Positions 1-55,615 of a stretch of DNA of 55,615 nucleotides are shown in pieces. Position 1 is the stretch's first letter. Every line of letters starts with the position of its first letter. The notes below the pieces were generated by a model. That model saw nothing but the letters and a program-made list of their open reading frames with translations, had not been told where the DNA came from and ran no database searches. The position numbers were made by a program, and so were the translations under genes. This DNA comes from a virus (lineage: Duplodnaviria; Caudoviricetes): positions 1-55,615 of IMG/VR virus record IMGVR_UViG_3300028396_000009; one strand, given 5' to 3'.

Positions 1-363
1 GCGCAGACGCTTGATGAGCTTAAGAACTTTATTAGATATCCAAATGGCACATGGAAAGCGAGGCAGGGTAAGCATGATGATATGGTTATGTCATTGTTAT
101 ACTCTCTGTTTATACTGGAGAGAGAAATTACTGAGAGATTCTTTGAGATAGCAGAGCTTGATAGTATGGGTAAGCCATGTGTAATTGATCAGATGGATTT
201 TGGTATTCAGTACTTTGAAGACGCTACCTCTATATATCTAGATAATGAAGTGGTTGGTGATAACAATAACTCTCTTCCTCCTATGGTCTTCGGAATGGGA
301 GATAACCAAGCTGAATCAGACATGGATGAGTTATCTATGTTTGGTTATGAACCTTTACAATAA
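1..363 (+). CDS. gp17: Terminase large subunit, C-terminal nuclease domain (partial; starts before window)
   Basis: Frame +1 is open from base 1: AQTLDELKNFIRYPNGTWKARQGKHDDMVMSL. This matches the T4 gp17-type 'EL..F......A..G.HDD.VM' motif. The ORF-track start at 82 is internal. Confidence 0.85.
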   Translation, partial: AQTLDELKNFIRYPNGTWKARQGKHDDMVMSLLYSLFILEREITERFFEIAELDSMGKPCVIDQMDFGIQYFEDATSIYLDNEVVGDNNNSLPPMVFGMGDNQAESDMDELSMFGYEPLQ

Positions 364-366
364 ATA
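359..366 (+). promoter_or_regulatory. T4-late-type promoter (AATAAATA)
   Basis: TAAATA 5 nt before ATG 372, overlapping the gp17 stop. Confidence 0.6.
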
Positions 367-371
367 ATAAT

Positions 372-980
372 ATGTCACAGAATAAGAATCAACAATCCTT
401 ATTGAATAAGAATAGGTTAGATAAGTTTATAATGGTGTTTCAATTACCACCAGCACTTAGAAAAATAAAATCACGTAATAATAGAAGTAGTTATAAAGTA
501 GATGAAGATGCCTTTCAAATGTCAGTCTACGGGGCGGTTGTTCCAGAAGTAACTGTCGCGGCAATTCAAATACCATACGCAGGTAGTAACCTATACAACT
601 CATCCCATGCAAAAGAGCCCTACCCACCAATTGAAGTGAGTTTCGTTGTAGATAATGAGTTTAATAACTACTGGACTATGTATAAATGGTTAGATTTAAT
701 GCATGATGAGCAAACCGGGTTGTTCGATGAAGATGATCTTGTAGATAAATCAGCACCAGATAAGGGAAAAGCTGCACCCTTTAAGTTTTCTGATTATCAA
801 ACAGATATGACACTATATGGCTTAGATGAATTTAATAATAAGCGTATAGAATTTACTTACACACAAGCATTTCCTATAACAATTGGTAGTTTGAACTACA
901 ACTATCGAGAGTCTGGTGAGATTCAAAGTAGTGCGACTTTTGTATACTCTCAATTACGCAGTAAGTTGTTAAATAATTAG
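372..980 (+). CDS. Tail completion / tail-tube terminator protein (T4 gp3-like, tube fold)
   Basis: 'YPPIEVSFVVDNEFNNYWTMYKWL' and 'FTYTQAFPITIGSLNYN...SATFVY' resemble gp3/gp19-family motifs; directly upstream of sheath. Confidence 0.65.
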   Translation: MSQNKNQQSLLNKNRLDKFIMVFQLPPALRKIKSRNNRSSYKVDEDAFQMSVYGAVVPEVTVAAIQIPYAGSNLYNSSHAKEPYPPIEVSFVVDNEFNNYWTMYKWLDLMHDEQTGLFDEDDLVDKSAPDKGKAAPFKFSDYQTDMTLYGLDEFNNKRIEFTYTQAFPITIGSLNYNYRESGEIQSSATFVYSQLRSKLLNN

Positions 981-998
981 AATTTTTGTCTCGAAAAG

Positions 999-1006
999 CA
1001 TAAATA
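999..1006 (+). promoter_or_regulatory. T4-late-type promoter (CATAAATA)
   Basis: 5 nt before sheath ATG 1012. Confidence 0.65.
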
Positions 1007-1011
1007 ATTTT

Positions 1012-3579
1012 ATGGCTAGAAGGACAATACAATCTCCAGGAGTTGAAATCAGAGAGAGTGACTTATCACTCCGTACGGTTTCACAGGGAACAACGACATA
1101 TGTAACAGGATTTGCTCATGAAGGTCCAACCGACGAAGTGGTTGGCGTTACAGATATTAATAATTTTGAGCAAATCTACGGCATGCCTAGGACACCGGCT
1201 GAGAGATACTTTTACTATACGGTAAAAGCTACTCTTAACTCTACTGGCTCCGTACTTGTTAACAGATTACCGTATGGTGATGAAACTGGTGCTGGTTTCG
1301 GTTCTAAAATTAGTGTTCTAGCATATCCTGCAGCAGGTATTACAACAGCTAGTACTAGTACTACCTACACCACAACATCCGCGATTGATTCGGCTAACTT
1401 CCTCGAAAGCGCGACACTATCTGCTAAATATACAGCAGACATCACAGCTTCAAGTACACTTTCTGAAGTCGACTACCTTGATATTGCTGATTATGCTACT
1501 ACATCACTTGGCGGTTTGCTTTCTGGTTCAGATCAAGAAACATTCACAACAGCTGAGTTTTTCACTAGTGCTAACGTAGTCACTCCGGGAGTACCTACAG
1601 CAGATTATAGCGAGTCATCTGCAACTTGGTTTATAGGTAAACCAAAACAATTTGAGTTGACATATGATCAATATGTTAAATTGAAGGACGGTGAGCTATT
1701 TGCAGACGGGTGGAGTGAACAAGCAGGTGACTCAACTTGGAATAGTATTAACGCTCTATCAAGTGCTGCGATTCTTGTAGTTAACAAAGCTCAAACAGTT
1801 ATCGATGGTCAGTTTAACGGATACTATATCGGTATAGCAGATAATACAAATATTAACCCCGCACAAGACTACGATTCAATTACTAGTGTACAGACTGTAA
1901 CACAGTCAGCTGGTAGTATTGGATTACTCGATTACACAACAATTCCTGAAACAAGGTTAGAGTTTGCACTATCCGCAACAGACGGTGAGGGTACAAACCC
2001 TGCAGCCAGCTCTGTATCACAAGTAATGGAAGACAGAATTACTGATTATAACATTGGTGATGATGAATTCAATGATTCTCTTAACGTTGGTGTATTTAAA
2101 CTTAGACAATCTGTATTCTCTAAAACATCAAATCGCTTAGACTATCTTTTAGAAGAAGGCTTTAACGGTTCTATTGGTAAGTATAGAAACAGAAACTCTA
2201 CTTCAGGTGGATTACCTGTTAACTATTTCCTCGAAACGCAAGAAGATAATTCTAGAAACATTGATATTCTAGTTAACCCTTACCTTTCTGATCAAATTCA
2301 AGGTGTACAACTTAACGATGATGGTTCCCCTAAGCGGAAAGTACGTGTTGTAACTGATACACTATATAGAGCCTTAAATGGTGGTGATCTTACCGAAGCT
2401 CAAGTAGGTGCTACTGTAGCCCAGCTAGCGACAATCAGTAGTGATATTGGAAAAGCTGATTCACTCTTTGCACTAGGTGCATATGGTGAAGTTAAACTTG
2501 GAGAAAAGGTTATTGGAAAAATTCCTAATAAGCTTGATCGTGCTCTACTTAGAATTAAGAACGATGAGAAGTTTAATATTGATATGATTGCAGAAGGTGG
2601 ACTTGGTACTATTTTCACATATCTTGAAACAGCTACTGCAGGTCTTAAAGCCGCAGGATTTGATGATACTCGTACAACTGATGCTATTGAAGCTCTAAGA
2701 ACATCAAATGATATTTCAAATAGTACAGCAAGAGATGCGTACGGTAGTATATTTAATAGATTTAATACATTCTGCGGACCAGTAAAAGATGGTGGTAGGG
2801 GTGATGTACTATTTATTGCTGATCCAATTCGTCAGATACTAGTAACTGGTAAGAATAATAAAGTTCAAGACAATAAGGAAAAGAACTTCTATACAGATAT
2901 TTACTGGGGTATGAGACATCAGTTTGAAAACTCTAATACTTCTTACGCTTGTACGTACGCAAACTACATGAAGGTGTATGATAAATATACTGGCTTATTT
3001 GTTTATGTACCACCATCAGGGTTTGCTGCTGCTAAAATGGCTTCAACTGATGCTGCTGTTGGTCCATGGGGAGCTCCTGCTGGGTTTAATAGAGGTATTA
3101 TCAATGATGCTGTTGATATTGCTCTAACACCTAACCAGAGACAACGAGATGATCTATATACAGTCAATCTTAACCCAATTGCTTCATTCCAAGATAAGGG
3201 TAATGTATTCTTCGGTCAGAAAACTCTACTTAAGAAGCCAAGTGCATTTGATCGTGTTAACGTACGACGTACTTTCTTATATCTAGAGAAAATAACAAAG
3301 AAAACAATGCAGTTCTTCTTATTCGAAAATAACACTCTATTTACTAGAACACGTGTTATTAACACCTTAACACCTTTCTTTGAGCGTGTTAAAGCAAGTG
3401 ATGGATTGTATGACTACCTTATTGTATGTGATGAGAGAAATAATACTCCTGAGGTAATCGATCAAAACGAGCTGATTATTGATATTTACCTTAAGCCAGT
3501 TAGAACAGCTGAATTCATATTAGTTAACTTTTATGCCAGCAGAACGGACGCTAACTTCCAAGAGCTTATTGAAGGTTAA
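1012..3579 (+). CDS. gp18: Contractile tail sheath protein
   Basis: N-term SPGVEIRESDLS; C-term PWGAPAGFNRG, FFGQKTL, SAFDRVNVRR, CDERNNTPEVIDQN, IYLKPVRTAEFI. Confidence 0.97.
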   Translation: MARRTIQSPGVEIRESDLSLRTVSQGTTTYVTGFAHEGPTDEVVGVTDINNFEQIYGMPRTPAERYFYYTVKATLNSTGSVLVNRLPYGDETGAGFGSKISVLAYPAAGITTASTSTTYTTTSAIDSANFLESATLSAKYTADITASSTLSEVDYLDIADYATTSLGGLLSGSDQETFTTAEFFTSANVVTPGVPTADYSESSATWFIGKPKQFELTYDQYVKLKDGELFADGWSEQAGDSTWNSINALSSAAILVVNKAQTVIDGQFNGYYIGIADNTNINPAQDYDSITSVQTVTQSAGSIGLLDYTTIPETRLEFALSATDGEGTNPAASSVSQVMEDRITDYNIGDDEFNDSLNVGVFKLRQSVFSKTSNRLDYLLEEGFNGSIGKYRNRNSTSGGLPVNYFLETQEDNSRNIDILVNPYLSDQIQGVQLNDDGSPKRKVRVVTDTLYRALNGGDLTEAQVGATVAQLATISSDIGKADSLFALGAYGEVKLGEKVIGKIPNKLDRALLRIKNDEKFNIDMIAEGGLGTIFTYLETATAGLKAAGFDDTRTTDAIEALRTSNDISNSTARDAYGSIFNRFNTFCGPVKDGGRGDVLFIADPIRQILVTGKNNKVQDNKEKNFYTDIYWGMRHQFENSNTSYACTYANYMKVYDKYTGLFVYVPPSGFAAAKMASTDAAVGPWGAPAGFNRGIINDAVDIALTPNQRQRDDLYTVNLNPIASFQDKGNVFFGQKTLLKKPSAFDRVNVRRTFLYLEKITKKTMQFFLFENNTLFTRTRVINTLTPFFERVKASDGLYDYLIVCDERNNTPEVIDQNELIIDIYLKPVRTAEFILVNFYASRTDANFQELIEG

Positions 3580-3594
3580 TAACATCTAACTTAC

Positions 3595-3630
3595 AAAAAA
3601 GCCAGAGTTGAAAGACTCTGGCTTTTTTTT
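3595..3630 (+). terminator. Rho-independent terminator (potentially bidirectional)
   Basis: A6-GCCAGAGT-tgaaag-ACTCTGGC-T8, just after the sheath stop. Confidence 0.9.
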
Positions 3631-3650
3631 GTTAAAAGCTGCATCGGATG

Positions 3651-3658
3651 TATAAATA
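3651..3658 (+). promoter_or_regulatory. T4 late promoter, perfect TATAAATA
   Basis: Exact T4 gp55 consensus, 5 nt before ATG 3664. Confidence 0.8.
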
Positions 3659-3663
3659 ATTAT

Positions 3664-4230
3664 ATGTCAAGTTACAGGTCAAATCAGAATATCGAACAAT
3701 TTTATCAGCGCGCGCAATCTCGTGACTTCTCACGTGACTTCCTCTTTAGAGTAACAGATGTTGTACTAGCAGGTGACGTTACACTTGAAGACGAAGAGCT
3801 TGTTTATGCGAAAGCAGCAACGCTACCAGCACGTAATATTACAAATGTTGAAGCACCATATATGGGCCTTAACTTTAACGTACCAGGTAATGTTACTTAT
3901 CCTGGATCAGAGGGCTATTCACTTAGCTTCTATCTAGATGCGGCATCAGAGCTCAGAAACAAATTAGAGTTAGCTTCTCGTGTATTGTTTGATGATACCT
4001 CTTCTACTGGTCAATACGCAACACCATCTGAAGATTATTATATCATCCTTCAACAGCTTAATAAAAAGCTAGAGCCTATTTCAACATATAAGTTATATGG
4101 CGCTTCTATTCGTAACATCGACGCTATTGAATACCAGATGGCAGAAGGTACCGGTAGTACAGTACAAGTACAAACAACTATAGCTTACCACTTTTATAAA
4201 AATCTAGATATCAACCCTGAGGCAGGTTAA
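3664..4230 (+). CDS. gp19: Tail tube protein
   Basis: Follows sheath; 'AKAATLPARNITNVEAPYMGLNFNVPGNVTY', 'QQLNKKLEPISTYKLYGA' fit the gp19 pattern; 188 aa. Confidence 0.85.
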   Translation: MSSYRSNQNIEQFYQRAQSRDFSRDFLFRVTDVVLAGDVTLEDEELVYAKAATLPARNITNVEAPYMGLNFNVPGNVTYPGSEGYSLSFYLDAASELRNKLELASRVLFDDTSSTGQYATPSEDYYIILQQLNKKLEPISTYKLYGASIRNIDAIEYQMAEGTGSTVQVQTTIAYHFYKNLDINPEAG

Positions 4231-4234
4231 TTAG

Positions 4235-4924
4235 ATGTCTACACAGCCTATAAAAAGCCGCTTACAAGGCTTAAATAGTTCCTGGGCGAATGACCTACCG
4301 GCTAAGTTTTTATGGACTATTAGCTTTCAAGGTCGTGGGGGTTCAGGTAACATGAACAGTGTGCAATCTTCTATATCAACAATTATTCAAGATTATGAAG
4401 ATAGGCGATGGGCATTTGATGGTAGCTTGTTTGATAACAGATCTGATCATAGTATAGGCTATCTATATGCACAGGCTGTAGCATTACCACAAGAGCAGTA
4501 TACTGTAGGCGCCTTGCCTGTTGCAAAGTCAGGTGGTTTTGTCGCCGGTCTATATGGTGATAGACGCGCTGATTATGGTAGTGAAAATAAAATTGATGTA
4601 ACATTTCTAGAGCAAAATAAAGATATTGTAGATATGTTTATTAGACCATGGTTGGTAGCCGTATCTTATTACGGTTTAATAGAAGATGAAGACATTGACC
4701 TAAAGTGTAACATACAGGTAAACCTACACTCACGTAACGATCATGGTGCTGAGAACATAGCTACCCCTTTCGGTAGTAAGGAAAATAAAAGAAAGACATA
4801 TGTCTTTGAGGATTGTGTACCTATAACTGTAGCTGGTGATCAGATTAGTTATAATGATCTTACATTCAGTGATTTAGAGAGAACGGTTTCATTCGCCTTC
4901 TCAAGGTATAAGCTGCTAGATTGA
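4235..4924 (+). CDS. Tube-fold baseplate protein (gp54-like tail tube initiator)
   Basis: 'AQAVALP', 'IDVTFLE', 'YVFEDCVP', 'TVSFAF' are tube-family elements; position after gp19. Confidence 0.55.
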   Translation: MSTQPIKSRLQGLNSSWANDLPAKFLWTISFQGRGGSGNMNSVQSSISTIIQDYEDRRWAFDGSLFDNRSDHSIGYLYAQAVALPQEQYTVGALPVAKSGGFVAGLYGDRRADYGSENKIDVTFLEQNKDIVDMFIRPWLVAVSYYGLIEDEDIDLKCNIQVNLHSRNDHGAENIATPFGSKENKRKTYVFEDCVPITVAGDQISYNDLTFSDLERTVSFAFSRYKLLD

Positions 4925-4953
4925 TTTTTAGCTAAAGCGATATAAATTATAGT

Positions 4954-5763
4954 GTGTTTACTATAAAGTTAGACTTACCTAGCGGTAAAGAGGTTCGTAT
5001 ACCCGAGCTTAAGAACGGTAATTATCTCACAATACTCAAGTATTGTCAAAATGAAGACTATGAAGGTCTTAATAATTTTTTTGAGAAACTATACTTAACA
5101 CCTGACCTTAATATTTTTGATAGATTTTTTCTGTTATTATATATTAGAAAAATGTTTGTTAGTAGTAAGTTAGAGTTTGTAGGTAAAGATGAAGCTAATG
5201 TATCTTATTATATAGATGACATATTATCACGTTTAATTAATAACTATGTTGATGATGAGCGTGATATAACATATAATAATATACATATAAAGGTAGGTAT
5301 TCCAAAATGCTCTTATTTTAATAGTATAGACGAAATGCTACAAGGTGCTATTACTACAGTTCGGTTTGGTGATAATGAGATAGATTTCGCTACACTTTCT
5401 AATGAAGATAAGTGTAGTATACTTCGTAGGTTACCCTCGCAAATATTTGTACAGTTGCAGGAGTATATTGACGATTTATCTGAGAGGCTTTTTGACTTAA
5501 CTATAATTAACGAAAATGAAGAGTTTGAAATATCAGAAATAAAAGTTAATTTATTAAGTAACGGTATACTCTATTTTATTACATCTATTTTTAAATACGA
5601 TCTTATAGCCTTTTATGAGATGTTATATAACTATAATCAGTTTGTTAGTAAGGGTGCAGATAACTTCTTTAAGCTTACATTTAACGAGGTTAAGCTATTA
5701 TTAAATATTCACTCTGATCGTATCGAACAAGAAAACGAAAAAATTAAAAGAGAAAACCAATAG
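4954..5763 (+). CDS. Baseplate hub assembly protein, gp26-like with gp51-like C-terminus
   Basis: N-term 'LDLPSGKEVRIPEL' is gp26-like; C-term 'AFYEMLYNY...LTFNEVKLLLNIHSDRIEQENEK' resembles gp51. Confidence 0.55.
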   Translation: MFTIKLDLPSGKEVRIPELKNGNYLTILKYCQNEDYEGLNNFFEKLYLTPDLNIFDRFFLLLYIRKMFVSSKLEFVGKDEANVSYYIDDILSRLINNYVDDERDITYNNIHIKVGIPKCSYFNSIDEMLQGAITTVRFGDNEIDFATLSNEDKCSILRRLPSQIFVQLQEYIDDLSERLFDLTIINENEEFEISEIKVNLLSNGILYFITSIFKYDLIAFYEMLYNYNQFVSKGADNFFKLTFNEVKLLLNIHSDRIEQENEKIKRENQ

Positions 5764-5785
5764 TGTTGATAAACAGTTAGTGGTG

Positions 5786-5793
5786 TATAAATA
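5786..5793 (+). promoter_or_regulatory. T4 late promoter TATAAATA
   Basis: Exact consensus 6 nt before ATG 5800; TTGATA at 5766-5771 upstream. Confidence 0.7.
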
Positions 5794-5799
5794 AAGGCA

Positions 5800-6537
5800 A
5801 TGAGTAAAGACCTATTAAAAAACCTTATTAGTGATTTAGATAAAATTAATAAAGACAACGTAACACCAATCTTTATACCGTCATTAGACAAAAAAGTAGA
5901 GTTTGAAATGTTCAGCGTTGCTCAGCATAAAGATCTATTGAAGTCTGCGTTTGAAGGTTATGAAGGGGCTATAAAAAGTAATATTATTTATAACAACGCT
6001 ATATTAGATAATAGTGTTGATGATATTGACTTTTCGGTAGCGGACCGTGCTCATATTTTAGTTGAGTTAAGAAAGAGCTCTTTAGGTAATAACTACGTTG
6101 TTGATGATAAGACATTAGACATGAGTAAGCTACCAACACCTAACTTCGAGTTTAATTATACCGAAAAACTTGAATATAATGGTGTTGTAGTTAAGTTAAA
6201 AATTCCTAGTCTCGAAAGAGATACGGCAATATCAAAAAAGCTACTAGCTGAGTTTAAGCGGTTAAGTGAGAGTGAAAAGGATGTTGAAGCTGTTAATGTA
6301 ATGATCACATATGAGATTATCAAGTATATCGATAGTGTTGAAGTTGCAGATAATACAATAACATTTGATAATTTTAATTTATATGAGAGTAAGCAAATTG
6401 TTAACACGTTACCTCTTAAAATTAATAACGCTGTTGTCGACTTTATCGATAAATTTAAACAGCAAGAAACCGCCAACCTCACGTTTGATGATGATACATT
6501 TATAGAAATTGATGCGGGTTTCCTGTCTAATGATTAA
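5800..6537 (+). CDS. Baseplate hub assembly protein (gp26-like)
   Basis: 'IPSLDKKVEFEMFSVAQHKDLL' and 'DRAHILVELRKSSLG' match the T4_baseplate/gp26 pattern. Confidence 0.7.
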   Translation: MSKDLLKNLISDLDKINKDNVTPIFIPSLDKKVEFEMFSVAQHKDLLKSAFEGYEGAIKSNIIYNNAILDNSVDDIDFSVADRAHILVELRKSSLGNNYVVDDKTLDMSKLPTPNFEFNYTEKLEYNGVVVKLKIPSLERDTAISKKLLAEFKRLSESEKDVEAVNVMITYEIIKYIDSVEVADNTITFDNFNLYESKQIVNTLPLKINNAVVDFIDKFKQQETANLTFDDDTFIEIDAGFLSND

Positions 6538-6545
6538 ATAATCAT

Positions 6546-8441
6546 ATGGCAGATGGTTGTGAAGACTTTGGTAGAATATTAAACGCCCTTTCTATGGTGG
6601 ATAAGGCTGATGATGATTCACCTAAAACAGGCGCAATAAGAAAAGACACAGGTGGTAAAAGAAAGAAAGGTAACCCTAATCTATCACCAAATGAAAAGAG
6701 TAAGTTAATAAAGGTCTTTAAGATCTTTAAGAAAGTTGTCAATGATACCACCACAAGTGGTAGTTCATCAAATAGTAACGAAAGTACAAACACTTATAAC
6801 AATACTAAGCTTAAGACTAGTGGCTCTTTATCACAAAGTGAAATTTCACGTTATAAACAAATATTTAAGATTTTTAAGAGTGTTGTTTTCCCAGGACCAG
6901 AGGCTGATGAATTAGAATCTAAAAAGCCTGTAGAGGCTATGAAGGAAAAAACATCTAATGTTGTAAAGCCTGATGTTGCACCTGGAGATAAAAAAGGGTG
7001 GTTAAATTCTTTACTTGGACTTTTAGGACTCGGTAGTCTCCTAGGTCAAGGTGGTGTCTTTGAAAAATTCATTAAACCCGCTTTATCTAGATTTATGGGT
7101 AGACTTGGAACCAATCTCAAGGAGGGTCTAAAAAGGTTTGGTGAAAGAATCGGTAAATTTTTCACCAATATATGGAAGGGGTTAACTAAAACCGCTGCAT
7201 GGAAATCATTGAGCTCTGGTTTAACAAAAGGATTTGACGCTATAAAGGAGTTTGCATCTAAAGCAAAAAATCTCATTATGGACAAACTAGCGGCTGTTGG
7301 TAAGTTTATCAAGAATACACTATCAAAGATTCCTGGTATAAGTAAAATAATGCCAGGTTTAGCAGCACCAAAACCAGGTGCGCCGAAACCAGGCGCGCCG
7401 AAACCAGGCGCGCCGAAACCAGGCGCGCCGAAACCAGGAGCACCTAAAACAACTACACCAAAAACAACTACACCAAAATCAGCAGCACCAAAACCAACAG
7501 CACCAAAAAAGCCAGGTATGTTTAGTAGAGCGTGGTCGAGTGTTAAGAAAGGTGCAAGTAGTGCTAAGGGTGCTGTTTCACGCAAAGTTAGCAGTGTAGC
7601 ATCTTCCGCTGCCGGTAAGTTAACACAAGCTGGTCAGTGGGTAGGTAAAAAGGCGACAAGTTTAAAAGATAAAACTGTAAAACCATTGCTTGATAAGGTG
7701 TCTAAACAGTTCGGTACTCTTGTCAAAGGTGGTGGTATATTAAAGTATCTCAAAGGGTTTGCAAAGGTACCTATTATAGCACCTTTACTCGAGGGTATCT
7801 TCCTGAAATCAACCCTTAATAAGTTACGTGATAAGTATGAAGCTGGTGACATAACGCAGGATGAGTATAGAGCAAAGGCAGGTGAAGAGTTCTTTAAAAG
7901 TGTAGGTGGTGTAGGGGGAGCTGCAATAGGTGGTGCAATAGGCTCCTTAATACCTGTACCTGTAGTAGGTACATTAGCAGGTGCTATTGGTGGTGATTTA
8001 CTTGGTCGATTTGCTGTAGGTCTTCTAAATAAACATGTTTTAAAGGGAGAGCATAAGTCAAAGGTTGGAGAGTTTATTTTAGGTCTTATGATGAAAGACG
8101 CACAACCGGGCTTTAAACTAGCTAAAAATGAAATGCAGGATTTTATTATACGTGATGGTTTAGTTGCACCGTTTAGTAGTAAGGATGAAGTATTGGGTAT
8201 GAAGAAGGGTGGTGTAATTAACAACCTTGTAAATGAGCAGGGTGAAGAGATAAAACTACTCAACGCGAAGTTAATTATGATTGCGCAAGAGCAAACGCAG
8301 GTGTTACGTGAGATAGCGTATAACACACTAAATAGTAGAGGTGGACAAACTGCAGTTATCAATACACCACCACCACCAAAACAAGTTACACCGAGGGAGA
8401 TGGGTCAACGTCAACGATTTACACGGGGATCAACAATATAA
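6546..8441 (+). CDS. Probable tape measure / baseplate hub protein (gp29-like)
   Basis: Lys-rich amphipathic helices, a Gly-rich 'GAAIGGAIGSLIPVPVVGTLAGAIGG' segment, and position between gp26-like and gp48-like genes. Confidence 0.6.
   Translation: MADGCEDFGRILNALSMVDKADDDSPKTGAIRKDTGGKRKKGNPNLSPNEKSKLIKVFKIFKKVVNDTTTSGSSSNSNESTNTYNNTKLKTSGSLSQSEISRYKQIFKIFKSVVFPGPEADELESKKPVEAMKEKTSNVVKPDVAPGDKKGWLNSLLGLLGLGSLLGQGGVFEKFIKPALSRFMGRLGTNLKEGLKRFGERIGKFFTNIWKGLTKTAAWKSLSSGLTKGFDAIKEFASKAKNLIMDKLAAVGKFIKNTLSKIPGISKIMPGLAAPKPGAPKPGAPKPGAPKPGAPKPGAPKTTTPKTTTPKSAAPKPTAPKKPGMFSRAWSSVKKGASSAKGAVSRKVSSVASSAAGKLTQAGQWVGKKATSLKDKTVKPLLDKVSKQFGTLVKGGGILKYLKGFAKVPIIAPLLEGIFLKSTLNKLRDKYEAGDITQDEYRAKAGEEFFKSVGGVGGAAIGGAIGSLIPVPVVGTLAGAIGGDLLGRFAVGLLNKHVLKGEHKSKVGEFILGLMMKDAQPGFKLAKNEMQDFIIRDGLVAPFSSKDEVLGMKKGGVINNLVNEQGEEIKLLNAKLIMIAQEQTQVLREIAYNTLNSRGGQTAVINTPPPPKQVTPREMGQRQRFTRGSTI
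7365..7517 (+). repeat. 15-bp tandem repeat encoding (APKPG)n and PKTTT-type pentapeptides
   Basis: GCGCCGAAACCAGGC x3 perfect plus one near-perfect copy at 7380-7439; 15-nt periodicity continues degenerate on both sides (about 10 units). Confidence 0.95.
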
Positions 8442-8455
8442 TATAAATATAAATA
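8442..8455 (+). promoter_or_regulatory. Two overlapping TATAAATA late promoter boxes
   Basis: TATAAATATAAATA immediately before ATG 8457. Confidence 0.65.
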
Positions 8456-8456
8456 T

Positions 8457-9614
8457 ATGGCTATAATTGACAGTTTTACAGATATTAACGAAGAGTCTTT
8501 TGTCTCGTTTGGTGAAGATCGGGGTGCTGGTAAGATTACTAACGAGGATACTTACCGGAAACCAAACCCCAGCGGTAATGGTATTGTAGATGTGGTAGAA
8601 AGCTTTAGCTGGTTTGCTGGTGGAACATCTAGCAAACTAACGACAGCGGCAATTAATAGAATACCAAAAATTGCAATGGTAGAATATGAGCAAGTGCTTA
8701 ACTCACAACTCTCACAAGCATTGTACTATATTAACGCATCTTTAAATAGTGCAAAGGATATTACAACCACTGCCGCGGCAGAGAATTCACCTCTTAGTCA
8801 GTTTGCCAAATATCTCGGCTTATCAGAGCAAGACATCAAAAAGGGAAAAAGTATTGCTCAACCAGTTACTGCTTATATAGAAAAAATACAAAAAAAATTA
8901 GATGGTGTTAACGCAAGTAGTGCTGAGAAGCAAAGATTAGAGGGTAATTACCTTAAGTCCTTAATAGGTATATATTTAACTGAACCAACTAATTTTAAAT
9001 ATGTTTTTCCGTATTTCGAAAAACCACCACAACTACAGAACACCTGGGCCCAACCTTCAAATGAAGGAATGGTAGGTGAGGCAATTAACAAAGGTATGAA
9101 TATAGTGGAGGAAGTAGCCTCTTTTGTTAATATAACACAACCAGGTATATACATACAGAAAGCGAAGAGCTATACTTTCAGTGAGGAAGGTCCATCACTA
9201 ACTATAACTTTCCCACTTTTTAATACTGTTAAACGGGGTGATAATAAACCATATCAGCAGAATTACGAGCTACTATGGCTTTTAGCTTATCAAAACAAAC
9301 CGTATAAAACAGCCTTTGCTAGAGCTAAACCTCCAAAGATATATGACATTAATATACCCGGCGTTGTTAGTATGCCTTTCGCGCAAATACGGGGTATGAA
9401 TGTTGACTTTGTGGGTACAGTTAGAGATAAGCAAGTATCAATAGCAGGTGTAGGTGAGTTTACAGCGCCAATACCAGATGCTTATAATGTAACTATTGAA
9501 GTTGAGTCTTTACTATCTGATTACGCTAACCTCATGGTAGGTACAGGTTTCACAACTAAAATTATTGATAACACTGTTCAAATTGGTACAGGTGGTAATA
9601 GACCTATCAATTAA
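8457..9614 (+). CDS. Baseplate tail-tube cap-like protein (gp48-like)
   Basis: 'PSLTITFPLFNT', 'PPKIYDINIPG', 'IRGMNVDFVG', 'PDAYNVTIEVESL' are typical of tube-cap proteins; precedes gp53. Confidence 0.55.
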   Translation: MAIIDSFTDINEESFVSFGEDRGAGKITNEDTYRKPNPSGNGIVDVVESFSWFAGGTSSKLTTAAINRIPKIAMVEYEQVLNSQLSQALYYINASLNSAKDITTTAAAENSPLSQFAKYLGLSEQDIKKGKSIAQPVTAYIEKIQKKLDGVNASSAEKQRLEGNYLKSLIGIYLTEPTNFKYVFPYFEKPPQLQNTWAQPSNEGMVGEAINKGMNIVEEVASFVNITQPGIYIQKAKSYTFSEEGPSLTITFPLFNTVKRGDNKPYQQNYELLWLLAYQNKPYKTAFARAKPPKIYDINIPGVVSMPFAQIRGMNVDFVGTVRDKQVSIAGVGEFTAPIPDAYNVTIEVESLLSDYANLMVGTGFTTKIIDNTVQIGTGGNRPIN

Positions 9615-9630
9615 AGTATAACTTAAGATT

Positions 9631-10014
9631 ATGAGTACAATTAACAACGGAATTAAACAAAACAAAATATCAGATGCGTCAATAACAAAACTAGACGGTA
9701 CTCGTTATGAAAATATTTTTAATGTAAACACCGTAGAGAAAAATGATAAGTCGTTTTATTTTTATAATACATTAAATAAAGTCAGCTTACCTAAAAATAT
9801 TGATGAAAGGTTTATCGATAAGCTAAGTCTCTCGTATGATACTCCATGGACAACACTAGCATTTAAAATATATAAAGATATTGATCTATGGTGGTTAATT
9901 GTACTACTTAACGAAGTAGATTATATTTTTATGGCAAAAGGTGGTAGGGAGTATAGCTTCATTAAGCCAGAGTATGTAGATTTAATAATAGGGCAAATAA
10001 GTACAAAGGCATAA
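9631..10014 (+). CDS. gp53: Baseplate wedge protein, LysM-like (gp53)
   Basis: 'DTPWTTLAFKIYKDIDLWWLIVLLN' matches the gp53 LysM-type motif. Confidence 0.75.
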   Translation: MSTINNGIKQNKISDASITKLDGTRYENIFNVNTVEKNDKSFYFYNTLNKVSLPKNIDERFIDKLSLSYDTPWTTLAFKIYKDIDLWWLIVLLNEVDYIFMAKGGREYSFIKPEYVDLIIGQISTKA

Positions 10015-10015
10015 G

Positions 10016-11593
10016 ATGCAGAGCGCAATTTTACAGGGTCAAGAGCTTAAGTTTAATTTAAGTATAATATCAGTAGATAATTCAGCTGACGGTAACAATG
10101 AGCTTATAGATGTGTCACCAGGTTCGCTAACGTATCTAGAGATTGAAGACAACTTATTGGATGCTGGTATGCGTGGTAGTATATCAATTAAAAATCCTAT
10201 GCAAATGTTGGATAGGGTAAAGGCTTTAAGTAAACCTGAGAATGTACTTTACTTAAATGTTAGTATTGAGGACCCTAGTTCAAGTCACCCAAATATAGAA
10301 GATAAAAAAGTAGAGTTTATAGCTCTATTAGAAAATAGCTCATCCATAACTAAGGATATTATTAATAACGAAATACTATTTAACTACGAAGAGGCTGCTA
10401 CAGCTATGCTTAAAAAGGTTTCACTTACTCAGATTTTAGGTAATAATTCTGGTAATAATGTCAATAGAGTAATAAGTGAGATGATATTCTATCTAATTGA
10501 GTTATGGGCCACTGGACTCGATCAACAGGGAGCAGAGATTTTAAGTGAAGCGTTCAATAAACAAAGTGGTGGTATTGGAAACCTTGCTTCCTTTTGGTTA
10601 GATGTAAATGATAGTGTTTATGATGTTCTTAAGAGACTATCCGAGAGTGTACAGATAGATGATAAGTTTTTACCTATTTTAAAAATTAAAAATGAATCTA
10701 AAGATGATAAACAAATTGACCGTAAGTTTACGTTTGATAAACTCTTTAGTGATAGGCATAGAGAGTTTATAACAGCAATTACAACTAATGCAGGCGGTGA
10801 CTTTAGTGATGTTTATGGTGAGGAATTTGTCCTTGCACCAGAAAAAGATAAATCTGGTGGTGTTAACTCGTCACCTATATTCAATACAGTGGAGAACTTT
10901 GAGTCTGTTAAGGTTGATATAGAGACTGCGAGAGAACAATATTGGGGTGACTATTCCCTTAACAATGGACCTATTGACCCTACTAAGACAGCTGTAGAGA
11001 TTCTAGATTTTGCTGAAATTGTAAGTAGTCTCGAAGAAGATGAATTTGGTGAAACAGAAGGAGTTTACAGTGCTATACCTATTCTTACGAAAAATCAGAA
11101 AAAGATATTTAAAGCAGATAAATCTGACAATACAGAAGAAGGTGCTACTGTACTACGTAACCACGCTCATAATATAGTAAAGCGTAGTTTCTTGTTCCTT
11201 AACGACTCTATTATATTCACTGTTAAAGGTAATATAGGTCGTAAACCTGGAATGTTTGTTACTATTAACGGAGGTGATGTGTTTGGTAGAACAGCGCCTG
11301 ATAATGTTTGGTTTATAGTTTCAGTAAAGCATATGTTTAAAGAGCTTAACTATGAGAATGAGATTGTAGCTGTAAAGCTGTTTGGTAATAAGGATGCATA
11401 CAATAATCTAGTAAGTGGTGACGCTACGGCCCCAGCTACTAACAGACCTGCGTCTCCACCACCAGCCATAAAGACACCGGAAACAGTAACTAACAATATA
11501 AATAATGTAAAACCTAAAGTCGGTAAACCAGCAACAATGTATGTACCAAGTGGTACAGGTTATACAAAGGTTGACGCAACCACACAACAATAA
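10016..11593 (+). CDS. Baseplate hub protein (gp27-like)
   Basis: N-term 'LEIEDNLLDAGMRGSISI', C-term 'FTVKGNIGRKPGMFVTI...WFIVSVKHMF' fit the gp27/hub fold. Confidence 0.65.
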   Translation: MQSAILQGQELKFNLSIISVDNSADGNNELIDVSPGSLTYLEIEDNLLDAGMRGSISIKNPMQMLDRVKALSKPENVLYLNVSIEDPSSSHPNIEDKKVEFIALLENSSSITKDIINNEILFNYEEAATAMLKKVSLTQILGNNSGNNVNRVISEMIFYLIELWATGLDQQGAEILSEAFNKQSGGIGNLASFWLDVNDSVYDVLKRLSESVQIDDKFLPILKIKNESKDDKQIDRKFTFDKLFSDRHREFITAITTNAGGDFSDVYGEEFVLAPEKDKSGGVNSSPIFNTVENFESVKVDIETAREQYWGDYSLNNGPIDPTKTAVEILDFAEIVSSLEEDEFGETEGVYSAIPILTKNQKKIFKADKSDNTEEGATVLRNHAHNIVKRSFLFLNDSIIFTVKGNIGRKPGMFVTINGGDVFGRTAPDNVWFIVSVKHMFKELNYENEIVAVKLFGNKDAYNNLVSGDATAPATNRPASPPPAIKTPETVTNNINNVKPKVGKPATMYVPSGTGYTKVDATTQQ

Positions 11594-11596
11594 TAT

Positions 11597-13843
11597 ATGG
11601 TAATTTATGGAAATAACTTAGCTGAAAAGCTATTCGGTGTTGCACTAAGTAAAGATTACTTACGCTACGCAACACCATACTGTGAGCTTGTAGATGATCC
11701 AGACTTTGCAGTAGATATAAATTTAGCAGTAGATCTTAATTCAGCTCTAGAAGGTGATCGTGTGGCTGCAAGAAGGTTAGTTGAAACCTTAGTGTTAAAT
11801 AGCGCAATGTTAGATTGGTCAACAATTAATTTCTATGTTGATAAGATGACACCGCACCCGTATTTTCAAGGTGAAATAGCTAGAATAAATAGTATATTCA
11901 ATGATCCTAACTACCCTAATTTCAGAGTAGCTGATACTGGTGAGAGTGGTACAAGTAGCTTTAAAGAGGCATTAAAGGATGCAGCAAGCGATTGTCTCAA
12001 TTCACCGTGTAATGTATTTAGTGCAACATCAGACAGTATAGGTAGGTTAGCTCAAACTGCAGCAAATAAAAACAGTCAGAACACATTCGATTTAGGTGAT
12101 TTAAAAGATACTGCTACAAACGTGTTTGGTGGTGTAGATCAAGCAATTTTTAATAATATACCTGCAGCGTTCCAAGAGGGTATTATAGAGGTAACATCAA
12201 CAGCAAAGCAAGCGTGGACAAATACCCAAGCTATCATGATGGGGAAGGATAATATTGCTGAGGCTACTAAAAATGCTTTAGAGAATGGTAGTATGAGATC
12301 CACAATTGATAAAATTCTTGACTATACACCTGATGTTAAAAGTTTTTTTGATTTAGATCAAATAAGTGGTACTTTACTAGCAGAAATCTCTGACTCATTA
12401 GGTGGGTGCTTTGATAAATTTCAACACGCTGCAAGATATAATCCTTATAGTGATAATAACAGCGTACCACTAGGTGTTACTATAGGTCAAGTAAACGGGG
12501 TACCATACTCTGCTAGTCCGGGTGGTGTTTGGAAGCCTGCTGGTGTATCCATGCAAGCAGCTGACGATTGTACAAACCTTACTGGGTCACAGTCTGTAGC
12601 ACCCCCACCGAGTGATGGTAGTGTTGATCCAGCTAGCTTCAACCGGATTGAGGTTACCGCGGGTGATGAGATTAGTGAAGATAAAGCATACTGGATATCG
12701 AAACCAGCTACAAAACGAGATGAAGATAAAGAAACATCGTGGCCGGCATTTGGACAGCTAGGTTGGGATAAGGCGAATAAGGCTATATACCCGTCTCCAA
12801 AAGCACTTGAAAAGTGGGTTGACGCTTCTGATGCTTCTGCGGAAGGTAAAGCGTTAAAGGGTGAAGTAAAGCTTAAGGAACGTGAACGTAAAGCAAACAA
12901 AAATAGCTTGAGTTCAGAGTATGTTGTTACGTTTACAAATTCCGATTGGGAGATACCTACAGTAGAAGAAGATTTCTGCCTACCAATCGAAGAGATGCGA
13001 CCAGGTGTATGGCCGTATGATGGTATAGCAATTAGTGATCGTATTGTAAAAGATCTATCTGTTGAATCTGGGTTATCAAAATTAGATTACGGTGTAAGTG
13101 TACAGAAAGCAATAGATGATAACAAACTATTTCTTGTAGTACGACGAGTAGGTGAGTGTGCTAAGATTATACGAGTAGTGGTGTATAAAGAGGATTATGA
13201 AGCAGCTTGGGGAATTGCACCATTCACATACAAATTTATCTATGGTGAATGGCCACAGGGGTCGAAGAATGAAGAGTATAGTAATAAAAGTGCAGTAAAG
13301 GAAGCAGGCTTTACAGTTTATAACTTAAAGCATGTACATGCAGGTGATACAGAAATTCGTGTCGCAATAGGTGACTACGAAGATATAAGAGAGGCTGTAA
13401 CAGCCAGCATACCTTGTGGTGAAATACAAGACAGTAGTGGCTGGCGTGATTATCTGCAGATAATTAACCCTGGTATGTTGAGTCCGTTAATTATCGGCGA
13501 AGGTGGTTCAAGGCAAGAGAAAGAAGATCGTGCCATAGGTCTCTTAAACCCTCTTTTAGTTCAAAAATTAATTGAGTTGAGTAAAGAGGTTGGAACAAAG
13601 ATACAAATGACATCAGGTCGTAGAACGAAAGAGTATATGTTCGCAACCGGTCAGGGTAAATCCTTTAGACCGGGATCGCAGCACAATTTAGGTAAAGCTG
13701 CAGATATTAAATTTACTGGTATAGGTATAAGCCGACTTGATCAGGCAGCCACTAAGATTGGATTTACAGGTATAGGAAGATATAGTACTTTCTTACATGT
13801 TGATGTTAGGCGACCTCCTGGTAGTCGTGTTTCGAGATGGTAA
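11597..13843 (+). CDS. Large baseplate-associated protein with C-terminal peptidase M15 (peptidoglycan hydrolase) domain
   Basis: C-term 'MTSGRRT...SQHNLGKAADI...GIGRYSTFLHVDVR' carries the M15 Zn-binding H-x6-D and HxD motifs; located right after the hub gene. Confidence 0.75.
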   Translation: MVIYGNNLAEKLFGVALSKDYLRYATPYCELVDDPDFAVDINLAVDLNSALEGDRVAARRLVETLVLNSAMLDWSTINFYVDKMTPHPYFQGEIARINSIFNDPNYPNFRVADTGESGTSSFKEALKDAASDCLNSPCNVFSATSDSIGRLAQTAANKNSQNTFDLGDLKDTATNVFGGVDQAIFNNIPAAFQEGIIEVTSTAKQAWTNTQAIMMGKDNIAEATKNALENGSMRSTIDKILDYTPDVKSFFDLDQISGTLLAEISDSLGGCFDKFQHAARYNPYSDNNSVPLGVTIGQVNGVPYSASPGGVWKPAGVSMQAADDCTNLTGSQSVAPPPSDGSVDPASFNRIEVTAGDEISEDKAYWISKPATKRDEDKETSWPAFGQLGWDKANKAIYPSPKALEKWVDASDASAEGKALKGEVKLKERERKANKNSLSSEYVVTFTNSDWEIPTVEEDFCLPIEEMRPGVWPYDGIAISDRIVKDLSVESGLSKLDYGVSVQKAIDDNKLFLVVRRVGECAKIIRVVVYKEDYEAAWGIAPFTYKFIYGEWPQGSKNEEYSNKSAVKEAGFTVYNLKHVHAGDTEIRVAIGDYEDIREAVTASIPCGEIQDSSGWRDYLQIINPGMLSPLIIGEGGSRQEKEDRAIGLLNPLLVQKLIELSKEVGTKIQMTSGRRTKEYMFATGQGKSFRPGSQHNLGKAADIKFTGIGISRLDQAATKIGFTGIGRYSTFLHVDVRRPPGSRVSRW

Positions 13844-13850
13844 TAAAAAT

Positions 13851-14294
13851 TTATACATCAACAATATCTTCACCCTCTTCATCCATTAGAGCTTTCATAA
13901 TATCGTCTCTTGAGAGAAGAACCTTTGTCTGATTATCAGCGATATTCATTCGCTCCTTGGCTTCAACATCTATTTGCTTAATTTCCTTCTTAACCTTATT
14001 ACCTTCTTTAGAGGTATGGAGTTTATTAAGAGTATCTATAGCTCCAGTTGAAGCTCTAATTAATTCAGCTAGTGATGCTACATCTCTATTCTCTGGAGCA
14101 GAAGATATGTAGTCTTTTACATTTTCTACCATATCGATAGAAGTATTAACAAGTGCGCTTGTCTTATTAACAATAAACTCTTCCAGCTTATCAGGATCAA
14201 GTACTTCTTCTACTTTTTTAATTTCTGAAGTAGTAGCTTTATGGTCTTTGATTTGTGATAAAATATCATCAACAGCATCATCGATTTCACTCAT
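13851..14294 (-). CDS. Probable terminase small subunit (gp16-like)
   Basis: 'ENRDVASLAELIRASTGAIDTLNKLH' and 'NQTKVLLSRDDIMKAL' parallel T4-like gp16 motifs. Start placed at ATG 14294 because ATTAAATA lies 5 nt upstream. Confidence 0.6.
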   Translation of the reverse strand: MSEIDDAVDDILSQIKDHKATTSEIKKVEEVLDPDKLEEFIVNKTSALVNTSIDMVENVKDYISSAPENRDVASLAELIRASTGAIDTLNKLHTSKEGNKVKKEIKQIDVEAKERMNIADNQTKVLLSRDDIMKALMDEEGEDIVDV

Positions 14295-14299
14295 ACACA

Positions 14300-14307
14300 T
14301 ATTTAAT
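14300..14307 (-). promoter_or_regulatory. T4-late-type promoter (ATTAAATA)
   Basis: 5 nt before ATG 14294 on the minus strand. Confidence 0.6.
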
Positions 14308-14314
14308 CTTATAG

Positions 14315-14342
14315 TTGACTTTTTCTATATATATGGTATAAT
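14315..14342 (+). promoter_or_regulatory. Sigma70-type early promoter for dut operon
   Basis: TTGACT-N16-TATAAT with extended -10 (TGn), 9 nt before ATG 14352. Confidence 0.75.
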
Positions 14343-14351
14343 ACTACGTAT

Positions 14352-14774
14352 ATGGAATTAAGATTTGAAAAAACTAATAGTGAAGCGCTATTACCTTGTA
14401 AGAATCATGATAATGATACTGGTCTAGATGTAGCTTCTGTTGTTGATATTACTATCCCTGCAAAAGGCTCGGCTGTAGTAGATGTTGGACTTAAGTTTAG
14501 CTATATTGAGCCTGGTTATTGGGTTAAGATTGAAGGTAGATCTGGTCTTGGGTTTAAGCATGGTATTATGCCTCATCCAGGGATTATTGATGAAGGTTAT
14601 CGCGGTGATGCAGGTGTAAAGCTTTATAACCTAACTGATAAGGATTATAATGTCAAGGCTGGTGATAGAATTGCACAGTTTGTAGTTTATACTAACCACC
14701 CTGTAGATGTTACTGAAGGAACTGTTGTAAACTCAGATAGAGGTGATAAAGGCTTTGGATCATCTGGTAAATAA
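14352..14774 (+). CDS. dut: Trimeric dUTPase
   Basis: Motifs TGLD, GRSGLG, GIIDEGYRG, GDRIAQ, RGDKGFGSSG. Confidence 0.97.
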   Translation: MELRFEKTNSEALLPCKNHDNDTGLDVASVVDITIPAKGSAVVDVGLKFSYIEPGYWVKIEGRSGLGFKHGIMPHPGIIDEGYRGDAGVKLYNLTDKDYNVKAGDRIAQFVVYTNHPVDVTEGTVVNSDRGDKGFGSSGK

Positions 14775-14785
14775 CTTTAAAGATT

Positions 14786-14899
14786 ATGGCAAAACAAAAA
14801 AGACAGATAGTACGAGAAAAGACGGTAGGTAATAAAACTATCAGAAAAACTATAACGACTACAGTCAAGACAAATAGTAAAAAGCGCAAAAAGCGATAA
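14786..14899 (+). CDS. Small, highly basic hypothetical protein (37 aa; below ORF-track cut-off)
   Basis: MAKQKRQIVREKTVGNKTIRKTITTTVKTNSKKRKKR; fills the dut-gp44 gap and its TAA overlaps the next ATG (TAATG). Confidence 0.7.
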   Translation: MAKQKRQIVREKTVGNKTIRKTITTTVKTNSKKRKKR

Positions 14900-15822
14900 T
14901 GATTGAATTCGATAAAATATGGGTTGAAAAATATAGACCTCAAAAGCTTGATGACCTCATCTTAGATGAGCAGTCGCTGAAGGTTGTTAGTCAGTTTACT
15001 GATGAGATTCCTAACTTACTGTTTACTGGTAATCCAGGTACTGGTAAGACGACCTTAGCTAGGATTATTGTTAATGATATTCTAGGTTGTAATTATCTAT
15101 ATATTAATGCATCTGATGAATCTGGTATTGATACTATCAGACATAATATTACTAACTTTGCTCAGACTAAGTCATTTGACGGTGGTATTAAAGTAGTAAT
15201 ACTAGACGAGGCTGACGGTCTAACCTCTCAGGCACAGGGAGCATTGCGTAATACTATGGAGACGTACGCTAAGTACTGTCGCTTTATTCTTACTGCTAAC
15301 TATAAGCATAAGATCATTCCAGCTCTGCAATCTAGGTGTCAATCACTCGACTTAAAACCTGTAATTGATCAGGCTGTTAAGAGGTGTTATAGTATTCTAC
15401 AGCAAGAGCAGGTTACTATTTCTGAAGATCAGAAGAAGCAGTTTGTAATGCTTGTTAAGAGATACTTTCCTGACTTGCGTAAAACTATTAATGAACTACA
15501 GAAAAGTGTAGTCGGTGGTGAACTGCATATCAATAATACTCAGTCAGATGAAGCATTACTCAAGACTATCTTTGAAAAGGTAACCTCAAAGAATACTTTA
15601 GAGCTAAGAAAGTATCTAATTGAGAATGAAGACAGGTTTCAAGGTGATTATGACACCCTAATGGCTAACTTCCTAGATTATCTCTATGAACAACCTCTTA
15701 ACGATATTAAAAAGAAAGAGATGATCGCTGTAATAGCAGATCATCTCTATAAGACAAGCTTTGTAGTTGATAAGGAAATTAACTGCTTTGCTTGTTGGAT
15801 TAATCTAGAAAAGATTAATTAA
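14899..15822 (+). CDS. gp44: Sliding clamp loader, AAA+ subunit
   Basis: WVEKYRP, Walker A GNPGTGKT, NASD, Walker B ILDEAD, LQSRC. Confidence 0.95.
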   Translation: MIEFDKIWVEKYRPQKLDDLILDEQSLKVVSQFTDEIPNLLFTGNPGTGKTTLARIIVNDILGCNYLYINASDESGIDTIRHNITNFAQTKSFDGGIKVVILDEADGLTSQAQGALRNTMETYAKYCRFILTANYKHKIIPALQSRCQSLDLKPVIDQAVKRCYSILQQEQVTISEDQKKQFVMLVKRYFPDLRKTINELQKSVVGGELHINNTQSDEALLKTIFEKVTSKNTLELRKYLIENEDRFQGDYDTLMANFLDYLYEQPLNDIKKKEMIAVIADHLYKTSFVVDKEINCFACWINLEKIN

Positions 15823-16409
15823 CCTTTTAAACCACTCAGGTAATCCTTCGTGTATGCATTAACTTCCATTGATGGAGTTACTGCTGCCGAAGGAATTTCT
15901 GTGTTATCAGTAGGTAGTTTAAGCTCTGTTTGACTAAGCTCACCGTTACCAGTATCAGTCTTGTTTGACAAGTTCTCTTCGTCTTCAGTTACTTCTTCTG
16001 GCTTAATATTGACCTTATCCTTACGATACAGGCTATCAGGAATTGGATCTAATCCTGGGTAAGCAGACTCACCTGGTTGACCTAAGCAACAAGGTATTGA
16101 GCAATGATGCGTAACTCTACCACCAGTATTATCAAGTGCGATATTAAGTACAGGCGATAGAGAACCACCATCACTATTAGCAGGATAACGTTGTGGAGAC
16201 TCATCTTTGATACCTACAACACGAATAAGAAGACCTGACTCAATCATCTCATCGATCATATCTTTAATGTTCTGGCCTAACGCCTTATATTCATCATGAC
16301 TCTTAAAGTTATCATCAAACTCAAAAATATCACCTACTAAAAAACCACCACGTTCAAATCTCTTCATATAAGACTCGAGAAGGGGCATAAATTTCTTTTG
16401 CTTAGCCAT
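15819..16409 (-). CDS. Hypothetical late protein, possible internal head protein
   Basis: 196-aa ORF; CATAAATA 5 nt upstream; N-term 'KKFMPLLE'. Confidence 0.6.
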   Translation of the reverse strand: MAKQKKFMPLLESYMKRFERGGFLVGDIFEFDDNFKSHDEYKALGQNIKDMIDEMIESGLLIRVVGIKDESPQRYPANSDGGSLSPVLNIALDNTGGRVTHHCSIPCCLGQPGESAYPGLDPIPDSLYRKDKVNIKPEEVTEDEENLSNKTDTGNGELSQTELKLPTDNTEIPSAAVTPSMEVNAYTKDYLSGLKG

Positions 16410-16414
16410 AACAT

Positions 16415-16422
16415 TATTTATG
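16415..16422 (-). promoter_or_regulatory. T4-late-type promoter (CATAAATA)
   Basis: 5 nt before ATG 16409. Confidence 0.65.
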
Positions 16423-16436
16423 CTTATTTGGTGAGA

Positions 16437-16483
16437 TTTATATGGAAAGTTTTGTTTTTATAAAAAAGAATGTTACATATAAA
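16437..16483. repeat. Imperfect AT-rich inverted repeat between divergent promoters
   Basis: Left arm TTTATATGGAAAGTTTTGTTTTTA vs reverse complement of right arm TTTATATGTAACATTCTTTTTTA, centred at 16460/16461. Confidence 0.55.
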
Positions 16484-16507
16484 AACTGTTGAAAGGTGAT
16501 AGGTTGT

Positions 16508-16515
16508 ATTAAATA
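16508..16515 (+). promoter_or_regulatory. T4-late-type promoter (ATTAAATA)
   Basis: 5 nt before GTG 16521. Confidence 0.65.
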
Positions 16516-16520
16516 TAGTT

Positions 16521-17003
16521 GTGATTGAATTAGATGTATTAAAACAATCTAAAGCTGATGAACGTGCTCTAGAGAAAGGATACCTTTATAAGGATATAAG
16601 GCTCGATCTAGAGTTTTCACGTTATTTAGGAAGAGAACTTTATGCAGTTTCAGAACCTAAGGATTTAGCCGAATTACAAGACGCAGAAGCAGTTTTTAAT
16701 TCAATAAAAAATATAATGACAACTACCCCAGGTGAAAAGCTTCTTAACCCTAGATTTGGGTTAGATCTTAGAAGTTACCTATTTGAGCCTGTAACTACAA
16801 CAACTTCTTATTTTATAGCTACAGATATATATAATAATCTTGGTGTATACGAGCCTAGGCTTGAATTAAACGGGGTTAGTGTTACGGGTGCGCCAGATGA
16901 AGGGGAATATTATATTAATATAGTATTTTCTATACCTTCTTTAGATATTTACAATTTAAACTTGAAAGCAACATTAAATAGAGATGGATATGTAGTAGTA
17001 TGA
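16521..17003 (+). CDS. gp25: Baseplate wedge subunit
   Basis: 'YKDIRLDL', 'SIKNIMTTTPGEKLLNPRFG', 'LFEP', 'YEPR'. Confidence 0.92.
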   Translation: MIELDVLKQSKADERALEKGYLYKDIRLDLEFSRYLGRELYAVSEPKDLAELQDAEAVFNSIKNIMTTTPGEKLLNPRFGLDLRSYLFEPVTTTTSYFIATDIYNNLGVYEPRLELNGVSVTGAPDEGEYYINIVFSIPSLDIYNLNLKATLNRDGYVVV

Positions 17004-18826
17004 GCCTAGAAAATTTTACAGACTTTAAATTACCGAAGAACGCTTACTTAAGCTTTGATGCAAACTCTCTCAAAGAGTTAATTATTGAAAGGCTTAACGA
17101 AAACGAGGAGTTCACAGATCAAAACTTTGAAGGTTCAAACTTTAATGCTTTTATTGATGTTGTTGCTTATATGTATCATGTGTTGCTGTTTTATTTAAAC
17201 ACTACATCAAACGAAAGCACATTTACAACTGCTACTATTTACGAAAATATGAGTAAGTTGGTCTCAAGTATAGGTTACAAACCTCTAGGAGATCAAACTT
17301 CAATTTTAACAGTAGATATCACAGCTCAAAACATAATCGCTGGTGCGTATGTTTTACCTAAATTTTCATTTATTAATGTGAGTGGTAATAGCTATTACGC
17401 ACTTAAGGATATAGAATTTGAAAAGGTATCTGATAATACTGTCGAAACCTTAGAGCTAAGCAACAACCTACTACATCAGGGTACCCTAAAAGAGGCTACG
17501 TTTACTGCTGTTGGAGAAAGTTATGAAACTATCACTCTTATTGATTCGTACACATCACCACAACTAACCGAATCAGCGAAGCAGGTAAAGGAAAGTAAGT
17601 TTATTGCTGATAATACATTTAGTGTTTATGTACAAGACAGTGTGACCGGTAACTGGTCTGAGTGGCAAGAAGCTACATCTTTATTTTTAGAAGATCCAGC
17701 GAGTAAAAAATACGAAAAGCGCTTAAATCATAGTGGTAATTATGAGTTTAAATTTGGTGACAGTAATAACGGTAGATCATTAAACGAAGGTGATAAGGTA
17801 GTATTATTCTATATTGTCTCAGACAACGATGCAGGTGTTGTTGGTGCTAATAGTGCTGATAATCAGAGCCCTGTATTGTATACGTCTAGTAACTGGCAAG
17901 ATATATATACAGATTTATATAGTGATCTTAATTCTATTACATCCTCTACACTACCTAATCTACTAGTAACTAATGAGTTTGCATCAACACCTATTAAATC
18001 TGCTGAAACAGTAGAGCAGATAAAACAAACAGCTCCAAAAATATTTGAAACGCAAGATAGGTTAGTTAATAAATCAGACTATGAATCACACATCAATAGA
18101 CACTTCGGTAATGTAACGCGTAATGTTAAAGTGCTTTCTAATGAAGATTATACATCACAGGTTTTATTCTACTATAATAACATAGGTGTAAAACGTGGTA
18201 TTGATGATACAAGGACATTACTTGCACAAGTAAACTTCTCAACGTCTACAAACTTTAACAACATATACGTTTATACTGTACGTACTAATCAGCCAATAAT
18301 AAATGAGACTCTTCCAAACTACCTAAATGAGGGTCAGAAGAGATTAATCATCGATTATTGTAATCAGAAAAAAGATATAACTCATAATGTTGTTATATCT
18401 GATCCGATATTTAAAGCATTTAGTTTTGGTGTCGGTGAAATTACAGATAGCTCTTCTGTAGATAGTATATTACGTGAATCGGGTATACGTGTAACAGTTG
18501 ATAGAAATATCGCGGTTAGCGATGCGTCAATTAAATCAAAAATATTTAATATTTTTAAAGTAGCTTTCGATTCCCTCGATTTAGGTAGTCTTGTTGATAT
18601 ATCACAAATATCTAAGGATATTCTTAATATAGATGGTATAGAAGGTCTAGAGACAGTTAACGGTAATAACGTTACACCTAACCTTTCATTTATTATATGG
18701 AATCCAGATTATAAGGATATAGATAGTGTTGTATTGGCACGAGACTATAAACTAAAGAATTTTGAATACGCATACTTTTATCAAGTTTCAGATATAACAA
18801 ATAAAATAACTATACGTAGAGTTTAG
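17000..18826 (+). CDS. gp6: Baseplate wedge subunit
   Basis: 'FTDQNFEGSN', 'NESTFTTA', 'IGYKP', 'EFKFGD', 'ETVEQIKQTAP...QDRLVNKSDY'. Confidence 0.92.
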   Translation: MSLENFTDFKLPKNAYLSFDANSLKELIIERLNENEEFTDQNFEGSNFNAFIDVVAYMYHVLLFYLNTTSNESTFTTATIYENMSKLVSSIGYKPLGDQTSILTVDITAQNIIAGAYVLPKFSFINVSGNSYYALKDIEFEKVSDNTVETLELSNNLLHQGTLKEATFTAVGESYETITLIDSYTSPQLTESAKQVKESKFIADNTFSVYVQDSVTGNWSEWQEATSLFLEDPASKKYEKRLNHSGNYEFKFGDSNNGRSLNEGDKVVLFYIVSDNDAGVVGANSADNQSPVLYTSSNWQDIYTDLYSDLNSITSSTLPNLLVTNEFASTPIKSAETVEQIKQTAPKIFETQDRLVNKSDYESHINRHFGNVTRNVKVLSNEDYTSQVLFYYNNIGVKRGIDDTRTLLAQVNFSTSTNFNNIYVYTVRTNQPIINETLPNYLNEGQKRLIIDYCNQKKDITHNVVISDPIFKAFSFGVGEITDSSSVDSILRESGIRVTVDRNIAVSDASIKSKIFNIFKVAFDSLDLGSLVDISQISKDILNIDGIEGLETVNGNNVTPNLSFIIWNPDYKDIDSVVLARDYKLKNFEYAYFYQVSDITNKITIRRV

Positions 18827-18827
18827 T

Positions 18828-18835
18828 TATAAATA
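18828..18835 (+). promoter_or_regulatory. T4 late promoter TATAAATA
   Basis: Exact consensus 6 nt before ATG 18842. Confidence 0.75.
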
Positions 18836-18841
18836 ATACAT

Positions 18842-21253
18842 ATGGCCGCTGGAGCAGATACAGAAAACTTAGATTTCGAGTATACCTTTTACTACACTGT
18901 TAACGGTGCAACAGGTGTACAAACACTGTCTAGTTATGCTCTCGATAATTCACCACTCTTGTTTAAACCTACAGTGGGGGAAGATTGGCCTGATAACCTA
19001 TCTAATAAACGTATTGTTTGGGATTTCGGTGACGGTACTACTATGGAAGCTATTACCGGGAAGCATGTATATAAAACACCTGGACAGTATAAAGTAAGAA
19101 GCTATTTGTATGATAATGAAGGTAATGGGTATTTTAATACTTTCTCAGTAACAGTAAATATCTATGATTTCGTAGAAGATAAAATTGTATTAGATGTTGA
19201 TAAAAATACATGTTCCCTAGAGTATCTTGTTGGGGAGTTTAAAACCCCAATTAGTATAACTCAATTTAATTCTGCACGTACATTTGAACGTAACAATAGA
19301 CCGGTTCCAGTGCTAACTTATGCTGATTCAAAAAGTTTCGAACGTGAGTATGGCTTTTTTGAGTCTGGTCGGTCACAAGAGACATATGGTCACCTACTAC
19401 CTTCTCATAATTTTATTCAACGTATTAATAACGGTACAGATAGTATAGCTATAAGCGCAGTTAGGGTAGAGTCATATGATAATATATATGCAACCGCTAG
19501 CGGTGATGTGATTATACCAACATCCGAAAAGGTAAATGAGACCTCGATTTTTGCAGGTGTATCATCAACAAATGAAGTGTTCTTCAAGAGTGATATGCCA
19601 GGATTTTATAATTTATATTTTGGTTTTGAACAGGGTGATGTTTATGACTTCACTAACACAACTACATATGGTGTTTCAGCAAAAATATGTGATAATTTTG
19701 ATTACGATAGCTTATCTATAACTACAAACGGTATTGACGGTGATAATGTACCGATAGATACATTTAATATTAATTCTACAAAGTTTGGATGTACGGAAAT
19801 ATCTTTTGTAGTACAAGTAAAGGATAGTGAAAGGTTCTCTGTAAGGTCATTACCTCTTCTAATATTAAACATACGCCCGGAACAACCACTACTTACAGAA
19901 CGTGAGCCGCTTTCTGTATTAGATATTGAAAGTGAGATCTACCACTTAATAACTGAAGGTGATGATTATATACCTACAACGATGAGACTTACTGACGGGG
20001 TAACAGTGTATGAAGATGCAATTTTTGATTCTAGTTTTGCTAGTATGTCATCTACATTGTTACCTAGCTTTTATAACGCATATGCTGGAGGATTCTTAAA
20101 GGGTAATGTTAAAATTAATACAACCGAAGTATTAAAAGATGTCTGGCTTGAGGCAGAAATTACTATACCGGAAAACTTCGGTGAGCTTAAACTACCGCCG
20201 GAACTTGTAGGTAAAGTAGTAACAGGTAAGAGTAATAAGTTTGATATATACCCGAAAGATTATTACGTTGTCGCAAAGCAAGGTGAAGATATCGATTTTA
20301 AGGATATTTTCAAGGATGTCGCAATACAGCCGTTGTTTGCAGATACAAGAATGTTAATGAACGACTTTATTGGAAGTATTTTCGGTGATATAGATTCTGC
20401 ACAAGATTCACTTGGTAAGAGTACCTATGAAAAAATACAAAACTTCTTTGATAATAATGCAGTTATAGATTATGCTAATATAGATCAACTCGCGTCAATA
20501 TTACAATCTTACAATCTACCAAAAATTAACAAATATTCATTACCACCAAAGATTAAACGGTTGTTAGATTTGTTGTCTATTAGTCAAACTCGGTTGTTCG
20601 GTAATATAAACCAAAATAAAGACGACTTTAACTCCTTCGGTTACTTAAACACAGATAATTACGGTGTTGATAGATGTAAACCAATACCTAAAGATGGGGT
20701 TGTTTTTGCGGGGTATGAAATAGTTGCTTTTGAAAAATTTAGTGGTAAATGGACATCTCTCAATACAATGCTACCACTTTGTGCTAGTGATGCCCCGACT
20801 GTATCAAACTTTAGTATAAATCCCTTATCAAACGATGGGCTAACGTGTTTTGATTTAGCGTCATGTACACCACTTGCTACTGAAGACTTGACAACAATGT
20901 TAGTTGAGGGGGAATATTTCGAAATTTGTGTAAGTGGTAGTTATGTTGACGGTGATTTTTTCTCTACGTCGACTGTATACTACCAGCTGAGTGATTATAA
21001 TGAATCGTGGGGCTGGCCGTTAATATTAGACGCAGACGGTACATTATTTGATGTTTACGAGTTTTACTACAAACCTCAAAACCGCGAACAGAATATAGAA
21101 GGTTCTATTATTAATTTTAAAGATAATAACACTACTATTAATACTAGATATACACATACAGATTGGGTTAAGAAGAATGGTGTTATGTCAAATATTTTTG
21201 CAAATGCACTTTATGATGGGTTAGAATTGTTTGATTGTGACGAAGAGGACTAA
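18842..21253 (+). CDS. PKD-domain baseplate wedge protein (gp7-like position)
   Basis: PKD motif 'WDFGDGT...HVYKTPGQYKV'; follows gp6; helical segment 'IDYANIDQLASILQSY' resembles gp7/P2-gpI-type domains. Confidence 0.6.
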   Translation: MAAGADTENLDFEYTFYYTVNGATGVQTLSSYALDNSPLLFKPTVGEDWPDNLSNKRIVWDFGDGTTMEAITGKHVYKTPGQYKVRSYLYDNEGNGYFNTFSVTVNIYDFVEDKIVLDVDKNTCSLEYLVGEFKTPISITQFNSARTFERNNRPVPVLTYADSKSFEREYGFFESGRSQETYGHLLPSHNFIQRINNGTDSIAISAVRVESYDNIYATASGDVIIPTSEKVNETSIFAGVSSTNEVFFKSDMPGFYNLYFGFEQGDVYDFTNTTTYGVSAKICDNFDYDSLSITTNGIDGDNVPIDTFNINSTKFGCTEISFVVQVKDSERFSVRSLPLLILNIRPEQPLLTEREPLSVLDIESEIYHLITEGDDYIPTTMRLTDGVTVYEDAIFDSSFASMSSTLLPSFYNAYAGGFLKGNVKINTTEVLKDVWLEAEITIPENFGELKLPPELVGKVVTGKSNKFDIYPKDYYVVAKQGEDIDFKDIFKDVAIQPLFADTRMLMNDFIGSIFGDIDSAQDSLGKSTYEKIQNFFDNNAVIDYANIDQLASILQSYNLPKINKYSLPPKIKRLLDLLSISQTRLFGNINQNKDDFNSFGYLNTDNYGVDRCKPIPKDGVVFAGYEIVAFEKFSGKWTSLNTMLPLCASDAPTVSNFSINPLSNDGLTCFDLASCTPLATEDLTTMLVEGEYFEICVSGSYVDGDFFSTSTVYYQLSDYNESWGWPLILDADGTLFDVYEFYYKPQNREQNIEGSIINFKDNNTTINTRYTHTDWVKKNGVMSNIFANALYDGLELFDCDEED

Positions 21254-21264
21254 ATAATTTACAT

Positions 21265-22014
21265 ATGGAACAGCCTTTACCCATACCTAAACCAATCAAT
21301 AGACCGATAATCTGTACAGCTCCAACAATTCCTGCTGCGATTGATTTACGTAAAGAAGTACTAACTACAGGACCGTATACTGTAGGTAATGATATAATAT
21401 ATCAGCTTACTGTTACTAATACAGGTGGAACAAACTTAAAAGATGCAGTAATCACAGACTCCTTATCATCTATTAGTGTACTCGAAGACCCATTAGGGTT
21501 AATGAGCCCCGGTGGTGCGTGTATCGATGCAAAGTGGACTACAGAAATTTTCTATAGCTATAAAGTGGTCGAGACGGATATTGATGTTGGTGAAATAACC
21601 AACACTGCTTGCCTTTCATCACCACTATTAGAAGTTTGTGATGAAGCGAGTGTAAATGATCTTGTTACACCACCAGGTTTAGAGTTATCTCAAACTTATA
21701 CACTACCGAGTGTTATCAATGCAGGTTCGATAGTTAATTATCAAACAGTTATCAACAACCCAGGTGAATCAGATCTTCTAGTAAAGCTAACTGAAAGTCT
21801 ACCAGAGTTAGAAAATCAAAATAGTGCAGCGGCTAGCTTATTAACAGAGTTTACGACAATACCTGCAGGGGAGTCTTTTACTGCCACATATGATTATATT
21901 ATTACTTCAATTGACTTACAAAATAATAAAATTGAAAATACTGTTTGTGCTATACCAGCTGTTACAATGACTACCTTAACTACAGTTTGTGTTAATACGG
22001 AAATAACATTGTAA
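21265..22014 (+). CDS. Virion protein with two DUF11/Ig-like repeats
   Basis: 'VGNDIIYQLTVTNTGGTNLKDAVITDSL' and 'AGSIVNYQTVINNPG...YDYIITSIDL...IENT'. Confidence 0.7.
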   Translation: MEQPLPIPKPINRPIICTAPTIPAAIDLRKEVLTTGPYTVGNDIIYQLTVTNTGGTNLKDAVITDSLSSISVLEDPLGLMSPGGACIDAKWTTEIFYSYKVVETDIDVGEITNTACLSSPLLEVCDEASVNDLVTPPGLELSQTYTLPSVINAGSIVNYQTVINNPGESDLLVKLTESLPELENQNSAAASLLTEFTTIPAGESFTATYDYIITSIDLQNNKIENTVCAIPAVTMTTLTTVCVNTEITL

Positions 22015-22066
22015 TAGCTATTATTTTTATTGAAAACTACATCTTTGTAATAAATATAATCATACA

Positions 22067-22729
22067 ATGCCAACCAATCTAACAAACAGCAATATAAGTG
22101 AGACATATCAAGGTGTACTTCATGCAAATGGTGAGCTACCACCTTCTGGTCAAGCTCAAATTTATGATGGTGTCGGTAATAAATCCGCGATTACTCTAGG
22201 TCAGGAAGATGGTGGGATTACAATTACAGGTAACCTTAATGTTGAAGGTTCAATTAACGGTAATTCTATAACAGGTAATACTATTAGTGGTGGCGGGTTT
22301 AGTAAGTCACAAGAAATAATCGATCTTGTTTATCCTGTTGGTTCGGTTTATATTTCTATAGATGCTGCTAATCCAGACGATAGATTTCTCGGCGCCAATA
22401 CAACATGGGTAAGAGTAGCTGAAGGTAAGTTTATTGCAGGTGTGGGTACAGGCACTGATGAAAAAAGTGAAACCGAGACAATTGAAGAAGGTGATACTGG
22501 TAAGGGTGAATACGACGTTACTTTAGACATATCGCAAATACCGGCACATACACACGGTGGCGTGATGCGGTACGAGCAAAGTGGTGGAGCTCTAACAGAG
22601 CAAAATCAATCTGGAAGGCCAGAAGATTACTCGTCATACGGTCGAAATACCAATGCAACCGGTGGTGGCTCGTCACATACAAACATCCCACCTTATATGG
22701 GTATGTATATATGGAAAAGAACAAACTAA
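22067..22729 (+). CDS. Baseplate/short fibre protein with gp10-C-like domain
   Basis: 'YPVGSVYIS...W...GKFIAG...IPAHTH...HTNIPPY..YIWKRT'. Confidence 0.7.
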   Translation: MPTNLTNSNISETYQGVLHANGELPPSGQAQIYDGVGNKSAITLGQEDGGITITGNLNVEGSINGNSITGNTISGGGFSKSQEIIDLVYPVGSVYISIDAANPDDRFLGANTTWVRVAEGKFIAGVGTGTDEKSETETIEEGDTGKGEYDVTLDISQIPAHTHGGVMRYEQSGGALTEQNQSGRPEDYSSYGRNTNATGGGSSHTNIPPYMGMYIWKRTN

Positions 22730-22738
22730 TTAAATAAT

Positions 22739-23809
22739 ATGCCAGATATAGACATTGTAAAGCTTCAAATTAGAAGAGGTCCAGATGAGCAGAGAAAACT
22801 TGTTGTTCTACAGCAAGGTGAACTCGGTTATAGTACTGATTATAAGCGTTTGTGGATAGGTGACGGTCAAACAACTGGTGGTACAGTCATCGGTAATAGA
22901 GCCTACCCCAAAGATCAAAATAGAACAAGTATAGGTAGTGCGGTACGTGGTGATATTGTCTATAATAATAACAAACTTTATCAACTGGCATCAAATGAAC
23001 CGTCTGTTGAAGCAGACTGGAAATTTATTGGTACGGAAGTTACACCTACAATTTTTAAATACAATACTTCTAATCGGCTGGACTTAGTAGACGGTGGAAT
23101 ACGTGCTTCAAAATTTAGTAGTAGTGTTGTTAATAATACAAGCGGTTTAAAGCTTGATAGTACAACGGGGTTATCTCTTAATGTAGATGATAGTACAATT
23201 GAATTAGTTAGTAACAAGCTATCAATTAAAACAGATAGTATTGATGAAACACATGTAAAAGATAGCATATGTGGTGACGGGCTTATTGGTGGTAGTGGTA
23301 CAAGTATTAAAATACGTACAACGGATAACTTTGATTTTGTTAATGGTAGTCTAGACCTCGTATCTCTACCACCAAATGTAGTTAAAGCTAATACCATTGA
23401 TGATACTATATTTGGTACTGGTATTGGTTTTAATAACGACGGTACTCAGATTGAGACTACTTTTAAGACTGTTGATAGCACGCTTGAACTCGATACAGTG
23501 TTAGGTGTAGTTGGTTTAGCTACAGTTTCAACTGTTAATGCATCTGCGTTTGACAAGTTAGCGTTTGACCAGTACGGTAGAGCCCTTTCAAGTACTTCAA
23601 GTTTACAACCACCGCTTTGCGCTGAATCAACAACGTCATCACCTCTAAGCGTGTTTAACGGTGATATTAATCAAACAGCGTATACAAGTCAGTCTATCAT
23701 AGACGTTTATAATGGAACTGAAACTATTAGCCTAACATCTGCTGGATTTATTCAGGTTGATGTTGGTGGGTCAACCGGAACTGTTGCAATTCCTATATTT
23801 AAACCATAA
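22739..23809 (+). CDS. Tail fibre-associated protein with Mtd-N-like N-terminal domain
   Basis: 'QIRRG....LQQGELGYSTDYKRLWIGDG', followed by beta-rich repeats. Confidence 0.6.
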   Translation: MPDIDIVKLQIRRGPDEQRKLVVLQQGELGYSTDYKRLWIGDGQTTGGTVIGNRAYPKDQNRTSIGSAVRGDIVYNNNKLYQLASNEPSVEADWKFIGTEVTPTIFKYNTSNRLDLVDGGIRASKFSSSVVNNTSGLKLDSTTGLSLNVDDSTIELVSNKLSIKTDSIDETHVKDSICGDGLIGGSGTSIKIRTTDNFDFVNGSLDLVSLPPNVVKANTIDDTIFGTGIGFNNDGTQIETTFKTVDSTLELDTVLGVVGLATVSTVNASAFDKLAFDQYGRALSSTSSLQPPLCAESTTSSPLSVFNGDINQTAYTSQSIIDVYNGTETISLTSAGFIQVDVGGSTGTVAIPIFKP

Positions 23810-23823
23810 AAACATACTAAGTC

Positions 23824-26800
23824 ATGGCAAAAAAAATCGAAATACTAGAAAATACTCTACTCAAGCTCCTCGTTAGACGTGGAACTGATGCGGATAGAAA
23901 GCAAATTATACTATCTGAAGGTGAGTTAGGATACGCAACAGATACTGAACGTCTATATATTGGTAACGGTAGTGACGCTGGTGGTATTATAACTGGTAAT
24001 AAGTTTTTAGGTAGTTATAGTACATCTGACTTTCTTACAATAACTGAAGCTACTTCAGGTGACTTAGCGTACGATATAGATAGAAAGGCGCTATACGCAA
24101 GTAAAGGTAATGGCGAGTGGGATAGAATTAGTACTAGTACCGATGCTGGTGATTTTAGAACTGTTGTTGATGCAGGTGATGTTGAACCAACGGCATTAGG
24201 TGACGGGTTAGTGTTAGATGGTAACTTACGTGTTGCTGTTGATTGTAATGGTGTTAAAACAAACCAAGTCTCAACTTGCAATAGCAACTATCTTAAGTTA
24301 CCACAACAATTACAACTTGGTAATAAAGTATCTCAACAGGTTAAGTTTCCAGATGGTAGGGGTCAAGTTGGTCAATACTTACAAACCGACGGTACAGGAA
24401 ATTTAAAATGGGCCTTTTCTGAAGCATCTACTAGTTTCTTATATAATACACAAAACGGACCAGTTCCGGTTGGTAGTATAATGCCCTTTACCTCAAATAC
24501 TAACCTACCAACAGGCTGGTTGTTATGTGACGGTAGTGAAGTTTTAAAGGCAGATTATCCCGATCTTTCAGGTGTTCTAGGTGATTCATACGGCGCTGCA
24601 AGTAACGCAGATTACTTTAAACTACCTAACTATCTTAATAAAGCACTTTACGGTGTTGATGACTCACCAGGTGGCTCAACTGTCTATGACATTGGTAGTG
24701 AAGGTACTTCTGGTGTGAGTTTTGGTACTGTTTGGCAAAACGTGCCTAGAGAATTTGGTCAGGTAGATTTAACAGCAAATACATTTAATAGTGTAGGTAA
24801 AACTTATATCAACGATACTGGCTATTATTTAGGTGTAACGGCGAGTATATACAGGAACAGTCAAGATGCAGCTGTATTAGAAGTAGTCTTTGGAGATGTT
24901 AACACTACTAACCCTTCTGCTAATACCTTTATCAGGTTAGCTCATGCGACAAATTCTGGGGGAGGTGTACTGGGTTCAGGATTTACTATTGTACCACCTG
25001 GTGAGAAATATACCTTCTTTAATAATAGAGATGGCGGTAGGGCCTTAACTGGAATAACATCTATGAATGTAGCTGAGCTACGAGGACCTGCTGGAGGTGC
25101 AACTTTCTCTGGCGTTGCTGAAGGTACAAATATAAGTGGTAAAACATATGATACAGGTTGGATTAGTTCAGGTACTAATAACGTTACCGTTGGTAATAGC
25201 AATACTATTGAGATTGAACACAACTTAAATAGTACATCTTTATCTGTTGATGTGTTTGTCGCGGATACAGCGTCAGGAGAGGGTGCTACTCTAGTTAGTG
25301 ATATTATTTTAGATAATAGTGGTTCTGTTTATGGTGCACAAGTACAAAATATACGAGATACAAAGCTAGACGTTGTACTTGGTAACGGTGGTTGGGTAAA
25401 AGCAGGTACTAGTACTACTGGTTATACAGCACCCAGTTTTACAGGTAAATATATTAGAGTTGTAGTACAGGGACCAAGTAACAATGTATCAGAATCAGGT
25501 ACGTTAACAGATTCGTTTACCGTTGGAAAGTATAGTGTAGAGGGTAAGTATACAGTAGATTTACCACCAACATGGACGGGAGGTAAGCCTGATCACGTTA
25601 GCGGTATTTTAAGAGGTGACAAGCTTACCACAGCTTACAATTCCTGGATTCAGATAGTAAGCTATACAGATACACAAGTAACATTCTTTATTCAATCATC
25701 GGAAAATGGTAACTTACCGGATGATACATATGTAGATTTCTTACTTATAAAGAACAATGGTATAGTAAGTAGCTCCGATACTCTTGCGCAGTTAAGCGTT
25801 AGTGTAGCGCAAGGTAGGCAAGCGACAGCCGAAGAGATGGGTACTACCTCTGCAACCACTGGTTACCAGTACGTTGACCTAAATAACCCGAACGATTTAG
25901 ACGTAGGTAATAACCCAGGAGCTGATTTTCAAGTATTAGCTTCAGATGGTAAGTTCGACCCAAGTGGGGGACCTATAACTTTACAAGCATCATACGCAAG
26001 GCATAGTTATAATACAGGTACAAATTATGGTGGCGCTATCGATCAATGCATGTGTTACGTGTATAAAGATAACGTTGATGGTGATCCAACAAAAATTATT
26101 GTTTACTGTACAAACTCACCTGAAGATGCTAATGGTAGATTTCCTGCATACTTCAACCTCACTGCAGTGCAACACGCTACAACTACTAAGTCAGAGATAG
26201 CCAATGTCCAAGATATAATGTATGTCGGTACCTCGCCACGTGTAGCAAACGGTGCATGGGGTACTACTAATCCTATACCGGCGGGTACCTGGTTAGTAGA
26301 GCTTTCTTGGCAAGAAAATAACGCGTACGACGGTGTTAATTTAGATGAAGATGTTAGGTCACATATAGCTAAGAAGTATACTGTACCAGATGGTAAATAT
26401 CTATATTTTGCACATAAAGACTCACGCGCTTTTTACACTATTTCTGATTCTAGTACTGCACCGGCTGATCCTAGTCAAGGTGGTGTCTGGACGCAGCTAA
26501 CAGCAAATAATATACTTGAGAGTGAAGGTCGTATAGGTACTGATAGCCAAGATACAGCCATTTGTTACGGTAGTGCTACTAAACTAGGTACATTTAGTGA
26601 CGTTTCAACAGGTTCCGGTAACACTGTTTCAAGCTCTCTTAGTGCTGAAGGTGCGTTATTTATTATTAAAGCTGTAAAGGATGAACTCCTTGACCCAAAA
26701 CTTACTGTTAATTTTCCAATTACAGCAACAGTAGACGGTCAACCTATAACATCAGGTGCTGAGTTTAACCCCTTATTAGGTGACGTAGAGTTAGGCGTAG

Positions 26801-27360
26801 TACAAGAAGTTGCAGCTGTACCACCTGGCATAGAAGTGTTTGATACTGCTGGTACGTATACCTTCACAACAAAGAAGCAGTATACAAAGTTTTACGTAAC
26901 TGGTAGTGGTAGTACAGGTGGCATCTATACCGGTTCTAACGCAGCTACTATTATAGGTTATTTAAATTTACCCATAGGCACTGTAATTGATTTAACAGTA
27001 GGTGCAGGTATTCCGGCTGGATCCTTTTTGACTAGTGGTAAAAAGTCACAGATAACATATAGCGGAACTTTACTAGTTAAGTCAGAAGGAGCAATAGGTG
27101 GCGTTGCATACAATGCTAGCAATGCAATAAACACAGGAACTCTTAATACCACTTACACCGTTGGTGGTAATCAAGTGGTTGATCAAAACAGCTTTATCAT
27201 TAAAGGTGGAGCCGGTGTAGATACGAACGGTGGTGATGAAGAGTCAGTCGGACCAGCTAGTTTCTGGGGATCTTGGCCTGCACCAGGTGCTGGAGCGCTT
27301 GGCGATGAGGACAATACAACACCCACATCTGATGGTATAGTAATGTTCGAATGGACCTAA
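23824..27360 (+). CDS. Long tail fibre protein (Mtd-N-like domain, tail collar, glycine-rich C-terminus)
   Basis: 'VRRGT...EGELGYATDTERLYIGNG'; 'GQYLQTDGTGNLKW'; collar 'PVGSIMPF...PTGWLLCDGS...YPDL'; C-term 'FDTAGTYTFT...DGIVMFEW'. Confidence 0.8.
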   Translation: MAKKIEILENTLLKLLVRRGTDADRKQIILSEGELGYATDTERLYIGNGSDAGGIITGNKFLGSYSTSDFLTITEATSGDLAYDIDRKALYASKGNGEWDRISTSTDAGDFRTVVDAGDVEPTALGDGLVLDGNLRVAVDCNGVKTNQVSTCNSNYLKLPQQLQLGNKVSQQVKFPDGRGQVGQYLQTDGTGNLKWAFSEASTSFLYNTQNGPVPVGSIMPFTSNTNLPTGWLLCDGSEVLKADYPDLSGVLGDSYGAASNADYFKLPNYLNKALYGVDDSPGGSTVYDIGSEGTSGVSFGTVWQNVPREFGQVDLTANTFNSVGKTYINDTGYYLGVTASIYRNSQDAAVLEVVFGDVNTTNPSANTFIRLAHATNSGGGVLGSGFTIVPPGEKYTFFNNRDGGRALTGITSMNVAELRGPAGGATFSGVAEGTNISGKTYDTGWISSGTNNVTVGNSNTIEIEHNLNSTSLSVDVFVADTASGEGATLVSDIILDNSGSVYGAQVQNIRDTKLDVVLGNGGWVKAGTSTTGYTAPSFTGKYIRVVVQGPSNNVSESGTLTDSFTVGKYSVEGKYTVDLPPTWTGGKPDHVSGILRGDKLTTAYNSWIQIVSYTDTQVTFFIQSSENGNLPDDTYVDFLLIKNNGIVSSSDTLAQLSVSVAQGRQATAEEMGTTSATTGYQYVDLNNPNDLDVGNNPGADFQVLASDGKFDPSGGPITLQASYARHSYNTGTNYGGAIDQCMCYVYKDNVDGDPTKIIVYCTNSPEDANGRFPAYFNLTAVQHATTTKSEIANVQDIMYVGTSPRVANGAWGTTNPIPAGTWLVELSWQENNAYDGVNLDEDVRSHIAKKYTVPDGKYLYFAHKDSRAFYTISDSSTAPADPSQGGVWTQLTANNILESEGRIGTDSQDTAICYGSATKLGTFSDVSTGSGNTVSSSLSAEGALFIIKAVKDELLDPKLTVNFPITATVDGQPITSGAEFNPLLGDVELGVVQEVAAVPPGIEVFDTAGTYTFTTKKQYTKFYVTGSGSTGGIYTGSNAATIIGYLNLPIGTVIDLTVGAGIPAGSFLTSGKKSQITYSGTLLVKSEGAIGGVAYNASNAINTGTLNTTYTVGGNQVVDQNSFIIKGGAGVDTNGGDEESVGPASFWGSWPAPGAGALGDEDNTTPTSDGIVMFEWT

Positions 27361-27407
27361 TATATCTAGTAAGATAGCCTTATATTGCTAGTTTATTATG
27401 CTAATAG

Positions 27408-27415
27408 TATAAATA
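27408..27415 (+). promoter_or_regulatory. T4 late promoter TATAAATA
   Basis: 5 nt before ATG 27421. Confidence 0.75.
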
Positions 27416-27420
27416 TATGT

Positions 27421-28359
27421 ATGGTAAAAGATTTTCCTGATAATCCAGACGTTGGTGATATTTTTGAAACATGGCAATGGAGCGGTTCAAGCTGGCAATC
27501 TATAGCAGGTGCAGGTGGTCGTGTATCTATTACCACACAACCAACTCCACCAGTCGAAAAGTATGAGGGTGACTTATGGTTTAACACAGAAATAGGCTCA
27601 CTATTTGTATATTATGATGATAATACTTCTGCTCAATGGGTTGATGTATCGAGTGATTCATCAGGTGGTAGTAATGACGGTTTAGTAACTGTTGCTGATG
27701 TAGCTCCTGTTAATTCCAGTACTGGTGATCTTTGGTTTAACTCTTCAACGGGTATTACATCAGTTTTTTACGATCAGTTTTGGATTGACATGGGAGGCGG
27801 TGATGGTAGTGGTCCTATAGTAGTATCTAATAGTGCTCCACAAAGTCCGGTTATAGGTACCTTATGGTTTGATACAGAAACAGGTGTTACAAGTGTATTT
27901 TACGATAATACATGGATTGATATCGGTGGTTCAGGTCAGACAATAACTACAACTGAAATTTCAATACAAGCAGCTTACCCTGTTGGTTCAATATATATGA
28001 ATGCTTCAGACAGCACTTCACCAAAGATTTTGCTCGGGTTTGGAGAATGGGTGGAATTTGGAAGCGGCAGAATGCCTATAGGATTTGATTCAACCGATGG
28101 TGATTTTGACAGTAGCGAGGAAACTGGTGGTACAAAGACACATGTGTTAACGGAAGATGAAATGCCAAGTCATACTCACGCAGTAAATACAGGTGGTGTA
28201 TCTGCTGGAAGCGTTGGTTCAGCACAGGGGGGTAACCACGCAGAAGGGGGTAGTGCTGGAAGCAGACGTGGCGGTACTGCACAAGCTACTGGAGGTGATC
28301 AGCCACACAATAATATGCCACCTTATATTGTCGTTTACATGTGGAAGCGGACTTCATAA
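27421..28359 (+). CDS. Fibre/baseplate protein: three 'GDLWF' repeats plus gp10-C-like domain
   Basis: Repeats 'P...GDLWFN...YY.D..W.D' x3; C-term 'YPVGSIYM...HNNMPPYIVVYMWKRT'. Start moved from 27385 to ATG 27421 on the basis of the promoter. Confidence 0.7.
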   Translation: MVKDFPDNPDVGDIFETWQWSGSSWQSIAGAGGRVSITTQPTPPVEKYEGDLWFNTEIGSLFVYYDDNTSAQWVDVSSDSSGGSNDGLVTVADVAPVNSSTGDLWFNSSTGITSVFYDQFWIDMGGGDGSGPIVVSNSAPQSPVIGTLWFDTETGVTSVFYDNTWIDIGGSGQTITTTEISIQAAYPVGSIYMNASDSTSPKILLGFGEWVEFGSGRMPIGFDSTDGDFDSSEETGGTKTHVLTEDEMPSHTHAVNTGGVSAGSVGSAQGGNHAEGGSAGSRRGGTAQATGGDQPHNNMPPYIVVYMWKRTS

Positions 28360-28397
28360 TTACTATAAAAGTTTAAGCAGATAAACCAAAAATATTG

Positions 28398-28405
28398 TAT
28401 AAATA
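28398..28405 (+). promoter_or_regulatory. T4 late promoter TATAAATA
   Basis: 5 nt before ATG 28411. Confidence 0.75.
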
Positions 28406-28410
28406 ATATT

Positions 28411-30585
28411 ATGCCTCTTAATTTTCCAGATAATCCAGTCGATAATCAAGTATACTCACCCACACCACAAAAAGCGTGGGTATATAATGCATCTCAAGGT
28501 ACTTGGCTTGCATCAAATGTAAGTTCGCAAGGTACTAAAGTAACAGTTCAAGATGCGGCTCCGCTGAATTCTGATCAAGGTGACTTATGGTTTAACTCTG
28601 AAACTGGATCACTCAACGTTAATTACGATGATACAACATCAGAGCAATGGGTTAATATTAGTTCTAGTGGTATTATCGAAAGTGAAGATGTTATCAATGA
28701 TAATACAATGCTAACGGCAAGTGAATCTACTTTAGCAACATCTTCGAGTATTAAGGCATATGTTGACGATATAGTTAGAGCCACAGTATCGCTTGACGAT
28801 ATTAAGATGTTTAACTTCAGATCAAATGGAGATGTATCGAAGGGCTATATGGAGAGTGGTGATATAGATACTTTTTACCGCGGCTCTTTACCGGTCTCGT
28901 TTGACTCTGATGTAAAGTTTGTAGAGCTTAAGTATACATCAGCCATAGCTAATGTACCGTCTGACGCAGAAGACGGTGTTAACGGTACCGTATATATTGA
29001 CTGGGAAAATAAAAAAATAAAGCAATCATCTGTTAAAAAGGATGGTGGTAATCCACATCAAAGTCATTGGTATGAAAGCACCGGTGCTGAATCGAACGGT
29101 GTAATAATGTTTAATTCCTCTGAAGGTACCACAGGAACACCAGAAGGAACTTCACACCTAGAAGGTATTGTTATTGACTGGGATAGTAGACAAATCACAG
29201 GATTGCCCCACTATGTTAGAGATAGTGGTGGTGGTGTTAGTTACAAGTACGATTGGCAATATATTTTCCGCGATCTTACAAACTCCGGTAGCTTTGGTAG
29301 TGCTGGTGGTGGCGGTGGTGGTTCATCGCTATTGAAGTATGGTGAGATGAGTATTGGTCGTGTAGGCGGTCAAACTAATGCTAGCATACCTACCGTAGGT
29401 GATTTTACAGCTGTTGCTGACGATACACAAGATGGTGATACAAATGATGATACGTTTGTATGTACATTTAATACCCCTCTAGATAATAATAATTATAACG
29501 TCATTTTTGAGACTGTATCAAATGGTAACGTGGATGTTGATAATACCTTGAGGTATCCCGTTCTAGTAGATAAAACAAGTACAGGGTTTGTGTTTAATGT
29601 TGAGTTTGCTGGTGTTGGTGCTATGCAAGCTGATGGTGACATTCAAATCAACGTACGTGTCGAGTCGAATGAAGTAGGGGCAGGTATTAGTGCTGATAAA
29701 GAGTATGTAGGTATTACTGGTACAAGTGGCGCAACAGCGATAACCCAAACTGCGCAGTTTGGCCAATCTGTAAACGGGACATATACATATCAAGTCAACG
29801 ACTTACAAGGACCAGGTGTTAATACTAGTAAGATACGTGGCCTTTATATTAGATGTAAGGGTACTACCGTCAACGGTACCTCTATTCTAACCGCCACTTT
29901 ACCAGATGATATAACCTTACTACGACCATTTTTCCAGACTAGTGAATTAAATAACGTTACCGGGAGTGATGTTATAGAGTTAATTAAGTTTTTACCTATT
30001 AATAAAAACCAATCAAGTTTTAAACTTAAAATTGATACCGTGGTGGGAGGTGATATAGAGTATGAGATTATAGGCGCAGAGCAGATCACTGCTACTGTAG
30101 GTAGTAGTAGTAGTAGTAGTAGTAGTGTAGCACCTTCTATTATTATTAAGTATGCAGATAACTCTTCACTAGGTGGTGGTAGTGCGAGTACGTGGGAGAT
30201 AGATCCTGTTGTTGATATTGCAGTAGATGGTGTAGCTGGTGTGAGTGTTTCATCTGACAATAAAGTAGTCAGCTTACCTAATGGCACATACCGATATGCC
30301 TTTATATATACTAGCACAAATACAACCAGTACCTATAGAACCCAACTATCTATAAGAGCAGGAGCTAGACAGTTATTAACATCAAATAGTTGGTCTTATA
30401 GTGGTAATGCAAGTGAGCAAGGTACGATCAATGTTACTAGTGGTGGTATCGTTTTTGAGGGTATGCGCTATAATGCCATGGCAAATGTATATGGTGCATA
30501 TTTAATGTTAATTCCCACAGCTGATTTTACTAATCAGGTTAGTATTGAGGCTGCTCGACCAGAGCTACTAGGTAAAATTCAATAA
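28411..30585 (+). CDS. Multi-domain tail fibre/spike-like protein
   Basis: N-term 'FPDNP' and 'GDLWF' module shared with the previous gene; 'LATSSSIKAYVD' fibre motif; beta domains joined by poly-Gly and poly-Ser linkers. Confidence 0.65.
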   Translation: MPLNFPDNPVDNQVYSPTPQKAWVYNASQGTWLASNVSSQGTKVTVQDAAPLNSDQGDLWFNSETGSLNVNYDDTTSEQWVNISSSGIIESEDVINDNTMLTASESTLATSSSIKAYVDDIVRATVSLDDIKMFNFRSNGDVSKGYMESGDIDTFYRGSLPVSFDSDVKFVELKYTSAIANVPSDAEDGVNGTVYIDWENKKIKQSSVKKDGGNPHQSHWYESTGAESNGVIMFNSSEGTTGTPEGTSHLEGIVIDWDSRQITGLPHYVRDSGGGVSYKYDWQYIFRDLTNSGSFGSAGGGGGGSSLLKYGEMSIGRVGGQTNASIPTVGDFTAVADDTQDGDTNDDTFVCTFNTPLDNNNYNVIFETVSNGNVDVDNTLRYPVLVDKTSTGFVFNVEFAGVGAMQADGDIQINVRVESNEVGAGISADKEYVGITGTSGATAITQTAQFGQSVNGTYTYQVNDLQGPGVNTSKIRGLYIRCKGTTVNGTSILTATLPDDITLLRPFFQTSELNNVTGSDVIELIKFLPINKNQSSFKLKIDTVVGGDIEYEIIGAEQITATVGSSSSSSSSVAPSIIIKYADNSSLGGGSASTWEIDPVVDIAVDGVAGVSVSSDNKVVSLPNGTYRYAFIYTSTNTTSTYRTQLSIRAGARQLLTSNSWSYSGNASEQGTINVTSGGIVFEGMRYNAMANVYGAYLMLIPTADFTNQVSIEAARPELLGKIQ
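30103..30126 (+). repeat. (AGT)8 microsatellite encoding a poly-Ser linker
   Basis: Eight consecutive AGT codons. Confidence 0.95.
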
Positions 30586-30632
30586 TTACATATACAACAT
30601 CACAAACCGTAATTAGCTGATTAAATACTTAC

Positions 30633-30848
30633 ATGCTATCAAGAGTAAGAGCTCAGCATGTGTTAAGTGAGTTTACTGATTTTATATTAGAAGATGAAAT
30701 CAGGGAAAGCATTGTCGTTAACGTCGATATTGAGTACTTTAAAGTTATTAATTACGAGTTAAGGAAGTTAGGCTATAGGATGCTACATAAGTCACAAATT
30801 AACAACACTGAAACTTTTACTTTAGTTTTCATATTAGAGAATAAATAA
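30633..30848 (+). CDS. Hypothetical protein (71 aa)
   Basis: Fills the gap; ATTAAATA at 30620-30627, 5 nt upstream. Confidence 0.65.
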   Translation: MLSRVRAQHVLSEFTDFILEDEIRESIVVNVDIEYFKVINYELRKLGYRMLHKSQINNTETFTLVFILENK

Positions 30849-30854
30849 TAGGGC

Positions 30855-33167
30855 ATGGATTATCCAACCAATCTACCTCTTTCCGCAGCATCAGTTAATA
30901 TAAGCGATGGTGAGTTTTCACCATTCTATGATATTATATGGTCTATTAAATATGAAATTATTAATTGGAGTAAAACGGATGAATACGGGTTATGCTTCTT
31001 TCTGCAAGATAGTAGCTCTGATATAAAGTACGGTGGTATTGGTATAGATCTAGGGTATTCAGGCGCGCCAGTAAATGGTACATCTGTCGAAAAGGCAGTA
31101 GGGTTACAAGGTGGTAAATTAGGTATAGGTTTAGATACACGGGGAGTTTTTGCAGCCAAGACAGCTTGGCCGGGTGGCCTAGAACGTGATGGTTTAGTTA
31201 CAGGCTTGCAGAAGAACGCTATAACGGTAAGAGGTAGTGAAAGTAGTGGGTTTACGTTTTTAGATCTTCATGAAAAGATAGAAGCTTTCGACTTACTTAG
31301 TGATGGTATCAAAACATTAAGAGCGCGGTTAGGTAACTTCGGTAGAACTATCTATATTGACTATAGGGGTCCAGGTGATACAGATTATCAGCAAGTTTTA
31401 GCTAAGGATGTAGACTTAAGTTTAAGTGAGGGTGACCGTCTTACCCCGGGTGTCTCTTTTGTAAAACATTTAACAAAGCAGACTTCAAACCTGAACATTA
31501 AGGTCCATTCTTTTCACATTGAAGGAAAAGATAATGATCCAGATAAGCAGGTAAGGTACCCGGAACCACTAGTACCTCAGACTGAAGTACAACCATACGC
31601 AGGTAGCGAGCTTGTAATAAAGCCAGATATAGAAATCGTACCAGTTGCACCGGTTAAAAATATTGTAATGTGTAACCCACCAACCCAAAGCCAGATTCTA
31701 ATATCCAAAACCGCACTACAAAATGCTCCAGAGCTTGGTGATATAATTGATTACACTATTACAATTACAAACCAAGGTGAGTTTGAGTTAAGTAATATTG
31801 TAGTATTTGACACTATACCCACAGTAGAGAGGTTAAATATAACGGGTGAAGGTGATCTATTTTCTGGTAATCAAACACTTTCGGCAGGAGAAACAAAGAC
31901 TGTTGCTTACAAGTATCAAACATCAGCTAAGGATGGTACACAAATCGAAAACACTGCTACAGTTACAACAAATACAGGCTTAGTAGTAACTGATACAGCT
32001 ATTACAACACTAGGAGGCTTTGTTGATCTTGTAATTAATAAAGAGGAAATATCTACTGGTCCATATAAAGTCAGTGACTCGGTGCTGTATAAGGTTACTG
32101 TTGAAAACCCTAATAATGTTGAGATTGCTGATGTACGTGTAGTAGATACATTGCAAGATGACCCTAATTTCAATATAGAGATAAATACAGATAATTTATT
32201 GAATAATACTACTACTCTTTCACCTGGTGATAGCGCATCAGCAACATATTCTTACACTATCACAAATACTTCACCTATTATTAATAATGCTTATGTTGAG
32301 TCTGTAATTGGTAAAACGTATATAGATGATCCTATCGTAATAAGTGATATTGAAGGTCTAGCGTCACTTAGATTGAATAGAGTTGAGAAATCAACAGGTC
32401 TAACTACATTAGGTGGTGTAGAGCTCGGTGTCTATGGTTTAGATACAGTGGTTGAGTACGAAGTTGAAGTTTATAATCCTAATGAAAGAGCAACAATATC
32501 TAATATAGTTCTTTCTGATTCATTATCAGCTGATAATCCAGATGGCTTTGAGATTGTAAGTGGTGATTCATTGTTTACCGGTACAGATATAGGGCCTGAT
32601 ACTGCTCTAAGTGCAACATATAGATCTACTATTAATACAAACACATCAGATGGTATTGAGTCTATACTACGTGTGGATTGGCCTACAAGGCAATCATCTA
32701 AGAGCATTGTTCGAATCGATACCGTACAAAAAGGATGTGTTAATGTATCTTTAGTTTCAGAGGCAAGTAATTATACAGCTTCTACCGAGCATTGGGCATT
32801 ATTTAGGACCTTTAACCCGAATACACCGTTTTATATATTGCTAGACGAACCTAATAATATTGATAATATTAATATACCTACAGAGTTTGAAAACGATACC
32901 AATGCTGAGGTGGTTATTATTCCAAAAGATCCAAAAGAATCAAATTGGTTTAATATACTAAATCTCGAAAGTTACGGGCCAGATACGAGAATATTATTCT
33001 GGTATGAAGAGTCTAGCTCTTTTGACGGTATGGCAACACACACAACAGCGTTAACAGCGTTAACAGCTGCTATAGAGGATTATAGTATGGTATACACCCT
33101 GTCAAGTGGTGATACACAGGACTACTTCTTATGGCATTCAACACCATCATTGAGCTGTACCTTTTAG
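30855..33167 (+). CDS. Virion protein: L-type lectin-like N-terminal domain plus three DUF11/Ig-like repeats
   Basis: 'GLCFFLQD...GGIGIDLGYSG...LGIGLDTRG' (legume-lectin-like); repeats 'GDIIDYTITITNQG', 'DSVLYKVTVENP', 'DTVVEYEVEVYNP'. Confidence 0.65.
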   Translation: MDYPTNLPLSAASVNISDGEFSPFYDIIWSIKYEIINWSKTDEYGLCFFLQDSSSDIKYGGIGIDLGYSGAPVNGTSVEKAVGLQGGKLGIGLDTRGVFAAKTAWPGGLERDGLVTGLQKNAITVRGSESSGFTFLDLHEKIEAFDLLSDGIKTLRARLGNFGRTIYIDYRGPGDTDYQQVLAKDVDLSLSEGDRLTPGVSFVKHLTKQTSNLNIKVHSFHIEGKDNDPDKQVRYPEPLVPQTEVQPYAGSELVIKPDIEIVPVAPVKNIVMCNPPTQSQILISKTALQNAPELGDIIDYTITITNQGEFELSNIVVFDTIPTVERLNITGEGDLFSGNQTLSAGETKTVAYKYQTSAKDGTQIENTATVTTNTGLVVTDTAITTLGGFVDLVINKEEISTGPYKVSDSVLYKVTVENPNNVEIADVRVVDTLQDDPNFNIEINTDNLLNNTTTLSPGDSASATYSYTITNTSPIINNAYVESVIGKTYIDDPIVISDIEGLASLRLNRVEKSTGLTTLGGVELGVYGLDTVVEYEVEVYNPNERATISNIVLSDSLSADNPDGFEIVSGDSLFTGTDIGPDTALSATYRSTINTNTSDGIESILRVDWPTRQSSKSIVRIDTVQKGCVNVSLVSEASNYTASTEHWALFRTFNPNTPFYILLDEPNNIDNINIPTEFENDTNAEVVIIPKDPKESNWFNILNLESYGPDTRILFWYEESSSFDGMATHTTALTALTAAIEDYSMVYTLSSGDTQDYFLWHSTPSLSCTF

Positions 33168-33215
33168 TATATAATATTTTTTTGCTTAAATAGACGTCTC
33201 TATTAAATATATGTA

Positions 33216-36200
33216 GTGAATAAAGCGCTCTATAAAAGTACACGAGATATATTCTTTCCACGTGCAGTATATCCGGACCCACGACGGGTAATAAAGCAAT
33301 ATACATCCAACCTGGAACAAGGGTTTATGGTTAACAATATTGCCGCTTTAAATGGTATTGAGGATCAAAAAAATAATAACTTTAGTTTAAATTATATTAC
33401 GAAACCTAGCTTATTAACTGAATTTACTGAGACAGCTGTTATTGAGAAGGCGTTTAATACAATAACAACTCGACTTGAGTTTAATAGAGAAAGTCTAACT
33501 GATTCTAAGTTTGTATACATTTATACTACTGCAAACCTTGTAGGTGATGTGGCTTCTAATAATCAACGACCTGTTGGAATACAAAACGAAAATACAGGCG
33601 CGTTTAAAAATAATTATTTTTATGAGTTAGAGTTAATAAATAATTACTTTGCAAGAGTACGACATAATGATGGTAGATTTGATTTTTTTCTTAACTGGGA
33701 CGAAGCTGATAATAGATTAGGTTTCATACGATCTTTTGACGACACTATTGAAGATACAAATATTGAGACTAGTGAGATGTTTCGTTATAGTCTTGATGAT
33801 CGCGGCCGTTTACACCTATTTAAAAAGAGCACTACAGGAGATTTGTTTGTATTAAACATGGTAGATACGGATATACAGATGGTTCAAGTAGACCCAACAA
33901 TTGGTGTTAGACCATCTGTTACAAATACAATTTACACAGATTATAAGCCTATATCTATTAATCAATCACAAAACAACGATTTTGTATCATATAAGACCGG
34001 GCAGATTAACTCACTTAATATTAATATAGATAAGAGTATTTTTAATCAACCAGGTCAATACTTATTTCATAGTGAGTATAATAATATAAACGTTGATAGT
34101 AAAACTATCGAGTTTAATTTTATTACACTCGACACAAATAGATCAGAGTATAATTTTATTAAACGTGGTACTAACTTACTTGACGCTCGAAACGACGTTC
34201 CAACGTTTAATTATAGAAAGTACAATACACTCGACACGGGAGTAGATGAAGAAGGTGGTAATGATAAACTATCTCTACTTTATACATTATATGATAAAGA
34301 CATTTATATACAAAATGGTGCGACTACTTTCTTTACAGCACCTTCGTCAATTTACCCTTACGCTAAACTTAATATAAACGATAGTACATTTGTGAAAAAC
34401 GGTGCTTTTAGTGGACCAGTACCAATATTAGCAGATAAAGTCTATTTAAGACAAGATAAACGTAACACGTATAAAAATGGTAGGTATCTATGCACGTGGT
34501 TATCAGGTAGTAGCTTAACTTCACCAAGCGTCTGGGTAGATAGATATTACTATCCAGATATACTAGAAAAGGACGTGGCGTTAAGTAAAGTACCTAAGTA
34601 TAAAGCATCATTCTTAGATCATGTTGATCGTGGTATTATAGAGCAGAGTCAGAAAAACAGTATTGAGAGTCGTGGATTTTTTGATAAACTTAGCGACTTA
34701 GTTATAACACCTAATAGCTCGTTAAAGTATGAGCGTGTTGGTAATACAGATATAGAAGATATAGTTTATAACTCTAACCCACTTTTATCAAGTTTTGATA
34801 CATGTATAACATCTAGGCCACTTAGGAATATTAGTAATTACGATAATTTAGGTGATATAACAGAAAATTACTGTAAGTCTCAAAATACCTCTGATATTAC
34901 CTTTGATGGTACCTTTTATAGTAAGTTAAGTGTTTACGAGGCAATTAATAAAACAAAGACGTTTACTATTTCACTTGATATGTTTATTGATCCTGATAAG
35001 CAGTATGGTTTTCAGATACTCGGTAATAATACTAATAAAGGTTTTGGATTATTCCAAGACTTAACAGTAACACCCTTTATTCATATTGTTAATAACAATG
35101 ATCTCAATATTTATAATACAAGTGGTGTGTTACTAAATACAACGACATTTACTAGTAACATAAAAGATGTATATAAACGGTCTGCTTTACGTAACTTTAT
35201 TGTTACATGTGTTGATGGTAGCATTTTTAGGGTAGATGCAAAAGGAAATAAGTTAAAGCTTGATGTAACTAACATTTTAGGTTATATAAACTCTTATATG
35301 GAGGATGATTATATATATTTTCTTTTTAAGAATAATATTGTACAAAAGCTAGACTTAACTAAGTTAAGCATTGAAGAGGTAGAGTGGCGGTCATTTGATG
35401 CGTATAATGGTGTATTAGATACATCGGGTGTAAATACCGGTACACAAGTTTTCTGGTATGAAAATATTTTTGTACATAAAGATATTGTATACTTATTACC
35501 TGGTTGCGATATGGTATGGGAAACAGAAGACGTTCTATTTTATACTATAACTTCAAGAGCAAGTAATGGTGACGAGGTAAGTAATATTATTAAACATGAC
35601 CTTACAAAAGAGCCTGTATTGTTTTACAGCTTACCAGGTAATATCTCTAATTTAACAATAAAATACGAGGCAGGTATAAACCTAATATATGTTACTATTG
35701 ATAATAAGCTAATTTCCATAACAACACAAGGTGTTGTACAAAAAGAAATTGACTTCAACTCTTTAGATGATGAGTTTAACGGTGGTGAGGGTCTAGAAGT
35801 AGAAGATGTTATCGATTTTACTGGTGGTAAAATCTTAAACATAGATACAATACACGAGTACGTTGAGGGCGGGTTAAGCGAGACACGTATAGTGTTACTT
35901 CAGACTACGGCAGATGGTTCAATTGTTTTTGACGGTAATACTATTTTAAGTGATGTTAATCAAGAAACATACAAACACACCCCATTAACGAATTACAACA
36001 TATTAAATTATATTTACGACAGTAAATCTTTAGACTTCAGACTTACACTTAAAAATAACTTTGACTCGGAAGATATCCGCGCTGAAGTTATAAATTATAG
36101 TATATCTGACATTGATAAAGGTTGGCATACACTAACATTTAGTTTGGATAGCATTGTAGGTGTTGCAACCTTGCATGTGGATGGTATACAATACGAGGAA

Positions 36201-36650
36201 ATAGTGTTTCCACCAGGTAAATATAACCTCCATGATATTTTTAATGATGAGCTTTTTGTTGGAACAGCAGGATTTTACAATGGCTTTGATTTATCTACAT
36301 ATCTTAAACAGCCTGGTTACTATTATATAAATGACCTACAAATTAAAAATATGCTCGTTTATAATAGACCAGCGGATAAACCGTTAATTTACGCTTTAAG
36401 CCTATTAGACGGTAGTGTTGATGAGTTAGTTCTCTCTTTACCACAGGGACAGAGAAACAATAAAGCAACTATTGAACGTTTTTATAAGTTTGGTAGAAAT
36501 AACTCCTCAAAGAAAATTGATATTGTTGTCAATAATTTTAATATAGAAGATGAAGATATTAAATCGCAAATTAAGCTTAACATTATGAACGACGCAGCTG
36601 ATATTTTACCTGTTGGAGTGGAAATTAATAATATTTTATTTACAAAGTAA
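33216..36650 (+). CDS. Large virion structural protein with LamG/concanavalin-like elements
   Basis: 'FTISLDM' and 'GWHTLTFSLDS..G.ATLHVDG', 'IKNMLVYNRP'; C-term 'ILPVGVEINNI'; ATTAAATA 6 nt before the GTG. Confidence 0.6.
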   Translation: MNKALYKSTRDIFFPRAVYPDPRRVIKQYTSNLEQGFMVNNIAALNGIEDQKNNNFSLNYITKPSLLTEFTETAVIEKAFNTITTRLEFNRESLTDSKFVYIYTTANLVGDVASNNQRPVGIQNENTGAFKNNYFYELELINNYFARVRHNDGRFDFFLNWDEADNRLGFIRSFDDTIEDTNIETSEMFRYSLDDRGRLHLFKKSTTGDLFVLNMVDTDIQMVQVDPTIGVRPSVTNTIYTDYKPISINQSQNNDFVSYKTGQINSLNINIDKSIFNQPGQYLFHSEYNNINVDSKTIEFNFITLDTNRSEYNFIKRGTNLLDARNDVPTFNYRKYNTLDTGVDEEGGNDKLSLLYTLYDKDIYIQNGATTFFTAPSSIYPYAKLNINDSTFVKNGAFSGPVPILADKVYLRQDKRNTYKNGRYLCTWLSGSSLTSPSVWVDRYYYPDILEKDVALSKVPKYKASFLDHVDRGIIEQSQKNSIESRGFFDKLSDLVITPNSSLKYERVGNTDIEDIVYNSNPLLSSFDTCITSRPLRNISNYDNLGDITENYCKSQNTSDITFDGTFYSKLSVYEAINKTKTFTISLDMFIDPDKQYGFQILGNNTNKGFGLFQDLTVTPFIHIVNNNDLNIYNTSGVLLNTTTFTSNIKDVYKRSALRNFIVTCVDGSIFRVDAKGNKLKLDVTNILGYINSYMEDDYIYFLFKNNIVQKLDLTKLSIEEVEWRSFDAYNGVLDTSGVNTGTQVFWYENIFVHKDIVYLLPGCDMVWETEDVLFYTITSRASNGDEVSNIIKHDLTKEPVLFYSLPGNISNLTIKYEAGINLIYVTIDNKLISITTQGVVQKEIDFNSLDDEFNGGEGLEVEDVIDFTGGKILNIDTIHEYVEGGLSETRIVLLQTTADGSIVFDGNTILSDVNQETYKHTPLTNYNILNYIYDSKSLDFRLTLKNNFDSEDIRAEVINYSISDIDKGWHTLTFSLDSIVGVATLHVDGIQYEEIVFPPGKYNLHDIFNDELFVGTAGFYNGFDLSTYLKQPGYYYINDLQIKNMLVYNRPADKPLIYALSLLDGSVDELVLSLPQGQRNNKATIERFYKFGRNNSSKKIDIVVNNFNIEDEDIKSQIKLNIMNDAADILPVGVEINNILFTK

Positions 36651-39600
36651 TGGATTATACATCATATAAACAAATATATACACACGGTGACTTATACACC
36701 CTTAGTGGTAAACCATATACTGGATTTATCCAGTATAAAGATGGTGTGGTGCTAGCATCAGGAAGTAGTTCTGATACTTTAGTACCTAACAATTCATACG
36801 GCACGAGCTTATTTGCTTCAGGTATTTTTAAAGATAGAGTTATTAAAGACGAAGGTATACAGCTACCTTCAAGTAATTCTGAATGTACATTTGGCTTAAA
36901 CGAAACACTTAACTACGAAACATTTAAATATAAGCTCGAAAATATTAGACGTAATATAACATATATGTATAGTCGTATGTTTATAGCTTCAAATAACTTA
37001 CCAGCTGCAAACAAAATTACTTATGCAGGTCTTACGAAAATATATGATCAAGAGCTTACTACTACAACACTAGATAGAAACTTCCCGTCTGTTGATAATG
37101 CTATTAGTTTTTATGATAGTGATGAGTTTCAAGAGTTAGCAAATATTTTCGACGTTACAACGCAGATTAATTACGAAGACTCTACAAAGTTTACTATGTT
37201 CTGCGCGTCATCAAGCCTTTTTATAGCAATCACAGGTAATAATGACAATTTAAGTATTGTTGAGACAAGCTCTGCTTATGAAACTTTATCATCTAACACC
37301 CAGAACTTTGGTGAAATAGGCGGTATAGCATCAAATAAAGATAGTTTGTTTATTTCTGACAAGCAACACAATATTATTTTAAAGTATGATATCAAAGGTT
37401 TTGTAAATAACGACGTAGCGTTAAGTAATAAAAGATATTTGCAGGAAGTACTAGGTGGTAAAGGAAGTATAGATAGAAGAGCAAATCTTAGCAGACCTGG
37501 TGCTATAGCTTGTAATGGTAGTGATATTGTTGTATATGATAGTGGCAATTACTGCTTGAAGGTCTTTACGGTCGATTTTGATTATAAAACGACATTTAGT
37601 ATATTTAGATATAGGCCAAATCGACGTGATCAAGAAATCTTTAGGGCTATGGCTTTTGATCCTGATTTTGGTACACTCTATATTTTAAATAGTTTACAAA
37701 ATAATAGATTACGCCTATATAGGTTAAATATTGAAACTCAAAAATTCGATACCACAGAAATTAGCGATATTTTAGCAGATGATGAGGTAGTTAATACTAT
37801 TTCCTTTTCTAAAGTTGATAGTAACTTTTGGTATTATAGTACAAATAAGCAAATATATAAGAAGTTTAAAACTCGTCCTGAAGAAACTATTGGTTCCTTT
37901 AATGAAGGTAGCTTAATTAACCGCGCTAGTATTACAAATAATGAATTTGAAAATAGGTGGAATTATCAAAACGTTCAATGGTTAGGTGCTGGTTTCTTAT
38001 GGAATAAAGAAGGTACAAGTACTAATGTAAATGGTAGCACAGCAAACGCAATACAGTCTCAAAACTTTAAAGGTTTCAATATTCTACTAGGTTCAGATGG
38101 TTTTGATAAACAGATTATTTTTACAAAGTCTAGAGTTTACTTCTTTGACGAACCTACAACAACTGCGTACACACGCGTTTTAACAAAACCTAATTATCAA
38201 AACTATAGTACAGGTAATTTCTCTTTAAGTCCAAAAGAGTATATACAAGTAGCTACAATAAACGCTGAGCTATACAAACTTTTGCAAGATTTATTTATAT
38301 TGCGTGATAATATTGTAGGTCGTTTTTCCGGTCGTTACGTTAACGGTGATATTATTTTAGATAGTTATAATTATAATATAGATTTTGATGACTTACGCGC
38401 TGAGAATATAGAAGACTACTTTTTACATCATAATGAAGAGAATACAGTAGGTGGTTTAAATCGCATTCTCAATAAAGCATATAATTTACAAACAAAGCTA
38501 ATTAATATTAGTAATACTGATACACAAGATGAAGTTAATTTGAGCTTAGCAGTATTACCAGATCCACCATTAACGGAAGCTCTTAAAATCACTAAAACAA
38601 CAGATAAACCAGGTCCGTATAAAGTCGGTAGTAACATTACCTATACAGTTACATTATCCAATAATACAGAGGATCCAATTAATGATATTACACTTACTGA
38701 TACACTTTGTTCGAGCTTATTTGATATAGAGGATCCACTTGATGTATTTAATACTGGTATTACTTTATCACCACGAACTTCAACCAGTATTTATTATAAA
38801 TATACTGTTACAAATAACGACGCTTTACAGACACGAGTTTCAAACATAGCTACAGCTTCTAGCCCACGAAGAGGTACAGTAGCTGCAGAATCTACAGTAG
38901 GTGCCTTGTTTTTAGAAAAGACTTTAAAGGTTAAAAAGAAAACAACAACACAAGGACCGTATTATGTTGGATTTCCGATTAGCTATCAAGTCGATATCAC
39001 AAATAACGGAGATGTAGCTGCTGAAAATATCTTATTATTTGATAACCTTACGAGTGATAATAACATCGACGTAAAGACCTACAATACGGATGATTTAATT
39101 ATTGAATCAGACCCACTAAAGTTAATTCAAGGGCAGGGAGTTTTACAGCCGGGAGAATCCACGACTGTTAAATATAAGTTTAAACCTGAAAGGCGTGGTA
39201 ACCTTACAAACTTTGCCACTGTTACTTCATTTGACGATAAATCGTTTGCTTCGAATGAAGTAGAAATAACACCTATAAACTGCATTGATGGTATGGATGT
39301 AGTTTTCTCTATTGATTACACCGGTAGTATGAGGAACATTATCAATAGTGTCAAGAATGGTGTCAAGAATCTTACTGACACTCTAAGCACTTTATCTAAC
39401 GATAATTATAGATTAGCGTTAAACACATCAGATGAAATAACTACTGGTAACGCAAGTAAGATATATAATAGTAATTCAGATTGGGCTAATTTACCGGCTG
39501 ACCAAAAGTACTTCCAGTATACAGGTTATAAAAGAAGAAGTCGTAATGGTTACTTTTTACTAACAACATGGTCACCTCTTAGTGAAGATGATGATGCTTT

Positions 39601-39976
39601 TGTATATAGGTTAAATCGATTAGCTAGTGAAGTGAGGCTTGGTTACGGTATTAGCTCTATACCTGGTGATGTTTCACTACAAAAAATAATCGATGATAAT
39701 TTCGCCGGGGTGTTAAGACCTAATGTTGCAAGATATATTATCTTTATTACAGATACATATTTAGGTACTGCTGGGGTATTTAGATCAGATAACAGAGCTC
39801 GTGTCGATCAAGTAATAGCATCAGCAGTTAATAAGGGTATTAAGATATTTGTAATAGGGCCAGGTGTAAACAGGGATGGTATTTGGCGAGAAATAGCTGA
39901 ATCAACGGGTGGTAGTGTTAATAGTTCCGGTGATGCTACATCAATTATAAACGAGATAACGCAGAGCTGTCAATAA
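36650..39976 (+). CDS. Large virion protein: NHL/beta-propeller-like region, two DUF11/Ig repeats, C-terminal vWA domain
   Basis: 'LFISDKQHNIILKYD' and 'LSRPGAIACNGSDIVVYDSGNYCLKVF' (NHL-like); vWA 'DVVFSIDYTGSM...YIIFITD'; TAATG coupling with previous gene. Confidence 0.7.
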   Translation: MDYTSYKQIYTHGDLYTLSGKPYTGFIQYKDGVVLASGSSSDTLVPNNSYGTSLFASGIFKDRVIKDEGIQLPSSNSECTFGLNETLNYETFKYKLENIRRNITYMYSRMFIASNNLPAANKITYAGLTKIYDQELTTTTLDRNFPSVDNAISFYDSDEFQELANIFDVTTQINYEDSTKFTMFCASSSLFIAITGNNDNLSIVETSSAYETLSSNTQNFGEIGGIASNKDSLFISDKQHNIILKYDIKGFVNNDVALSNKRYLQEVLGGKGSIDRRANLSRPGAIACNGSDIVVYDSGNYCLKVFTVDFDYKTTFSIFRYRPNRRDQEIFRAMAFDPDFGTLYILNSLQNNRLRLYRLNIETQKFDTTEISDILADDEVVNTISFSKVDSNFWYYSTNKQIYKKFKTRPEETIGSFNEGSLINRASITNNEFENRWNYQNVQWLGAGFLWNKEGTSTNVNGSTANAIQSQNFKGFNILLGSDGFDKQIIFTKSRVYFFDEPTTTAYTRVLTKPNYQNYSTGNFSLSPKEYIQVATINAELYKLLQDLFILRDNIVGRFSGRYVNGDIILDSYNYNIDFDDLRAENIEDYFLHHNEENTVGGLNRILNKAYNLQTKLINISNTDTQDEVNLSLAVLPDPPLTEALKITKTTDKPGPYKVGSNITYTVTLSNNTEDPINDITLTDTLCSSLFDIEDPLDVFNTGITLSPRTSTSIYYKYTVTNNDALQTRVSNIATASSPRRGTVAAESTVGALFLEKTLKVKKKTTTQGPYYVGFPISYQVDITNNGDVAAENILLFDNLTSDNNIDVKTYNTDDLIIESDPLKLIQGQGVLQPGESTTVKYKFKPERRGNLTNFATVTSFDDKSFASNEVEITPINCIDGMDVVFSIDYTGSMRNIINSVKNGVKNLTDTLSTLSNDNYRLALNTSDEITTGNASKIYNSNSDWANLPADQKYFQYTGYKRRSRNGYFLLTTWSPLSEDDDAFVYRLNRLASEVRLGYGISSIPGDVSLQKIIDDNFAGVLRPNVARYIIFITDTYLGTAGVFRSDNRARVDQVIASAVNKGIKIFVIGPGVNRDGIWREIAESTGGSVNSSGDATSIINEITQSCQ

Positions 39977-39988
39977 ATAATAACATCA

Positions 39989-42898
39989 ATGAATAGTTTT
40001 AACATTAAAGATCTAAATTTTTCTGTTGTTAATACAGAGCTTTCTGATCAAGAAAGTGTGAGGGATCAAGGTACACCTTTTTCGTTTTTAGATTTTATAC
40101 AATATCTACAAACGGAATATGCTCCCGATAAATATAGCTCGTTGTATACATCGTATTTAAAGCTTTGGTATAAGAGACAAACTGATAGTAAGTCGGATCA
40201 AAAGAAATTATTCAAAGAGTACTATAAACAATTTATTCAGGAAATAATATTAACGTTTACAACTGAAACAGAAAAAAGTTTCCTACAAAAAATAAATTAC
40301 AATGATGCTCATGACTTAGATATTGCGATACCATTTTATGCGAACAAGCTAACCGAAGTTGCTACATTCTATAAAAGTAAACGTGAGGAGGGTAAGTATG
40401 TTATTACTAAAAACAAAATAAAGGGTAGCGTAACAGGTATTGAACGTGCTATTTTCGATAACATTTATAATTATGTAATTAATTCTGAGGACGTACTACT
40501 TACTTATGGTAGCAGTTTATCTTCTATTACACGTGATTTTGGTATTAGCTTACAAGAGTATATAGATGTGTATGGTGATTATTTCGATTTATCTAATGAT
40601 AAAGACGAACAGGCATTACGTAAGCAGCTCTTTAACGATAACTCAATTAAGATAGATACAGATTACTTTTTTGATCCAGATGCTTTAAAGGTACTTAAAA
40701 GTAATTCGTTTATTAGACCTATAAAGAACTTTAAGATAACTCCACCGGAGTTATCACAGCAAGATATTAGCTCTGTTTGTACGCCCGATGATAGCTTTTT
40801 AGATGAACTTAATGACGTTTATACAAAGGGTGGTTTAACACTAGCACAAGTTTATAAGCTCAAAAGACAGTTTATAACAAAATACATATCAAGTGACTTT
40901 TACTATATTGATACAACAGGTACATCACCTGTTTCAGGTTTACTATTTCAAGCTGATACCCCAACTAATAACCTACTAAACATACAATCAAGTGACATTG
41001 CAGCGGTGGCAAGTAATGAGCAAGTAATGTTACGTGATGTTGGCTTATTCTTTAAGCCAGATGATATTGGACTATTTAAATTAAATTCTGTAAAAAGTTC
41101 GTTTGAGCTTGATACGACGGCACTTGAAACAGATAATATCTACATCTTTCCAGACCCAGAGGTCTATGGTAATGTTGGTGTTAACTCACTCAGTTCTTAT
41201 CCTTTCTTATTTACATTTGATTTTAGAGATAACATACGTAATGTAAGTAGTAATGTAGCATACGGTGATCCAAAAATAACTAACAAAAACTTAACCTTCG
41301 AGCCTTATTCGACAAAGCAGCGTGAAACACAAGAATTAAACACTCTAAACAGTCTTGGGTATAATCTTAACTTTTCAGATTTGTATAATAATGGAGTAAT
41401 ACGTAAAATATCGTATGACTGTTTCGGTAATGAGTATGCATTGTTTAAACCTGAAAGACTAGAAGATAGGCAGAGAGTATCACAAGATACTGTTTTAAGT
41501 GTACTTCTAGATGGTCATACATTTTACGATGATGTGTTTAATGAAGGTTTTGATTTTAATTATGACACTGCAGAGTGTAGATTTAAGACTATTAGATCTG
41601 GTTTAGAAACAACAACAAATTCATTTACAAGTTTAGAAACTGAATCTCCTTACTATTTGTTTTTTAGGAATTTTCTGCCATATGAAGATTTAAAGGGTGA
41701 ACGCTCATGTAGTGTTGAAGACTCTGGAGGTTTTGATGAAACACAAGAAGTAGATCAAAAGATTGTTTCGTTTAAGGATGGTGGTGACTTTACTCAGTCA
41801 GATGGTACTGCATTACCAGACCCTGTTAAAACAGATGATCCTAGGTATCCATCATCAGATAACTACTACTACCAGACATTTGTTAATTGTAAGACGTATA
41901 ACGACGACATACGTGATTTTTATGTGTGTGGTAGATTTGCAGATAGATTTAAATACGAGCAACCGACAGATAACACGGCAGATATTCAATTCTTTAATGA
42001 AATTTTTGACGAAAACAAAACAGCATTGCAAGAAAACAACTCTGTATCTAGTGCGAGTACTAATGTAGGTAGGTTGCTTGAAGCTGGAAACTTATATGTA
42101 AAGGATCAAGGAACAGGATTATCACAACCTATTATTAATGCACTTTCTACAACCCTGTCAAAGTATAGTGAAGAAATTATAAATGATATATCTATAAACT
42201 TAATTGATTTTGATATTATAAACGATAGTATCATTTTAGAAACACCTAACACACTTCTTATAGATAAGATTGGGTATAAGGACGGTTCATTTGTAAAACC
42301 AAATACGTCAAATACTTTAGTTTCAGTAAATAGTGCCGATAACCTTAGCGTTTGTTCGAATAGATTATTCATTAATAAGGTAGATACACCCAATAGTGAC
42401 GGTGTTATTTTGTTTGCAGTATTTAAGACTCTTAAAACCGATCTTGCAACCGGTAGCTTATTACCACCAAATTATTGGTACATTTACCCTGAAATATATC
42501 AATATGATATAACAAATAATACTACTGTTAAGATATTTCCTGAGAATGAAAAACAGGCTGATCTAGTAAGTTTTAGAACGAGTTTCGGTACTGTTTCAGC
42601 TAACTTTACACCAGAAAAAATTAAAACACCTAAACTTGCGTATAATAGCATGCACAATAAGGTAAAGCTATCTTATGTACTACTAGATCAAAATAATCTA
42701 ACACACTTACATGATTGTCTTTTTGAGTGGAGATCAGGTGTTTTGACTCTAAATAACGTTACACGTTTTTATGATAAGGAGGTAGTATTACGCACTACAT
42801 CCTTCACACCAAGTACTACGTTTACAACACTTTGCACTTCACCTATTGCTGCATTTACAAATTTCGACATTAATCAAAATCAACTTTGCATATTATGA
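39989..42898 (+). CDS. Large hypothetical virion structural protein
   Basis: 969-aa ORF in the structural block with an AATAAATA box upstream; no domain recognised. Confidence 0.6.
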   Translation: MNSFNIKDLNFSVVNTELSDQESVRDQGTPFSFLDFIQYLQTEYAPDKYSSLYTSYLKLWYKRQTDSKSDQKKLFKEYYKQFIQEIILTFTTETEKSFLQKINYNDAHDLDIAIPFYANKLTEVATFYKSKREEGKYVITKNKIKGSVTGIERAIFDNIYNYVINSEDVLLTYGSSLSSITRDFGISLQEYIDVYGDYFDLSNDKDEQALRKQLFNDNSIKIDTDYFFDPDALKVLKSNSFIRPIKNFKITPPELSQQDISSVCTPDDSFLDELNDVYTKGGLTLAQVYKLKRQFITKYISSDFYYIDTTGTSPVSGLLFQADTPTNNLLNIQSSDIAAVASNEQVMLRDVGLFFKPDDIGLFKLNSVKSSFELDTTALETDNIYIFPDPEVYGNVGVNSLSSYPFLFTFDFRDNIRNVSSNVAYGDPKITNKNLTFEPYSTKQRETQELNTLNSLGYNLNFSDLYNNGVIRKISYDCFGNEYALFKPERLEDRQRVSQDTVLSVLLDGHTFYDDVFNEGFDFNYDTAECRFKTIRSGLETTTNSFTSLETESPYYLFFRNFLPYEDLKGERSCSVEDSGGFDETQEVDQKIVSFKDGGDFTQSDGTALPDPVKTDDPRYPSSDNYYYQTFVNCKTYNDDIRDFYVCGRFADRFKYEQPTDNTADIQFFNEIFDENKTALQENNSVSSASTNVGRLLEAGNLYVKDQGTGLSQPIINALSTTLSKYSEEIINDISINLIDFDIINDSIILETPNTLLIDKIGYKDGSFVKPNTSNTLVSVNSADNLSVCSNRLFINKVDTPNSDGVILFAVFKTLKTDLATGSLLPPNYWYIYPEIYQYDITNNTTVKIFPENEKQADLVSFRTSFGTVSANFTPEKIKTPKLAYNSMHNKVKLSYVLLDQNNLTHLHDCLFEWRSGVLTLNNVTRFYDKEVVLRTTSFTPSTTFTTLCTSPIAAFTNFDINQNQLCIL

Positions 42899-43650
42899 GC
42901 AATATTATTTCTATAGCGTTAGATTCATCTCAGCCTAACCAAACAATATATAACGATCCAATAACTTATAAAGGGTCGACGGATGTTGAGTTTGACTTGT
43001 CCAAAATATCAGAAAAGAAAAGCTCAGCTCTTAACATTACAATTGACTGGGGTGATAGTGAGATACGTGAATATTATTCAAAAGCTGTAGCAGCAACTGC
43101 TTCTGAGCAGTCTATATTTAGAGAGGTAACTGAAGGCTTATTAGGTGGTAGTATTTTAAATAAATATAAACATATTTATGCACCTACAGAGACTCACATT
43201 AATGAGTTATCAGCGCAGGTTTTAATTAATTTTGACGATGGTAACTATACATTAATTGTTCAACCTCTAATACTAGTACAAGAATCATATTACGATAACA
43301 TAAAGGAGTTTTTAATTAGCAGTTTGAGTGTTCATGATGAGTCTTACGGTTCTGTAATTAACCTACAAAGTAAATATACCGAACAAACATGGCCTGTTGT
43401 TATAGGCTCTAACATACTTAAACCACCAGAACTATCAGAGGATGTTATATTCCCTTATGATATTGAGTTTGGTGAAACAATCGCTGGAGGTGGTGGCACT
43501 GGAGGCGGTGGCACTGGTAGTGGTATTGACGATACTGGTAGTACAATACCACCAGTTAGCTTACCCTATGATATAACTAACACAATACCCTATGATATAT
43601 CTAACGTACCACAGTCAGTGTTTATTGACCCTTTAGGTTTTAATTTATAG
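42895..43650 (+). CDS. Hypothetical structural protein with PKD-like motif
   Basis: 'IDWGD...HIY'; ATG 42895 overlaps the previous stop (ATGA); Gly-rich C-terminal linker. Confidence 0.55.
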   Translation: MSNIISIALDSSQPNQTIYNDPITYKGSTDVEFDLSKISEKKSSALNITIDWGDSEIREYYSKAVAATASEQSIFREVTEGLLGGSILNKYKHIYAPTETHINELSAQVLINFDDGNYTLIVQPLILVQESYYDNIKEFLISSLSVHDESYGSVINLQSKYTEQTWPVVIGSNILKPPELSEDVIFPYDIEFGETIAGGGGTGGGGTGSGIDDTGSTIPPVSLPYDITNTIPYDISNVPQSVFIDPLGFNL

Positions 43651-43887
43651 GTTACCGAGCTTAACCTCTGTCTCTATATCATGTTTCATAGCTGGGAACC
43701 GTTCTTTAATATATTTCTCAAAAGCTAATGGTTTAACCCACGAACCATCACTCTGAGGAACACCTGCTTCTTCAAGCTTTTCACTAACCTTTTCAATACC
43801 TTCAAGCAAGCACGCCCAACGTACAAACTCTTCTAATTGCATTACCTTTTTAGTTCCGTCTTTTAAGTTAAACTCGAATGTTTTCAT
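43645..43887 (-). CDS. Hypothetical protein (80 aa)
   Basis: ATG start, plausible composition, TATAAT just upstream. Confidence 0.65.
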   Translation of the reverse strand: MKTFEFNLKDGTKKVMQLEEFVRWACLLEGIEKVSEKLEEAGVPQSDGSWVKPLAFEKYIKERFPAMKHDIETEVKLGNL

Positions 43888-43908
43888 ATTTATTATACTA
43901 TGATTATA

Positions 43909-44319
43909 TCAACGTTCCTTTTGTTGTAGTAACTCATCAAATGTCTTGTTAATACTGTTAACAGGTTCAGTAAGTAAAGTTGGTGTAATCGTAATATCAG
44001 CTTTAAATTTATTACCACAAACACTACAATCAAACACATTTTCGATTGAAGCAAATAACGACGCTTCGAATTTGTTTTTACCACAAGGGCATTCAATATT
44101 AACTAAACTCATATCTAACAACTCATCAACTTCAGCCTGGTACATATCTGTTAGTTGTTGTTCCTTGGATATCTTTTTTGAAGATAGTGAAAACGCCAAA
44201 ATAATTTGAATAGCGTAGGAAAGAGAGAACATCTCCCAAAACCCAATGATATTTCTTAACCCGTACGCAAATAAAGTAGATAGTGCGGCAGTAATAAATA
44301 ACGATTTTAATATAATCAT
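43909..44319 (-). CDS. Membrane protein with putative Zn ribbon
   Basis: Two N-terminal hydrophobic segments, then CPC...CSVC; ATGA overlap with the upstream gene. Confidence 0.65.
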   Translation of the reverse strand: MIILKSLFITAALSTLFAYGLRNIIGFWEMFSLSYAIQIILAFSLSSKKISKEQQLTDMYQAEVDELLDMSLVNIECPCGKNKFEASLFASIENVFDCSVCGNKFKADITITPTLLTEPVNSINKTFDELLQQKER

Positions 44320-44645
44320 ATACCTATTTTAGCTAGATCATTAGGAATATCAAGCACTATTTTATTAATATCATCTATCTTATTCTTAATAACATCTAAA
44401 GCATGGTGATTTATTTCACTGTTTTGCTCTGCGTGCTTAACCATATTTCTTACAGTAGTTAGAGATACAAACGTATCACCTAATATTTTTTCAATACCAT
44501 CTAATTCATGTGGTAGCTTTAGTCCAGCTTTCTGGTTTATCTCTTCGTGTTTATACATAGATAATTGATCATCGACAGCTCCCTGACTATATTTGATATT
44601 TTTATCATTAAAACCTGTACCATATGGATAATAACCGTTATTCAT
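44316..44645 (-). CDS. Hypothetical protein (109 aa)
   Basis: Helical ORF with TAAATA box 9 nt upstream. Confidence 0.6.
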   Translation of the reverse strand: MNNGYYPYGTGFNDKNIKYSQGAVDDQLSMYKHEEINQKAGLKLPHELDGIEKILGDTFVSLTTVRNMVKHAEQNSEINHHALDVIKNKIDDINKIVLDIPNDLAKIGI

Positions 44646-44654
44646 GCTATAAAA

Positions 44655-44675
44655 TATTTAAGCAGAGCATAAATA
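44655..44675. promoter_or_regulatory. Back-to-back divergent late-type promoters
   Basis: Minus-strand TAAATA at 44655-44660 and plus-strand CATAAATA at 44668-44675. Confidence 0.6.
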
Positions 44676-44680
44676 ATATT

Positions 44681-45115
44681 ATGACAAAGTTTGAAAAAAG
44701 GTTCTTTAGTGTGTTATCAGAAGCTGATGGTGAAAATCCTGACTTAGAGGCAATGGAGGCAACATTAGATGATGATGTTAGTGCAGATGAATTTGGTGCT
44801 GAAACTCCTGATGTTAGTGACGTTGATAGTTCAGCCATGGCTGCAGCTCAGGCTACTAGCGATCTTGCAGCTAAGATGCAACAAGAGCTTGAAGGTTGGG
44901 TGAGTGAGATGGATGGTTTCCTTCATAAGCTTAACGGACAAGAAGGTTCTATTCAAAGTGTTCTAGCAAATGCTGAAGCTGACACCATTTTTGATCGTAT
45001 GAAGCAATCTGAGCAACGTAAAATTACGCGTGTTGCTACAGAACTTGCATCCTTAACTGAGTCATTTAGAGGTTATCTTGCACAAACTGATAACCCTCAA
45101 TTCAGAGGTGTATAG
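44681..45115 (+). CDS. Acidic hypothetical late protein, possible head/prohead core protein
   Basis: Start at ATG 44681, 5 nt after CATAAATA; N-term 'MTKFEKRFFSVLSE'. Confidence 0.65.
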   Translation: MTKFEKRFFSVLSEADGENPDLEAMEATLDDDVSADEFGAETPDVSDVDSSAMAAAQATSDLAAKMQQELEGWVSEMDGFLHKLNGQEGSIQSVLANAEADTIFDRMKQSEQRKITRVATELASLTESFRGYLAQTDNPQFRGV

Positions 45116-46154
45116 TAGACTGATACTGTTTAATTTCAGATAACTTTATAATACCCTTGAGACCCTCAAGGGTATTTTTTTGGATAAATTCATGCTTTAT
45201 CTCATCTACCTTACAAGCCATTGCAATATCATTAAAGTCTTTAAACTTCTTACCAAACTTCTCAGGCCATATAAACACCTTCTCTCCTTGTTTAAGCAGC
45301 GCCTCAGACTTTATTAATGATGCTCTATCAACCCACTGAGAATCAAGTATCCACACAGTATCATAGAATCTCAGGGTTGTATCTAACTGCTGTTGTTGTC
45401 TAGCAGTAAATGATCTACCATTCTCAGTAATACCTGCGACAGCTACTGAGTTCTTAGTGAAAAAGGCATTAATAGGACCTTCAAATATATAGACTGTATC
45501 ATAATCACCTGTTACCTTATCAATATTGAACAACGTCTTTTCGCTATTTACCTTACCTAAGTACTTAGGCTTTGTCTTATTATCACGTGTTAATACAGTT
45601 CTTGTCTGGTAGAACTCAATCTGATGATTCTCATTAACGAAAGGTATAACCAACCTATTTTTATGGACATTATCAACAAGAGAAAAATATAAGTTAGTTG
45701 GTCTATTTACTGCCGTATCTAATCTACGATGCTTAATTAAACCAAGTGCGGAACGTACATTATCATTATTTTTATAAAAGTTTACTTGCGATACATCAGA
45801 TAAGTTAATACTATCTTTAGGTAGAGTCTCAACATTAACTAATTTTACCTCTTCGTCTTGCTTTAAAACATCATCTACATCTGGTGTATAGTCTTTAAGT
45901 TCCTTAATTATTTGAGTATCAGATACATTAGCAACTTCCTTAATCCAACGCATTGGTTTTCCAGACCAGCCGCAGTTATGACAAAATATATTATCGTTTT
46001 TAGGTACATAATAACACCTACGCTTCTTATTAAGTGACTTACCCTCTCTACATAACGGGCAACCACACTGATATACATTATTAAACTTGTTATAGATAGG
46101 TCTATAACCAAGCTCATAAAATTTTATTACTACATAGTCTTCAGGTAGCTTCAT
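45102..46154 (-). CDS. gp61: DNA primase
   Basis: Zn finger CPLC...CHNC, 'RLVIPF', TOPRIM 'YIFEGPINA', 'KDFND'. Confidence 0.92.
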   Translation of the reverse strand: MKLPEDYVVIKFYELGYRPIYNKFNNVYQCGCPLCREGKSLNKKRRCYYVPKNDNIFCHNCGWSGKPMRWIKEVANVSDTQIIKELKDYTPDVDDVLKQDEEVKLVNVETLPKDSINLSDVSQVNFYKNNDNVRSALGLIKHRRLDTAVNRPTNLYFSLVDNVHKNRLVIPFVNENHQIEFYQTRTVLTRDNKTKPKYLGKVNSEKTLFNIDKVTGDYDTVYIFEGPINAFFTKNSVAVAGITENGRSFTARQQQQLDTTLRFYDTVWILDSQWVDRASLIKSEALLKQGEKVFIWPEKFGKKFKDFNDIAMACKVDEIKHEFIQKNTLEGLKGIIKLSEIKQYQSTIHL

Positions 46155-47011
46155 CCTAATATCGATTGTAGCTTATTACCTAACAAAAACAAGGTATGCC
46201 ATGATTCTTGCTTATTAAGAATCCGATGAAAGTCTCGCTGCTTACATTCTTCAATAAAGGAACTCCAATTAGAAACAACAGGCACATCTAACTGATCCTG
46301 ATAGTATTTACTTTCTTCACGCATCTCGTCGATCTTATCGAGTGAGAAGAGTGAGAAGTTAGTATCAAATGTTTGTTGTTGTTCCTCATTAAGTGTTATT
46401 TCACCCGCTAGATACTTTTGTACACGAACTTTACCAAACCCTGGTATACCAGGGACATTATCTGACTTATCACCCTTAAGACACTTAGCAGTCATCCAGT
46501 CATCATGTGTATTACCTGTCATCTCCTCGAACTTATCATAGGTAAATTCTTTCTTACGTATAGGGTCAAATAGAAATGTTTCTTTATTGACTAACTGTAG
46601 AAAGTCCTGATCAACCGACACAATTACTTTACTACCTAGAGTATTTTTACATATATAAGCAACAATATCATCTGCTTCAAGCTCTCTAGGAAATATAGAA
46701 GGAACACCTAAATAAGATAACATTGTTTTGATAGTATCATTATTTTCATGAGGAGTACTATCCTTTGTTCTATTACCTTTATAACCAGCAAACTCAGTCT
46801 TACGAGTATTAACCTGATAATCTAACTTCTCATCCCAAACAGTTATAGTCTTATCAGGCTTATACTTGTTTACATAAGAGTATATAGCATTGAGAGTAAA
46901 GTAAATATGTAAATTAGTTAGATTTACGTCTGCATTTCGACCAGCTTGGTTCTTTGCAGTCCACCAAGTTCTATGCACAAGATTGTTTCCATCAATTATT
47001 AGAGTCTTCAT
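46151..47011 (-). CDS. rnh: 5'-3' exonuclease / T4-type RNase H
   Basis: 'LIIDGNN', 'YKGNR', 'EADD', 'SVDQDFLQL', 'GDKSDNVPGIPGFG'; start placed at MKTLIIDG (47011). Confidence 0.92.
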   Translation of the reverse strand: MKTLIIDGNNLVHRTWWTAKNQAGRNADVNLTNLHIYFTLNAIYSYVNKYKPDKTITVWDEKLDYQVNTRKTEFAGYKGNRTKDSTPHENNDTIKTMLSYLGVPSIFPRELEADDIVAYICKNTLGSKVIVSVDQDFLQLVNKETFLFDPIRKKEFTYDKFEEMTGNTHDDWMTAKCLKGDKSDNVPGIPGFGKVRVQKYLAGEITLNEEQQQTFDTNFSLFSLDKIDEMREESKYYQDQLDVPVVSNWSSFIEECKQRDFHRILNKQESWHTLFLLGNKLQSILG

Positions 47012-47255
47012 TTTTATAGTATTGAGCTTTAGAGACCTTATACACATTACGTGGTAGTTTCTCTGATAATGTAATTATACCAGTGTTCCTTCCGTGTTCA
47101 AATGAATCTTTTGGAACTTTAGTATTTTCCATATCTGGTAATCTAAGACAACCAACAAACTCGTCTGTTATTTCTATAATAACAAACATCCGACCGACAA
47201 AATCACCGGTCTCAATACCATAAATTTCACCTTTTTTATATGAGGTCTTTACCAT
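46992..47255 (-). CDS. Hypothetical protein (possible small beta-barrel)
   Basis: 87-aa ORF overlapping both neighbours in operon fashion. Confidence 0.6.
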   Translation of the reverse strand: MVKTSYKKGEIYGIETGDFVGRMFVIIEITDEFVGCLRLPDMENTKVPKDSFEHGRNTGIITLSEKLPRNVYKVSKAQYYKNEDSNN

Positions 47256-47538
47256 CTATTACTTTATAACCTGTTCTTTGATAAAAGTACTTTAAAATTA
47301 AAGTATCTAAAGCATCATTTTGTTGCGGCTTTGTCGATCCTTGAAACGATATAGGTTTACCTTCAAAATCATACCCAACTACTATAAAGCTATCAAGAAA
47401 CTCCGCCATGACTGCACATAACGTATCAGCGAGTTCTTGATGGTCTTTATATTCCTTCTTATCTTCTATATTTACTTTTAACGCCTCTTCTATAAGATTA
47501 CGCAAAGCATCATCATTATTATCACTATCTTTACTCAT
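47236..47538 (-). CDS. Hypothetical protein
   Basis: Acidic ORF; TATAAATA at 47545-47552 (minus strand), 6 nt before ATG 47538. Confidence 0.6.
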   Translation of the reverse strand: MSKDSDNNDDALRNLIEEALKVNIEDKKEYKDHQELADTLCAVMAEFLDSFIVVGYDFEGKPISFQGSTKPQQNDALDTLILKYFYQRTGYKVIDGKDLI

Positions 47539-47869
47539 CACCTTTATTTATATCTACTCGGGTAGATACACCACAATCAAGCAACTTTCTAACTACTACC
47601 TCAATAGAGTCTGTTTTGAGGCTATAGCCTTTTTTGAAGTATTGATTACCGTCATCAAATTCAAATAAATACTCACCCTTAAATGGCTTATTTTCAAAGC
47701 ACGTAATAAACACAGACGAGTTACCGGGATCGACTAAAATTGACCACTTTCTCGGATCTGCCGCACTATAATTATTAAACACTCTTACTGTTTCGAAGTT
47801 ACTATCACGTAATCTTTTGATAAAATAACCGGCTGTCTTTAGTTTGTTTTTTGTATGTCTATTAATCAT
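47531..47869 (-). CDS. Hypothetical protein
   Basis: 112 aa; ATGA-coupled to the clamp gene. Confidence 0.65.
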   Translation of the reverse strand: MINRHTKNKLKTAGYFIKRLRDSNFETVRVFNNYSAADPRKWSILVDPGNSSVFITCFENKPFKGEYLFEFDDGNQYFKKGYSLKTDSIEVVVRKLLDCGVSTRVDINKGDE

Positions 47870-48585
47870 TGCGTTAAGGAAGAAATTATATACTTTAATT
47901 TAATACAGTCTGTATCATTATCAATAACAACAACACCATATTCTGTATTAATATTACATTTATACTCGCTACTTACTGCAGAGAGTAATCTAATATTATC
48001 AAAGTTAACAGGAGTGGACTTTAGCTCAGTATCACTACTACCTACAGTTATAGAATAATTATCTGTGTTATGTCTAGACTTATCTGTAAGATCAGCTTTT
48101 ACTGAGCCATCTTCTGTGTAGAAATATACTTTATTAGTCTCAGAGGCAAACGTACTACCTTTTAGAAGCGATTGTACGATTTCTCTATTAAACTCGAAGT
48201 TAACATCAAACTTAAAGCTTCTAATTTTATCTACGTTAAGTCCAGGTTTAGTTAAAAAGCCTTCTTCAAATAAGTGATATTTAAACTTAACGTCACTACC
48301 TCGATACTCAAGATTATTAGAGTTGATAGTAAGTATCACCTCATCATCATGTAGTGTATCAATTACTCTTTGAAACTTCTTAATATCTGGTACATTAATA
48401 GTAGTAGTTATATCAAAGTCCGACTTAAACTCAGATAACAATACAAGTGTATTATCAATAGACGAAACCAAACAGCTCATACCACTTGGAGTTATTTCAA
48501 AAATAGCGCTATCGTTTATTCTTGAAACAGAATCCAAATATCTTAGAAATTCACTGCGGTTTTTTATTTTTAGCTCTCTTGGCAT
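47866..48585 (-). CDS. gp45: Sliding clamp (PCNA/gp45-like)
   Basis: 239 aa with two-domain helix/strand repeat; 'KFKYHL' mid-motif; C-term 'LKYIIS'; in the replication operon. Confidence 0.7.
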   Translation of the reverse strand: MPRELKIKNRSEFLRYLDSVSRINDSAIFEITPSGMSCLVSSIDNTLVLLSEFKSDFDITTTINVPDIKKFQRVIDTLHDDEVILTINSNNLEYRGSDVKFKYHLFEEGFLTKPGLNVDKIRSFKFDVNFEFNREIVQSLLKGSTFASETNKVYFYTEDGSVKADLTDKSRHNTDNYSITVGSSDTELKSTPVNFDNIRLLSAVSSEYKCNINTEYGVVVIDNDTDCIKLKYIISSLTQ

Positions 48586-49042
48586 TATACTTTGATTTTA
48601 TACTACTATCTCTAATTTCAACTAATATTTTATTTTGATTCTCAAGCAGTTCAATAATTTTATCAACCTTACTAGGCTCACTAAGATCAAACTCCATTTG
48701 ATTAGGGTCATTAAGCTGCTCGACAGATGTTTGTACAGGCCCCGGAACAATAACTTGCTCTTGTTGAGCTTGTGCTAATTCAGCTGCAGCTTGTTCTGGT
48801 GTTACAACATTAGCTTGCACTGGTAATGGTTGCACTGGTTCTGAAGACGGTGGTGCTTGCTGTGGTTGATGTGAAGCTGGTGTTGAGGTTGATCTAAGCA
48901 CTTGTTCAAACTGTTTTTTTACTTCATCAGACTTGGGTTGCAGGTTTGTGGATTGACCTACAAGCATTTGATCTTGCTGTTTAGTCTCTCCATAAACCTG
49001 CCCCATAAACTTCAGAAGGGTATTTCTTTCTTCTGGTTTCAT
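48551..49042 (-). CDS. Hypothetical Gln/Pro-rich protein
   Basis: 163-aa ORF between gp32 and gp45 with a low-complexity centre. Confidence 0.6.
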   Translation of the reverse strand: MKPEERNTLLKFMGQVYGETKQQDQMLVGQSTNLQPKSDEVKKQFEQVLRSTSTPASHQPQQAPPSSEPVQPLPVQANVVTPEQAAAELAQAQQEQVIVPGPVQTSVEQLNDPNQMEFDLSEPSKVDKIIELLENQNKILVEIRDSSIKSKYNAKRAKNKKPQ

Positions 49043-49045
49043 ATT

Positions 49046-49897
49046 TTACAGATCTTTAAGTAGGTCGTCAATTTCATCATCTACTGAACTTGATGATGTT
49101 TCGTTCACAGTAGGTACTGATTCAACTTGCGGTGTAGATGTAGGTACTACAGGAGCAACTGATGCTACCGTAGCAGCCTCTTCCTCTGAACCATCTTTAC
49201 AATAATAATGTTCGTCAAGCATCTGCTTAAGATCGTCTGCAGACTTAATAGGAAATACCTCTTTAAGGTCATATACATCACCGTATACTTTCTCCTGCTC
49301 TTCAGCTGACAAGTCAATCTTTCCAGCGGTAGTAAATCTAGATGATACGTAAGTCGGGTAATCACCTTGCTGCTCAACCTTCACCTTAAAGTTAACACCA
49401 TCAGCTCCTAGATCAAATACCCGAGCGCCGAACTCCTCTGCGTCTTCACCCTCAATTGCCTCAGTAATGATCTTATGTAGTTGCTTACCGTAACGTAAAA
49501 GCTTTACCTTACCATTATTATCTGGGTTAGTAGGATCATCTACTACATAAACATTAACAAGCCACTTCTCCATACGTCTAATAGCTTGTGACTTCTCTTT
49601 CTCTTCATCTGTACCCATTCGTGAGTCTTTATAACGAGCTTCTGCAATTGGGTCACGCTCACCAAAGGTTTGTGGTGATAGTGCTTGAACATATTGACCG
49701 GTAGCAAACGATACCCAGCCGTGGTTATAATAATGGAAGAAAGTATCTTTAGGTGACTTAGCATAAGGTAGTAACCTAACTGTATAGGTATTACCCGGTC
49801 GGCACTGAATAATTTCGGTATAGTTATTTTGATTTGTTTTGCTTTCTGCAAGTGCCCCTTTAATGGACTCGAACATCGATGTATTGAATGTACTCAT
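49046..49897 (-). CDS. gp32: Single-stranded DNA-binding protein
   Basis: 'VRLLP', 'NVYVVDDPTNPDNNGKVKLLRYGK', 'FDLGADGVNFKVK', acidic tail 'DDEIDDLLKDL'. Confidence 0.92.
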   Translation of the reverse strand: MSTFNTSMFESIKGALAESKTNQNNYTEIIQCRPGNTYTVRLLPYAKSPKDTFFHYYNHGWVSFATGQYVQALSPQTFGERDPIAEARYKDSRMGTDEEKEKSQAIRRMEKWLVNVYVVDDPTNPDNNGKVKLLRYGKQLHKIITEAIEGEDAEEFGARVFDLGADGVNFKVKVEQQGDYPTYVSSRFTTAGKIDLSAEEQEKVYGDVYDLKEVFPIKSADDLKQMLDEHYYCKDGSEEEAATVASVAPVVPTSTPQVESVPTVNETSSSSVDDEIDDLLKDL

Positions 49898-49903
49898 GAT
49901 TTA

Positions 49904-49931
49904 ATTTTAATTTATTTTTGTTTGTTTTCAA
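49904..49931 (-). promoter_or_regulatory. Sigma70-type promoter for gp32
   Basis: (AG)TTGAAA-N16-TAAAAT, 6 nt before ATG 49897. Confidence 0.6.
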
Positions 49932-50565
49932 CTAGTTTAGTTTTAATAATTTGCTTCCCTTTTCTTGCTTTATGTTTTAGTATACTAGAGCCTGTAAACT
50001 TAGTTCTTGTCTTTGTGTATAGGTTCCAGAAGTCGCTAATAATAAAATTAAGAATAGGTGTCTCAACAGATTTTATTATAGCATCAACCTCCAGTAAATG
50101 CAACGTATAAAAGTTAATCTTATGCTGTTTTAAATGTGTAAGTATTTGTGGAAGATTGCTATCCATACTCTTAATATACTCCTCTAGTGTTAAGTTATTA
50201 GCCTTACAATGCTGATATATAAAAGAAAGGCACTCCTTTATTTTAGATATTGAAGAGTCACTATCTGGATCCTGTGTCTCCTTTTTCTTCATATACATTG
50301 AATAACACTTAAGAGCCTTTCTTGTCGTAAAGAAGTGTAAGTCAAAATACTCACTATCACTATATACTTTATATGGTGATATAAACCAATCCTGTAGGTT
50401 AATATGTTTATACCTGTGAAAGAAGGATGAAAGTTTCTTTAAGCATACTATATCCTTTTCAGCTAGGTTATCGAAGTTGTTCCTAAATCGAGTAGGTTTA
50501 TTTTTTACACTTCTAGATGTATATAAGTGACTGTTGTATATCTGCTCTTCTTTTTTTGAAATCAT
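49912..50565 (-). CDS. Basic helical protein, possible helicase loader (gp59-like)
   Basis: 217 aa, basic and aromatic-rich, directly upstream of gp32 as gp59 is in T4; assignment is by size and synteny. Confidence 0.45.
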   Translation of the reverse strand: MISKKEEQIYNSHLYTSRSVKNKPTRFRNNFDNLAEKDIVCLKKLSSFFHRYKHINLQDWFISPYKVYSDSEYFDLHFFTTRKALKCYSMYMKKKETQDPDSDSSISKIKECLSFIYQHCKANNLTLEEYIKSMDSNLPQILTHLKQHKINFYTLHLLEVDAIIKSVETPILNFIISDFWNLYTKTRTKFTGSSILKHKARKGKQIIKTKLVENKQK

Positions 50566-50861
50566 AGATCAATATTCTTATTAGCGTTCAAGTACTTTGT
50601 AATGTACTTGGACTGAGCTATAGAAGGCTCAAACCCTAAGAATATTTTAACTAGTTCAAAGTTATTATCAACTGATAAAAGGTCTTTTAGTATGCTTCTC
50701 AACCTTTCTTCTTTTAATACAAGTACAAATATGTTTTGAAGTGATAGTTTTTTACCTTTTAAAAGCGTGCAATATGTACAGAAGCAAAGAAGTAAATGTT
50801 CAGCCTCCGCATCCATTATAGATTTTGTTGGTGAATTATTTGATTGTGATGTGTTTAACAT
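50562..50861 (-). CDS. Hypothetical protein (99 aa)
   Basis: Overlaps both neighbours in operon fashion. Confidence 0.6.
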   Translation of the reverse strand: MLNTSQSNNSPTKSIMDAEAEHLLLCFCTYCTLLKGKKLSLQNIFVLVLKEERLRSILKDLLSVDNNFELVKIFLGFEPSIAQSKYITKYLNANKNIDL

Positions 50862-51724
50862 GGTAAAAAGTTTTTAGTTAGATTAGCAAATTCATCCGTT
50901 AGCTTACCACCAGCGATTGCTGGTGATCCACCACCTGCACAGAACGCCTTAGCTAATACACTAACATCAGCTTCACATTCTTTTGAACGTCTAAACGATA
51001 CAACTTTTGCATCTAAATTTATGACAATTCCAATATCAGCTTTCTTTCTAGAAATTATAAAATGAGCTACTTCACTAACTGCATAATCAGCAAATATAGA
51101 TACAACCTTATAGTCTTTAATTGTACCCATATAGATCGGACCTTGAAGCTGGTCTCTAAATTTCTTTATAAAAAGCTTTATACCGTTTTTCTCATGTGGG
51201 GTATATGATCTAAACCCACCGTAGAAAGCTTCAATAAACTTATCAACCTTTGGCTTATTGTATGTTTTATGAATTGCGTTTAATTTGAGAGAGTCACTAT
51301 ATTGAAGCTTGTAGCTATCATAATCATCTATGTATTTTATCAACTCGTCTTGTTGTGATGTTAGCTTTATAACACTACTAAATTTATCTTTAAGAAGCTT
51401 AATACATGAAGTATACGGTTCAATTATAGCTTTAGCATTTTTATATTGCGTCACTTTCTTTGAGTGTGGTATATGATGATCTACAATAACAAAATTTGAC
51501 CTATCTACAACTTCTATTTGCTCAGGTGATAGATCTAAATCAAGAACAAAAACCTTATCAAAATGGTCAAGTGTATGCTTTCTATTATTAATCTCATTAG
51601 TAAAACTTAACTCACTCGTCTCTATAACAATAAAGTCTACGATCTTAGTATTATATAACCATTTTATAAACAGTGCAGAACCTGCACCATCAAGATCGTT
51701 ATCTGTAAAGACTAATATATTCAC
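50855..51724 (-). CDS. DHH-family phosphoesterase (DHH/DHHA1-like)
   Basis: 'TDNDLDG', 'VLDL', 'IVDHH', 'DDYD', 'SFRR', 'GGGSPAIAGG'. Confidence 0.85.
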   Translation of the reverse strand: MNILVFTDNDLDGAGSALFIKWLYNTKIVDFIVIETSELSFTNEINNRKHTLDHFDKVFVLDLDLSPEQIEVVDRSNFVIVDHHIPHSKKVTQYKNAKAIIEPYTSCIKLLKDKFSSVIKLTSQQDELIKYIDDYDSYKLQYSDSLKLNAIHKTYNKPKVDKFIEAFYGGFRSYTPHEKNGIKLFIKKFRDQLQGPIYMGTIKDYKVVSIFADYAVSEVAHFIISRKKADIGIVINLDAKVVSFRRSKECEADVSVLAKAFCAGGGSPAIAGGKLTDEFANLTKNFLPC

Positions 51725-51730
51725 TCATTA

Positions 51731-51738
51731 TATTTATA
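51731..51738 (-). promoter_or_regulatory. T4 late promoter TATAAATA
   Basis: 6 nt before GTG 51724. Confidence 0.65.
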
Positions 51739-51747
51739 CCACCTTTA

Positions 51748-53055
51748 CTATCTTGCAAGGCCTGCTAACGCATTAAGTGTATCATCATCATCATCTTCAA
51801 GGTCAACATCATCAGCCTGCTCAATGGATAGTGTAGGATAATCGATTCTCATAGCTTGAGTCATACCTCTAGCACCGTACCTGTTCTTCATCATACCCAA
51901 TCTAATAATCTCCATCTCACGATCCTCCTCATTCTGATAAATAGACACAATGCAGTCAGCAGTTGCAGCCAGGCCTATAGATTCCGATATAGTAGCTAGC
52001 TCGGGGTTATCTTGATCAAATCCAGATCGATTTAACTGAGTAGCTGATATAATAGGACACTCAAATACATATGACATAGCACGTACTTGCTCAGTTACAT
52101 GCTTAATACGTTCATATGAATTACTACCTACAGATGAGTTTAATAAGTTAAGATAGTCAATTACAATAGCATCTAATTTAATTCCTTTATCCTCAAACTT
52201 CTTTATATATCCTTTAAGTTGATTAGGTGTAATAGTTGATGGTGGAAACTCTTTAATAAACATCTTACCCTTCTCCTGATTAATCGTATGCTTAATAGTA
52301 GGACCATTATGACGTAACTCCTTCATAGGTATTTTAGTAACATTCGAACAAATACGCTGAGCATATAGCAGTTCAGCCATCTCTAACGTTACAAGTAACA
52401 CATTTTTACCTTGACTAGCAATATTATGAGCGATATTACCTAGAAATATAGACTTACCGATATTTGTTTCACCAGCAAAAACATACAAAGACTTACCATT
52501 CTCTAAGAAACCACCACCGAGATGTTCATCTAACCACTCCCACTTTGAGGGTATAAATCTCTGCTCTGAATTTAGGTCATCAATAAGTAAGTCAATCTCA
52601 TCATACATGTTATAACCTAAATCAGTTACTAGACTTATATTACAAGACTCCTCAAACTTCTGCAGTACATCAGATGTATCAACTTCACCCTTTGAAACAT
52701 CTTCAGCTACATTTAGCATAGTATGATATACAGCCTTCTCTTTAAGAAACCTTTCTGTGTTATCATATAACTCATCTTTATCTAGATTCTTATCTATATT
52801 ATTAAATGACTGAACTAACTCCTTAAATGAGCTTTTCTGATCATCAGTAACAAGGTAAGTCTTTATTTCGGTTATAGTAGGTAACTTATTTCTCTTCTCA
52901 GAGAAGTCCTTAATAATATCAAAGACGCTCGCAATGGCCTTACTCTTAAAGTACTCTGGCTTAACACTATCAGCTATAGCTGCTAAATAACCACTATCAG
53001 TAAGGGCCTTATATATTAGTATATTTTCATACTCGTCTAGATTAATTAAGCTCAC
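51748..53055 (-). CDS. gp41: DnaB-like replicative helicase
   Basis: Walker A 'AGETNIGKS', 'TLEM', 'IKEFPP', Walker B 'IVIDYLNL', 'SATQLNRSG', 'SESIGL', 'KNRYG'. Confidence 0.96.
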   Translation of the reverse strand: MSLINLDEYENILIYKALTDSGYLAAIADSVKPEYFKSKAIASVFDIIKDFSEKRNKLPTITEIKTYLVTDDQKSSFKELVQSFNNIDKNLDKDELYDNTERFLKEKAVYHTMLNVAEDVSKGEVDTSDVLQKFEESCNISLVTDLGYNMYDEIDLLIDDLNSEQRFIPSKWEWLDEHLGGGFLENGKSLYVFAGETNIGKSIFLGNIAHNIASQGKNVLLVTLEMAELLYAQRICSNVTKIPMKELRHNGPTIKHTINQEKGKMFIKEFPPSTITPNQLKGYIKKFEDKGIKLDAIVIDYLNLLNSSVGSNSYERIKHVTEQVRAMSYVFECPIISATQLNRSGFDQDNPELATISESIGLAATADCIVSIYQNEEDREMEIIRLGMMKNRYGARGMTQAMRIDYPTLSIEQADDVDLEDDDDDTLNALAGLAR

Positions 53056-53061
53056 ATATAT

Positions 53062-53089
53062 AGTGTAATATGTATCAGCTCATATTCAA
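53062..53089 (-). promoter_or_regulatory. Sigma70-type promoter for helicase
   Basis: (AG)TTGAAT-N16-TACACT, 6 nt before GTG 53055. Confidence 0.6.
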
Positions 53090-53110
53090 CTAAATTATGT
53101 TACAAAAGAA

Positions 53111-53437
53111 CTAATAGTCTCGTTTTTGTTTGTATACAGTATACAGACTAACAGCTGTGTAATATATATAGGCGTTTATATTCCAATATAAACTAGATCC
53201 AGCTTGCTTCTTCATATTACTCAAAAATATTATGTCTGCCTCCCTATAGCTAATAATTTTTGAACCATGGTGAATATCATGAATAATACAACTAAGATTA
53301 AACCGAGCGCTAAGTATTTTTCTCAACCACCTAGGTGTAAACTTATTAACACCACAGTGACTATTACACTCTGGTAACTTTATACCAGTCTTTTTTTCAA
53401 GCTCTTTTATTTGTCTTCTTAAATCATCATCAACCAT
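53111..53437 (-). CDS. Phospholipase A2-like / DUF1353-like protein
   Basis: 'HCG...FNLSCIIHDIHH...READIIFLSNM...YYTAV' matches the C-x-x-H-D PLA2-like pattern; AATAAATA 5 nt upstream. Confidence 0.6.
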   Translation of the reverse strand: MVDDDLRRQIKELEKKTGIKLPECNSHCGVNKFTPRWLRKILSARFNLSCIIHDIHHGSKIISYREADIIFLSNMKKQAGSSLYWNINAYIYYTAVSLYTVYKQKRDY

Positions 53438-53445
53438 ACCAATAT

Positions 53446-54111
53446 TTATTGGTCAGTTGCTTTATATTTGTTTAAAAACCACTCTTGACCCTTTTCAAAT
53501 TCAGGTGTAAACTCTCTAAGTCCAGGTGATGCATGTGTTATGAGAATATCACTAACACCTACTTTAAACCCAGCTTTATGAGCTGCCATGCTATAGTCAA
53601 TATCGTAAAAATGAAATTTAGCAGGGCACTTTTCATCAAATCGCACTTTTTCAAACACTTCTTTTTTGATAGCCATAAACACACCATCAATCATAACTAC
53701 CTGTTGCGGGTATGGTCCGAAAGCAGTCATGCCTTTTGCATTACCATTTAAATGAGATACAGCACCGTGTAAGTTACCACTTCCAAAACCACCACCCATT
53801 AGATGCCATAGTGCTGGTTTTTCTAGCTTACACTGTGTTGCACCTGCTACACCAAATATATCAAACTGATCAAAGTTTTCTAATAGTTTTGCTTCAGTAA
53901 CATTCTCTAATATAACATCATCATGACATAACACAAGATAGTCAACACCTTCTTTTTTACAGAAGTCGATTGCCTTGTTATAAGCCTTTGCAATAGATAA
54001 CCTATTACGTTCTTTAAAGTAAATCTCTACACCGTCTACATACCTACCTGATTTATAGAGTAAACAGTTCTTCTTCTTACCTTTTGTTAGTGAAAAATAA
54101 AATACCTTCAT
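53446..54111 (-). CDS. GT-A fold glycosyltransferase (GT2-like)
   Basis: 'IAKAYNKAI', 'LCHDDV', 'IDGVFMA', 'FDE...FHFYDIDYS', 'HASPG'. Confidence 0.85.
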   Translation of the reverse strand: MKVFYFSLTKGKKKNCLLYKSGRYVDGVEIYFKERNRLSIAKAYNKAIDFCKKEGVDYLVLCHDDVILENVTEAKLLENFDQFDIFGVAGATQCKLEKPALWHLMGGGFGSGNLHGAVSHLNGNAKGMTAFGPYPQQVVMIDGVFMAIKKEVFEKVRFDEKCPAKFHFYDIDYSMAAHKAGFKVGVSDILITHASPGLREFTPEFEKGQEWFLNKYKATDQ

Positions 54112-54779
54112 ATGAATAAAAATGGTGACTTAACTTCAAAGCTTCCTACCTTATTAAACCTCTTAGTTTCAGCATTTAGCCTTAGAATAGTTCCTTCAGG
54201 TACTAGCTTGTAACCTTTACCAGGCATGGTTGAATAGTCTCCTTTACTATTATAATGTAAGATGGAACCATTTCTAGCTAAATATACCTCGTTAGTATCA
54301 CAATCAATAATTGATAGGGCAAATGTACCTTCCAACATTTCCAGCACTTGCTTAATATAATAAACCGGTCTTGGCTTCTTATAATTACAGTTTTCCATCA
54401 TATGTTGTAACAATTCAGGTATAATTGCTGTATCAACAGGGTTATTCCAACTCGGTCTACACCATTGCTCTAGTTCAGCAGCATTTGTTAATACTCCGTT
54501 ATGAAATACCATCCATGATAAACTATCAAACGGATGTGAGGTGTCCCACGCCCAGTCTCTCTTTGCGGATGTAGGAGCCTGTACATGTCCAGTAAAGTAC
54601 TTCGTATTAAAGTGATCAATCTTAACCTTATCAAAGTTAATATCACCTTCAACCTTCATAATTAGCTGATCGTCTGTTGTAAGACTTACAGCACTACTTG
54701 CAAAGTTACCCCTCTCTTTATTTGCATCATATAACACTTCAAAGGTAGATATATCTGCTGAACCAAATATTGCGCAAAT
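54108..54779 (-). CDS. Class II (Ntn) glutamine amidotransferase domain protein, probable ATT start
   Basis: Extending the track ORF 14 codons in frame gives ATT-C-A-I-F-G-S...ERG...GHVQAPT...HPF...HNGVLTN...VDT...LEGTFA...ARNGS, the GATase-2 motif series with N-terminal Cys. Confidence 0.85.
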   Translation of the reverse strand: MCAIFGSADISTFEVLYDANKERGNFASSAVSLTTDDQLIMKVEGDINFDKVKIDHFNTKYFTGHVQAPTSAKRDWAWDTSHPFDSLSWMVFHNGVLTNAAELEQWCRPSWNNPVDTAIIPELLQHMMENCNYKKPRPVYYIKQVLEMLEGTFALSIIDCDTNEVYLARNGSILHYNSKGDYSTMPGKGYKLVPEGTILRLNAETKRFNKVGSFEVKSPFLFI

Positions 54780-54786
54780 AACGTGT

Positions 54787-54793
54787 CTCCTTT
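54787..54793 (-). promoter_or_regulatory. Shine-Dalgarno AAAGGAG for the ATT-initiated amidotransferase
   Basis: Minus strand reads AAAGGAG-ACACGTT-ATT-TGC (7-nt spacer). Confidence 0.7.
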
Positions 54794-54801
54794 CTGTTTT
54801 G

Positions 54802-54809
54802 ATTAAATA
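54802..54809 (+). promoter_or_regulatory. T4-late-type promoter (ATTAAATA) for the endonuclease
   Basis: 5 nt before ATG 54815. Confidence 0.65.
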
Positions 54810-54814
54810 CTTTC

Positions 54815-55495
54815 ATGTTCTATTATATTTACAAAATAACTAATGTAGTCAATAATATATTTTATATTGGTTCTCATAAAACTCAAGATCTAAATGATGG
54901 TTATTTTGGATCAGGCATATACTTAAAAAGAGCTATTAAAAAACACGGTAAAGAGAACTTTAGGAAGGAGATTGTACTATATTGTAACTCTGAGGTTGAA
55001 ATGAGGGAGAAAGAGACGGAGTATCTATTAGGTGTGAGAAATGAAAATGTTTATAATTTAAAGTTTTGTGCTCTAGGTGGTAATACAAGAGCTACATATA
55101 CAAAAAAAGAAAAGAAACAGTATATACAAAAGTTAATTGATAATCCGGATTCACCTATAGGTAAAAAAGGAACAGATGCGTTTAATTACGGAACATCTCT
55201 TAGTAAGCAAACAAAAAAGAAGCAAAGCAATAGTCATAAGAAAAGGTGGGAGAATATTAAGACGAGTCCGGAGTACAGTGATTATAGGAAGGCATTAAAA
55301 GAGCATGCACTTGGTAATATTGATAAAATGGCTGCAAAGAGGAGAAAGAAGATTCATTTGAAAGATAAACAGACAGGAAAAACTTTTAAGTTTTGTTCAC
55401 TTACTCAATGTATTAAAGAGACTGGGTTAAGCACATATATGGTACACAGACTTAAAAAGGGATATACAGGTCATCCCAAATATATCTTGTTATAA
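54815..55495 (+). CDS. Free-standing GIY-YIG homing endonuclease (Seg-like)
   Basis: 'YIYKITN..N..FYIGSH', 'YFGSG', 'KHGKENF.KE', 'YNL...GG'; basic NUMOD/HTH-like C-terminus; opposite orientation to its neighbours. Confidence 0.9.
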   Translation: MFYYIYKITNVVNNIFYIGSHKTQDLNDGYFGSGIYLKRAIKKHGKENFRKEIVLYCNSEVEMREKETEYLLGVRNENVYNLKFCALGGNTRATYTKKEKKQYIQKLIDNPDSPIGKKGTDAFNYGTSLSKQTKKKQSNSHKKRWENIKTSPEYSDYRKALKEHALGNIDKMAAKRRKKIHLKDKQTGKTFKFCSLTQCIKETGLSTYMVHRLKKGYTGHPKYILL

Positions 55496-55504
55496 ATTAC
55501 TTAT

Positions 55505-55615
55505 CTACAGTTTTGAATTATTCTCTTGTTCCTTTTTAGCTTTTTGCCTTTCAAGTAAAGCAAGAGACTCTTCTTCGTGACCATAATATAGTCTACGATC
55601 TCGAGGAATACGCCA
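55505..55615 (-). CDS. 3' end of an unidentified gene (partial)
   Basis: Minus strand is open from the window end: WRIPRDRRLYYGHEEESLALLERQKAKKEQENNSKL*. Confidence 0.5.
   Translation of the reverse strand, partial: WRIPRDRRLYYGHEEESLALLERQKAKKEQENNSKL

Follow-up and report, generated by a model that had tools for sequence, protein, structure and literature searches.

The gene for a stand-alone glutamine amidotransferase in this viral DNA appears to begin with ATT behind a strong Shine-Dalgarno (SD) sequence, and the question is where so odd a start codon comes from. The window analyzed here, a stretch of 55,615 nucleotides (IMG/VR record IMGVR_UViG_3300028396_000009, positions 1 to 55,615), belongs to an uncultured marine phage whose replication genes are T4-like. 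Its helicase shares at most 31% identity with those of cultured phages. We consider it probable (roughly 0.78 for the explanation as a whole) that AUU is the start codon of the amidotransferase gene and that this start belongs to a mobile homing-endonuclease element. Comparison of the alleles revealed a discrete indel, linkage of SD and ATT, a mobility signature, endonuclease remnants and purifying selection. The features concerned are listed in Table 1.

Table 1. Features around the amidotransferase start (positions refer to the window)
Feature	Position	Strand	Remarks
GT2-like glycosyltransferase	53446..54111	-	Pfam Glyco_tranf_2_5, E 5.3e-17
Stand-alone class II (Ntn) glutamine amidotransferase CDS	54108..54779	-	223 codons + stop, read from ATT
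ATT initiation codon (inferred)	54777..54779	-	no canonical start between TGA and Cys2; T also in independent contigs
Mobile block, 713 nt	54777..55489		endonuclease + 35-nt leader with SD + ATT as last codon
35-nt leader	54780..54814	-	between antisense endonuclease start and ATT; homologous leader in L150, which has no endonuclease
SD-like AAAGGAG	54787..54793 (54793-54787)	-	7 nt (ACACGTT) from ATT
Free-standing GIY-YIG homing endonuclease gene (predicted), 226 aa	54815..55495	+	antisense to both neighbours
Helix-hairpin-helix gene, 3' end, cut by window end	55505..55615	-	L003 homologue HHH_3, E 3e-10

For the amidotransferase, Pfam scores exceeded the cut-offs for GATase_6 (31.8 bits, cut-off 27) and GATase_7 (31.2 bits, cut-off 25), and a family profile matched PDB chains of GFAT (1.5e-9), PurF (8e-7) and GlmS, profile position 1 aligning with position 1 of the PurF chain. 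The AF2 model (pLDDT 90) places a strand at residues 3-7, and Foldseek matched it to the glutaminase domains of GlmS and PurF with TMq values of 0.72-0.75 and E about 1e-11 to 1e-12 (for example 1xff_A, TMq 0.74, and 1ecb_A, TMq 0.75). We found 252 relatives; 23 were inspected and all 17 full-length ones begin with MCA[IV]FG, while all 20 aligned relatives share Cys2. Judged from the profiles and the modeled Ntn fold, in which the Cys stands at the start of the first strand, the protein is a class II enzyme that needs Cys2, and glutamine hydrolysis with ammonia transfer to an acceptor is its predicted activity. The first-pass annotation had made this assignment and had noted that the gene call at GTG 54737 truncates the protein; profiles, fold and Cys2 conservation bear it out. 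No near-identical DNA was found among phage GenBank records, and a protein search retrieved two Vibrio phage genes only (~30% identity). In related loci, QueC was seen near the amidotransferase gene. In the window, the ATG of the glycosyltransferase gene overlaps the amidotransferase TGA (ATGA), so that translation of the two genes is probably coupled.

On the minus strand the window reads AAAGGAG-N7-ATT followed by TGC GCA ATA TTT GGT. An in-frame TGA (54815-54813) lies 12 codons above the ATT, and there is no ATG, GTG or TTG among the 11 intervening codons (K Y L I K T E R R H V). Further down, the first canonical start is the GTG at 54737; a protein begun there would lack residues 1-14, Cys2 included. 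The ATT is the sole plausible start of the gene and genuine DNA, and we infer from the sequence that translation is initiated at this AUU. In these points (SD spacing, C-A-I-F-G reading, upstream TGA) the first-pass annotation proved correct, and its view of the ATT as the real start is supported. For all duplex energies we assumed a generic 9-nt anti-SD motif; with it, a value of -8.7 kcal/mol was predicted for the SD at the window's ATT. Strong SDs had been described as lacking at other starts in the window, which is roughly right but not exactly so, because three of 49 crude ORFs reach -8 at their first start with the same generic motif (-8.4 to -9.0). SDs are thus rare among the phage's own genes. 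Conservation of the SD at the ATT suggests that host ribosomes may use it. Leaders of five other, related ATT loci gave no Rfam match to a known RNA or riboswitch (E up to 1), and leader secondary structure was no better than that of shuffled sequences (z -0.2 to +1.4). Scans around the cassette yielded five promoter-like sites versus 6.7 expected and one terminator-like hairpin versus 0.9 expected, and these hits carry no weight as evidence.

Among 99 complete distinct loci of the family, 93 start with ATG and six with ATT. Pattern scans of the whole of IMG/VR, which missed CGIFG-type members such as L180, found six stretches with ATT and none with CTG, GTG, TTG, ATA or ATC. With the generic anti-SD, none of the 93 ATG loci had an SD energy at or below -6 kcal/mol (minimum -4.6), whereas all nine distinct ATT leaders ranged between -8.0 and -12.8 kcal/mol; these counts come from related sequences, and statistics on them overstate independence. 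When homologues with and without the endonuclease are compared, as the first-pass annotation had proposed, start codon and SD switch together (ATT with SD versus ATG without SD).

This combination of ATT and strong SD is found at the amidotransferase gene because an endonuclease cassette sits exactly on the start codon and swaps the normal ATG for its own start signals. The endonuclease matched PHROG 314 'homing endonuclease' over residues 1-216 (E 3.7e-36); its Pfam scores are below cut-off (GIY-YIG 19.4 bits, cut-off 22.6; SegE_GIY-YIG 19.8, cut-off 25). It shares 97.8% amino acid identity with the copy in locus L002, and its last sense codon and stop fall within the flanking target sequence. 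The 713-nt block stands in place of the TG of the ATG found in endonuclease-less alleles. Contigs from X4, X11, X18 and X19 join 54776 to 55490 with two letters between, or 54773 to 55490 with five, and read A-TG-TGC/TGT-GCA on the minus strand. Alignment of L002 with the ATG locus L003 gave the same junction (713 nt for TG), the flanks being identical at 496/531 and 735/758 positions. Block-bearing and block-less contigs coexist in the same seawater runs, the ATT form at a depth comparable to that of the ATG form; alleles lacking the block, in these runs as well as in related contigs, read TATA-ATG-TGC without an SD. Both forms also occur in the RNA-library runs X18 and X19, as assembled contigs only, which have no bearing on transcription, translation starts, strand or 5' ends. 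In most endonuclease-less loci, the helix-hairpin-helix gene stops 14-29 nt before the amidotransferase ATG. The idea that ATG alleles use leaderless mRNAs was dropped, since 81 of 88 ATG loci lie close behind an upstream same-strand gene (-1 to 44 nt). A group I intron with the start codon on its upstream exon was dropped as well, since the endonuclease is antisense, Rfam gave no intron match and the alleles differ by a simple block. The first-pass annotation had offered, as its second idea, that the start was rebuilt when the endonuclease cassette inserted, and this idea is supported: SD and ATT lie inside the block, and absence of the block means ATG without SD. It had, on the other hand, treated the ATT as this gene's own feature; the ATT is instead a conserved trait of a mobile cassette family that persists as a scar after decay of the endonuclease.

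Over 55478-54759 the window and L002 are about 98% identical, compared with 62-83% in the flanks, with a gradient into the amidotransferase gene, and the amidotransferases of L002 and the ATG locus L003 share 99% identity. The element is thus present or absent at one site among close relatives and more similar than its flanks, a pattern indicating co-conversion. A diverged copy was found in L180: its endonuclease is complete and 47% identical, its leader measures 66 nt, the start reads AGGAGG-N8-ATT-TGC, and the amidotransferase beside it shares just 39% identity with that of the window. L169 retains an endonuclease remnant of 53 codons (58% identity), and the upstream DNA of L150, L169 and L046 aligns to the 5' end of the window's endonuclease plus leader better than that of 81 of 81 ATG controls.

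These data bear on the possibility that ATT and a strong SD arose several times independently and throttle the amidotransferase together with the coupled glycosyltransferase, the endonuclease being a mere neighbour; throttling was the first idea of the first-pass annotation. On the family tree the ATT label appears in scattered places (six changes, at least four of them forced by starred branches), and three of the eight ATT leader types (L038, L170/L172, L091) have no detectable endonuclease remnant; these would be scars, too. AUU gave about 1-2% of AUG activity in E. coli reporters (10.1101/063800), and EbpA of E. faecalis is reportedly attenuated by an ATT start (PMC4447247). However, wherever ATT is found, the DNA upstream has been replaced right up to the start codon. 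In four further lineages the endonuclease, or what is left of it, occupies the same antisense position, and phages resemble one another far more in the block than in its flanks. ATT is also the only alternative codon, never ATA, ATC, CTG, GTG or TTG. We therefore regard independent tuning as improbable.

Translation might also start elsewhere, either at an overlapping UUG (A-TTG-C, +1 frame) with the initiator tRNA re-pairing onto AUU, or at an upstream non-canonical codon followed by autocatalytic removal of a propeptide. The B. subtilis PurF propeptide is removed autocatalytically, and Ntn enzymes in general are capable of self-processing. Every ATT allele (ATT TGY) also creates a UUG one base downstream, at an SD spacing of 7-8, and this UUG could catch many initiations; L091 has an in-frame GTG five codons upstream. 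On the other side, the +1 frames run for 7-12 codons before a stop and show no conservation, the window's upstream in-frame codons include no canonical start, and in seven of the eight leader types no canonical start is able to give the conserved N-terminus. Moreover, in six of the eight types the ATT is the codon that the SD would serve, at a distance of 6-8 nt (6-7 nt in five). The purine block is farther off than is usual for an SD in L046 (11 nt from the ATT) and L091 (14 nt). Initiation at another site appears quite unlikely.

Selection speaks to a third scenario, in which the insertion leaves no active enzyme, a decaying allele giving either no product or one without the Cys, begun at GTG 54737. 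In its favor, AUU initiates poorly, that GTG is where the gene caller's track begins, and the phage uses few SDs. However, dN/dS was 0.03-0.11 in ATT-ATT pairs at saturated dS (1.0-1.9), and all 11 complete ATT CDSs are intact (220-229 codons). Within codons 2-14, upstream of the GTG, changes were synonymous only between the window and L002 (three versus no non-synonymous) and between L150 and L172 (seven versus none); the synonymous/non-synonymous counts for the ten pairs were 3/0, 7/0, 4/0, 6/3, 4/3, 3/2, 3/0, 3/2, 0/0 and 0/0. The ATT form is also about as deep as the ATG form in the same runs. By these substitution counts the ATT alleles are under strong purifying selection, codons 2-14 included, and the gene is not the pseudogene that the first-pass annotation had considered; a knock-out is very improbable.

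A sequencing or assembly error masking a true ATG has nothing but its prior probability in its favor and is refuted: the T recurs in contigs of X4 and X11 and in three other assemblies (L002, L168, L175), and the ATG form is confined to alleles that lack the 713-nt block. The confirming Logan contigs come from two DNA runs not flagged as source and show no other letter at 54777-54779: X4 record 31 spans 54763-55519 with 0 differences from the window, and X11 record 5 spans 54702-55014 with differences at 54732 and 54762 only.

According to the explanation we favor, a cassette-borne AUU start, the endonuclease cassette would land antisense exactly on the amidotransferase start codon, and its short leader, strong SD and ATT would supplant a native ATG that stands without SD behind the helix-hairpin-helix gene. 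The amidotransferase gene would then be cut off from its upstream gene and translated from the cassette SD instead. The weak AUU would presumably hold amidotransferase output low, IF3 may be involved, and the overlapping glycosyltransferase gene would follow by coupling. The cassette would move among related phages by homing, co-converting about 60-100 nt of the amidotransferase gene, and after later decay of the endonuclease SD and ATT would stay as a functional scar. Expression tuning or cleavage immunity may be the reason why T is found rather than G; cleavage of the ATG allele by the window's endonuclease is predicted.

A further-reaching but doubtful idea is that SD and AUU form an obligate, epistatically locked start module of this cassette family. 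The G-to-T change would destroy an endonuclease target spanning the conserved ATG-TGC-GCA and would also offset the strong SD, which would be needed once native coupling is gone. Neither SD nor ATT would revert alone, because SD with ATG and ATT without SD would both be unfit. Such locking would account for the lack of SDs at the ATG loci (0/93) and for the module outlasting the endonuclease. If it is true, the coexisting ATG/no-SD and ATT/SD alleles, encoding the same protein in one seawater population, are a natural experiment on epistasis between start codon and SD.

With the cassette-borne start, an odd start codon becomes a documented example of how a selfish element rewrites the translation start of a host gene and yet keeps the gene working, which adds a mechanism by which homing endonucleases may limit their cost to the host. 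A systematic mis-annotation is also explained, since gene callers shorten ATT alleles to 183-213 amino acids and lose the catalytic Cys. The paired natural alleles (ATG/no SD and ATT/SD, same protein) would allow the trade-off between SD strength and start codon to be measured in systems of marine phage and host in which SDs are otherwise scarcely used. In the open-access literature, we found no paper joining a homing endonuclease with an ATT/AUU start.

The amidotransferase resembles the glutaminase domains of GlmS/GFAT, PurF and AsnB in fold, N-terminal Cys and H-N-G oxyanion motif, and the Asp of its N-P-V-D-T block aligns to the D-T-E of GFAT. Unlike these enzymes, it is a 223-residue stand-alone domain without a fused synthase and is followed by an overlapping GT2-like gene. 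AUU-initiated genes include infC and pcnB of E. coli (10.1101/063800, PMC7797042). As with these genes and ebpA, the AUU lies in an otherwise favorable initiation context, annotation has wrongly placed the start at a canonical codon further downstream, and low output is expected. In contrast to them, the AUU described here is polymorphic with an ATG allele in one population, fully linked to a gained SD and cassette-borne, and nothing points to a feedback logic through IF3 in the case of an amidotransferase. The Seg proteins of T4-type phages are free-standing GIY-YIG homing endonucleases, SegA for instance lying between uvsX and beta-gt, and a review raises in general terms the risk of disturbed expression of neighbouring genes (PMC2988022). 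The window's cassette shares with the Seg genes a predicted GIY-YIG-type gene between conserved genes, presence/absence polymorphism, and high element identity with a gradient of co-converted flanks. Unlike them, its endonuclease gene runs opposite to the genes on either side and is placed exactly over the start codon of one of them, replacing that codon, and the cassette brings an SD and ATT start module for this neighbour that outlives the endonuclease as a scar.

Translation of the minus strand indicated that the amidotransferase gene is read from an ATT codon preceded by a Shine-Dalgarno (SD) motif and followed by TGC GCA ATA TTT GGT (see table for coordinates). An in-frame TGA upstream is followed by KYLIKTERRHV-ICAIFGS..., and no ATG, GTG or TTG is present in the window between this TGA and the ATT. 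The ATT-initiated product comprises 223 residues; initiation at the first canonical start, a GTG, would yield 209 aa without Cys2. Thus, the first-pass annotation, which had placed ATT behind an SD without a canonical start upstream, was borne out by sequence and translation, and the T was also seen in independent contigs. The stretch is present, in whole or in part, in 20 of the 23 seawater runs listed, and contigs from four of these runs were compared with the window. One contig of run X4 (54763-55519) spans the ATT with 0 differences and the ATT is unchanged in one of run X11 (54702-55014). Identical ATT codons were found in three loci of other assemblies (L002, L168, L175). As for interpretation, the reading as a genuine start stands but was refined, and the sequence comparisons now argue for a start that is conserved and cassette-borne.

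Coordinates of the features (window unless a contig handle is given)
Feature	Position	Strand	Remarks
Amidotransferase gene	54108-54779	-	read from ATT
ATT start	54779-54777	-	
SD motif AAAGGAG	54793-54787	-	spacer ACACGTT
In-frame TGA	54815-54813	-	
First canonical start, GTG	54737	-	
GT2-like gene (Glyco_tranf_2_5)			downstream of amidotransferase, ATGA overlap
Endonuclease cassette	54777-55489		
Terminator-like hairpin + T run	55459-55477	-	just inside cassette, antisense to endonuclease 3' end
Helicase	51748-53055	-	without L038-type insert
L038 helicase (gp41/DnaB-like)	3079-4380	+	extra sequence past conserved ATQLNR motif, starts CLD...
L038 inverted repeat	1610-1665	+	7-bp arms, then T run, SD downstream; in 83-nt pre-ATT insertion of L038-type loci
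L038 helix-hairpin-helix gene	1200-1493		shortened to 97 aa by 2-nt gap vs relatives
L171 helix-hairpin-helix gene	3231-3626		intact, 131 aa, also in L174; ATT leader same as L038's
L180 second GIY-YIG-like ORF	138-803 (reverse-complemented)		221 aa, ~1.1 kb from cassette endonuclease
L046 QueC gene	924-1679	+	Pfam QueC E 9.7e-51
L006 QueC gene	68-304	+	

The assignment as amidotransferase is based on Pfam GATase_6 and GATase_7, both above cut-offs, and on a profile built from 20 relatives, which matched GFAT, PurF and GlmS chains, the PurF alignment beginning at position 1. The AlphaFold model (pLDDT 90; first strand at residues 3-7) matched GlmS/PurF glutaminase domains with TMq 0.72-0.75, and M1, C2, A3, G6, H93, N94, G95 and D116 are invariant among the aligned relatives. 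A protein search yielded 252 family matches. When 23 of these proteins were inspected, all 17 full-length ones started with MCA[IV]FG (MCAIFG in 16) and six were predictions of 183-209 aa with an internal Met start, which is what a gene caller would yield given a non-canonical start. Family predictions of 183-213 aa with internal Met starts (P0007, P0011, P0019, P0070-P0073, P0081, P0098, P0118) probably mark more ATT alleles or otherwise miscalled starts in public gene calls.

The window's phage, which is uncultured and marine, carries T4-type replication genes (gp32, RNase H, gp41-like helicase), and its helicase is at most 31% identical to the copies of cultured phages. The extra sequence in the L038 helicase resembles a Hint/intein insertion. 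QueC sits a few genes away from the amidotransferase-glycosyltransferase pair in L046 and L006, and the window stops short of this position; a role in 7-deazaguanine modification of DNA is therefore a possibility for the stand-alone amidotransferase.

A degenerate N-terminus pattern allowing any start codon, which left out the L180 branch, recovered at least 119 IMG/VR stretches. The matches listed, together with loci from another search, gave 99 distinct complete loci, 93 with ATG and 6 with ATT. Exhaustive IMG/VR scans found an ATT start in 6 stretches and CTG/GTG/TTG or ATA/ATC in 0, and a metagenome scan for ATT added 11 stretches. Among the ATG loci listed, the predicted SD energy had its median at +0.6 kcal/mol, and the lowest value was -4.6 kcal/mol (0/93 at or below -6), and those of nine distinct ATT leaders ranged from -8.0 to -12.8 kcal/mol (Mann-Whitney p = 4e-7, but the rows are not independent). 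As caveats, SD spacing is long in L046 and L091, and every ATT allele holds an overlapping UUG in the +1 frame. The gap to the upstream helix-hairpin-helix gene was -1 to 44 nt in 81 of 88 ATG loci, and the gap to the upstream gene in ATT loci was 36 to 728 nt. No Rfam family was found in five related ATT loci, and no leader structure was found either. Many start codons of the window have TATAAATA-like boxes within ~20 nt (e.g. upstream of 3664, 5800, 47541, 51724), which resemble T4-type late promoters. SDs are rare among the window's own genes (3/49 ORFs at or below -8 kcal/mol), and use of the SD would depend on the host; Bacteroidetes ribosomes, for example, are described as disregarding SDs (PMC7797042).

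In the same four seawater runs, we found contigs in which 54776 or 54773 is joined straight to 55490 (2 or 5 intervening letters, respectively), and these block-less contigs read ...TTTATA-ATG-TGC(or TGT)-GCA on the minus strand. Contig depth of both forms was comparable within each run. Similarly, when L002 was compared with the ATG locus L003 (both IMG/VR), the TG of ATG was replaced by 713 nt made up of the endonuclease gene in antisense orientation, the SD-bearing 35-nt leader and ATT, with flank identities of 496/531 and 735/758. The endonuclease gene takes its final sense codon and stop from the target sequence next to the block; the stop reads TAA in the window and TAG in L002. Thus, the ATT is part of the indel. 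The hairpin inside the cassette could halt read-through out of the helix-hairpin-helix gene, a single site being no more than the shuffle expectation (0.9).

The window and L002 share ~98% identity across 55478-54759, and identity declines into the amidotransferase gene (55/60, 50/60, 43/60) and on the other side of the cassette (49/60, 37/60). Their endonucleases are 97.8% and their amidotransferases 92% identical (dS 1.6, saturated), and between L002 and L003 the amidotransferases share 99% identity. On the 99-row tree the ATT label required 6 changes, at least 4 of these being forced by starred branches. This identity gradient and the scattered label bear the signature of homing accompanied by co-conversion; the alternative is that the cassette was lost precisely and more than once.

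Diverged copies were also found. L180 carries a complete antisense endonuclease of 234 aa (47% identity to the window's) and a 66-nt leader with AGGAGG-N8-ATT-TGC-GGA beside an amidotransferase only 39% identical to the window's. In L169 a 53-codon remnant of the endonuclease N-terminus (58% identity) ends in a stop, 32 nt from AGGAGG-N6-ATT. Upstream DNA of L150, L169 and L046 scored 36, 48 and 38 when aligned to the window's endonuclease 5' end plus leader (maximum of 81 ATG-locus controls, 28), and no remnant was detectable by this comparison in L038, L170/L172 and L091. L046 versus its ATG relative L043 and L038 versus L037 each revealed an insertion that reaches the start codon or stops 4 nt short of it. 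The L038 inverted repeat may be a hairpin or terminator carried in with the start module.

ATT alleles appear to keep their function: dN/dS of ATT-allele pairs was 0.03-0.11, and the reading frame is intact in every complete ATT coding sequence. For codons 2-14, which precede the annotated GTG, synonymous/non-synonymous counts were 3/0 (window vs L002), 7/0 (L150 vs L172), and 6/3, 4/3 and 3/2 in further ATT pairs.

Mechanistically, the cassette would oust the native start context and bring in SD and AUU. In the E. coli reporters of 10.1101/063800, AUU reached ~1-2% of AUG, and we therefore infer that a strong SD paired with this weak codon may bring output back to a low native level. Neither SD with ATG nor ATT without SD was seen among the loci scored for SD energy, which suggests that SD and ATT form a locked pair. 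In a putative second role, the T may shield the allele against the endonuclease. For homing endonucleases combined with an AUU/ATT start, nothing relevant was found in the open-access literature. A review of T4 mobile elements mentions that invading endonucleases may disturb expression of neighbouring genes, and gives an intergenic location for Seg and Mob genes, with AUG, or GUG in one case, as the endonucleases' own start (PMC2988022). Both elements of our case are of kinds known before: a homing endonuclease that is free-standing, and a start codon other than the canonical ones.
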